From Lingula anatina (lineage: Eukaryota > Animalia > Brachiopoda), in assembly GCA_051362555.1 (NCBI GenBank), contig CM120640.1, forward strand, positions 53,050,788 through 53,114,787: 64,000 nt of DNA. Direction: 5' to 3'. This document shows positions 1 to 64,000 of this stretch, one piece after another (the first letter of the stretch is position 1; each line of letters starts with the position of its first letter). The position numbers were made by a program, and so were the translations under genes. The notes below the pieces were generated by a model. The model was not told the DNA's origin and did no database searches. It saw only the letters and a list, made by a program, of their open reading frames with translations.

Positions 1-190
1 GAATGAATACAATTCAAAGCCAATCATGCACAATAACTTTACTGGTTTCACAATAAGTTCAAAGTGCAGACTTAGAACAAGTAATTTACTGGAAGACGCC
101 ATAACTACAATGTTCAACTGAAGATTTTCAAACATTTTGTACGAGATTGTAATCCTTTTTTTTTGTTGGTCACAACTGAAAACCAGCAAA

Positions 191-3100
191 ATGAGTAGTG
201 AAGAGGCAGAGGCGTATATTCAGGTAATATATTTAATAAAACAAGGTATAGAGATCTCGAGAAAAGTGTAATCTTTGGAGACAAAACAATATGTATATCT
301 ACCCCCTGGTCTTAACTTTTGTTTGCTTATGAAAAACCAAAGGCATGGACAGGGGTGCACAAATACATTCTCCACGACTTTGACAACCAGACAATTATGC
401 TGCAATTTATTTAACTAATATGAGAAATAACATTAATCAGGAGAAAAATGCAATCTTATCATTTGATGCATTCTACTAAACTTCTAACTGCATTCAATAC
501 AAACGAACAGCCATCAGAGAAATAATTTTCAAAACAATGTCAAACAGGGTTTCAGTGCTTGGAGGGATACAGGCTTTCCAATCCATAAATCATTTTCGAA
601 ATTTGAAACTTGTTATGGCTAACATTTAATTTTAACAGTATAAGTTATATCTTTCATCATGACAAATTCCCAACTCTTTACATCTCAATCTTAACAAAGG
701 CCAATGTTTTTTTTTCTCTTTTTAACACATCTTGTTCCTATCTCATTTCAGCAAATCCTGAAAGTGATGGAGGCCAGGGCTGAAAGAACTGATCGCCTGG
801 CAGAACGGAATGTCCGCAGCCCACTAGCCCCAGTACGTCAGCGAAGCCCTACAGGCAAAGAGAGGAAAAACAGCCCCTCAATGAAAGGCAGAAATCGGCC
901 CCTATCCCCTGTCAAACCTGGATCAGGAAGCACATTACGAGGTAGCAGTGGGTCGAGATCTAGATCACCCACTAAGCTGGCAGCATCAAGTACAGCTGCA
1001 GAGGAACCCAAACCAATCAAGAGACTCACATTCAAGTCTCCACATCATGAGGACAAATATCTCCGAGTGGTGGACCTATCCAACCAAGGGCTGACCACTG
1101 TGCAGTCAGCCTACTTTAATGGTGTGTATAATTTTGTGTATAATTTCTTGGTTAAAAGACAATTTCATTTCTTTAACAAGAGATTTTAACAGTGCCTGTT
1201 CACTTAAAAGCAGAATTTGGTGAATAATTAATACAAAAACTGACTACAGGAACACATCTGTTTCAAAGTGAGCTATGTTTCCACTTCAGGTTTTTTTAAT
1301 ATATCAAAAAATATAACTATATACAATTATTATTTTGACATAATAACCTGATAAGAATTTTAACACTTGCATTTTTTAAATATCTGACAGTAAAGGACTC
1401 GGACATTGTGGATGGCGGTACTTAATATTTTATTTCAATTTTCATTTGTAGAATGATTTTATTTCATTTAATTTTGACTGGATTTGTGTGCAGTGTGGAG
1501 TTCTATTTGTGGTGCTTTATTGCAGAATCTTTATTTTACAATATTCAGAATCAGCTGAAACCCCATTTCCTTTGATCAGTCTAATTTTAATCAAAGTGAC
1601 TGTGCACATCATGTTTAAAAATTATGGCTTCTTTCTCCAATACACTCAGTTCTGGTCAATATTTTTGTATAATTGCATTGGAGTGAATTAGACTGTGCTA
1701 TTATGTAACTTTTAAGAATAGAGAAGGTCATGGTGATACCTATTTTGAAGGATAGTTGTTACAGCTCCATGACTGATGTAATGTCATTTTACTTTTATAA
1801 ATCTCATGCATTAATTTTTCTTTTAAAATCCACCTTGTTAATGGAAACCTTTTTATTTTAATAGCCAAAGATGTAGGAGAGATGAACCTCTCAGGAAACT
1901 GCCTCAGAACCATTCCTTTGGACATACGCAAGCTAACCCACTTGATCAGCTTAAACATCAGCAGAAATGGCATCAAATGCTCACATCCCAATGATTATGG
2001 TGGACTTCCTGCAGAATTAGACTCCCTGAAATTTCTAGAAACCTTGATCATTGCTGAGTGTAACCTACAGTACATACCCCCAGCTGTGTGGCGATTAAAA
2101 AAGCTGAAAAAGCTAGATATCAGCAGGAACAAAATCCAAATCCTTGTCCCTGAGATAGGCCATCTGACAAAACTGGAATATCTAAACCTACAGCAAACTG
2201 GGATAACCACCTTGCCCCTTGAGATTGCCTACTGTCAAGAACTGCAACAAATCCTGCTGTATGGAAATGCCATGGAAAGTTTACCAGAGACCTTGAAAGA
2301 GCTACCCTATCTTTGTGTGCTGAAAATGAACCATCGCAGCTTTTGTAGTGTTGTTGATGACTATATGGAGAATCTCATAAGAAAAGGGCAAATTCAATCA
2401 GAACATGTCCCGCAGGTTTTGTTTGAAATGCCATGTCCACTGTCCCTAGACCTCGAGGCCTGCAAGATAAACAATCTTCCAGATGAATGCCCTAACAGTC
2501 TCATTGAGTTCAATATCTCAAAGAATTATTTCCATGATGTTCCCAAAGCTTTGTACAGGATAGAGAACCTTCAGTATCTTGACATGTCAAACAACATGAT
2601 TTCTGACCTGCCTCAAGATATTGGCCAACTCAAGTCAGTAAAAGTTCTGAAAATCAACAGCAATGTCTTTGAGACAGTCCCACCATCCATAGGTGACCTG
2701 AAGCACCTAGAGGTACTAGAAATGGAGAGCAACCGTATTCGCTGTCTGCCATCAGAGATCAGCAATCTGACCACTTTGCATACACTGAAGCTTGCCAAGA
2801 ACAACATCCAAGCCCTGCCAGATTCCATCTGTGAGCTGTACAGGCTAGAAACCCTTGATCTTACAGATAATGGGTTGACATCTCTCCCTTTAAATCTGTA
2901 CAAGCTATCCAGATTAACCTCAGCCCACAGCTATCATCTGTTGTTCAAAACTGGGCTTTGGCTTAACAAGAATCCTCTCGTCACTCCCCCTGAGCATGTC
3001 TGGAAAACTACAGATATACAGAAAATCTATGTTTACCTCCAGCAGCTTAAAATTGCTCGCACTCAGCTCCTGCGCCTTAAACTTATCCTCATGGGGGAGT

Positions 3101-4791
3101 CGCAATCTGGCAAGACAAGCCTGGCCAATGCGATGATCAGTGGAAAGATCAATTTGACTGCAGGGAAGGAAGACAGTACAAGCATAGTTGAGCAGAGGTT
3201 CCTGACCACAGAAAATGGAGTCAACTTTATGGTGTATGATCTGGGTGGTGACCCAGTCTACATGTTCACACACCCCATGTTTCTGGATCCAAAGGCCTTG
3301 ATGATGATTCTTTATGACCACAGCACCTACAACCCTGACTCCTTCCAGTCCACTATTGGTAAGTGGATTGACCTGATCAATGTCCGAACCCCAGGAGCAG
3401 TGGTCAAGATAGTGGGCACTCACACTGATCTGTGTGAAGATGAAAAAGTCAGCCAGGCAAAACTGCAACTCATACAGGAACAAGTTAAGAAGCACCAGGA
3501 AGAACATGAAGAGTCCTTGAACAAAGAGCTGGAGTCCATTACTGACCAGATTGAGAAACAAAAGACCATTGAGACCGACATCAATTTTGAGACTCCTGCG
3601 GCAGAATTTTTGGAAGAACAGCAAAAGAAAATAGAAGGACTGCTTCAGAATACAGTCAAAATGATGCCAATAAGTATTGTGAGCTCAACTGAAGGCACCA
3701 AGGGAGTTGCAGATGTCATGGCAGAAATGGAACGTCTAGCAGTGAATGAAAACCTCTTCCCTCATGCTCATGATATCGTGGATCCAGAGTGGGACGACTT
3801 CAAATCTGCTTTACGTCTTCACAAAACACTTTTCCTAACATGGGATATGGCAGTTGAAATTGGGAAGAGTTTCAAATTTGATGAAGAGGAGGTCCTTCAC
3901 TGCTTGCTCTACCTTCGAGACACTGGAGATGTTGTTTGGTTTAGAGGAAGCTCACAGCTACATGATGTCATCTTCCACAGACCCAAATACTTTGTACAAG
4001 TACTGAGAGGCATCTTCAAGCACAACATGGAAGCATTCCTCAACTATGAGAAGAACAAAGTGTTTAGTAGCAAGGGGAAATATGAACCTGACATTTTTGA
4101 GGAGCATCGAAAAATGTTCCTTCAGCACGGTCAGGTTTCTAGACAAATGATGCAGTGCCTGTGGTTCTACCTAAAGCTGGGTTATGATGAGTTTTATGCC
4201 CTAATGGACTTCATTCCAAGACTGGACATACTCTATGCCATCCCTCAGCCTGACCTGCCCTTGGCCAAACACCACTTCCAACCATTTGCAGCCATTCCTT
4301 GGTATAATAAAGATGCAGAGGATATCTCGACTGTCAAGGGTTACTGGACACCAAAACTTCTACTTGACATAAAGGAGTTGAAGGTGGATTACACATTCCC
4401 ACTTTATTATCCAGTTGGATTATTTGAGAGACTATCTGTTCGCATTCAAGACATCATCACTGAGAGAATAGACTGGAAAAGTCTGACTTATGCAACCACA
4501 GAAGATGAACAACTACTTCTCAGACAGCATGTGTGTAAGAAATCTGGAAACCACACCCTGACCATAGCTGTGAGAGGGAAAAAAGTGGAAGCCATGCTGC
4601 CCATTCTGATCAAGCTACACAATGCCTTTGTTGAGTTTGCCTCTCAGTGGCCAGGGCTTGTGTGGTACATCTCCAAGTCTTATGCTGACAGTGGAAAGAA
4701 GGCAACTTTGGACTACTTTCCAAAGGAGGTGTTTGATACACCTGCTCCTCAAAACATGTCTAGACGGAAGAGCATTGTTTACTTGTACTAA
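191..4791 (+). CDS. MFHAS1: MFHAS1/MASL1-like ROCO protein (LRR-Roc GTPase-COR, no kinase), ~1109 aa; join(191..223,752..1121,1865..4791)
   Basis: Many LxxLxLxxNxL repeats. P-loop GESQSGKTS, G3 YDLGG and G4 VGTHTD, then a COR-like region (LLYLRDTGDVVWF, YYPVGLFERL). GT-AG junctions keep the frame: MSSEEAEAYIQ|QILKVME and YFN-A-KDVGEMNLSGN. The symbol means family resemblance, not proven orthology. Confidence 0.88.
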
Positions 4792-5265
4792 ATGGATTTT
4801 AGGAAAAGTAGTTGGACTAGCTAGGCTGGTAATAACTTGTACTTTGACTAACTGTGATATTGTGCATTTCAGGCAAAATGTACTTGAATCAAGAAACTAA
4901 GAGAAAATCACAAAAGACAATATTTTATAATTTTGTAATGTATATAAATAAATGTGTACATTTTGTTGTCTAGATATTTAACAAAAAGCACTCTAATTTT
5001 ACTTGCATCTTTTATTTTTAATATCTTATATGATCATATATTCATAAATATCATGACCAATTCAGTCAGGTCCTGTGAAAGATCACATTAATATTCAAAT
5101 GTGCCAAAATCTGATCGTAAATTGCATATAGAATGTATTTATGTATACATGTATAAACTCAGCTGTGGAATAAAGAAAGGTTCCATCTTTCCAATTTTAA
5201 AATCAATGACTTCAGTTTAGGCTTGTATATATTAAGCAAATATGGAGTATCATTAGCTCACCTAC

Positions 5266-5418
5266 CTCACACCAAAAGGCAAATATTCTCAGTCCTCTAA
5301 CAGGGAAAAAGAAGAACCATGGCACAGGAATGAGAATTACGAAGACCACAGATACACATAACTTATTCCACCACTCTGGCAACTGGTGGAAATACCACGC
5401 TAATGGAGTGGGAATACA
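5266..5418 (-). CDS. LMF2: LMF2 duplicated exon, copy B ([51 protein letters not shown])
   Basis: 153 nt, phase 0/0, tttatag acceptor and gtaggt donor, open frame. Ungapped homology to copy A. Confidence 0.85.
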
Positions 5419-8400
5419 CTATAAAGTCAAAGTTATTTTTTATACCATGTGTAGACCTTCATCATGCAATATTATAAATCTAAAGCAGCCATGAGGTTAT
5501 GAATGACAAAAAACCCACTTAAAATTGTTTTCCTACATAAGCCACTCTTTGTTGAAGGGGAATCTCTGCAAGCACCCAAGCAGGTTCATCAATTAGATTT
5601 TTTAAACATTGGACAATACTTTGAAATAAGCAGTGAACCTGAAAAGAAAACCCTGAAAAATTTGCACTGCAAACAGAAAAACAAGGCCATGAATATCAAA
5701 CGATCAAAGCAGCACATGAACATTAATCAATTAGCAAATGAATTTTTCATACTGTTAAACACATGTATGAAAAGTCCTGCAGTTTTCTGGGAATAAAACA
5801 TTAAAACGTTCAGAGAAGAACCAGAATCTACATAAATCCTTCAAACTGCAATTTGGTTCATTTGTCAAAATTTGTATGATATAATTTTTGTTCAAAACAC
5901 TGTGATCTCAAAGAGACACACAAGCACAATAATCAACCATAGTTTCTTAAAGTGATACTTTGATTTTTTTGTTTTTTCAAAACTAAATCTGGTTCCTCCC
6001 TGTTCAGTTTTAGCCTATTTTATGCCCCATACCTGATTATAAAAAGCAAATATACGCAGGCCTCTGATTGGTAAAAAGAAAAGCCAGGGTACAGGAATCT
6101 CAATGATGTAAGTCATAGCCACTGACAGTTTCTGGAACCATTCAGGTAGTTGGTGGAAATACCAAGCCATGGGGGTTGGCAGACACTGAAATGGTTAGAT
6201 TTGGCTAGTAACTACAAATTTAAGGCAAAAAGCACTTCAACATTTAGTGACAAGTACACAAAATCGGCTGTTAATTTTTGTGAATTTTTTTATTTATAAA
6301 TGCATTGTTATTTGTAGCTAATTTGAAAAATCAAAAACCTTGTGGTGTGAAATATCTGATTTTGTTATAAGACAATTTGTTTGTACCCTCACACAGTCAT
6401 TACTCATATTGGACATCAAGTTTTTATGTCAGTATGTTTCAGTATTAGCACAAGGCCTTCTTCAGATGAAATTGGGTTGGGTTGCCACCAATGTTACATG
6501 GCAGCCTGCAAGGATGTCCCCCAGGGCCCAATTCCACAGGTATGGTAGTTGGTATCGCAGGCTGCCATGTTTGTTGATGGTGGGTTGTTCAATCTGCTCA
6601 TAAATTGTCTCTATCATACCTTTTCTGAACCAATCTTCCTCTTTGTCAAGGGTCAAGACAAATTGGTTTCAAATGTACAGGGTGAATACTGCACATTCAT
6701 ATGGTTGTGCCACCTGAGCTAGGGTCCCTATACATTCTGGTACATTCTGTTTCTTATAGACTGTTTTGTTTCCCCACAATTAAGTCTTTTCATTCACTGT
6801 CCTTACACCTTACACCATATACAACATTAGACATTTTTTTCTTAAAGCATGCCATTCCGTCTTTCATAGATTGTCACCATGTGATATCGGTGACAAATCA
6901 TTCTCAGTTGACCCGAAGGTCTTGTGATAAGGCTGAAACATACTGATCTCAGTTTCAAAACATTAGATCTACGAGTCAATTACAATTCCTCTTTATCTTA
7001 ATTAAAAACAACTGTATTAATCACAACTTTCATTTAAAATCACCTCTAACATTTCTGATATTTTTTTCATGAAATGAAATTTGTGGGGTACTGAAATCAT
7101 TATTCATTATTTCTAATAAAATTGAGGATCAGTATGCAACTTGGTATGAAACTGCAAAATTAAACAATATATGTAAATATGTGCTTGTTTTCAATTGTGT
7201 GTGTGACAATAATGACAACATTTAAAACAGTTTCAACCTTATTTACTTTATCAAATATACCATTTAAAACTTTTAATACAAACATATACCTAAGTGGGGT
7301 TTTTTTAAATTACAATACCAAATACTGCAAAACAACTAAAGTTAAATACAAAACTTATTTTAAAAATCAAAGTAGACTATTGTCTTTTATATTATATTAA
7401 ATTATATTATATTATATTATATTATATTATATTATATTATATTATATTATATTATATTATATTATATTATATTATAAATCCAATATTAATTTATTATTGA
7501 ATACAATTACCTGACTTTCATAATGCCAATTCAAAGCTGAAAGTTAATAATAAAAATTGTAAATTAAGCAGAAAAGTTAACAAAAACTGGAAATAACTTA
7601 TGTGAGCATTACACTAACAGATGTTTGACCTGAAAAAGTTGTAAATGCTGAATTTTTTGTTCAATAAAATAGACAGATTAGTCTACAATGAATACAAAAT
7701 TTGCTCCATACCAGTTAGTCCCCACCATGTTGGGCATTCACTTGTCAGCTTGACCACTCCTGATGCAAACATCAATCTGAACAGTAACCACTTTAACAAC
7801 CAAAATATGACATGGTCATGGGGGCTCAGAGTTTCATTTTTCCATGGGATTGCTGGAGCTAGCAGGATGGTAAGAAAGCCTGCCTCAAGCAACAAAATAT
7901 CCCTAATAATAATAATAATAATAATATAATATGACTTATGACTATGATAATATTATATAATATGTGACTTATGACTAGAGAAATATCTGTCTGGTGACAC
8001 ATTTAAACAGGCTTTAAAATGTAGTTACTCACTCAAAGGAAGAAACAGCAAAAATTTAAATATCTAATTCAAAAAAATCCAATTTGATTATACTTATACA
8101 TACCACTGAAACCAAAGGAAAGTCTGTCCAACCTGAAAAAATATCTCTGATTTATTTACGAAAGCATGTCAATTTATACTGTAGATTAAAATAAGTTTTA
8201 CGTCATAACACTCAGAAGTATGCCACGGCACTTTTTATTGTACATTAAAATAAGTTTTTATCACAAATTTCTTTATAATATAAATAATGAATATGATGAC
8301 ATATTTCATATAGGCTTATATCTGATTACATGTTACACAGCATATAAATATGCTGTAAAAAGAATTTTGTCAAAACAAAATACATATAAAGCAAAACATG

Positions 8401-9604
8401 CTTTAATTTCCCACAATAAAGTATTTCTTGGTGCAGGTTGTCTGTAGGGATGATGCTTTATATAAACAGAATAATGAATGAATGGACAGTCCTCTTATAC
8501 AAACAGCCTGATAATGAAACAATATGGAAAAACAATATTACAAACTAACTTACCTGAAAAAGCGAAAAATACAAAGCCCAGAGACAGGCAAATGATAACA
8601 TTCCACGCATGTACCCTGATACAAACACAGAGAAGGATAGGCAAATGCCAAGAAGGGCAATAAAATCCATTGAGGACTGAATATCCAAACCAAGCTTTGG
8701 AAGGAGTCGTATTAATGTTGGCTGCTTTTGAAAATCATCAAATGAATTGGGTTCTGAAAAGAAATTATTTTAACTAAAGAATGCATAAAAATCAAAAAAT
8801 GATTTTTAAAAAATCAATCTTTATCAAATATCTTTTCTTAAATTTTCTTTTCAACATTTAAATCTGTTTTAAAAAGGATCAATTAATAATTTTAACTTTA
8901 TTCAAAAAAGTATACAAACCTTTCTGCAGTATATTTCGAACAGGCAAAATTCCATTATCCCCATATAAGCCTATGAAATGACAAAATAATATATATTTAA
9001 GTTCTCTTATATTTTGATTTTCTTTTTCTTTTATTAATTGTTTTTAACATTTCAATTTGTTACTTATAGAGAGATATACAATTTTTCTAAGGTAAATCAG
9101 CAAGTACATTTCACAGAAATTCATTCATTTCATAAACAGTATATGCACTGAGTGAGTAACATTAAATATCATTCATGTATAACTTTTTTAAAAAAAGTAA
9201 CGTGACCTGTGACTATATTTGCAAATTTGGGGGAAGGGGTCATGTAACAATATCCATGAATGCATTTCCCTGAATTTGGTCTCAGAATTTCTATGGGTTA
9301 ATCAATATAAGCTAACTGTTAAACTGACCACTATAATTACAACAGTAGTTCGTGTCATTACGCACGTACGCGACAAATTAATAAAATATTTAATGTCATG
9401 GTTCTCGAAGTAAAAGTGGCAAAATACTAGCAAGTGCATGTACTGCACAACGCAGACCCGCAGTGTCTAGACTTTAGAAAAAGTGGAATCGCACTAAATT
9501 TAATACTTACCGGGTATTTGCACGTAAAGCGACGAAAATGCAAACATATATATAACTGCCATTGATCGCAGGAAGAGATCTCTCGTCCTTCTTAATTCTG
9601 CCAT
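5266..9604 (-). CDS. LMF2: Lipase maturation factor 2, 5' part; exons 9511..9604, 8920..8970, 8554..8753, 8104..8132, 7712..7902, 7511..7536, then 6033..6185 and/or 5266..5418; remaining exons lie outside the window
   Basis: The spliced translation [41 protein letters not shown]...[27 protein letters not shown]...[40 protein letters not shown] matches LMF-family motifs. Junctions are canonical and phase-compatible. Confidence 0.92.
6033..6185 (-). CDS. LMF2: LMF2 duplicated exon, copy A ([51 protein letters not shown])
   Basis: 153 nt, phase 0/0, tttcag acceptor and gtatg donor, open frame. Confidence 0.88.
6480..6850 (-). mobile_element. Degenerate Penelope-like retroelement fragment (GIY-YIG endonuclease region)
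   Basis: Minus strand reads NVVYGVRC...[14 protein letters not shown] and [36 protein letters not shown], resembling the Penelope GIY-YIG C-terminus. Stops and frameshifts are present. Confidence 0.72.
7399..7475. repeat. (ATATT)n pentanucleotide microsatellite
   Basis: Perfect tandem ATATT run; the same motif occurs at ~26799-26847. Confidence 0.95.
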
Positions 9605-10272
9605 TTTAACCAAATAAAATGTAAGATAACCGATGCACTGACCGATGCGTAACTCACAAAAACACTGACAATGTGGAGCCTAACAACACATCCGGCTAAA
9701 TGACCTTGGTAGGCACTGGATAACCTAGTACCATGTTATTATACTCTCATTGCAGCTTCGTGGCTTATTCATCTTCATTAGAAACATACAGTGAATATTA
9801 AATGATGTTTTCAGTCTGTTAAATTTACAAAATATTTTTAAAATAAGTTATTTTTACACCTTGTGTTTTCATGTGAACTTGGCGTAATAATTTTTGCGGC
9901 TTAGAACAAATTTCGAATTCGCATTTTCCACTGTCAAACCTCGATTTAAACTGTCGAGTAAATACAACTTCGCAACTCAATCACCTTAAACGAGGTAAAG
10001 CAAAATAAAGCGTTCGGTAAAAGAGAGCTAGGGAATAAACCCCTCTTCAGTAATTAAATTATGTCTTTCACACTGAAATTATTTTGATATATCAGAAACA
10101 TTCTGCAATTCGCTGAAAAAAACATTTTTCATTTCACTACGTATGGCCTATCTTGAAACAAGAACCAATCACCAATGCGATCTAAAAGAGGTTTGAAAAT
10201 ACGCGGGTAAATGGGAAAGTGGGTCGAAAATTCAATGTGTTGTTTTTCAATCATTTTCTAGGGCGATTTAAG
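9605..10272. promoter_or_regulatory. Bidirectional promoter region of LMF2/NCAPH2, with CCAAT boxes (10165, 10172), CHR-like TTTGAA (10192) and a probable NCAPH2 non-coding first exon ending at 10272
   Basis: CpG-richer interval between divergent genes. AG|GTAAGG donor at 10272/10273 and a tttccag acceptor at 11507, just before the NCAPH2 ATG. NF-Y plus CHR is the known layout of cell-cycle gene promoters. Confidence 0.55.
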
Positions 10273-10626
10273 GTAAGGATATTAGCTGGTGTCAAAATTA
10301 TTTAAACAAAAGACAGTACGACATTAAAAAAAAAAGTGCTAGTTTAGAGAGTTTTCGAAAGTGACCGATCACCGTCCCCAAATGCTTGCGACTGTGTTGA
10401 ATCTGGTATTTTCAAGTCTATGCCTAATGTAGTGTGCCCCCGAATATATAATTATGTCTTCGATTGTAATTTTTTTTCTTAGTTTTCCATAGCAGAAACA
10501 TTGATCAAATTCACTGCACAACTGAATTTAGAAAATGATCAAAAATCAAAGACCCACGACCTTTTTTAATTTGGGGGACATATACAGTACAGGGGTACTT
10601 GTCTCTGTCAGTTTTGGCCCTACTAG

Positions 10627-10865
10627 GGCTGCGTTCACATGAAAAATCTGTTTTCTAAAAATCTATTTGCCGTATCTTGTGATCACGGTCTGTGCCATGA
10701 ATACACCACGGTGTAATTACTGGCAGCACCGAGAATTAATTACAGCTGGAAGTAACTGGCTCGCGCTGTCCGTAATTACGCCGTGTGGTATTCAGGACAC
10801 AGACCGTGATCACAAGATACCGCAAATATGTTTTTAGAAAATAGATTTTTCATGTGAACGCAGCC
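10627..10865. mobile_element. MITE with long TIRs and 3-bp TSD (TAG), PIF/Harbinger-like
   Basis: GGCTGCGTTCACATGAAAAATCT...AGATTTTTCATGTGAACGCAGCC, nearly fully palindromic, flanked by TAG on both sides. Confidence 0.8.
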
Positions 10866-11181
10866 TAGAACTTGCAGTATACCTAAATTTCGCATTACCC
10901 CTAGAACTTGCCTTAGCTTTTGGCCTTACCTATCACCATGCAATAATGTTTTGACATGTGATGATGGAGTGCCAACAAATAGTGTTATTTTTGATGCCAA
11001 GAGAAGGTCACATATTGGATAAGCAGTCTCTTTTCCATGTTTCTCTTATGAAGAAAACGATGATTGCAGTGCACATCGAGGTTAATTTTGAGTAAAGCTG
11101 TCCATTCATTGAAAAAACTTTATATAGCCAACAGTGTGCTTCAAGTTCTGATTATAACTCACTTGTTGTATGTGCAGTTTG

Positions 11182-11355
11182 GGGGGCCTCTCGATAGTCC
11201 GAAGGTTCATTGGTCCAAAGGTTCATTGGTCCGAAAAGTGGTAACATTTTCATCGATTTTTTAATCAAGGGTTCATTGGTCCGAAGGTTCTATAGTGAAC
11301 ATTCGGACCAATGAACCTTCGGACTATTGAACCTTCGGACTATCGCTACGGCCCC
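11182..11355. mobile_element. MITE with 15-bp subterminal repeats (GGTCCGAAGGTTCAT) and 8-bp TSD GCAGTTTG
   Basis: GGGGCC..CGATAGTCCGAAGGTTCA and TGAACCTTCGGACTATCG..GGCCCC inverted ends. GCAGTTTG at 11174-11181 and 11356-11363. Confidence 0.78.
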
Positions 11356-11514
11356 GCAGTTTGTAGTTATCATAATAGATACACATGTAAATTCTTCTCT
11401 GATTAATATTTTATATTGAAGGTAAATAGGAAAGTTTTGGGACAGATGCATTGTAACTGGAGACAACAATGTTAAATCTGGACTCTGATATTTTCTAATT
11501 TTTCCAGCTTCAAA

Positions 11515-14509
11515 ATGGTGATCTCCAGCTCCCAAGCGAATGATCTAAAGAACAGGTTTGCCCACCTGCTACAACCCATACGTGATCTCACCAAGAACTG
11601 GAATGTAGACATTGCTAATGAGTTGGAGGGCTATCTTGAAGAGGTAATGCATGAGAGTGAAAAAATGTACAGCATTCACAATAATATATCGAGTATTCTT
11701 AAACACTTTTAAGTTTTAAATAGAAGTCAGTAAAGGAGAAGGTTATACTGACTGTGGATTATTTTAGTGTATTGTACATTTACAGCATTTAAGTTATGGT
11801 GAGGTAAGATATCTGTCAGCCAAAATGATTATATTGCAGGGCATTTTATATTTAAAGTACAAACTGTAAATATTTTATTAAATGCTATTTCAGCTCGAGT
11901 CCATAACTATCTCTTTTGATGGAGGGACAACCACCATGAACTTTTCAGAGGCAGCTATGGTCATACAAGGATCTGCTTGTGTATACAGCAAAAAGGTGAT
12001 TAAGTAATATCTTTAGCTTTAGTCTTTTTAGATCATAAAGCTAATGATGAAAGGAATATTAGTTACAGCATCATGTTCATTCAAATGGCTGATATAGTCT
12101 CTTATATTAACAAACTATTATACAACTATGTATTTAAAAAAATATTTTTATTGATTATATCTAGGTGGAGTATTTGTATTCTTTGGTGTATCAGGTGCTT
12201 GATCTTCTTTCAAGTAAAAAGTAAGTTTGGAGTTACTGTCATTTTAAGCACATGAAATGTTTTTTAAACATCATACTTGGAAAATAATGTGTTCTGATAA
12301 AAGGATACAGTTTCCATTACTTTCATTTTGGTGGTTTTGTTTTGATAAAACAACTTAATCTTAGAAGTTTATGAGCAATTACTGGTGCCCCTTAATAAAT
12401 GATATGCTTCTTTTCAGAAAACTCCAGCAAGCTGCTTCAGTGAATGGAGAGGGAGTAGATGGAGATGTAACTTTTAAACAGCAAGAAGATGAAGAGGTTT
12501 GTGATGTGCTTCTACTTGAACATGAAATATTTAAAACACGTAACATAAAAAATAAATCGTAACATATACGATATGAAATTTTATTGGGGTGGTCAGTTAA
12601 GAGGAATAATAAGTGTTAAATAACATCATTCAAAGTGTATTGACAACTAGGCAAGTTAACAAGAATGCTCTTCTTTAGATTTTAACAGTGTTTGCATCAT
12701 GTGCTGCTGTACATATTTATATTTACATTTCACCAGACGGTACAGCAATTTTGTTTCAGTTTCTTACATTGGATGACTTAAAGGAGCACAAGAATATTGA
12801 TCTGAAAACTGACACCGATTTGTTTAGTGAAGTAAGTATTATAAAGCTATTTTGATAGGTTTAATTTTTATTTGACCTTAGGTTCTTAACTGCTCAACAT
12901 AATGTGCTTAATGTGGCAAAATTATTTACTTTATTACATTTTGTTTAATAAAATGTAAGCTGACAGCAATGTTTGAGGAACAACAATCTTATGTAGTTCT
13001 GGTCCTTTGTGTTTCTTGAATGAATGGTAGCATAAAATAGTGGTTTGTTATTATGACTGTTGCTGCTATTTTTAGACTGTTCTGACTGTTCCTCGTACAC
13101 CTATGGCATTGGTACCACTGGAAGAAGGAGAAAAGGGAGAACACCCCTTAATAAGGTTTGCTTGTTAGACTATTGATTTGCTGGGCTTTGCAGTATACAC
13201 ATTCTACCAAATGACTCCAAAAATGAGGAAAAACATAGAACAACAGCAAATTTTATCTCGTGTTTTGAATTTAAAGGGTATTGCAGTATTTGGAATTCTG
13301 TAAGAGAACATATTTTTTTAACAGTAAGATGATATTTCCTGTTTGTTACATTTATGATGGGAATAGATTTAAGATAATCACTTTCTTTATTTAGTCGCAC
13401 AGGAGAAGTTTTAGGCAGTCGCAATGACTTCAAGATGAACACTTGTAATATCCACGCTTCTGGGACAATGTTGTTGGACATGTCACATTTGTCCTTGTTG
13501 GAATGCTCTTTTATGAATAAACCATCTTCCACACCATTCCATGCCAATAGTAAGTACTCTGAATATGGAGAATTATTCTATGATGTTAATGACTTCTTGC
13601 TTCAGTTTGCACATGTTTTTCTTGAACAAAAATTTGGCATTCTCATCTCTGAATATCTTTGTCATCCTTCTTTATTTGTATATCTGTATTACATGCAATA
13701 CTGTTAGACTACTGACAGCCAATTGCATTTAGTTGTAGCAGACATGGGGAAACTGCCCGTCCAACATGTCATGACTGCTTAAAATGCCAGAGGACCTGCA
13801 AAATTTTCGAAATGACAGGTCTTCTGGACTGGCAAGGGTCAAGTGAAAATACAGTACATAATAATTAATCACATGTTAACATAGACTAGTGAAAATAAAA
13901 TACTTCCTTCAGACCAGCACAGAATTGGGAAGACCTGCAGACCTCTTGTGATGCAGTTCCTCTATAACTGATTTGATTCAGTTTCAAAATAAGTATTCAA
14001 AGCTGAAAATAAATGTTAGTTTTGTATTTCAGAACCTAACCAAGATGATCATGGCACAGAGATGGCAGAGGACAATGACAACAATGTAGATGAAGGTCTC
14101 CCACTGGATATGAGTTGTAAGTTCTCGAGGTTATGCTTTCTGTTTGAGGCTGTGTTTAATCTGCAAATTCACCGGGCCTTGGGGAATGACAGAGAGTTAA
14201 AGACCAATCATTTAATTTTTTTCCATTGGCCAGCCTTTTACATCTTGTGTTTAATGTTTAGACTATAAAACCAGTATTAATGACTTCTAAGCATTTGTTG
14301 CTCCATCTTATTTTCTCCTTCTGATATATATATATATATATCAGGGGCGGATTTAGGCCGTCTTCTGGGTCTTCCGGAAGACGGTCAGATTTTCAAGTTT
14401 ACATTGTCAGGCATCTAATGTTTTCTGTCGGAAGACGGTCAAAAATGGAGGATGGATCAACAAAGATAATTTGGAAGACTGTCAGAAAATATCTTTGGAT
14501 CCGCCCCTG

Positions 14510-14592
<83 letters not shown>

Positions 14593-17500
14593 TTAAAACT
14601 TGAATATGTATTTTTAGATGATGACAATAATGGTGATGTTGATGATGATATCCAACCTCCTGTGGAAGAAGAATTTAGGGTAAATTGCAAGATGGATGAG
14701 AAGACAGAAGTTAAGAGGCCTGAAAGGAAAAGGATGCCAGTCTTAGCTAAAACTGTATGTGTACTAATATATTTCTAGTTTCAAAGTTGATACTCGTTTG
14801 ATGAGGTAAATGATGTATTATTTACTGTATATGATTCTTTCTTTTTTTAAGCATCTGCATCTTTGATAAATATCTCAATTCAAGACTAATCTGTTCTCTG
14901 TTAATTAGCATCTAGTAGAAAAGCTTCAGGTGCTGTTTGTATAGCAATGACCTGTAGTTTCATTAATTTTAAATCTGAAGATTTAACATAAATGTGCCCT
15001 CTTTTTATATACAGGTGATTGATCCCTGGACACCAATGGATCCTCACCAGGTGGAAGCTGCTTTTGAAAGACCCTTTAAAAAAGGTACTGTCCAGTATTT
15101 CATTCATCTGTGGGTAGCACTGTCCCATGCTGAAACTTAAAGTTACAGTAGTTAAATGCTTTAATAAAATGTTAGTGTGTATTACAGTTTTTTTATATCA
15201 TTTGGTATTTCATTTCAGTTTCAAATGATAAGAATAATTCAATATGTTTATTTACATTTGTAATGTTTTGATAACTTATGTGTTTTTGTAGGAAAAACAT
15301 TTAAGATTCCAGCAACATTGCAAAATGCAGCAAAGTCAAAGAAAAGAAAGAAGACACCAGAAAAGTGCCATCTGATGCCCATTGCTCAGTTCTGCACGAA
15401 AGCTTGTAAGTATTTATGAATTGCATGCCTTTTAATGCTACTTAATCATGGACATCATACTCTTTTTTACTTGATATGGTGGCATAAAGGCATTAAAAAT
15501 GTTATGTTGTGAAATATTTTTATCTTTTGCAAAATGATTTGAAACTTGTACCATATACAGGGTTTTAATTGTTGTACAACACATTTATTTTTCAGACCAT
15601 TGTGATGAGTCCAAGTTTCCAAGCAACCCACTGAAAGTTCCCTCATTTCCAGAGTTTGAACATTTATACTGGGTGGAGTTCAAAAGGCGCCAGGCTTTAC
15701 TAAAAAAGGAGAAAAAACAACTGGTACATTAAGTTTTACAGAACTTTTTGTTTCAATCCTGATAACTAACTCCCTTGGATAGAGATGAATTGTCTATGAT
15801 TCTAAAAGAGGCCATTGGAAGATCGAAACTCAAAGCATAAACAAATTTAATTTTATTGCAAGACCAAAAAGTTACCATCTCGAAAATTAAAGAAAAAAGA
15901 ACATTTTGCTTTGCCTCTTAGTAACCCTTGGGTGTGATAAAGCATTGTACGTGTTATGATTGTAGGCAGAGCAGGGCAGGTTCCAAGAATTAGCTGAACA
16001 GGAACAGGAAGAACAAGAAGAAAATGAAGCTGCTCCTGTTGGTGAGAACTCCACAAATCCTACTTATTCATAAACAAACTAAGCCACCTTCTCTCCCTTT
16101 CACAGCCAGTCTTGTTTTGTTACTAGCTAATTTGATATGATGTTAAGATTATGCACAATTTATGGTTCTAATCCATGAAAACTTACAATAGCCATGCTGT
16201 ATCAGTTTCAGAAAATATTAAGAGATATGCAAATAATCATGATATTCTCATGAAAATAATTATTAAAAACCTGTGTTGGGGTTTATATCAACCTGCTATT
16301 CATAACACTTTATCAACACTCACTCAATGAATTTTTTTTTCCCCATATTTTGTACCTCAAATTTTTGCTTTCAGGCATCGATGATGATGATGATTATGAC
16401 AACCAAGCCCCATTTAATATACCCGACATACAGGGGCCAGTAGATCAGGACTTAGCTTTCCCACAAGATAACCAAGAGATGGATGAAGGTTAGAAATAAA
16501 TGTCACATAATTATCAATTAAATTCACCAGAATATGTGGGTAAAGAATAATTAATATTTTTGATATTGTAAAGATTTTCAGATTAATTTTGACTCACTTA
16601 ATTGTTTATTTATTTATTCTTATTTATTCATTTTTTACCCAGATGGGGATACCATATTGACACAACGAGGAGGAAATATCATTTCAAATTATGAAGATCT
16701 TGTCAGATACCATGTGGTAAGAACCATAGACATGACTAACAGATTCTTTGTATACCCAATAAAGAATATAATTCAGGTAATATCTGGATACATTATCTTT
16801 CATCAGATCGCAATTAGCAAATTTTGCATTTTATTTCAGTTTCATAAGATATAAGATTCTTTTGCAGTTATCATCAATATATTGCTGTTTCCCTACCTTT
16901 TTTTAGGACAACTACTTGGCAAGTGCCCAGCAATATGCACAAATAACTGATCTTTCAAAGAGAGTCTCGGAGTGGGAAGAGAAAATCTTACCAAGGCTTA
17001 GAAAAGAGGTAACATTAAACCATACCATTTCATTGCTCTTTCTCTTTTCAGGAATATTTATCAGCCCTGTTAGTCACAAATGAAAAAGGTTAACACCTTT
17101 AGTGCTGAACTACATGTTGTTAGAATTACTTATCCCAAAAAGGAAAAACTGTTAGCTTAAACTATATAGCTAATCTATTGGCTTATTAAATAAAGGCAAA
17201 GTCAAGTCTTGCTTTTATGTACCATGTTCCACATGCATCACAATGGGGTTTACTTTAAATGACAATGTGCCTGGAACATTTTTTTGGTCCTGAATCAGAC
17301 TGGGTATAGACATTATCACCTCCATGGGAAGGATATGGCCCAGCTTTTGTATGAAGTGCTGAAAGTTAGGCAGTCCAGGTACATCACCAGAGCCTCTAAT
17401 TAGTGCTAAGTGGGGAGACAGCTAGTAACATTAAGGAAGGACTGGTATGTCCTCCAACAGGGCTGAACCCACATTCTCAGACACTGACCACAAGATTGTC

Positions 17501-18116
17501 TGGTCTATACGGTATATAACTTCATTCATTCTTTATTTTCAGGAAACACAAGGATCTTTTGATATACACAAGTGTGGGTCTGCTATTCTGGAAAAGCTTC
17601 CGGACTCTAAAGTAAAAGTACCATTCAGAAAAATAGTTGAGAAGGAACCTGCATATCAAATAGCAAGGCTTTTTCTGGCAACATTACAACTGGTGAGCTT
17701 TTAATTAAAATTACAGAACATTGAAGAAAAATTGATGATTAAGCACCTCCATAGTGTACTTTATGCAGTTCAAGTTCAAATTTTGAAAATAAACATAAAA
17801 CATTTTGTTAATCACCACTAGTGCAATTTTACTTTGACTTCATACTTTGACTTGATATTTTTGCATGGATATCGACATATGATGCTAAATGGTGATTTGG
17901 CTAGGACAAAACCTAGTCAACAACATCCCAAGTCCTAACATGCAAACACAGAATCTTATTATGATTTTTTTCTAGGCAAATACAGCCAATGTTCTAATAT
18001 CGCACCATGGTATTCTCAGAGAGGGGATGGACACTATGGAGTTACAGATTTTGTCACGAAGGAGACATTTTGAAGAACTCGAGGAATACAGAGCACCTTC
18101 ATTAGTGGACCATTAG
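11515..18116 (+). CDS. NCAPH2: Condensin-2 complex subunit H2, ~18 coding exons (e.g. 11515..11643, 11894..11995, 12165..12220, 12418..12496, 13395..13549, 16643..16716, 16907..17008, 17543..17692, 17976..18116)
   Basis: [109 protein letters not shown]. Stop TAG at 18114-18116. Some internal exon edges are approximate. Confidence 0.93.
14342..14509. mobile_element. Short TIR element (CAGGGGCGGAT...ATCCGCCCCTG), hAT-like MITE inserted in a (TA)n tract
   Basis: 11-bp perfect inverted ends with (TA)n on both flanks. A related end, GGATCCGCCCTTG, occurs near 35969-35981. Confidence 0.7.
14510..14590. repeat. (TA)n microsatellite
   Basis: Long perfect TA run. Confidence 0.97.
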
Positions 18117-19250
18117 CATCATTAAATTTATTGGTAACAACTGAAAACTTTCATTGTTAATTTTAGAAATACTGGTTTCTATCTGTTGTTTTTATCCATG
18201 CTAAGAAGACAGACGTTTTTTATGGTGAACATGATGGACGCTTACAGTCAAGGTGCACATTTTACTTTATCATCACAACTCTTCCTTGAGATATTTCATT
18301 CATGCAACATAATTAATGGAGATCAGATGAGACAGCCCAAAGAATCATGCCTTTATATAAAATCAAATGAGATTTTGAAGGATTTGGAGAATGGGTCAAA
18401 AAAGGCATATTACAATGTGGTGTAGCAACAAATAAAAGCAGATTGACTTAAGTAATCAGTTTTGTATTGCTTACTATTAAGCCGATATTCCAGGGGAATA
18501 GTTTTACCCTCATTTCTGAAAAGTTAACCTTAGTGTCTTATGCCATCATCAGTGATGACAGCCTTTCCTACTGGAAGACTTGTTAATCATTTTTGTTCCA
18601 GATATCCATTGTTTACGAAAAATGAAATTGCATTAAAAACTGTTAATTGCTTATATATTAAGTGGAGTATATCAACTATTATGGAATTTTAGGTGGAACA
18701 TGGCAATCTTTGAACATTTAACTTATTTTTGGAAAATAATTTAAAACAGGAGCATTTGCCCGAAATTGAATAGCTTTTATTTGATAAAATTACAATAGTC
18801 TTCAATAAATTAATATAATATCACAAATACTCAGTATTCAAAATAAGCTCTTATGAACGCTTAACACAAGTTTATCTGCTGCATTAAATGAAAACTACTC
18901 GAAGGAGGTAAATAAAACCCTTGACGTGTTTATAGCCTATGTCTGACACACTTGTCCACAATATGGATTTCAAAACAACATATCAATACTTGTGACCTGC
19001 ACAACACCTTAAACGTGCATATTTAACCTCTCTAAAATGGTTTGCCTTCAAAGAACCTCAACCAGTTTTTTTGCTACAAACTATTCATCTTTTGTCAGAG
19101 ATATTTAAATCACTGGGTTTTCAAAATCCACTCTGTACATGATTTATAAGGCAGCTGAAGATTTCGTCAACTACTTAAACTTAAAAAGTAGATTAACTCA
19201 TTCAAATAACTTTAAGGAGTCATTTTGTAACAATCTAAAACAAAAACTGA

Positions 19251-22200
19251 TTAATCTTTGGCTTGGCATGCTCGGATAAACTCTAAAATGTGCTGCCTGT
19301 GCTGAGGATCAAAACAGTAACCAATAGCATCATTTACTTCAGCAATTCTTTTCTGGAACCTACATCTGTCTACAGCATAGGCTTCCCAGGGACCTTTGCG
19401 ACATTCATTTTCATCCATTTGCATAATTTCATACACAGTTGCAATATGTTCCTCATCTGGAAAATGCACCTGAAAAGATTTTTAAAAAGATGTCTGTTAT
19501 TGAATATTTATGTATAATAGTATGACAAAACATTTGTACAAGTTTTTATTGTCATTTTCCCACCAGAATAAAATGATTCCCAATGTAAAAGACGATATCA
19601 CTTGATTTTTTTTTTTTTTTTTTTTTTTTTTTGTAAGCTTACTCGTTTTCATTCAGCACAGCTGATAATGAAATTAAGGCATGTTTCACAAACTAAAATT
19701 TTATGTAACATGCAGAATTTTTTCTTAAAATCATTTATAATTTCACAGGAAAGATAAAATCCTCATTTTCAGTTTTAAATAATACATTTTCTTAATATTG
19801 ATAGATACGCAACAAGTTTTGTTATTATATATAGAAATGCAACATTTGGTTATAAATACAACTGCACAATGGGATCAAAGGAAAACTAATCACACAGGTC
19901 TGTATGACAGGACACAAGACTCAATATTGTAATCAACCTCCTGCATTTCATCACCAATTGACCAATAAATAACTGCCAGGCTGCAACCTGGCATGACACT
20001 ATGACCTTTTTCTACCCTCAATATAAATAACAGATGCAACATTGGGTCAAACATACAGCACTTAATTTTTGGTGAAAAGAAATGTTTGTGCTGAATTAGT
20101 GTTGTACAAATTGATATAATCATCCTAATTTTGTTCTCAAGGAGATATGTATAGACATATGTTGTTGGCATGAATCTAAATTACTTGCTAGTACTTATTA
20201 TTTTGACCACAAGCTGAACTGCACTTCACAAAATTTTATTTCGTAGATTTCTTGAGCAACAGATTTAAGTTGATATGCCAACTAACAGATCAGGAAATCA
20301 AATATGGCCGTCCCACCTGAAAGCTTGTCATATAATCTCCTAAGAGACACTGAGTAGATTTCCTGCCAGGGCTCCCAAACTCACCCTGAGCTTCAGAGCT
20401 AACTTGACACTAACCTCTTCACTGTAGCCTATCTTCATCGTGTCAAGTAACCTCTGACGAAAATAGTTTGACCTAGTTTATATAAGCCAATCAAATCCAT
20501 GTTTCAAAATTTTTCACCAAAGTTTGGTGAAAACGCTGATTGGTTGACCGTCAATCGGCAATCCTCGACTGATTCCGCAAGCTCCATACTAACAACAAAG
20601 TTATTGTCGAGTGCGGAGACATCCGAGTAGTTCCGAGTGTATTACCGTACACAAAGAAAGCAAGGCGAGTGACTACGAAAAAGAATGTGTTAAGTTATCT
20701 CTTGATTCTTTGCAAAATATGAGTAAATCGGAATTGAAACCATAGGGTCTAGCAGTTTGAGGCCCTGCATCATTATCTACTGAGAGACGATGTTATTTGC
20801 GTGCTGCCCACAGGTTACGGCAAGTCCCTGATATTCAGCCTTAACTTTGATTGGTCCGGATTTGAACAAAGCGCGCTTTGACTCGTTCGCGTTCATTGGC
20901 TAGATCGTTTAATGAGTCATTGAGTACGGGCTTTTAAATTTGATTGGCGGGCGGCGGAGGCAATCGAATCTGGTCAGAGGTTACTTGACACGATGAAGAT
21001 AGGCTACAGTGAAGAGGTTAGTGTCAAGTTAGCTCTGAAGCTCAGGGTGCCCAAACTCAAAAGCATTGCAAATTGCAATAGCGATATCACCTTTCATTTT
21101 GAGGCAATTATATGGGGTAGGTAAATGCTGAGTTATGGAATAGTGACGCTTGTGCTCGTTTGCAATTCGCAGTGCTTTGGAGTTACAGAGCCCATGATAA
21201 CATGGTTAGCTTTCAAGTTGTCATATTTGATTCGAGCATCTGTAAGTCTGCAGATCTACTTTATTTGTGAATGCAACCTAACATCTTGTTTAGACCCAAG
21301 AACATACACCAACAGGCAAGTGTTTCTATATTCTCATCCCAAAGTATCTTAGCATTATTGCCCTAATCATACTACGTGCTATACTGTAGAATTCCCCATT
21401 CATCTGAAAGGCCCCCTTCTTTTAGAAACAAATAGCTCTTTTCATCTCAAGTTAATTTAACTGAACTTTATCTAGAACATTGTTTTTATCATGCAATGGG
21501 TTATTTTAACCAGTCTTATCACAGAAGCAAAATGTCTTTTAACATAACATCATTTAAGAGTCACCTATGTCAATTTAACAGCCTCATTGTATCTTTTTTT
21601 CAATTGCACCTTTTTATTACCTATTAAATGCCTTTTTTATTAATAATTTAAATAAATATCCTTGTAAAATGTTATTCTACCATCTATTATCTTCTTTAAT
21701 ATTATGTTATCCTGCATGTAGACAGATTTTTTTTTATTTAAACAGTCTATGCACAGAGATGAATCTTACCCTTTTGGGTGTTGTATCAGAATGGAAGGAT
21801 GGATAGTGGTCATCTTCAAGGTCAAACAGCCTGCCTTTTTCTAAAGTCCTCATCTCTGGACTGGAGCTAACTTTTGGCACATGTCTGGTAAATACGTCAA
21901 ATTGCAGGTTTAAAGGGTGATCAGGATCATGCATGGAATGTAGACCATCAGTTTCCTCAAAGTCATAGAGATAACTTCCTTCAAAGGGATCAATAAACTC
22001 TTCCTCTACAAATACTACGAAAGGGGCAGCTGTGTCAGAGTCACAGAAATCACTGCAATCATCCTCAGAATCACTATCAACATTTCCTAGAATAAAAGCT
22101 ACAGAACTATGGAAGTTCTTGTCTTTAGCACCTATTTGAAATGTGTTTGAATTATCAACCACATTGGGATGTTCAATTTTCTGTTTTTTCTTCATATCAC

Positions 22201-23416
22201 AATTTTGTGTAGGTTGGTGACAAGAAAAGTTTGTCTGAAAACTGGCTTGGCGCTTTTTCTGTCTCTGTCTTTTTTTCGCAGATGGACGGGACTTCCTCCT
22301 CTTTTTCTTTTGCCTTGAATTACTGTTTCTTGGAGTGCTGACGGACTTATTATCACTAGGGTTGGAAACTGTAATATCATTATTGCATAAACTGATCTCT
22401 GTCACATGACAGACACAATTGCAATGGGGCATGCAGGTATATACTTCTGGAGAGTTTACACCTGTGCCAGTGCAATCAGGCATACTGTGATTACAAACTG
22501 TACTCTTCATTGCACCAATTTTGAGCAAACCTCCATCTTGCATTCCATCATCTGAATTAATTTTTACATTAAGCTTGAAAACAAAATCTGGTGTCTGGTT
22601 CACAAGTGTTTCTTTCCAGTCAAGCTGAGCACACACTCCAGCATCTTGCTCAGGGCTTTGTTTCATTGCATCATTGGGACTGCTAATTGTACTGTCATGA
22701 GATGTGCCTTTGTCACCATCTTCAATATCCCCATGTGACCTTTTCCTCTCACCTTTACACCCTGCCTCTGCAGTCTTATCTGCTTTGTCCTGAGAAATAT
22801 GCAGCTGACCTAATATGGCACCAAGCTGTGTTACAGCCCCCATTCTGGGAACTGGTTTAATGTAACTAGAAACTTTATCCATGTCTGGTATTTTCCTCAT
22901 AGAAAAATGTGATTCACTAGTTGATTTGTTGTCACAGTGGTAAATTTCTGCATTCACTTGGGATGCTCCTGCAGACTGACTTCTTAATTTATTCATATTT
23001 GGAGAACAATTAGTGGCATCTAGACTCTGTATATTTTTACTAGTCATTCTCGACCCAGTGGCAGTCTGATAATGACACGGATTAAAAATGTTTCTTTCAC
23101 TGAAGAAATTGGAAAACTTAGTAAAATAGGAGCCCATCATTTTGGTGAAGTTACCTGGTGTATTTGTTTCTCGTACCTGATCTTGGGTATTAAAACCAGT
23201 CGAACCCGAAGTCCAGTGTGTTAAGTCATCATCTGATGAAATTTCTCCAATACTGTCTAAGCGCAAGAGTGGACTCCGTCTTTGATGCGGTGTCGTTCTA
23301 TTTTGTGTGTGAGGTTCGTCACGTTTCGTGTCACCTTTGAACATACCGAAAGTCCATGGCCACCTCGGCCAATTCTGCTGCTCTTTCTGAGAGAGTAAAG
23401 AACTTTTAACGTCCAT
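19251..23416 (-). CDS. PPP1R15: Protein phosphatase 1 regulatory subunit 15 (GADD34/CReP family); join complement(19251..19469,21770..23416), ~621 aa
   Basis: Splicing joins TPKR|VHF, forming the PP1-binding RVxF motif, followed by RKGPWEAYAVDRCRFQKRI, the GADD34/CReP/ICP34.5 eIF2alpha-phosphatase domain. The long N-terminal exon is low-complexity with acidic and basic tracts. Confidence 0.9.
20382..21049. mobile_element. Non-autonomous DNA transposon, ~77-bp TIRs (CACCCTGAGC...GCTCAGGGTG), 8-bp TSD CCCAAACT (hAT/P-like)
   Basis: Apparently perfect TIRs; TSD at 20374-20381 and 21050-21057. It lies in the PPP1R15 intron. Confidence 0.88.
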
Positions 23417-23427
23417 GATAATATCGT

Positions 23428-23628
23428 TTACGCAACAGTCCTCCTTGATGCGAAATTAAGCCGATGATTCATAATGGTAATGTTTGGGGCGATCCACCCC
23501 GCGTGTCCTCGAATAAAAGTATTAAAATTCAGGTCAAAAGTATATGATCGGCAACCTTTAAAGGATTCGCTTGATTCCTGGTAGTATTTGCTGTAGACTT
23601 CTTCACTTTCTTTAATACTTGGATACAT
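23428..23628 (-). promoter_or_regulatory. Upstream ORF (66 aa) in the putative PPP1R15 5' leader
   Basis: ATG at 23628, TAA at 23428-23430, 11 nt before the main ATG (23416) and in a different frame. GADD34 and CReP mRNAs are known to be uORF-regulated. Confidence 0.6.
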
Positions 23629-23944
23629 TATCTTCGAAATAATCGAACTAACAGCTGTTAATAGTAATTGGCGCACTTCTGTTTTCTCTATTCAGGAAGT
23701 AACTATGACGAGTTACTGACCAGTCCGGAAAACCTTGCACTATCAAATAGAACATTATATAATAGCTTTTTATGTTAATTGTTGATTTTTATAATTCTAA
23801 CAGTGTAGTTTGATGTATTGTATCGAAAACTTTGCTGTCATTTATATACCCAATCCAAAAGATTCGGCATTAGATTATTTGATCTAGGAAAAATGCGTAG
23901 AGATATACATTTAGGTCAAGGTAAAAGAATGGTACTATTTTGCA

Positions 23945-23990
23945 ATTTCATCAGCCGGAAGCTACTTTGCGTCATTATTGTCGCGCGAAA
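23945..23990. promoter_or_regulatory. Motif cluster in the PPP1R15/FANCE divergent promoter: C/EBP-ATF site, ETS, CRE/CEBP hybrid, E2F
   Basis: ATTTCATCA (TGATGAAAT on -) 23945-23953, CCGGAAG 23955-23961, TTGCGTCAT 23967-23975, GCGCGAAA 23983-23990. Confidence 0.45.
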
Positions 23991-24835
23991 GTATGAACGG
24001 CGGGTTCAGCTAGATCTAGAGCAACAAAACAGGTATCTTGGACAGTTTTGAAGAATCTGTGTTATAAATAAGTATTTTATGGTGAAAAATATGGGCTTGG
24101 GAGAAAAGGTCAATCCATAAACATCCAGAGCTTTGATGTTGGAGATAAGGGGAAAAAAACAGCTTAGATCTGCCTCATTTGTACAACACTCGACAGCCCA
24201 GACGATTTTTAAAACTTGATTTAACATTTAAATTATTTGAATTATATCCCGTGTAAGTTTTTTTAAAGGAAAGTGCATGTGTCTCTTCTCCCTGGCCCAT
24301 CCTCTTGATTTTTTTTTTTTTTTTTTTTTTTTTTTGTGGGAAGATGCATGTACCAGTACATGAATGTGCTTCCCCTGGCAACTCCTCCCCTTTCAAATAA
24401 TAGGTAATAAAAATAAAATGCACAATTGTGATATAGACTTATAAGGCTATCACTAAAACATGCACATTCCCACTTTAGTTTTGGTGCTACACCAAGGTTT
24501 TCTTTTCTTCCACAACTTGATTCCACTGCATGTTATTTTGCAGATAAATTAAAAATAATTTTTTATATGTTCTCGTATATTCACCATTGAGTATTCCACA
24601 AAATGACAATTAATGATGTAATAATACCCTTAAATTTAGAGTGAAAAGGACAAAAAAAGATAATAACCTTGGCAGTTTGAATGATTTTACAATACTGGTA
24701 GGTGCTGACCACTGCTTTAGAATACATGCCAAATGAATAGTTGATGGCTTTTGTGTTTTTCTCTGGACATAAAAATGTGCAAATAAATGTGTGATGTTGT
24801 AACACATGCAATGTGATTTATCAGTTTAGGCTATA

Positions 24836-27800
24836 ATGGAAAGCCTAATTGCTGCATTTCCCATGGCATGGAGAGGTTTGTTTGGAGCTATGGCCACACC
24901 CCAATGTCAGGTAGTATCAGCAGACCTCTGGCTTCAGCAGCAAACTGACTCCAAGTTTGGCACATGCTTGAATTGGCAGGAACTAGTTGTGAGTCTACAG
25001 GACAGGGAACCGGTTGAGGAACATGGAAAGCTGATTTTGTAAGTTATTTTCAAGACATCAGCAGTTATGATTTATAAAGTTTGATTAAAAAAAAAATGAT
25101 CAGTATATTTGGATGTTAAATATATAACCCCTTTTCATACCAAGGTAGAGGTAATTTGATTATTTAAAATTTTAACATGTTTTATACGATCTTTTTACTT
25201 GAAATTCCATGGTTTGATTCAAAAGTGATCATTAAATTTGCTTTTAATTCTTTCAGCAAGCCAAGGCTGCTGTGTTTTCCTGCACATTATCAAAGAACTA
25301 TCTTGACATTTCTTCACTTACACGGAGATCATGTACCCCAGGGACTGATGCAGCAACTGCTGAGTAGTTTGCAACAGTTTCACTCAAAGGATGGTTGGGT
25401 TTTAGCCTTAATTAGATTGCTTGGTCAGAAGACTCATGCACTAAAAAAACAGATAGAAAATGTGCATGTAGATGAGGATGATCAGTGCAAAAAATCTCAC
25501 TCTGAGCCTCTTTACAAATTTTCTGCTCTCTCTGAAACCAGAGCAGTCTCATTAATTGAAAAACTGAAGGCGTTGAATCAAGAGAAGAAAACTAATCCTT
25601 GGATTAACTATGCCAGGTCTTATCAAAGTGATGGTTTAGTAGAGGGCAATAAAGGTAACATAAGGCTGAACAAGCCTTTTTGATTCTTAAAAAGTACATA
25701 AGGCTGAACAAGGCTTTTTGATTCTTAAAAAGTTAATATTCCATCAAAATATTGTCTTAATTCCACTGAGATATTGTGATATTCATTTCTTGCAACCCTT
25801 GTGCATAGGGTATTTTTTGCATTTTTCATGTGTTCTGCATGTGAAGCAGTTATCTGGAAGAAAATGCACCATTTTTAATGATATTTGATAAATGATGATG
25901 TAAGTTATATTTCTATCTCCACTTTTCCATAGAAATAAGTTATAAAATTAAGTGATTTTTCAGAAATGTCAGCTGAAGTTGTTCTAAGTGGAAGCCAACC
26001 AAATCTAGTGGAATTTGAGACCCCTGAGAAGAAAGTTTTAACCTTCACTGATACTGATACACCAACATTTCTATCAGCCAAGAGGAGGAGAATGAGTGCT
26101 GAAGATGACACTGAAGGTACATAATAGACAAGTGACATGTTTACAAGAAAAATTTATTGTTAACTTGATTCTTACCTTGACAGTTGGATGTGCCATCTGC
26201 TGAATCAGAAAGATAGCCCAATAAGTAACTTGACATATTTACATACTGTTAAAAATTTTTAGACAGCGAAGAAAATAATATATGTGCGTCTGATTTCAAT
26301 TGACAACAGCTAACAAGAGTGAAGAAGAAGAAATGGACACAACAGAAAAATCTACTTTGGATCACGACTATATTGTAAGTAGTTGTGATTTTGAGGCATT
26401 TGATCAGTATGTGATACATAAGACCTTTTAATATTGAGTGTTTATACATCATATGCAGTGAACCAGAATGTTTTGAGAGATTGACAACCTAACAGACTGG
26501 CTATAACATCAAAGTCACCCAAATTGAGCCCCTGATCTGGACATGGCCAAACTAAACAGCAAGAACTAAATTTTTGGAAAACTTGTGAAATTAACTTTAG
26601 TACCCTTTATCCTTATAACATGGTAGTATAGCCTCTCAAACCATACCAGTACAGCTGTATTGCTAAAATACACCCAAGTATAAATGTAACACTCAAGGTA
26701 AAATGGCCTATAGGTTAAACAAAATGCTTATATGATTTCACAGCAATGACATGTTTTCCATGAGCATAATTCTAGTTTTTTTTTGTTTTTTTTTTTTTTA
26801 TATTATATTATATTATATTATATTATATTATATTATATTATATTATTAAAAACCCCTAATATTGTTTCATCTTGATTCTCAAGTGACTGTTTCCTACACT
26901 ACATGTTTTTATGACTTTTTTTGCTGCAGTTACAAGCAGAAAGATTGAAAGAAGTTTGGAGTAGTGGTGGTGATATTTCTGAGATTCAGTCAGAACTTGA
27001 TATTTTCAAAACCTGCACAGCTGAACAGGTAGGAAATTCCGGCTTGTACCCATCATGTTGCACTTCTTTTTGCTCCATTTTATTTTAATCAGAGCTATTT
27101 TTTATATCTTTGTAAATTGTCTTAAAATCAGTAGGGTCTTTGTTTAATTTCTGTATATGTGCCATCTGTGAAATCCAGTTAAAATATTTTTATTTGATGT
27201 CTTTTAATTGATTTTCCAGATACAGGCAGTGTGTAATGTTTTAAATTTCAAATCACTAGAGGAAGTTGCTTTGGTAACAGCATGTCATCATCTTACCAGC
27301 CTGGGAACTGAAGTCAGTTACAGTAATTGTGTGTGTTTTGCAAGATCTGCTCTTATGCCAAAGGTAGGGCTAAAGCAGAATATTATTATTCATTGGTCAG
27401 AGTTTTTACGCTCTTTTTAATTCAGTTATTTCCCAAAGTCCTTTTACTTGTGAGCAATTTAATTTCTACCTGTGCAATCCAGGATTTTGTTTAAAGGCAT
27501 GGAGGGACAAACAAGATAAAGAAAAATCACCTTTATGTGCTTGGAAATTTCTGGGCCAGCCAATGAAAATGTAAAAAAAGAAATAATTATAATAATCAAA
27601 GCCAGATGTTTAATTGTACCACCAGCGTTAGCGCTGGCGGTACACATGGTTTCGGTCTCGTCCGGATCGTTCCGCCGGCTCCGCCGGACGGCTACCGTTA
27701 CCGCTTCTCCTCCTAGACGGTAAGGCCCCCCATACCCATCTCATGGATTTAGGTCACCTATAATCTCAACTCGTTCCACGTAAAATTTGGGCTTTGTCGG

Positions 27801-30800
27801 TATTGGGGTCTGGGTGTGGCACTCATTGCAATGCACCCTTGTCTAAAAATGGCAAAATTAAATGCTAATTATCTACCCTACGGAAGGAGTTATGGGAAAA
27901 ATTTCTATAGACGGCTTTCCAAAAGTCATATGTGTAGATTTCAAATATACCCTTGGATTTGACCTTTGACCTTTACTTCAAGGTCAAATGGGCCAAAATT
28001 TTCAAAAAAATGAAATTTTTTACGAAAAAAAATTTTTTTGCCCTGTTATTCAGACACCACACAGACTTAACCAATAATATTATTGGAAAGTGTTACCCTT
28101 CAGGTCATCTTTCATCTCCATGAATTTGGGGTCAATCGGTGCATTTTCACGGGAGTAGCGGCCATAAGATACCGAAACTGAAAACTGTCTCTAATTCGGG
28201 AACCGTTAATGCTAGAAACCCATTCTTTTTTGCATTTTGTAGAGCATGTAAAGCCCAACACTGGAGGTGGTCTCGGTTTTTTTGTATTCCATATGGTTTT
28301 CGAGTTACGCTGTATCAAAAAGTACATATTGGTGGTAAAAGCAAAATGTGCAGTACGGTAATGGATAATAAATTTTGAACTCTGGAAAAATAAAACATTA
28401 GGCTTGGCAAAGCAGACAACTTGTGTTCAAAAATGACATTATTTCATCAAATTTGAACTTCTGAAACTTCAGAGCACCTCCTATTTCAAGAATTTTGACC
28501 AAAATGACATTTTCTTTATTTTAATTAATTTTTTCTGTACGAAATTTAAGGCACATTATGGTAACTCCAAAATTATAACATTTAGTCCCTTATATCTCCA
28601 AAACTGGCAGAGATAGGTCTATAGTTACTATTGAAGTTGAATAGGAAGTCATATACTGGCAATCTATATGTGACCTTAAAATTGACCTTTGACCTACTTT
28701 TCACCATGAACTGAACTTTGCAAATTTTTCTTCCCTTTTATCTCCAAAACTGGCAGAGATAGGTCCATAGTTACTATTGAACTTGAATAGGAAGTCATAT
28801 ACTGGCAATCTATATATGACCTTAAAATTGACCTTTGACCTACTTTTCACCATGAACTGAACTTTGCAAAATTTTCTTCCCTTTTATCTCCAAAACTGGC
28901 AGAGATAGGTCCATAGTTACTATTGAACTTGAATAGGAAGTCATATACTGGCAATCTATATGTGACCTTAAAATTGACCTTTGACCTACTTTTCACTATG
29001 AACTGAACTTTACAAATTTTTCTTCCCTTTTATCTCCAAAACTGTCAGAGATAGGTCCATAGTTACTATTGAACTTGAATAGGAAGTCATATACTGGCAA
29101 TCTAAATGTGACCTTAAAATTGACCTTTGACCTACTTTTCACCATGAACTGAACTTTGCAAATTTTGCTTTCCTTTTATCTCCAAAACTGGCTGAGATAG
29201 GTCCGTAGTTACTATTGAACTTGAATAGGAAGTCATATACTGGCAATCTAAATGTGACCTTAAAATTGACCTTTGACCTACTTTTCACCATGAACTGAAC
29301 TTTGCAAATTTTGCTTCCCTTTTATCTCCAAAACTGGCAGAGATAGGTCCATAGTTACTATTGAACTTGAATAGGAAGTCATATACTGGCAATATAAATG
29401 TGACCTTAAAATTGACCTTTGACCTACTTTTCACCATGAACTGAACTTTGCATGTAAAGCCCAATACTGGAGGTGGTCTCGGTTTTTTTGTATTCCATAC
29501 GGTTTTCGAGTTACGCTGTATCAAAAAGTACATATTGGTGGTAAAAGCAAAATGTGCAGTACGGTAATGGATAATAAATTTTGAACTCTGGAAAAATAAA
29601 ACATAAGGCTTGGCAAAGCAGACAACTTGTGTTCAAAAATGACATTATTTCATCAAACTTGAACTTCTGAAACTTCAGAGCACCTCCTATTTCAAGAATT
29701 TTGACCAAAATGACATTTTCTTTATTTTAATTAATTTTTTCTGTACGAAATTTAAGGCACATTATGTAACTCCAAAATTATAACATTTAGTCCCTTATAT
29801 CTCCAAAACTGGCAGAGATAGGTCCATAGTTACTATTGAACTTGAATAGGAAGTCATATACTGGCAATCTAAATGTGACCTTAAAATTGACCTTTGACCT
29901 ACTTTTCACCATGAACTGAACTTTGCAAATTTTGCTTCCCTTTTATCTCCAAAACTGGCAGAGATAGGTCCATAGTTACTATTGAACTTGAATAGGAAGT
30001 CATATACTGGCAATATAAATGTGACCTTAAAATTGACCTTTGACCTACTTTTCACCATGAACTGACCTTTGCATGTAAAGCCCAATACTGGAGGTGGTCT
30101 CGGTTTTTTTGTATTCCATCGATTTTCGAGTTACGCTGTATCAAAAAGTACATATTGGTGGTAAAAGCAAAATGTGCAGTACGGTAATGGATAATAAATT
30201 TTGAACTCTGGAAAAATAAAACATAAGGCTTGGCAAAGCAGACAACTTGTGTTCAAAAATGACATTATTTCATCAAACTTGAACTTCTGAAACTTCAGAG
30301 CACCTCCTATTTCAAGAATTTTGACCAAAATGACATTTTCTTTATTTTAATTAATTTTTTCTGTACGAAATTTAAGGCACATTATGGTAACTCCAAAATT
30401 ATAACATTTAGTCCCTTATATCTCCAAAACTGGCAGAGATAGGTCCATAGTTACTATTGAACTTGAATAGGAAGTCATATACTGGCAATCTAAATGTGAC
30501 CTTAAAATTGACCTTTGACCTACTTTTCACCATGAACTGAACTTTGCAAATTTTGCTTCCCTTTTATCTCCAAAACTGGCAGAGATAGGTCCATAGTTAC
30601 TATTGAACTTGAATAGGAAGTCATATACTGGCAATATAAATGTGACCTTAAAATTGACCTTTGACCTACTTTTCACCATGAACTGAACTTTGCAAATTTT
30701 GCTTTCCTTTTATCTCCAAAACTGGCTGAGATAGGTCCATTATGGTAACTCCAAAATTATAACATTTAGTCCCTTATATCTCCAAAACTGGCAGAGATAG

Positions 30801-32182
30801 GTCCATAGTTACTATTGAACTTGAATAGGAAGTCATATACTGGCAATCTAAATGTGACCTTAAAATTGACCTTTGACCTACTTTTCACCATGAACTGAAC
30901 TTTGCAAATTTTGCTTCCCTTTTATCTCTAAAACTGGCAGAGATAGGTCCATAGTTACTATTGAACATGAATAGGAAGTCATATACTGGCAATCTAAATG
31001 TGACCTTGAAATTGACCTTTGACCTACTTATTATCATGAACTGAACTCTGCTAATTTCTTTCTCTTTTAACTCCAAACCTGGCAGAGATAGGCCCATAGT
31101 TACTATTGAAGTTGAATAGGAAGTCATATACTGGCAATTCACTGTGACCTTGGAATTGACCTTTGACCTACCTTACGATGAACTTAACTTTGATCGTACC
31201 ATTTTTAGTAATATATATATATTTTTTGCATATTTTGAAAATTCTTGTTGATTGCATTTTTACAGCTTGTCAAGCACAAGACTGGTGGCTATGTTCCTTA
31301 TTTTGTATATGTGGGGGTCTATACGAATGCGCTTGCTCCAGCTGGTGGTACAATATTCGGAGGCGGTATCGCCTCTCTGATCCTCTAGTTTTGATTACTA
31401 GGTAGAGGAACTTAATAAAAAAGAATTTGTCTTGACTTTAGATTATATCTCTTAACCAAAACCCATCAAGACATTTCATTGGGGCTGTTGTTACGTTTGC
31501 CAAAGTTTTTCCCAAGCAAGTGGTAGAAGCAGCCATCATACCTGTACTCACAGTTCAGGCTGGTATGTGTTCACCTTTTTATTCACATTTTTATTTTTAA
31601 AAGCTTCCCTTTCCTTTTGCAGTTCTCTTCTTCATTACACCTGAAAATAGCATACAGCAAAAACAGCATTCAGATTTTTTACATTACCTCATTTTCTCTT
31701 GTTGTATTGTTAAGGTATCTTTTGCCAGGATTTTAGCCTGATAGTTTATAAGTGTTTTCTTGGACATTCATCTCATACTAATACATTTTTGTACAATAAA
31801 ATTTGACTCTTGGTCTGAAATTCATGGACTTGGCTAACTAAGTATAAATTTTATAGGAGAGTTGTAGTAATTTTGCTGTGATTGTAATATTTCTAAATTC
31901 TACAATGGCACTGGGGAGCATTCAGATAGACACATCATACTAGTTGGGTAGGTCCAACTCTTCAGGGGGTCTCACTTAGTGCAATTGACTTACCTGAATG
32001 ACACCTCAGACAGACACTTTGATTCTGCCGATTTCAAATAGCAAGAATCCCTGCAGAGTTGGCCAGACCCAACCAGTACAATGTGACTTTCTGAATGGGG
32101 TCATTGAAACACTGTATATCACATTCCCCTCCAATTTTTTCATACCTCATGAAATGCAATGGGTGTTGTAGCATGATTTTCG

Positions 32183-32229
<47 letters not shown>

Positions 32230-33251
32230 CAGGGAAATATCAAGCTGTTCTGGTTTCAAAAGTGGTCAAGGAGGCAATCCCATCAGAACACCAACAGCTG
32301 TTGCTGAAGTGAGCGACAGTTTTATTATTCATATTCCATGTAATGTAAAAAATCAACGTGATTGACAATTTATATTCCCAATTACATGGTTGTCTGGATG
32401 TGTTTAAGTGCATTGTTTGAAAAATTGATGACATTTTTTACCTAAGTCATGAGTGTGTTCATAGTTATCCAACTTGAAAATGGTGCTTTTTATACTATGC
32501 ATTAGACACTGCCAGTGACAGGTCATGTCGGTAGGATAAACTCAGGTCAGATTCAAATTAAGGTATGCATTTTTTATCTTGTGAAGATTAATGTAATTTT
32601 TAATTAAACCAAACATTGTGGGTCAGTGGGTGATGCCTGAAACATTATTCTTGCAGGCAGGTGATCAGATCCCAGGTGGAGTGTTCAGAAGATGTGTTCA
32701 CAGTCTTGCAGACCATTCTGGAATGCCAAGTAAAATATAGAAATAAATTTGTGATTTAGTAACTATATTCTAGAAGGGTTGTGGGTAATTAAAAAAAAAC
32801 TCAAGGGTCAGCATGGGTAGAAAATTATTAATGCATTTTCAAGTCGTCCAGAAAATCTGTAAGGTCTAAAGATATATTGCTCCAACAAAGTTCTATCACA
32901 AAAAATGGGTAAATATGTGGCAGACTTACACTGTTATACCAATATCTTGTTCAATTTCTTAATATTTTTTTTAGCCCAACTTTGATGATGAGCTCCTGCG
33001 GGATTTATCTTCATACCTAGCACAGTATGCTGTGTCCTTGGCAAACAGCTTGAAATATGGAAAGCTGATACTTGCACTCATTAATAAGTATGGTAAACAG
33101 GTAAGAAAATGCTCGCAGTGCTTAACTATTTGATAAAATCTGTCTTGGACCCTTCTTTGTGAAAAAAATGGGAAAGAGTTGATACTCCTGCAGTTTGACA
33201 TTATTTCTACTACTCTTAGAAATAAGTTTATTTCTACTACTCTTAGAAATA

Positions 33252-33298
<47 letters not shown>

Positions 33299-33506
33299 TC
33301 ACTGAGTATAATATCTTCATAGCTTCAAACTAATCTCCAAAATAAGCCCTGAAGCCACATACATTTAATGTGCCTCTAAAATTTTTAACTCTAATTATGT
33401 TTTTCAGTTAAATCCAGATGAAAGAGTGGTTGTTTCACAAATACTGAAAGTGCACAATACATTCCTGAAAAAGTCTGCAGAAGCATCACTCAAGCGCCTG
33501 GGTTAG
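24836..33506 (+). CDS. FANCE: Fanconi anemia group E protein; exons incl. 24836..25038, 25257..25654, 25964..26116, 26930..27028, 27220..27363, 31442..31562, 32233..32308, 32657..32729, 32975..33100, 33408..33506
   Basis: N-terminal WQELVVSLQDREPVEEHGKLILKPRLLCFPAHYQRTILTFL and C-terminal SLKYGKLILALINKY...HNTFLKKSAEASLKRLG* resemble FANCE termini. The junctions I checked are phase-compatible. Small exons at 26180-26375 are unresolved. Confidence 0.85.
27611..31390 (+). mobile_element. Helentron-associated non-autonomous element (HINE/DINE-1/pearl-like) containing a satellite array, in a FANCE intron
   Basis: subTIR ATTGTACCACCAGC (27613-27626) pairs with a nearby IR (27633-27644) and with a 3' subTIR GCTGGTGGTACAAT (31341-31354). 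3' hairpin GAGGCG-GTAT-CGCCTC (31360-31375), CTAG/T-rich end, TGACCTTTGACCT motifs. Confidence 0.82.
28246..31180. repeat. Tandem array of ~14 146-bp monomers interrupted by copies of a ~350-bp block
   Basis: TCTCCAAAACTGGCAGAGATAGGTCC (with minor variants) recurs at 28595, 28741, 28887, 29033, 29179, 29325; 29800, 29946; 30421, 30567, 30713; 30779, 30925, ~31070. The CATGTAAAGCCCAA block starts at ~28246, ~29451, ~30072. Confidence 0.95.
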
Positions 33507-34191
33507 GAAATTGATGAATATGAACTTAGGAAATGTTTAAACCAATGTTTTTACAAATTGGAGTTTACATTGCATATTGTTAATGTAAAGTGATATTGGC
33601 CATAAGAAGGAGGCAAATGAATATAATTAAACAGATTACTGCATGGTAAATCACCTACATGTACATATATCTTTTGAGCCATTCCATTGTATGGAATGGC
33701 AAAAATGAATGAAAAATAATAAAGAAAGTCTGGGAATTTATATACAGATTAATTTCATTGCTTAGGTTCTGTTTAATTTTAATCCAAAATAAAAGGGATA
33801 AACCCAAGTTTCCACTTGTTACATTGCATTTTATACCTTTGTAAGTTGTATCATATAACTTCCTATGTTAGCCGTCGCCGAAATGTAGGCTACTCTGAAG
33901 AACCATACCAAATTAATTTAAATTGCTGATTGTAAGGCTTAATGCTTGTAGCAAAGTTCTGATTACAGCGAATATTGTACAGGAACATGAGTTGAAGCGA
34001 AGTGCTATTGTTAAAAAACGACAGGCGTCCACGTGGGGCACATTCGATAGACCCCCCACTAAGTCGCTCACCGCGGCAACACCATAAACCAGCATGATCT
34101 TATTTAAGCAACAAGTCGCCAAAACCTGTGTATCGCCCGTATCTTTCCTTTTGTTGTCACAGAAAGTTAATGTGATTTAATAATAATTGTT

Positions 34192-34235
34192 ATTACCTCC
34201 GCCAAGGAGGTTATGTTTTCACCCCTGTTTGTTTC
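34192..34235 (+). mobile_element. 5' fragment of a HINE-type repeat, same family as 43627-43944
   Basis: ATTACCTCCGCCAAGGAGGTTATGTTTT matches the reverse-strand start of the 43.9-kb element. Confidence 0.6.
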
Positions 34236-36931
34236 TGCATGTAATGTCGCATGTTAACATTGTTGTCTGTCTAAGCAGCTTAGATGCTACTGTTTGTTCA
34301 CATAATATAGGAGAGAAAAATACCTAATATATGTTTAGAACGAGATGATTTGCACCGTCACACACGTACATGTAGACCGTAAACATTTATGACAACCGCC
34401 AAGGGACACGCTGGATTCCATGACAAACTATACTGCGCATTAGTTATTGAAAAAATTTAATTCAGTAAGATCCGATTGGTTGGACAAGTAGAAATGCCTT
34501 GTCACATGTTTGAGCTAGAGAGAGTGCAAAATCCAACATCTAACTCAAATGACCAGAGTTTGAAAAAGAGGGGGTCACTTTAACGCAATGTTTCGTTTTA
34601 CGTGCTAATCGTACATATCAGAAATCGCGAAGTGAAACTTCGTGCCAGGGTCATTTCAGGTGGAGCATTAATGCGAGATTTTTGATAACTGTGTAATGCT
34701 TCCTGGAGGTACCGGTAGTCGCTTCTAGCACGAGAGGTTCCTAATCTGGTCATCTACATTGTATCTTGTATCAGAAACATCTGCTTGAGACTGTTTACGT
34801 GTTTTTTCGCAAATGAAAGAATATTTACAAACAAAAAACTCGAATAGACATGACGCAAGGTGAGTCAACCCAGAGAGTTTCATTGGCTTGGAGTTGTATA
34901 CTTTCTAATCTTGTGTCAGCGTGAAAGATATAGATGCTTTCTTTCGCTACAGGCTTAAATTTCGAAATTTAACCGCTATGTGACTCCTTAATTCTACAGA
35001 AAAACGATATTTTCATACAAGTCTCATTAACTTTAGCTCATTTACATAACAAGTTACTCTATGGCAAGGGCGCTGAATAAATTCCTGAGAAAGCTGACGT
35101 TGAATCAATTCTCAGGTTTATGTAGCGCTATTAATAGTGACGAATAAAAAAAAAATAAAAATAAATAAAATTAAAAGAAATAAATGAACAAGCAAAAAAC
35201 GAATGAATAGATGAATTTTTAAGAACGTTATACGAAGAAGATTGTTATCCACCAAACTGCAGCTGTGTCATTGACGTCATCCGGTGAGCCTGAGTGCACA
35301 ATGTTATTGTAGATCACATGGACATTTTCCTTCTACTTTTATCACCCTTAATTTCTTATAACTGTTATCGCCCCTACCTATTTGCTTAGACATTTTTAGG
35401 TGTTACTAGTATTTGATTACAGTAATTGCTGACCGCATTTACTTCAGCGTGACGCTAGAAATAACTGGCTAACATCAAAGTGCATCGAGTCTGCCTTATC
35501 ACACTTAATATTTGTGTCAAGATTTTATCCAACTCCCTTTTGGTCATTAGCCATATCCTAATTCTACTACTTCTACTACTACTGCATCATACTACATTAA
35601 AAGAAAATAGGAACTCGGGTATGTCTTTTTTCCATCAACAAGGTCATATGTTATTATTTTAACATGACAACAAATACAGCAAGTGTATTATCATCTTGTT
35701 TATTTTTTCTAAACTACATAGCGTTGCTTGTGACCTAGACCATTTCGTCAATGATTGAAATCACATTTAGTGGCAGATTCTGAAAAATATATCACACCTA
35801 TTTTTCTCTCTTGAAGTTAAAATTTTGACCAGCAGAATCATACTTCTAAACCGTACCAAAGGGCACCAAATTTTTTTGGGGCCCTTGAGCAGGCCCCGAA
35901 CCCCACGCCAAGGGGGCGATGGCCGGCTTTGCATCTGAGGCCTGTCGTTCCGGCCTTCAAATAATCCTGGATCCGCCCTTGGGTCGTAAGAGTGCAATAT
36001 GATAATTATTCCACTTTTTGAAGCACCAACCTTCTAAATTGATAATACATACAAACTTAAGGCTTGGACCGTAAAAGGGTGAAAAAATATAAACATTATG
36101 TATTCTGATAAATTATTGAATAGGCTACCCCACTTTAATGTGCATTAGCCCATGTATTTTTAGTGGACACTAAAATCGGATATTTAGTAGCTTAGAACCT
36201 AGACCACATTTTATGGGCACATTTGGGAGGAAGAAAGCCAAGATATGTTGTTATTCTGTGCACATATTATTTTTAGTCTATTTATTGTCTTTACATACAA
36301 AAAGTCACGAAATGTCTGGAATCGCCTATAATTATTATTTTTATCAATATATTTATTATTATTATTATCTACCAGATTGTTTTCGTCTTTTTCTTCCCAT
36401 TTCTGATTTAAAAATTAAGAAATTGCAGTGAATATATGAAATTTATGGGTTATCTAAAATTGCTTTTTTTGTCATTTTAACGATTTCACGATAGGCTATC
36501 AAAATCTGAAATCCATTCTTGATTACATTGGAACTCTTTAAACAGTTTTCTAGAGAACTATTAAGCTTTTATATTAGTGGTATGGTGCATGAATGAAATC
36601 CTGTATTGTGAAAAGATGTATTCCTCCAAAGGCATTACCGTAGGTTATTTTAAAGTTCCAAGGTTACCAATGGTAACCAAGATAAATTTCCTCTTGGACC
36701 CCATGAAAACCAGAAATAATAATTTTTTTTTGTGTGTGTGCGAAAATGTCAAACTTTGTAATATAATTTAGGGTGTTTAGCAAATTCAATGCTTTCATTT
36801 CTGAGAATCATTTTAAAAATGCAATAAAAAGTAGTCCATGTTGTTCAACAATTCTTTACTAGTTTTGTATAGAGTATAAACAACGTTTAAACAGTGAAAT
36901 AAGTTATATTGTAAAAAACGTACCCTATGGA

Positions 36932-39900
36932 TCAGAGAGTCGCAGATTCTCTGTCCACAGTTCTTGGATTTATCCAAACTGGAACATCAGGAAACAGTTT
37001 TTGACTGTAATGTGACAATGTTGCTTGGATGCGGTAAAAAGTCATAGAAAACATTTGGACACAATTAGAAATTAGAATCGTTATTAATACAAGACTATAA
37101 ATGCGGGTATCTCCACCCCGTAGTGGCAAAAAAATCACCAAATACCACAACACGTTGCATACTATAACAATAAAAAGCGCATTGTTCCTCAGCATTGTCA
37201 ATCCTCTGACTATCTGGTCCTTTCTCAAACCGAGGTTATTTCGTGTACCAAGAACGTTGTCTTGGAGACTCTTCCAGAATGAGAATTCTTCATGTGAAAT
37301 GGGATTTATGAGATCCGCTGTGCAGACAAGAGGTGATGATTCCATATTCACTTTTGTAGAATCTACTAGGCTAATGTTATGGGTGGAATTTTTTACATGC
37401 CAGTCAGAGCTGCAGCACATTTGGATATGTGGGGCTTCATTCTGTAAAAGATGTAACGCAAATTATTAGCATTCTGTTCTCTTTTTTCTCTCACGTGAAC
37501 CAGTCTTGATGCGACTAATTCTTTATACATTAGACCCGCTTGTTTGTCGTCCTTTTAGGGTATACACACTATATCTAAAGTAATTTGTGATTGAAACAGA
37601 AAAATATTAGTTTTATTTTAATTTATGCTGTTAAACATTGTGAAAAGAAAAATAGTGCTTGGGCGTTTTACCCATTCTCAACTTTTCTGTTCATTTATTA
37701 GTCAAAATCTTCATCTTGCGTAAGAAGTTCCATATGCATTTTGCTACGCCCTTTGGAAATAAATCAAATATTGGAATAAATCAAATATAAGTCAATTTAA
37801 AAGTCATTTTGCATTACCATTTCTCTTGTTCCCCAACTAAGGTTGGACATGTTGCAGACGGTATAAATTGGTAGCAGTAAATGTGTCACAGGATACAGCA
37901 CCAGGAACGCTACCATATGACGCACAAGTGGTAATCGATCAGGGTACAGAAAAACGCAGTACAGTGTTTGTAATGAAAGAGCCAGCAACAAGTGACGGTT
38001 GTGAAAACCCATTGTTTCGGCAGAGAGCACTGAAAAACAAAAAGTATATGTCGTCAAAAATATTTACATATTTTGTTTTTTTTAGAAACGATATTGTTCG
38101 TGAATTCATAAGTAACATGTACTAGCAGGGGCATAGGTTGAGAAAAATGTTAGGGGATAGCTGCTTAAGGCCTACAGATCATCCAACCAGGTTAGTTGTG
38201 CGCCCGTGGTACTCATCTGGACGCTGACTGAGGAAAAGGTTAGATTTTGATTGTGAGAAAGGAAAAGCTAATCTGTAACACTTTATATGGATCTTCCCTG
38301 CCCCTGCCCTCACCCCACAGCAGCCTACGGTCCAGCTAATGTTATCTTATGTACAATATATTGCTCCTACGCCGTGTTTTGTAATTAAGTTTAAACATCA
38401 TGATGAGTAGAAAAGTGCGATACCATTATAACGTTATACATATGTAATTTATCTTAAATGCTAAGTGTGTAACTTACGGTGCATGGTGTCATACGCGAGG
38501 TCCACAAACGATCCAAACAGCACTGCTGACATAAGGACCACCATTGCAAGTGACAAAAACCAAGTGAAGAGATCCTGTGTCCGCGGGGATGTAAACAGAC
38601 AAACAATCATGTAAAAAAGACAAAGTCCACCCAAAGAGACGCTGGACGTCTCAAGAGAGATGCCACGGTCACTAAGGCTGGTCACTATCAATATGACTGT
38701 AGAGGCAGGGGTAACCAGACTCATGATAAATGACAGCAACTGGTACAGAAGGAAAAACAGATTAATGTGGCTGTTCTTCTTCATAAGTGTTATATAGTTC
38801 CAAAACATTTGAATGGTATTGGCGTAAGTTGATAAACTCCACCGCCGTCGCTGCTTGAATAGTTCGGTAATGCTCTCTGGACAAAATGTAGAATTACTGC
38901 AGAAATCATTGTAAGCCATCTTCCAGCCTTTGGACATGAGTAGCGTACACATCCAGCGGTCCTCGCCTGTCAACATGAACACAATACTGTATGCGGTTAC
39001 GAACACTACTGATAATACCATCAAAGAAGGAGATATAAGAAAATTTAAAACGTCCAAATAAGAAGTGTAAGTCGAAGATGCAGGATAAGCCATACCAAGA
39101 CCAAACATTTCTGCTCATATTAACCATTAACATCTGCTCACCAAAAACGCATTTTTCACTTTTTTTAACAGCTATAGAAATGAATCAGAATCATGTGCAG
39201 GAACAGAAAGTCTGCTGGTGACCGTTTTCTGTAAAGACAGACACTTTACGTCTTTTTCTGTTTATGTTTTACTAACCAGTATCTTTGGTGTATGCCTCAA
39301 TGGGGGTTTGTACTGGTTCGCCAAATTTGTCAATGATGTTCTTCAAAGCACTTAGTCTGTAGAGACTGAAACAGCCAGGACAGCAAAGAACTGATCCCAG
39401 AGCGTTTTCAGTCGTTTTCACCATCCAGAAATCTGTTGAGAAGAAAAAAGTTTTTTTTAACATATTAGGTTAATATTGCTGTTAAGAACTATTCTCTGAA
39501 GACAGACCTTTTGTAGCAGAAGTTCAATAAGTGCATCACTTTAACATCAGGCATCGGATGGATAAAATTGACAAGGACAACTAGAATCTTAATGCAAGAA
39601 TATCGCATAGTATTACATATAAATATACATATATTCATGTATATTACAAGGACACTTTTCACCTTACGGGATCTTAATCAAATGTGAAATTCATGCACTT
39701 GCGATGAATATGTAGGAAGTTCCCACTAACCGCTTGCATATTCAAACTGTTGGTACGCCACAAGAGGGTTCAAAGTTTGCCCAATAGGATGGGTCCATCC
39801 ACACGCGCCGCCCAGATCACGCTCTTGGTTACACAGCCGCAGTAGAGACAATAAGTCTTCGTCTTTAAACTGCATGTCCGCGTCTGTAGCCAAAATATAT

Positions 39901-41510
39901 GCAGTTTCATTCTGACTGATTTCCTCGTTTTTATTGCTCATCTCTGTTTTCGTTCTTCCGAGGTCTATCTCCACAAATGACTCGCTGAGATCAATCGCAG
40001 AATCATACTGATGTAGTAGAATTTGTGAGCCTGACTCGAAGTCATCACTGCACATGCTGTCCTCGCCACTTCCAAATCCGGCATCATCCTCGGAGGAGTC
40101 ACCTAGTCTATCTGCGTGCTCAGCTTGTGCAGATTCTGCGTTTCGGTAATTGAGAATATAATGCATGTACATCACTTGACTCCATCTTTTTTTAGGTTTG
40201 AAGTTCACGACATCTTTTAAGTGTATGTATAGAGGTATATGCCCATCAATAAGCCATTTTACTTGAACTCCATATGGTGTGCCTTTGGTGTCTGGCGAAC
40301 GAGACAACATCGAAGAAAAACGTTTCTTAATTAATTTCAGCAGCTGTGCTCCGTATGGGGTTAGGTGACTGTCTCTTGAGCCGTCGTCCATGAAAATATG
40401 TGTCTCCAGATTTACATTCTGAAGTTTTTTAGAAATGAAAATGTTTTTCAGGCTCAAAAGATACATGTTAACCTCATTCTTAGATTCGTGAAACATAGTG
40501 GTACAAATGAAAACTGTACTCTTGGAGTCTGCGTGCTGTAAATTCGCTGTTGTTTTGGACGTAACTATATCTGGGTGCTGTTGATTGACATTAATAAACT
40601 GTGTTAGAAAGACGCTGTTAAATGTTGGAGTTTTGAAAATTTGGTAAAGAGGACGCTGCAAAACATTTACCGATTTGGTATATTTAAGCATCTGAACGAG
40701 TGTTATGATCCAAATAACTATGCATATAATGTAAGCTGTTGCATCGTAGGATCCCTTTATGCAGAATTCCTGACCACCAGCAACACACCAGAACGTACAA
40801 TAACTGCCTGATATGATCATTTCTATTATGGAACTCAATTTTAAGATGTGATCTTCCTGAGAGATTTTGGCACAAAGTATGAATACCAGATACGCGGCCA
40901 GTGCACTTGTTAGTTGAACGAACAACAGCGACAGCGTGCTAGAATCGATACCATTATTCCAAAGAGGAGCATCTTTGCTTACTATATTGTACTGTAACAT
41001 AATGACAATTAATTTGAAAAAACTTTGGAAAAAGGATTTTTCCCACTTTGCGGTGTTAGTGTATCCGACATCTGTGTCCGCAGACTTGCTAGGATGTTCA
41101 TGTTGCCATATAATGGCATTTACCAAAATGCCCACCACAAATGCTGCAGTTTGTTGCCATGGCAATGCTACCAATTTAGCAACCGTTGTCAAGACAATGG
41201 CAACGATTATCATTTTAGCTCCAGAGTGGAAATATGAATTTATAGACGAGGTAAGGACGTGGATCAACCTGTTGACGCATCGTACAAACGATAATGCAAT
41301 GTATCTTATTTTATGAACTTTCAGGGTTGGCCTTAGTCTTCGAAATTTGTGATTCTGAGATGCCTTCAGTCCATCTTCACCAACGTTACCAAGTGCGACA
41401 GTTTGAAAAATATTTGGCAACAGTAGGAGAACGTGCGGTGGAAAGTTCGGGAAAATCTCCACTAGGAGTAAGAACTGGACAATAACCTCTGTCCCGGCCA
41501 CAAAGAAACA
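36932..41510 (-). CDS. Chitin synthase (GT2), divergent; exons 39731..41510, 39277..39432, 38478..38966, 37818..38029, 36932..37441; 5' exons unresolved
   Basis: CTTMFHE, IFMDD, HLKD, KKRWSQVMYM, ATDAD, YQQFEYA, VLCCPGCFSLYR, GEDRW, QRRRW, SWGTRE and C-terminal EFSFWKSL / LRNN motifs. Junction phases are consistent. Confidence 0.92.
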
Positions 41511-43626
41511 CTGGAAAAAAAAGCAAATTGTTCATATTGACATAATTCACACTTTTATTATTCAAGGAGTCACGTTGACAAAGTGCTGGTACTGTCGATG
41601 TACATGTAATTCTTCACCTTAATGAACAATTTCTCGCTTTGCTAATTAATATGCATAGTTTACCTTAAATACTTGAAATCCGCTTGGCCATGCATTTTTG
41701 TTCTTGAATTTGCTGACACTTATGTGCCAGAGAGACATTACTAAACAAAAAATTTCAGGAACGCTGAGAAGTAATGCAGTCGCATATGTTCTGAAAAAGG
41801 CAGTATTTGTTCACTTTAGCAGCATTCCATTGTCTTTGACATTTTACGTGTGCAACACCGTAATCCTAGATACCGGTATTTGCTATAAGGTTCATTCAAA
41901 TCTTGTAGCACAGAATGATCTTGCAATTGTTTGTAAAGATAGGACAAAAATGTTTGTTGAAAACGATAGTAATTACTAATATCCTGAATAATCGAATAGA
42001 TATGGAAAAAATGAAAAGCAAAATAGAAACTATATCCGGTTAAAAAATGTAATTGTATTGGAATATGCATGTCCGATGAACATTGTATTTTATAGGTCTT
42101 TATACTGTAGTTTTACCTTTCCACGAAAGAAATTTGGTGAAATCTGCCCGCCAGTAGCCACAGCGTGGACAGCCTGTGGATGGTAAGGCTGGTTACAAGG
42201 AGTGCGGTCAAAATTAGAGCGCAAGTCTAGAAATAGATATAGTTTTCACAGTTATCGCATCCGTCTTTAATGTCTTCTAAGAAATTTTATGCAAACAAAG
42301 CTGGACAACTTTTGCACAGGGATTGATTCATTTCCTTTTTAAAACTTACTCAAGCACACATAAGATATTTCTATTTATTTCGGGAGTTAAAAAGCTGTCT
42401 GTTGATTTATAAAGGAATTCGAATGAATTATTAAGGGTCATAGTTCAAGTGAATGATAAACGATCATTTCTACTATATGTTTAGCCCTCAACGTTGGTTA
42501 CTTCGAGGAAATGTTGAAGAAATTCACTAAAACATTTCCTCTTGTTTGGCAAGACGAATTCAGCGCGTAGCTGAGGATGACAGTTAACGATGTTGATGAA
42601 AGCCGGTGAATATGATGAATGCTGAAGATGGCATTATATGAATACATCAAGGAAAAAGTTGTTAAGATTGTGTGCAGGAAATGCATTCCATCATCAACTG
42701 ATGACAAAAATAAATATTAACGAAATGCCATTCATTATACTAAGTACTACATGTATTTATCACTAGTTCTTCTTGGGGTCACAGTTTCTGACCAAGCCTA
42801 TAAAGGATGGAGGGGATGAGTTCTGAAAGCTACTTTGTCTTAGTTAATAACTTGTGGTTCTCCGTCACCCTGAGATTCAGAGGACACTAGAAAATCACCT
42901 CTCTACTATCAGCATGCCTGGTAGAAGAAAGGTGAGTTTTCAGTGTCCTTGGAAACCCAAGGTTGTCCAGGTGAGAAAGGGAGCAAACAGGTGGGAAAGT
43001 CGGTCAGTCTATTATCTTACCAGAGGCGTACGCATTCCTGCCTGCCTTTGTGTTGAGAACACTTTTGGTGCACCTGTAAGAGAGAGCAACTGAAACATTA
43101 TTGTAAGACTGTAAACGCTTCACTTGTAGTATTATATAATGTTTTAGGGCTTTGCTCTAGGATTCAGGTTATCGCTGTTGTGCCTACTTCAATTACTGCG
43201 TCTAGCGGATTGACTCTATAGGAAATATGAACGAAAGACAAGCACGTCTCATCTTTGCACTGCCATTGATCATGCTTAAACTACAACACTATGCACCTGT
43301 CAGACTTCATATGTCATAAATGCCTTCCAAATTTAATTATAAGTCAGAGAAGAATTTCATCAGCTGTGTTATGTTATAAAAATAAAGTAGTAGTTTTCTT
43401 TTATTCAATAAACAGCTAAATATAGAACTTGTTTGGCTGATGAAGATGCTCAAGACAGACACCGGAATATTACAGAAAAACATTTTCAAATTTTTTTTTT
43501 ATTGAAGGAGGAAGTAATACTTTTTTCTTCCAATTTCAAAATAACACGTGATAAAGATTTTTAAGGAATTGCGTCAGAATGGGCATCTTTATTTTTTTTA
43601 ACAACAAATGAAAATCGTATCCGAAA

Positions 43627-43944
43627 CTAGAAAAGCACTCCGAGAGCGCAGACCTCCGCCAAGACAGCAAAGTCTCCACCCAATGCCGTTTCACCCCTAA
43701 ATTTTCATTCAATAATGATTCAGTTTTTTTATTTTTTATTATTGATTATTGATTGATTATTGATCCTGATTACCACCAAAAAACTTATCATCTGTTCCTT
43801 GGCCCACATCTGACAGTTCCTGGAAATTTCATCAAAATCGGTCCATAACTCTTTCTGTAATGTTGCTAACAGACAGACAGACAGACAGATAGACAGACAG
43901 ACAAACTATCGGAACCAAAAACATAACCTCCTTGGGGGAGGTAA
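43627..43944 (-). mobile_element. Short HINE/Helentron-type non-autonomous element with (GACA)n microsatellite
   Basis: Minus strand: TTACCTCCCCCAAGGAGGT 5' hairpin, (GTCT)n, 3' subTIR CTTGGCGGAGGT, then a hairpin and CTAGT end. Confidence 0.75.
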
Positions 43945-45946
43945 CAAGAAGGCGGGGCTAAATAAAGTTTGGTAAACAGGGTTAAACGTTCAGTGAGGCA
44001 GTCAACTTGATGTGCATATAATGGGTCAATTAAAATGGAAATGGACTCAATGACGTCTACAAACGATGGAAAAACCGCCGGACACCCATCGTGCCTTAAA
44101 TTCCATTTAATATAGATGTCCAGTGACATCATATAGCTATCCCTGGATCTGAAAAAGGCTTGTGAAATATGACACATGTTCTTAATGTATTTATTTCATG
44201 CAATTTCCGCTAAGCTTTGTTTCTTTGTTCATTCCTAGCCATTGTTATCAATCTCGGCTACGCTACACACTTTTGTTTCCTCCTGTTTTTTTTTTTTATT
44301 TTTTTTTTATTTTAATTATTAGGGACCACTCTTTTCAGTACATGCTATTTTTCACGGATATTCTTAACTACTGAAAACCACACAGTTTTGTTGGTATAAC
44401 CACTAACTAGTTAAGTTCAAATTATACATGTATTTTGCACAAAAGGACAATTTGTGAATTCCGGGACACATGGCACAATGAAGGCGTAATACAGTGGGTT
44501 TACTGCTAGTTTCAGACACCTACATACTGAAATAAGGACAAAGAACTGTGAAACAAGTATTCTATTATCACTTAAAGGCTTCACTATGGCTATAAAGCAC
44601 ATTCATGTTAAACGAAGCTTTTTATCTGGAGCGACGATGCCATATAAGTTCATTTTCAGAACGAAATTGTTTGAGTTTCCATCAATTAGTCAAGCATTAA
44701 ATATGCATAAGAGACGACGTCTGATTCAGCATCCTCTCAGAAGTGTTTATTCCCCTATTCTTTACTCAAGGTCACCTGAGTGATAACGTCAATTCCATAC
44801 CCAAATTCTCGATGTACAAAAACTGTCAAAAACTGGTAAAAAAAATCAACCTGGAATATATGACAAAACCCTGGTAGAGGGTGCCGCCTTTCAGCAGTAA
44901 ATACAGTCATATATCTACACTCTTATGACTGAAGAAAATGCCCGTGAAAAATAAAGAAGTTCTTTTTTTAATTAGGACATATTTTCTTCAATTTGATAGT
45001 ACACATTAGTGCTACAAAATATTTCCATAGCGGGAAAAATGACAATATATTTACCTCCTTCTCATTAAATCTTGGTTTAGTTTGTACTGGACGTCTATTT
45101 GTATAATTGCTACTCTCTTTTTATCTAATTTATCATTCTCATCATACACTGTACCTTGACGTTATCGCGTAATACTGCGCCTTAGGGTAACGTTCTCGAC
45201 AAAAAGAAGAAAAATTATCGGTTTGTATGACATCAATTTTACGACTTCTTAACAGTTGTACAGTTTGACACTTTGATAACACCGACGTTGCGGACACGTG
45301 GCCAGAAAATTGATGGTCTTAATGTCATTTACTCGTCTATTTATGTCTCTTCTTCTAATACTAATGCTATGCTGCTATGTTGTCTGAAAAACACCTTTAT
45401 CCACCCACTACAAATGAAAATATTCCGTTTGAATATATGTAACTTTAAAAATTTAGCTTGATAATTGGGGGTTTGCCTCTGGAGAATAAGGTTTTAGCTC
45501 TTGTGATCTATCTCTTGCTTTTTCAGCTTTTTCTTCTTATCACACGTAGATAAATTGAAGCCTGGTACAAAACTTAAAAAGAAAATAAGTGTTAAAATGA
45601 GCATATTTTGAGGTCAAATGCGTTAGCGCGTTTTAATTAAAAATTACAATTGTACGTTTTAGTAGTATTTTGTCTGCTCTGGATCTTCCCTTGGCAGTCC
45701 CTTTTTTTTGTAAATTCAAGTAACGACAGGGTTAGTGAAAAACTTTGTAGCCTACCGAGTTTCTTTTCAAAATAAATAAATGTATAATGTTTCTGTTATG
45801 GAAAGTCATAGGTTTAAATTTTTTATCTGACAAATGCGTTTAGAACCATCAGTTTTCGCGTTTGAAGGGGTAAAACTGACAAATCTTAAAACGGAGAACG
45901 CAGCTAGGATTTGTAGGGTAAAATATAGGCTGTCAAGATCTAGTAC

Positions 45947-48900
45947 TATGGAAGCGTATAAGTGCCACAACACACAACAAAATCACTCAACACACAACAC
46001 AATTTTAACACGACACATTTAACTTCCCGACACAACACCAAAGAAAATCGCAACACAACACATTAACTTCTCGACACAACGGAAATAGATGGCGCTTTCG
46101 GCGCGGACGTCTTGGAAAAGCCGCGAAAACCCACAGAACGATTCTGTAAATGTTTCCTTATTTTCTCAAGGCATTTATAATAATGTGTCACTTTGGGGTC
46201 CCGGAAAAGCGCACTTTTAAAAACATTGTACTACAGAGAAGTTTTAATATCAGATAATTTGTTGTGAATGTTGCATATTCTATGCTGTGTGTTTGTGTGT
46301 GTGCGTGTGTGTGTGTGTGTATTGAGGAGGGGGGGGGGAGGGGATTATTGATGTTGAGAGTATTGAAACCGGAGGATATATTAGCTGGGGACAATCGGTG
46401 CGGATTTGACGGAAAATATAAGTGGAAAATTATGAAATTTTAGAAAATTTTCTTAACTTATAAACAGTAACAGGTTCATTCAAATTATCAGCTGACCTGA
46501 AAAATAGTATACCGTGAATCTAAAACAAAAAAATAAACCCAAAATTACAGAAAATAATAATAATTAATTAAAATTAAAAATAATAAAAATAATCTAAAAA
46601 CTATAGCTAGTGTTCTAATTGTACTCAGACCGACCAATATCATATGTGACAATTTATACATTCAATGCACACCTGTACTTCATTAACTAGCATTTCATAG
46701 TAAATAGTAACACCGAACTTGTAATTTGACACATGAAGCGCTGAAGTTAGTGTCTAGTTTCTAGTTTCCAGTTTCATTTTTCAAAAACGAACCTGTCAAC
46801 CAGAAACTAGTGTCGTTTTTCAAAAACGAACCTGGCAACCAGAAACTAGTTTCGTTTTTCAAAAACGATGCTGAGAAGCCAGAATAATTTTTGCGGAGAG
46901 AAACAGGGGTGAGCAGAGGGAGAGGCAACCAACGGTGTGCGTGTACCGCGACTAGGTAACTCTCACTGTGAAAGCCGGACAGGGCGTTACGGTCTCTCCT
47001 CGCCGTGCGCTGAGACCGAGACGGTCGCCGATCATTGCCTACGGTGCACAAGCAGCTTTCACCGCCGATGCCGGGCAGGGTATTCAGTGAGTTTTGGTTT
47101 TTTTCTCGCCGTGCACTGAAGACTAGATGACCGCCTCTACGAGGCACAGGCCGCCTTTACAGCGAAAACCGTGAAGGGTGTTTTGGTGGGGTTGGGGTTG
47201 GCGGAAGAGAGTGAAGGGGGAAGGGCCCCCAGGTTCTTCCTTTGTAGTTTGAGGTATCATTTTTAATTTTATTGAAAAAGAAAGTTTCTGGCTTTTCAGA
47301 ATCGTTTTTTAAAAAAAGACACCTATTTCATTGACCGCTACCGTCTCGGTCTCAGCGCACGGCGAGAAGAGAACGTATAACACCCTTTCCAACTTCCGCA
47401 GAGAAGGTTACCTGGTCACGGTAGACTTTAATCGCGCGTTGCCTCTACTCTGTCCACTCCTGTTTCTCCCCGTAAAAAAACTATTCTGGCTTCTTAGAAT
47501 CGTTTTTGAAGAACGAAACTAGTTTCTGGTTGCCAGAATCGTTTTTTAAAAAAAACGACACTGCTTTTTGGGCATCTAACCCAACCTAACCCTCAACCCC
47601 GCCTTCTCCCACCAACCTAAACACCCTGCAAGGCTTCCGCAGTGAACACTACTTGTGCACTGTAGACGCTTATCAGAGGGCGTCTCCGTCTCACCACACG
47701 GCGCTGAGAGTTCGTAACACATTGCCCAGCTTCCGAGATGAGAGTTACCTGGTTGCGGTAGCATGCCGGTTGCCTTTCCCTCTGTCCACCCCTTACCTGC
47801 TTTTCTTTGCAAAAACAATTCTGGCTTCTCTCAGAATCGTTTTTGAAAAGCGACACTACTTTCTAGTTGCCAGAATCGTTTTTCGAAAAACGACACTCGT
47901 TTCTGGTTGCCAGAATCGTTTTCGAAAAACGACACTGGTTTCTCGGCATCAGAACCCTTTTCAAAAATGCAATAAAATTAAAAAATTATATTTCAAACTT
48001 CAAAGGGAGTCCCCGGGGGGCCCTTCCCCCTCTTCAACCTCACCCTTATTCCCCCACCCCCACCCCCACTTCCCGGCTTCCGCTGTGCAGGCTGACTGTG
48101 ACTGGTACAGACGGTCAACTCGGCCTTCCAGCGCGGCAAGGAAAGACCGTAACACCGTAAACACCCTAGCAAGCTTCTGCGATGAGGGTTGCCCGTACCC
48201 CGTAGGCAATAATCGGCGACCGTCTCGGTCTCAGCGCACGTCGAAGAGATACCGTAAGAACATGCCCGGCTTTCGCGATGAGGGTAATTACCTAGTCGCG
48301 GTATACTTGCTGCTGCTTGCTTCTCCCTCCGTCCACCCCTGTTTCTCTCCGCAAATACGATTTTGGCATCTCAGAATCGTTTTTGAAAAACGACACTAGT
48401 TTCTGGCTGCCAGAATCGTTTTTCGAAAAACGACACTGGTCTCTGGGCATCAGAAATGTTTTTGAAAAATTCAATAAAATTAAATATTATACTTCACTAG
48501 GTTCAAACTACCTAGTGAGATCCCGGGGAGTGGTGGGGCTTTTCCCCCTCCCCCCCCCCCTCTAACCCCACCTAAACAATAGTTCAGCGGTGATTGCTAC
48601 CTGTACGCCGTAGGAGATAACCGACTACCGTCTCGGTCTCAGCGCACGGTGAGGAGAGGCTTCTACGGTGAGGGTTTAACTGGTCGCGGTAGAAAATAAT
48701 ATTCACAGGTTGCCTCTCACTTCCTCCGCCACTGTTTCTCTTTGCAAGAACGATTTTGGCTTCTCAGAATCTTTTTAGAAAAACGACACTAGTTTCTGGC
48801 TGCCAGAATCGTTTTTCGAAAAACGACTTTTTGAAAAACGAAACTTCAGCGCTCTATTTGACACTGCATACACTATTTGACATTTCCAAATTAAACTGAA

Positions 48901-49256
48901 TAAAACAAAACTTGTTCCTGTGCTCACATGAATTGAAATTCCAATATTGTAACAGCCAGATAGACTACATGTTATTTTTAACAGTATGTGATGTTTTTAT
49001 GCTATTATCAATATATTAATTATATAGAACAGCCCTTGAGATTACATGCTTACAAGCATAAAGAGCAAAATTGCAAGTGTTAGAATACATTTACTGTACT
49101 AAATAATTTAGATAAGATACATTGCATTGATTATCAAATGTTTATGTTGCATTTACAATATTAGAATTTCAATTTATGTGAGCACAGGAACAAGTAACGA
49201 TATATCCCCCGGCTTCAATACTCTCAACATCAATACCCCCCCCCCCGCCCTTCAAT

Positions 49257-49288
<32 letters not shown>

Positions 49289-49634
49289 GCACACTGCATA
49301 GAATATGCAACATTCACAACAGATTATCTTATATTAAAACTTCTCTGTAATACAATGTTTTCAAAAGTGCGCTTTTCCTGGACCCAAAAGTGACACATTA
49401 TTATAAATGCCTTGAGAAAATAAGGAAACAATCACAGAATCGTTCTGTGGGTTTACGCGGCTTTTCCAAGACGTCCGCGCCGAAAGCGCCATCTATTTCC
49501 GTTGTGTCGAGAAGTTAATGTGTTGTGTTGCGATTTTCTTTGGTGTTGTGTCGAAAAGTTAAATGTGTCGTGTTGAAATTGTGTTGTGTGTTGAGTGATT
49601 TTGTTGTGTGTTGTGGCACTTATACGCTTCCATA
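45947..49634. mobile_element. 3.7-kb non-autonomous DNA transposon with ~435-bp TIRs, TAT...ATA termini and 6-bp TSD TAGTAC (IS3EU-like)
   Basis: TATGGAAGCGTATAAGTGCCACAACAC from 45947 is inverted at ...GTGGCACTTATACGCTTCCATA ending 49634. TAGTAC at 45941-45946 and 49635-49640. TAY..RTA ends with a 6-bp TSD are described for IS3EU. No transposase ORF. Confidence 0.8.
46737..48853. repeat. Internal modular repeats: ~39-bp units (GAATCGTTTTTGAAAAACGACACTAGTTTCTGGTTGCCA) alternating with GC-rich modules (CCGTCTCGGTCTCAGCGCACGG), in both orientations
   Basis: Forward modules near 47341, 47682, 48220, 48628 and a reverse one near 47003. Unit clusters near 46775-46870 (reverse), 47497, 47832-47945, 48372-48440, 48767-48840. 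Confidence 0.85.
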
Positions 49635-52224
49635 TAGTACACCCTTACAAGACTTATCCCGTCTTCCGGGTCCCCGAATACATTCGTTTTCAACATTTGA
49701 TTATGCAACTCAATCTGTTTTCATCTGGCGACGAGGCTATGAAATGTTATATTCAATATTAAATTGATTCTTCTGTAGAAAATACGAAGCTGATATTCGT
49801 TTTACCTGGTTTAGTGATTTCCATTCTCAGTTCCCCTTGCCGCCTCAATAAAACATTTTTTCACTGTGCGTCTGACGCCGAGCCTAGTCCATGAACTTTA
49901 TTGGGTTCTTGAAAATCACCTGCTATTTATACTAGCTCGCATTTGATTTGGTGTTTCATAAAATTTGCATATTCATATCACGAGCTGTCCACATGTTGAA
50001 TTGTTTTCTCGGGTCACTATATTCCGCCACCAATTAGAACACGCTTGAATTAATCAGGAAACATCCCCCTCCTCCTCCACTTACGTTTTAAATATGTATA
50101 TCCGCCTCGGCGGTACAGCGGGGAGCTTTTTTGGTCGTGATAACGCCGATCTTATTCATTTAAACGAGCGAAACGAACTTGTTAAGAGGCACAGATTATA
50201 AAGACATTTATAAAAGATTCGACGGTGACGATTAATTCCTGTCTCGGAATACAAGTAAGCAAATTTACACGTATGTTATCAATGTATATCTTAATCATAT
50301 ATTACAGCGTTGATCTGTTTTTTCTTATTCAGAAAGGAGGTACATTAATTTTTCACAAGAAAATGAACATACTAAAATAGTAGGCCTAAATCTAAAGATT
50401 GTAAAATTAGGCCTATGTACAAATGAACCTTAACACCACGAGTTTGCTTTTGACATCGTACCAGTTATTTTAATATTTAAAGTATCAAAAAAGTATCTCT
50501 CATGGGTTAATACTTTATTCATGATTATGGTTGTTGCCGATCTATATAAAAAGCCAAACAGCCGTAACAAGCATTGATGTCTTTATCTACATCACTTCTT
50601 CTCTTTCTTTGTTTTTTCCACATTAACACAGCCACTAAAAAAAGAACCTACCGACCTTAACAACCACATATTTTAAAACTTGAGAAGCGTTAAGTATTCT
50701 TTACAGTAAGGTGTGGTTTTGGCATGACACTGAAACTGACACCACATATGTACTTGTACAGCAATTTACGTTCATCAAGTTACCTTAACGGCATTCCCTG
50801 TGCTGTTCTCGAGTGTGGAGACAAATTATGCAAGCATGCCTGACTAGACCCGAGTGATTGTGTGTGTGTGTTGGGGGGGGGGGGGGAGGTTAGATCCGTT
50901 CGATTCACCTCTGTTGACGTGTTAATGCTTACTTGTTTTACATGGGACCGCGAGATGGCATCGGATAACGTCAGAGTTAGGTTAAATTAGTGTCAGTCTT
51001 AAATAGCTAGCGCTGTCGCTTAAGTATGGGCATGCTGCAGGTGCACTCAGGCAAATTCACGATTTAAATGTTCACCAGATTTTGTGCATGCAATCCAAGT
51101 GCGTCTGTTTACCCATTTAGTTTTTGTGTACCTAAGGTGACCTATTATCGCCATTTGATGATCCTTAAATTACAATCCTTGTATCACAAAAGATGGGCAC
51201 TTTGCCATTTCACCCGTGGAAATAGTTGGTTTCCTTGGGCTCGGTTCAGACGTACCTAGAGGTCATGTAATGAAACGTGTTCCTGAAGAGAGGTCTGTGT
51301 AGGTCTTTTCTTTTTTATGACAGCGGTGTTCAGTTATTTACCTAACATATAAAATATACAGTCATGGTTATTACTCTAACAAGTGAGTGTTTTCTTAAAA
51401 TCAATCATCAAATTTTCGATGACCATTCAAATATCAAGTCTGTCTCAAATGGGCAATTCTGCAACAAAATGTGTTTCGCTTTAACGAGAACACACAGGTA
51501 GCTTGTTTACACTTGTCAATCGTGAGTTAAGTTTCCTGATCACAGGTTCGGATAAAAATAGACAGGAAATCATTAAATAAAATATTGCCACTTCCCGTTT
51601 TTGCTAATGAAATGTACATCACACCTTTTAATATAACTTATGTGACGTGTTGTGGTTTTTCTATGTAATGCTGTAAGAATACTATTAATAGCTGCGCCTG
51701 TGAATCAATTTAATCCGAAACTAAATACGAAACTTTTACCTGAAAAACGCTGCTATAAGTCAACAACGAGGCCGTACAACACTCTTGTTAAGAATATCAA
51801 ATCTATGAAAAAACTGTAGCCACGTCTTGGTTACCAGGTGAAAGCTCGAGGTGAAAATAGTTTTGTCTTATTTTGAACGTCTAGGCACATATTAAACGTA
51901 AGAAACACACTGTTTATTTATGCCGTCGCTTCCTACTTGACTATTTGGCGGGATTGTTTTATTACGGTGACGTATTAATGTTGCGATAAGAAGGAACAGT
52001 TCTTGGATGAGAGTTCTTGTTCATTTTATGAAGAGACAGATTGCAAATTTTCCGGAGCATTTCTTGTTCAAATAAGTGATTACACTAGCTAGTCAAAAAC
52101 CGATACCATAATCAATTACTTTTCGCCCCACCACCAAAGACCGTACAACCAACGAGGCCGTACAACACTCTTGTTAAGAATATCAAATCTATGAAAAAAC
52201 TGTAGCCACGTCTTGGTTACCAGG

Positions 52225-52460
52225 TCTTGGCTACCAGGTTGCTCTCTGTCAGGGGCTTTGGATGATTCCCAGCTTTCTCCCAGTTGTTTTAGCTCTGCCT
52301 CGACAGTCCTTTTCCACGTGGTCTTAGATCTGCCTCTTTTCCTGCGTCCCTTTCTCAGTACATGGCCAATCCAATTCCATCTCCTTGCACCGATTACTTT
52401 ATTCATGCTTCTTTGGTTAGTTTGTTTTAGCAGATCTTGAATTGATTTAGTCCTTGGCAG
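52225..52460 (-). mobile_element. RTE-clade LINE 3' fragment
   Basis: RRWNWIGHVLRK..GRRKRGRSKTTWKRTVEAELKQLGESW is typical of the RTE ORF C-terminus. Confidence 0.75.
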
Positions 52461-52872
52461 GTATATGTAGACTTAAATGAGTTCAAGGTCTTTGTATACA
52501 TCAATAAAATACCGAAAATTAAAAATAAACTCGATGGTTCTGATACTGTCACAAAAATTGAATAAATAAATGTTGAAATAAATGAAATGATTATAAAGAG
52601 ACAGTAATAGAAGAAAGCTTAAGAGTGTCGAGTTTTAATCATTAATGACAGAACATGAAAATGAATGAACAAATCCTGGACTGACATAAATCATAGAGAT
52701 ACAAGTTTATTGTAAAAGAACGTTACGTTTACCCGACATAAAGTCAATGGTATAATGTATGTACCTAACTACCTGCAATCTTTTTATTGTACATAATAAG
52801 GTTAATAGCCAATAATATCCATTGCACTATACATGTATTATCCCCTTACAGAGACACTAACAGTGAATCGGT

Positions 52873-55800
52873 ATGCAGAGGGTCTTGTTGCGAACTTTGG
52901 GCTCGATTTTACTTGGGTTTGGCTGTGTGTGGTTGCTGCTGATGGGCTACCTGGCTATGACGCCGCAAAGGAGAGATCCTTACCTTGAAATATTGCCCCG
53001 GGTAGAGGAGGATTTTTTTGAAGGGTGCGTCTTGTCTCCACGTCGTGGTTTCTTGTGAAAAGTAAAGCTATTCGTCGTGACAGACACAAGATTGTAGTCA
53101 TGACACGTGTGGCTTGTAAAGTGATTAATGAAATCGGTGCGGGAATAAAGATAAAACAACAATTTAAGTATATTTTAAAGTATGTTTTAGGTATTTTTTT
53201 CTAAATATTACTATGGATCTGGTTATTCAAAAAGCAACAACATAGTATTCTATTCTCAGTTATGATGTGTTTTATTAATTTACAGCGAGTGCATAATGAC
53301 TAGTTTTTACTCTACAGCAACGTTAACGGAGCGGTGAATATTTTGCATTCCGACGGCAGTCCAAGTGTCCAATACACCCAAATGGTACGGGTGATGAGCA
53401 GCAGCGTGGACACTTTACACGAATACCTGACCGCAAAACTTAACCTCATAAATCGATTAATAGAAAAGGATGAAGATAAGACCTCAATCCAAGGGCACCT
53501 TTATGACGTATTACGGGAGGGAAGAGAACAGTTAAGGTATTTCGGACACTCTTCACGCTGTATAATGCAAAATTGCACCAACAACAATGATACATGTACT
53601 TACGTTTTTTTTTATTCATTCATTTGGAATCTAAATTCCATCAAAATGTTCAGTAGACTTTATACAGATAATACTTAAAAGTGCATGTAAATCATTAAGA
53701 TATACAATATTTAGAATATCCTGGATTTTTAAAAAAGCATTTTTTTATATACATGTATGTAATCAATTACGAAAAATGTCCTCAAATATAAAATGTATCA
53801 ACTAAAAATGATTTAACTCGATCTTAAAGCGACCAGCCGACTTAGTTGAGCGAATTTTAATTGGTAACTTTTTCAATTCTATGGGACCTTTAGCACTAAC
53901 GCCCATATTAACCACAAAATCCACGAATTAACCAACATATCATAAAAGTATTTACCACTACCAGAGCGATTCCTAACACTTACATTCATCCGCTCTGGTA
54001 GTGGTAAATACTTTTACGGTGTGCTGGTTAATTCGTGGGTTATGTGGTTAATATATGGGTGTTAGTGCACCTGTGCTAAAAGATCTGCGGGTAGTGTTAG
54101 TAAACGCCTAATCCGTTTATAAAGCCTGGAGTTGTCCCCTTGGGTTATAGGACGCAAGTACCACAGTTCTCAATTAAAAGTTCAACTGCTGATTGCAAGT
54201 ATTGGTTGAAAGATTGCAAAAAACTTATCGCTTCGGTAATTTAGTCCCACATCAATCATCTTATAATAATCATCATAAACTAGACTAAGAATTTGAAGAA
54301 AAGGGTAATGAATAATGGCTGGGATATACATGTAACTACAAGCTCAGACTTTTTATCTTTCATTTTAAATGTTTTTCTTATCAGCCACCTTTTGCAGAAT
54401 AACAATACACTTACAAAGTTTTTTTACTAGATTCCCCAGGGTTCTCTATATTGCATCAGATGTATTTCTGTGTATCGTCCTCAAAGCTATAATAGCCAAT
54501 TCCGTGGTATCGTAAATGAATTGGTAAGATGCTAGCGGTCGAAAAACGCTACCTTGCGGTTGACCAAAAGCTAGTTATAATATGTTTGAGTGTATTCATC
54601 GACATAAACCTGTCTGGATCGTCCTGTAAAATAAAAGCACAAGCGACGGATCGCAGAGTCCTTGATTCCGACATAGTCATCGAAAAAAGATAGACATGAT
54701 TCGAGATCATCCGTGTTGAAGGCCGCTGATAGGTCTAATAATAACAGAATGGTAAAAATCTGGTCATTAAGCCTGAAAGTTATCCTCTTTTGAAGTGTAT
54801 ACATGTATATACATGGCGATTTTCTTGCATCTTGTTTTAATCAGCCCCTTTCACGGAAATATTCAGACTTGACATTTAATATGGAATATTTTTTTCCAAA
54901 TCACTTTTCATCAAATTTTTCCTATTTAACTGACTGATAAATGAAAATAGGGATTAAAATCGTGTTTTAATAACTTTAAATAATCTCTTCGATGTCATTG
55001 TGACATCAGTTCATTAATTGAATTCGCCCGTGAAGCAAACAAAAATACATTGCCTATTTTATGTCATACAATAACCATTAAAATCGGTATTTTGGATCTC
55101 CATATTTTACAAATTATCGTCTGTAAAAGAGTTACACGCCCCACAAAGGACCCTCATGTCAGTGTCTAATCACAGCAACGGTCGCTGTTACGTCTGACTT
55201 GGTCTAGCTGCTTCCAGGTCTCTCAAGCGGCAAGGCATTTCTTGGGATAGTTTTTTAGAGTTCAATCTGGAATAACATTCCAGGCATTGGTCAAAACCTG
55301 TCCAATTTGGTTCAGTTTTGTCGCACGACATGTAGGCCGTTGGTTCGGCTAGTAATGGCCTACCCACATATTGTCTATGTGGTTCAAATTTGGCAATATT
55401 GATGACCAAGGTTGCTGCTCATTCTGCTGGTTCTGTAAATTATCTGCTAATAAAAGTGCTATGTGTGAACTGGCACTTTCACCGTGCTACCTAAAATTGT
55501 TCCTAAGGCGCCTCCTATCAAATGATAGTCAAGTGGTTCCCAGATTATTCCTTTATTTGATCTGGTTCAGGTTTTCATAGATGACTACTATTGGTGTTTT
55601 GGCACCAATGTTGTATCCAGTCCAAATACTGACGCTGTCAATGGCCCTAGTCACTTTATAGACTCGACACACTCTTCATCATAGGCCTCTTCTGGATGTC
55701 TGTAAACTCTGTTTTGACTAGTTGAGCGGTACAGGTGAAATCTGACCTCAGTAAAGAAAGCCACGCGATTTCAGTGTTCTACCCAGAAACGGTCATGGTC

Positions 55801-57272
55801 CCCAGTTCATTAAAGAAACAGACGACGCTGTTTTGCCGTTTACAGTGGGTTCCCCGGAGGTCGTCTGGTATTCTAACCTGCTAAAACAAGTTTATTGTTC
55901 GATAAGGGCCTTGAAAAACGCGTTTTGACAGCAATTTACCCCTCATTCTGAACGGACTGGGTGTTTTTTGTTTAGTTGCAGCACCATATCCCGAAAGGCA
56001 GTGAGTCCTGTACCCTGGTGGGAAGATTTTGATACATTGGGTGTGGCCTCTGTGTAGGTACATCAGTCTGGGCATTACTCTATAAAACTGTGCGGACCGT
56101 TCTGTTTGGCGCAATAATCTGTCTGGCAATGTCTGTCTTTTTAGCACCATTCTACCACAGATAAAAATTTTTATAAATCACCACTTAGTTCTTTTTACGC
56201 ACTGCAAAACCGACCGCTTGCATGCAAAATTTCAAAAAATTTTTATGCAATAGTTGCCGACATATAGATACTTTTTTGACAGAACCATGCTTTGGCACAC
56301 CCAAGCATGAACGAGTCCAAAGGAGCACTACCCAATTAAATCATTGTATAATACACAATACAGCAGTGCAATAGACATGGTAGTCAGTTCATTAGTAGCG
56401 ACACACCTGACTACACACTTCTCCATTCACATATCTTATATGAGATCGGATTTTTTTTAAATAAAGAATGCATTTTTACCAAGGCATACCTACGAAACTA
56501 AAATATTCCACATTAAATGTCAAGTCTGTATGTTTAGTCTTTTGGTCAGGTTAAAATGATTGACATGAATTGGTTTAATAATTGTCAACTAGTATCACGT
56601 AATAAACTGATGATTCTTATTTCCAGTCACATGGTGACGGGAATGAAAAAACTGCAGGAAAGTGATGGGTTTCACACTTGGCGGCAAAAAACATCTCGTG
56701 ATCTTGGTGCTTTAGTTCAAAGACGACTGCAGTTTTTACAGGTGCGCTTTTTTCTTTTTTAGAAAAAGAACTTAATTGTTTCAATACATATTTACTGAGG
56801 AATAAGTTTGTTGTTGCCTCTTGTATAATGATGATAAAAAGTAAATAGTTTCTTGACAATTTCTCTCGATAAAATTGGAGATGAAGGGCAATTTCCGAAA
56901 CAAACAGTTTTGTCAAACAAATTATATGATATAAAAGTGCCCTCATAGTGATGGGAGATTCATTTCTAGGAGTAATGAGTCTGGAAATAAAAAAATAAAA
57001 AAATCAAAAAAGAAAAAAAATCGTATTTTCCAGAATCCAGAAGACTGCGCAAAAGCCAAAAAGATAGTTTGCACCCTGGATAAGGAGTGTGGGTTTGGCT
57101 GTCAGATGCACCATTTGGTTTACTGCTTGGCCACGGCTTACGAGACGGAGAGGACATTAATTCTGAACAGCAAGGGGTGGAGATACGCCAGTGACGGCTG
57201 GGAGACAGTGTTCAGGCCGCTCAGCAATACCTGCACGGATGATTCTGGCTCAAGCAGGGCGAAGTGGGGAGG

Positions 57273-57338
<66 letters not shown>

Positions 57339-57999
57339 CTTACGTACTTGCTTATTTTATTCCATACTTACTAAAAGCTTGAAATCCTACAGAAGTATGT
57401 ATATGCATTTAAAAGTAGCACATACTACAGTACTAGAATTATGGTCGGTGTTTACAAAAAGCCGCTTTAGTCATGCAGAAATGCACGGTTATGCAATAAA
57501 TTTATAGGGTGAAACAGTCAGAGATAACTGGGTTTGTTATTTATCACACACACAGAAAATGGATATCACGGTGAAAATCTATTTGATATATAATTTACTC
57601 TTTTTTGTTTTAGGTACCAACCACATAAATGACACACAGGTCATTGACCTACCGATCCTTGACATCGTGAAACCGTTACCGCGGTCGTTACCCCTCGCCG
57701 TACCGGAAGACATTTTACGTGATTTACGTCTTGTGCATGGTAACCCAGCAGTATGGTGGGTGGGACAGTTGGCTCGATATCTTTTTCGTTTGCAGCCTAA
57801 AACCAGAAACTACATATCAGGTGCTGCTCGGAAACTGAATTTCCATGGTATTGTTGTAGGGTAAGTGTATAAAAAAGCACACGGGATGTCTGGATGCCTG
57901 GACAAATCTATCGCTAGAGAATATTATGTTGTGAAAAATGAAACATCTAAACATCCAGCAAATGTCATTTCAGAATCCAATTTTTGGGCGATGAAAACC

Positions 58000-58035
<36 letters not shown>

Positions 58036-59221
58036 TCATGGAGCATGAAAATGTTTGCCCCCCCCCCCCTCACCCACATTGCCCCAGTTAGAGTCAGTCG
58101 AAGATAACGAACACCTTTTCTTGTAGTGTCCATATCAGAAGGACCGACAAAATAACTACCAAGGAGGCCACTCGACATGAATTAGACGAATACATGTCGT
58201 TTGTAGAAGACTATCAGCAGATGACTCAATTTTCAAGGCCAGCCCATCTACCTCGTGTTTACCTCGCAACAGACGACCCTGATGTGGTAGCAGAAGCCAG
58301 AAGAAAGTGAGCGCGTTATTTCTATAATGGCAATATCTTATTATATTAGAGCAGTTATGATCGAAATAAATAAACGAATTCTTTGATTGATTGATTGATT
58401 AAAATGTTCATAATATCACATACGTTTTTCTACGAGTAAAGGGGAAAGATCAAACCTTCAACAACACCTAGAAGATATAACTGAGAAGAAATAGTTTGCC
58501 AGACATAAACACCTATTGCACAGTAAATGAAAGACGAAAACAGAGCTAGCACTGATGTGCATTCACTGTTTTTCATTCACAGATATCCTCAGTACAGATT
58601 CTTAAATGATCTCTCTACATCAAAGTCTGCAAGCGAAGAAACGCGATACAGTGAGGCGTCGCTACTCGGTATTATAATGGACACATATTTCTTGTCGCGA
58701 ACCAACTTTCTGGTTTGCACCTTCTCATCTCAGGTGAATAAATTTCTTTCTGAGTGATTGATACCAGAAATCTTGAAATGCCCAGCTCATTTGATTGCTA
58801 ACACTTATATTGTCGACCGAAGTTTCAGAGTAAAATCTCTCGCCATTTGTTAATTTGGTGTTTTGTCTACCAAAATAAACAACATGGTTCTTATTGAAAC
58901 TAATTTAATCTTATTTAAAGATCTAATAGGATAAATATTGCATATTAAATTATAAAAGCGTTTTTTATCGGTGTTAAGTTTTTATATGATTTCTTTCAAC
59001 GTAAGGTTTTGAAAACAATTTAGGTTTGCAGGCTTGCATACGAATTAATGCAGACACATCACACTGATGCCTCCGCCCAGTATCGGTCGCTGGACGACAC
59101 ATGGTATTTTGGAGGCGGAAGTCACCAACTAAGGGAAATTCTTCTGGCCCATATTCCTCTGAAAGACGGGAATGGTAAATAGAAGTTAGCTTTCAATCTC
59201 TTTCTTTCATTCTCTCTCTGA

Positions 59222-59253
<32 letters not shown>

Positions 59254-59627
59254 AACAAAAAGAAGCACAATACAATGTTACTGACAGAAAATACAAATCT
59301 ACATACAGTTAGATAAAACAATAATATACTTTTCACATATCTTTTTTCTCGCTGAGGTTGTTAGATAAAATATTTTAATGATTTCTTTTCTGTCTTTCAG
59401 GTGAATTAAAGCTTGAGCCAGGCGACTTAGTGTATTCTGCAATAGACAATCACAATGGTTATTCAAATGCTAAATCTCTAAAGACCGGCGAAATTGGACT
59501 ATTCCCTAGCTACAAAGGAATATGGGCTTCTAAATCAGTAAAACTACCGACATATCCAAATGCAACCTTTGTAGATCACGCAAAATTTTCGACTTCAAAT
59601 GCCTCAAATGTAAAATCAGAAAAATAG
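52873..59627 (+). CDS. FUT8: Alpha-(1,6)-fucosyltransferase-like (GT23); join(52873..53024,53318..53536,56627..56741,57034..57271,57614..57860,58127..58306,58583..58733,59024..59174,59401..59627)
   Basis: N-terminal TM anchor. [75 protein letters not shown] and an SH3-like end GLFPSYK. Probably a divergent paralog. Confidence 0.9.
53892..54068. mobile_element. Palindromic MITE-like hairpin
   Basis: AAAAGTATTTACCACTACCAGAGCG and CGCTCTGGTAGTGGTAAATACTTTT arms extend ~75 bp on each side. Confidence 0.7.
54580..54790 (-). mobile_element. L2/CR1-type reverse transcriptase relic
   Basis: [15 protein letters not shown]...[24 protein letters not shown] resembles the [13 protein letters not shown]...YLSDRTQ.V motif. 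Confidence 0.72.
55130..55900 (-). pseudogene. Degenerate Tc1-family transposase
   Basis: Minus strand gives [49 protein letters not shown] and [10 protein letters not shown] (cf. SPDLNPIENLW), with stops and frameshifts. Confidence 0.7.
57275..57335. repeat. Compound (CT)n(AT)n microsatellite directly after a FUT8 splice donor
   Basis: Seen directly in the sequence. Confidence 0.95.
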
Positions 59628-60747
59628 AAATTAGTGTATAGTAATTATGGTAAAGCAGGCTTTACTGTTTACGTTTATTTTATGTGATACTTTTTTATCA
59701 CTTGCAGAGGACAATAAACTGTTTTGTTTATCACGTCGTGCAAAATATTACAAATTTGCCCCTTTAAAAGGCTAATTTGGTCACCTTGACAGGTGTTTAC
59801 AAAGCCTCTGTTACCGGGCACGAATAAACAAGAGCACGGTCCGTCGTGAACTTAAGTCCAGTGACATGAAATGGGATTTAAAAAACGAGTGTATATTTAC
59901 AGATTTCTACCCTTCGTCGACAACTCTGCTGTTAATTAAATGCGTCACGACAACATGCTTCATGGACATAAAAGTAGTAAGATAATATATTTAAAATGAT
60001 TCATTATTAAAATGTACGACAAACTCATCGTAAGTAAATCATTGGTAAAGAGCAGGTAATATACCACCAGGATGAATAATGCCGTTCATTTCAATGACAA
60101 GATGATTGGAAAAATGTAATCGAATCGGGCCGACAGCAATGTAAAGCTCGATCAATGCTTATTGTGATGTAAAAAACATCAATTACTAACTCAAGTGGTC
60201 CTTTTCAGATTGTTTCTGCAAACAAATACTTCCCCGCTCGGGACTTAAAGGGGCGTTGAAAAGATCTCCCTTCTAAAGTTTAGCGTGCACACGAGCCGTG
60301 CAGGGATCGTGAAGATAACGTGTTGATTCACCCTGTTCCACCTTGAATGCCCGATAACTGCTTATGTCCAAGATAAATATCACAGGCCATATGACAATCG
60401 AGTCCAGTACAAAAAGGTTAAACTCTTCTCTTCAGTCTGCCCCTGTGCATGTTGTGTGTCCGAATCACATGTCTCGTATATGTAGTTTCCGCTCGAGTTG
60501 ATTAACAGTGATAAAAAGGATGACACGTCAAAAAGGAAACATACAATTACAAAAATAAAGTCAATGGATTGAACCATTTATAGGTTTGAAAAATTAGAAC
60601 AACATCTTTCAGAGAAGGTAACACAAACTAAAATTGTAATTGGAAAACAAACTAAAATCGTAATTGGAAAACAGAGGTAAGTAAGAAAATGAAAAAAATC
60701 TTATACAATGCATTGTAGAAGTAAGAAAGTTACCACATATGTGACGA

Positions 60748-60786
<39 letters not shown>

Positions 60787-61114
60787 TATTTGCATATGTA
60801 CAGTATGAATTTTTGGTAGTTTTATAGTTATTTGGCTAAAATAGATTTCCTAATGATATTTTTAAGAGACAGAATAGATATAAGTGATAAGGGCGGGTGT
60901 ACCCCTGCCGAGCCTAGAAAAAAGACACTCATTTTCTGCCACCAAATGACCCCACAGCAGCCTCAACACTTCACTTGTCAAGTCTTGTTTAAGTATATAC
61001 CTCCCACCTATAACAAATGTATTAAATCAAGTTTAGAGTGATAAACTTGCCCTGTATAAGACTTTCATTGGATAATGCGTAGCTGGTAAAATGTCCCTTT
61101 CAGTTGAAATAACT

Positions 61115-61268
61115 GGATATTCATTGTTAAGCACACTCGAACTTTAGCGGTGTTTTACGGTTGCAATCATAATTTATTGTGTCTTTTTGAAGTTGAAATA
61201 ACAATAAATTATGATTGCAACCGTAAAACACCGGTTTAGTAGCAGTGTGCTTGACATTTAATATTCAT
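61115..61268. mobile_element. Palindromic MITE-like hairpin
   Basis: CGGTGTTTTACGGTTGCAATCATAATTTATTGT is inverted exactly at 61201-61233, with looser outer arms. Confidence 0.7.
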
Positions 61269-64000
61269 TAGATTTCAATTGTCTTTTTTTCATCAATATA
61301 TGTACCTAAGAAACTAAGAAAGACATCGCAAATATGAACAAAAATGTAAATGACTTTTATACCGTAAGCAATTCATAGTATGATTATGCATTCAGTTCTG
61401 CGGCATTATCTAACGTGTTATAATTTTAACCCTACCCTCTACATATACACGAGTGGAGGGTGTGCACCAAATAGCTTGTCTGGTTTGTCTTATTTTAAGA
61501 TTTTTTTGTCGTCAGTTTATGTATAAAATTTTCACCATTTCATTATCAATCGTCTCTGGGTAAATGGCACACTTCACCGGCTGCAATATTGATCAATTTT
61601 AACCATTCAGTTTAGTACTTGTGAATTGTATAATTGTTCGCCCGTTTGACTTTACGTCCGTCAGTTCGTATAAATTATTAAATATGAAATGATTCGTTAA
61701 AGTAAACGTAGAAACACTTGCATAAAAACGGAATGGTGTTATGAATTCAAAACCGAGCAAACAGGCATGCAGATGTACATTTATTTGGAATCAATGAAAT
61801 CAATATCCTTACGGGTAATACATCGTTTTGCACGTGTTTCATTCTGATGTACACAGATGTACATTTAATGTCAGTTTCAACTATCAATCCACTGCCTTTT
61901 ATAATGAATCATTGATTCTTAGAAATGTAAATTTTCATGACAGACTGCATTTTTCTTGCCAGGTATATTTTATTGCAGTAGCTGTGATGCAGTAGAGCTA
62001 GTGTTTTGCCATTGCAGTTAGTGTGATTCTTTCCTCTGTACTTGGACAACTAAGCCTCTACGTGTCAGAGACCATGTAGCACCTGTTGCAAGATAGACTG
62101 GATATAAAAGAAAATCACATCATCACCCAGTGCCAACAGTTGGGCAGACCGGGGCTAATTGGCCCAGTTAGACACTTTTGGCCTTGTGGAACCAAATGAA
62201 AATAAGTTACAGCACCAAAACTGGTAGTTTTAGACCGAGCAACAAGGACTTAAACTACAGATGCAACATACTTGTTTTCCAAATGTAATGCCACATGGCT
62301 AAAAAACTGAAAAAAAGAAAAGAAAAAAACAACTGATGTCAGGTGGGCCAACTTGTCCTGTGGTGAGGCAAGTTGGCCTCTGGGTCGGGGAAAGTTGGCA
62401 CCTTATTCGTTAATGATGTAGCAATTCATGTAAACGTCATAATTGTATTTTTACGCATTTTCTCGTTATTATTTGATGTTACGATTCTTTACTTTATATG
62501 TAGGTCATATGAGGCAGATATATATATTGATGTTTTTATACATTCGGATACGTTTCTTTCAGTATTTTGAATTTGCGTTTTAAAATTATAACAAGATACA
62601 GGGTCCAACATGCCCCGTGAAAAGTGGTCCAACTAGCCCCAGGTGCACATTTTTTAAAGAATGGCAGCTGTTTTGGTGCTAGAATTAACTTTTTTTTGAC
62701 ATTTCACTCCGAGCTTTAGTTTGATGCCCTGTATACATGTTATCACAATAGTATGAAAATTTATTTTAATATCTCTTCAACAATTTACTTTCAGGTGCAG
62801 AAGACTTTTATTTAGACTCACCGCTGAAGTAAAGCTTTTCGTACCAACCGACTCTTTCTTGGCACTGTGGGATTATGTGATCAAATTGTTTGCCTCGCAG
62901 GTACCTTTTCATAAATTGACGAGGGGCCAACTTACCCAAGGGTTCAACTTACTCCGGCTTTCCCTGTTAGATAACAGCTCTTATAATTACAAGTTTCTTA
63001 GATAATAAGAACAAAATCTAGAATGCCGACGAAAACATTTGTTCTTAATTCGCTGTTAGAATCAACAGCAAATCATTGTATTGTGCTTAATATCGGTAAT
63101 GAGGAAAACAACTCGCATGTTGAACGCTAATCATAAATCACCAATTTGACATATAATGTTGGCCACTGGTCAGACGATCAATATTCTGTCTTCCATATGA
63201 CAGGACCAAGAATTTGCTAAGCAATGCAACTGCTAAATTGAGTAACGTACTGGGCATAAATATTGTAAAGGATCACTTAGTGTGTGTGTGTGTGTGCGCG
63301 CGCGCGCGCGCCCACGCCTTCGTGCTTGTACACATTTGTAATTTGACCCTCCCCCCCCCCCCCCCGTTCTTGTACGGAACAATTATGACTTTGAACATTA
63401 TATTCATAAACTTTAACCATTATTTCTAGCTACATTTTAGTGCACAAACCCTCAAAGTTTTACACGTATTGTCAGTTTTTCATGTTTTATATCTGGCAAC
63501 AGGCCCGTTTCCTTATATCCAACAGTTTCAAAATGGTATTCGATATCACATGCCTTATATATCAAAATAAGGGTTCTAACGTAGACTTCAGGTATACCTT
63601 AATGCTTTTAGTTTTAGATAATGTCCTGGCAGCGAGCAAAGTGCAACTCAGTTTTGTTGCAATTTTTAGTCATAGTCTCCCGTTGGGCGGTATTTGTCAG
63701 TTAAACAGTGTGTGAACTCTGCAGTATGCTATTTAGAACGAGATCCGTATTTCACCATTTAATAGTATCTTCTTATCTTTTATATGTAAAAAGATTTCCA
63801 GCTATTAAAGCTGTTATGTCAGTCGTTATGAAGTTTTCTCTTATGTAATTCTATACTGTAAAGTTTTACCTAAAACAAGCATAAAAAAGGAACACTGATG
63901 GTTTATTAACGTATCAATGATGCTACATAGAAAAGATTGGCTTTCTCATTCAGATTAAATGGGCCAATCCCAAAGACAACAAAAATACGTAATAGTTCTC

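Follow-up and report, generated by a model that had tools for sequence, protein, structure and literature searches.

Clusters of mutually exclusive exons (MXEs) of the Dscam1 type rely on docking sites and a selector, and the exclusion they achieve preserves the reading frame without recourse to NMD. The exon pair described here, in LMF2 of the brachiopod Lingula anatina, resembles them in that its exclusion preserves the frame and cannot depend on NMD, and differs in that no significant docking/selector pairing was found. Frame-preserving exclusion without NMD is likewise known from OGDH exons 4a/4b, where the accessible part of the report ascribes it to a distant branch point (PMC7969005), unlike LMF2, in which the AG exclusion zone before the second copy spans only 36 nt. 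Tandem homologous MXEs in human offer a closer likeness, in that adjacent exons of equal length are used one per transcript, core residues are kept and a transmembrane protein is concerned, and events of this homologous-exon class are often tissue-specific, as far as the accessible portion of the catalogue describes them (PMC9741552). The Lingula pair departs from the human catalogue in two ways, as it has been found in one species only and exchanges Glu for Leu within the membrane, a non-conservative replacement. Concerning the protein family, LMF1 is described in the part of PMC11526315 at hand as an ER membrane chaperone whose cysteines are redox-active, and LMF2, in the corresponding part of PMC13683977, as a multi-pass ER protein. 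Neither name is mentioned in the sections of the splicing literature that were accessible, namely the main text of PMC9741552 and one supplement of PMC8373072. The literature covered, which was partial, contained no account of LMF2 exon 7 splicing or of the RefSeq models X1–X4 discussed below.

In a window of 64,000 nt, the whole stretch of DNA that was analysed, exon 7 of LMF2 is present as a tandem duplicate, and transcripts use either of the copies, A or B, but likely never the two together. The outcome would be two membrane proteins of the same length that are predicted to fold alike, with one membrane helix likely differing in its chemistry between them. We assign this reading a probability of about 75%. 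The either-or exon pair as such is real, under selection and sample-dependent in its use, and was already implicit in RefSeq models.

The LMF2 gene and its duplicated exon 7

The gene is Lingula anatina LMF2. Its product carries the Pfam domains LMF1 (PF06762) and LMF1_C (PF25179), both isoforms, with A or with B, exceed both Pfam cut-offs, and the closest relatives among the matches listed are named LMF2. Transcribed from the reverse strand, the gene begins with coding exons 1–4 (9604-9511, 8970-8920, 8753-8554 and 8132-8104, spanning 8104..9604), which were placed by sequence and splice joints. Exon 5 (7712..7902, reverse strand), supported by the Pfam LMF1 domain, a joint and conservation, encodes a helix ending in the invariant Lys176. 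The 26-nt exon 6 that follows (7511..7536, reverse strand) is the common donor for A and B, as documented by the joints 7536/7712, 6185/7511 and 5418/7511; an upstream exon ending at 7511 had been predicted from the letters of the window, and the read joints confirm it. Exons 1–6 total 591 nt or 197 codons, in agreement with a start of exon 7 at residue 198. Further along the same strand lie intron 6 (6186..7510, 1325 nt), copy 7A (6033..6185), the GT-AG intron between the copies (5419..6032, 614 nt) and copy 7B (5266..5418). The LMF2 exon downstream of B is absent from the 64-kb window. Nested in the intron after B, on the forward strand, is a Roco gene (LRR-ROC-COR; 752..5190, 3’ end approximate) with a long open frame at 1801-4791 and joints near 223/752 and 1121/1865; opposite-strand reads and joints were present at this gene in the RNA runs.

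Copies A and B are each 153 nt long, in phase 0/0, bounded by an AG acceptor and a GT donor, and open in frame, so that the exon pair stands as originally predicted in position, length, phase and splice sites. Ungapped, they are identical at 102 of 153 nucleotides (67%) and 34 of 51 amino acids (tblastn E ~2e-22 within the window), and each aligns with Pfam LMF1 (PF06762) over profile positions 78-128. Copy A, encoding residues 198-248, keeps Glu226; copy B is a homologous alternative with Leu226 and the additional Cys218 and Cys247, three cysteines against one in A, which agrees with the predicted loss of Glu and gain of cysteines. Degenerate codons for residues shared by A and B are identical in only 14 of 31 cases, in keeping with the many synonymous differences that had been noticed. 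The claim that the flanking introns lack similarity held equally well: the 300-nt flanks of A and B are unrelated by blastn, the best match being 19 nt at non-equivalent positions (E 0.018).

RefSeq holds four automated models of Lingula LMF2, X1–X4 (XP_013397010.1 to XP_013397013.1). Model X1 contains A, X2 contains B, X3 combines A with another swap at residues 409-443, and X4 skips both copies; none of the four members of this cluster contains both copies together. Differences between X1 and X2 are confined to residues 199-248, that is, to exon 7, and in X2 copy B is joined to the next exon in frame. The window’s B peptide matches part of XP_013397011.1 (Lingula anatina LMF2 isoform X2) at 100% identity. 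Isoforms with A, with B and with neither are thus already present in RefSeq, differing from the present account in being bare gene models, and the splicing class to which they belong is well known. Copy A of the window encodes Leu232 where RefSeq X1 has Phe, an allele present in reads, and the window haplotype therefore differs from the RefSeq haplotype; the B peptide is the same in both.

Reads from this species show it to be polymorphic, which is the sole prompt for regarding the second copy as an assembly or haplotype artefact; nothing else was found in favour of that explanation. The copies are only 67% identical, their flanks are unrelated, and both occur in RefSeq models derived from a different haplotype. 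Junction reads to each copy refute an artefact, which we consider exceedingly improbable.

Junction reads and the choice between the copies

RNA was taken from eight of nine same-species runs (X1, X2 and X4–X9; X3 was left out), with 6-30% of each run read. A splice joint was listed only from three reads at two starts, a threshold that could hide up to two A-to-B reads per run. Across the eight runs, exon 6 was joined to A by 38 reads and to B by 11, the latter all from runs X4 and X5. Resolved by run, exon 6 joints to A and B numbered 1/7 in X4, 7/4 in X5, 2/0 in X6, 8/0 in X7, 11/0 in X8, 9/0 in X9 and 0/0 in X1 and X2, the last two having no depth on either copy. Copy A is accordingly the major form overall, and B is minor and sample-dependent, being the major form in run X4 (7 of 8 joints). 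Seventeen listed loose-end reads lead from A directly to the next exon, past B (four in X6, four in X7, three in X8 and six in X9). An A-to-B joint was listed in none of the eight runs, at the three-read threshold and at low depth. Run X9, which belongs to study P3, has reads on B but no listed B joint.

No loose end from B to the next exon was listed in the eight runs, and the B-next joint stands in the RefSeq X2 model alone. In run X5, A’s downstream loose end is likewise unlisted despite seven upstream joints, so that B’s blank downstream joint lies within sampling. The junction pattern expected of alternative exons was in this way recovered in large part: exon 6 joins A or B, A joins the next exon and no A-B joint is listed; a read from B into the next exon is the part that did not appear among those listed. 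Two alternative exon forms of LMF2, as the original prediction proposed, are nevertheless borne out by joints to either copy and by RefSeq models X1 and X2, which differ only here. The copies are of equal length, diverged and intact, each is joined to exon 6 and none are seen together at this depth, as would be expected of mutually exclusive homologous exons.

The same blank could alternatively mean that full-length mRNAs do not carry B in place of A, B being instead a last exon or one whose processing is incomplete, perhaps stalled by the convergent Roco gene, or an exon often included together with A. Such a reading gains from the proximity of the Roco 3’ end, about 100 nt from B’s donor, with an AATAAA at 5169 and 3’ UTR reads reaching ~5140, and from five reads of run X4 located in intron sequence immediately before B (5446-5490). 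It loses to the in-frame junction of B with the next exon in RefSeq X2, to the equally unlisted downstream end of A in run X5, to a canonical B donor and to the 11 reads that run from exon 6 directly to B, skipping A. We consider it very unlikely that B is terminal, incompletely processed or often accompanied by A.

Usage of exons A and B differed between studies, with an A:B ratio of 10:11 in P2 and 28:0 in P3 (Fisher p 1.2e-5, mates not being independent); within P2, the comparison of runs X4 and X5 gave p 0.059. Reads of study P3 come from a population more divergent from the window and from a different library type than those of P2, and the tissues of the runs are coded, so the difference between the studies may be genetic or technical. 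Tissue control of B use is a reading that we infer from these between-sample differences. As RefSeq X4 skips both copies, control of the exon 7 choice is not tight.

Several established ways of keeping two exons apart can be set against the locus. Inclusion of A and B together is stop-free, and NMD can hence not enforce exclusion, as had been argued beforehand from the exon length. Steric blocking does not apply because the A-B intron measures 614 nt. Each donor is an ordinary GT site that lacks the U12 consensus, which does not suit an incompatibility of U2 and U12 splice sites, and the short AG exclusion zone before B argues against a distant branch point. None of the four, steric, NMD, minor-spliceosome or distant-branch-point exclusion, fits, which makes LMF2 A/B a frame-preserving two-exon case to which four standard exclusion mechanisms do not apply.

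RNA pairing was searched for by an ungapped helix scan of six region pairs, with shuffles and real tiles as controls. The best pairing joins a candidate intron site at 6337-6359 (reverse strand) to a stretch that covers the 3’ end of B together with its donor (5258-5280) at -26.7 kcal/mol, compared with -5.7 for A’s donor region, with which the site does not pair. It was matched by 29 of 2000 shuffles (p ~0.015 before correction for six comparisons) and by 5 of 88 real tiles, and the other five region pairs did no better than chance, with 11 to 65 of 100 shuffles scoring as well. The site is consequently a lead only, and the docking/selector complementarity that had been suggested for the introns did not reach significance. 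With four mechanisms not fitting and pairing not significant, a regulated choice of splice site is suggested, in which A would be the default; B would be chosen in some tissues or conditions. As to what enforces the exclusion, trans-acting factors are slightly favoured, RNA pairing is a possibility that we hold tentatively, and leaky splicing with loss of aberrant products appears doubtful.

Divergence and age of the copies

Synonymous divergence between A and B is saturated (pS 0.75), whereas pN amounts to 0.21 and reached pS in 0 of 5000 bootstraps, values that average over both lineages since the duplication. This signature of purifying selection upholds the view of an old duplication kept by selection with which the pair was originally described. 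Read variants within A and B point the same way, four of the five listed being synonymous, including the sole variant in B, with 18 further variant rows beyond those listed.

The two copies have not evolved evenly. In all three exon trees the branch of B (0.35-0.63) is longer than that of A (0.11-0.23), and B replaces the family-common residues Thr222, Glu226 and Gln248. Together with the RefSeq model that skips both copies and the 28 reads of study P3 among which no B joint occurs, this would suit a B that is real but largely a non-adaptive leftover, an old duplicate drifting under relaxed constraint and leakily included, with a product that is like A’s or is discarded. Against such drift, B has retained its length, its two splice sites and the core residues Cys198, Trp205, Pro211, Pro230, Pro236 and Arg241 even though synonymous sites are saturated; it carries the family consensus at Ile199, Leu203, Phe223 and Val224, where A does not; and it supplies most exon 6 joints in run X4. 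A non-adaptive leftover is, in our judgement, unlikely, and we retain the selected, mutually exclusive pair as the preferred reading.

When the duplication took place is addressed by trees of 51 columns. A and B have in common residues that are rare elsewhere, such as Gly239, found in 0 of 40 other sequences, and they are sisters in the best trees of two of the three analyses, at weak support (51 and 72/71); in the third tree, the support of 99/95 belongs to the hexacoral branch and not to A+B. Alternatives that place B with the hexacorals (p-AU 0.23) or with the exons of two other animal contigs, L003 and L009 (p-AU 0.38), were not rejected.

A second species with the A/B pair, for which a search in related animals had been proposed, did not emerge. 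Isoform sets differing at exon 7 were found in none of seven other lophotrochozoans, two exon-7 segments within one protein in none of 357 proteins, and two exon-7 copies within 3 kb in none of 80 metagenome loci; the best 120 of 614 matches contained no further named brachiopod, which makes this a weak test. Separately, an Oculina isoform X2 that is 51 residues shorter was considered as an exon skip and rejected, the difference being an N-terminal truncation. The same Roco gene lies nested after exon 7 in other animal contigs as well (L003/L004, L008/L009 and, weakly, L007). In L003 and L009 one exon is seen, which lacks Glu226 and Thr222, sits on a long branch and has no A-type copy upstream.

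Glu226 and the predicted fold

Where homologous exons are mutually exclusive, they usually mark the protein segment under tuning by the animal. In the predicted structure of the A form (RefSeq X1, pLDDT 89.9), exon 7 contributes a short, predicted luminal helix (202-207), then a membrane helix (212-234) that is interrupted by proline and has Glu226 where it breaks, and about the first half of the helix spanning 238-257; a fragment model of the B form (X2, pLDDT 95.4) has the same helices. Nine of the 17 differences between A and B fall within residues 214-226, raising the mean hydropathy of this segment from 1.64 in A to 2.59 in B, and the polar Thr222 and Glu226 are both removed in B. Among 138 close relatives, a set with redundancy, 129 carry Glu226, and the other nine, eight hexacoral records and one more, have Leu. 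Of 144 distant representatives, 138 could be matched, with Glu in 123, Gln in 11, Leu in three and Asp in one. The Glu that is usual for the LMF family is thus missing from Lingula B and likewise from hexacoral LMF2, in which Leu226 is the only form seen; a hidden Glu-type isoform in hexacorals found no support in six clusters. That hexacorals manage with Leu226 as the one form seen argues that a B-type protein can function; it equally argues that Glu226 is dispensable, and its exchange may have little effect.

The fold predicted for LMF2 resembles that of the vitamin K-dependent gamma-glutamyl carboxylase (GGCX). Searched with the whole LMF2 model, Foldseek placed GGCX at ranks 1-15 (E 1.6e-3 to 1.5e-2), and a wide VIA search placed it first (Z 11.7, rmsd 7.2, 281 residues aligned; next hit at Z 7.9). 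For residues 151-285 alone, GGCX again took Foldseek ranks 1-14 (TM 0.61-0.64, E 0.19-0.69) and was aligned by VIA over GGCX residues 193-320 (Z 6.7-7.3, rmsd ~3.4); for this fragment the four-helix fold of NACHO/TMEM35A outscores GGCX (Z 10.0-10.2), and GGCX was not within the top 50 of the wide VIA search. A search of solved structures by LMF2 sequence gave no relevant match, and an Atlas feature search returned only DUF3556 at 0.75-0.78, below the reliable range, and was set aside. The TM5-cap-TM8 core of GGCX is thus the best fold for the whole LMF2 model, the difference being an identity of only 9-16% without a sequence-level match. These moderate scores suggest that LMF2 shares a GGCX-like membrane core. 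In the literature, as far as partial coverage goes, no link between LMF proteins and GGCX was found; structure databases may, however, already make the resemblance apparent.

Lys176, invariant across 90 of 90 alignment rows, would likely fall on the catalytic Lys218 of GGCX if the first helix is ungapped; this match is derived from an offset of +42 between the starts of the aligned ranges and not from a residue-level alignment. In GGCX, Lys218 is needed for catalysis, and vitamin K is surrounded by cap residues 220-246, by TM6 (254-259) and by TM7, according to the accessible part of 10.1101/2025.02.09.637231. The elements encoded by exon 7 would match the end of the GGCX cap, TM6 and the start of TM7, which line the vitamin K pocket, and the swapped exon would form part of the predicted pocket wall. 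On this model, B likely presents a more hydrophobic wall and has altered or weakened activity. A difference in chemistry between the A and B isoforms, as the original prediction had it, remains likely on the same structural grounds.

LMF2 has little established biochemistry, and its two exon swaps point to specific segments of the protein, one of them removing a near-invariant membrane Glu. The value of the exon 7 pair would be that it directs attention to a likely pocket in a protein family of which little is understood, and the predicted GGCX-like core with its invariant Lys176 offers a concrete, testable idea of LMF function, such as quinone binding or client maturation. Taken to its full extent, the idea would make LMF2 a membrane enzyme of the GGCX fold, with Lys176 acting on a quinone or lipid cofactor, which lophotrochozoans tune by splicing at two places: a swap of the pocket helix between 7A, Glu-bearing and active, and the Glu-less, more hydrophobic 7B, and an older pair in a luminal linker common to brachiopods, nemerteans and molluscs. 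On this view, the Glu-less, fast-evolving exons beside Roco in L003 and L009 would count as B-like copies, and the switch would be older than the brachiopods. As a whole, this scheme is speculative and rather unlikely.

As for the second swap, residues 409-443 differ between RefSeq isoforms of near-equal length in Aplysia, Physella, Biomphalaria, Ylistrum, Lineus and Tubulanus, that is, in six of seven other lophotrochozoans with two isoforms, Dreissena being the exception. In all seven species with the swap, Lingula among them, Arg is the last residue of one form but not of the other. This protein-level pattern suggests an older exon pair, and the Arg forms of scallop and snail group together with a support of 96/88.

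A Roco gene nested in LMF2 and candidate B-like exons

The intron that follows LMF2 exon 7 houses an LRR-ROC-COR (Roco) gene in antisense orientation (window 752-5190, + strand), and the donor of B, the exon 7 copy with Leu226 (5266-5418, - strand), lies ~100 nt from the end of this gene's 3' UTR. Three further animals display the same layout, with the Roco gene on the strand opposite LMF2 at contig loci L003 (3811-5420) and L004 (2325-3934) of one animal, L008 (606-1557) and L009 (3553-6152) of a second, and, as a weak match (E 9e-4), L007 (4327-4554) of the third. Directly before the nested gene, L003 (2936-3088) and L009 (3001-3153) harbor a fast-evolving exon 7 that lacks both Glu226 and Thr222, position 226 being Met or Gln. 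These Glu-less exons are possible B-like copies.

Residue 226 in hexacorals and the predicted fold

In each of the hexacoral LMF2 proteins P0017, P0019, P0023, P0029, P0038, P0054 and P0086, Leu takes the place of Glu226 and the Pro pattern that follows is lost; this change is likely convergent with Lingula B. The predicted fold of the whole Lingula LMF2 protein (P0009) matches gamma-glutamyl carboxylase. In this modeled match, Lys176, invariant in LMF2 and encoded by exon 7712-7902 (- strand), would correspond to the catalytic Lys218 of the carboxylase, as placed by range offset only.

Intronic reads and repeats around LMF2

Sense-strand RNA reads from the same species map to the intron just upstream of B (5446-5490, run X4) and just upstream of A, the Glu226 copy at 6033-6185 on the - strand (6282-6509, run X5), which suggests that both introns are slowly removed or retained. 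An inverted repeat at 5497-5521 and 7291-7315 would loop out exon A, with a duplex energy of -19.9 kcal/mol that falls inside the chance range of the duplex scan. Intron 6, upstream of A, contains a 32-nt inverted repeat (6429-6460 and 6915-6946; 88% complementary, arms 454 nt apart), whose arms may be the termini of what remains of a small transposon. Upstream of LMF2, short palindromic or internally repeated elements at ~10640-10880 and 11190-11350 look, by eye, like non-autonomous transposons.

An additional isoform difference in LMF2

Residues 409-443 of LMF2, which are encoded outside the window, differ by another swap of equal length between P0009 and a second isoform, P0008. This swap is common to Lingula, three snails, one scallop and two nemerteans, and in 7/7 species a form ending in Arg is paired with one without the terminal Arg. 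The swap seems to reflect a pair of exons that is older and has been conserved.
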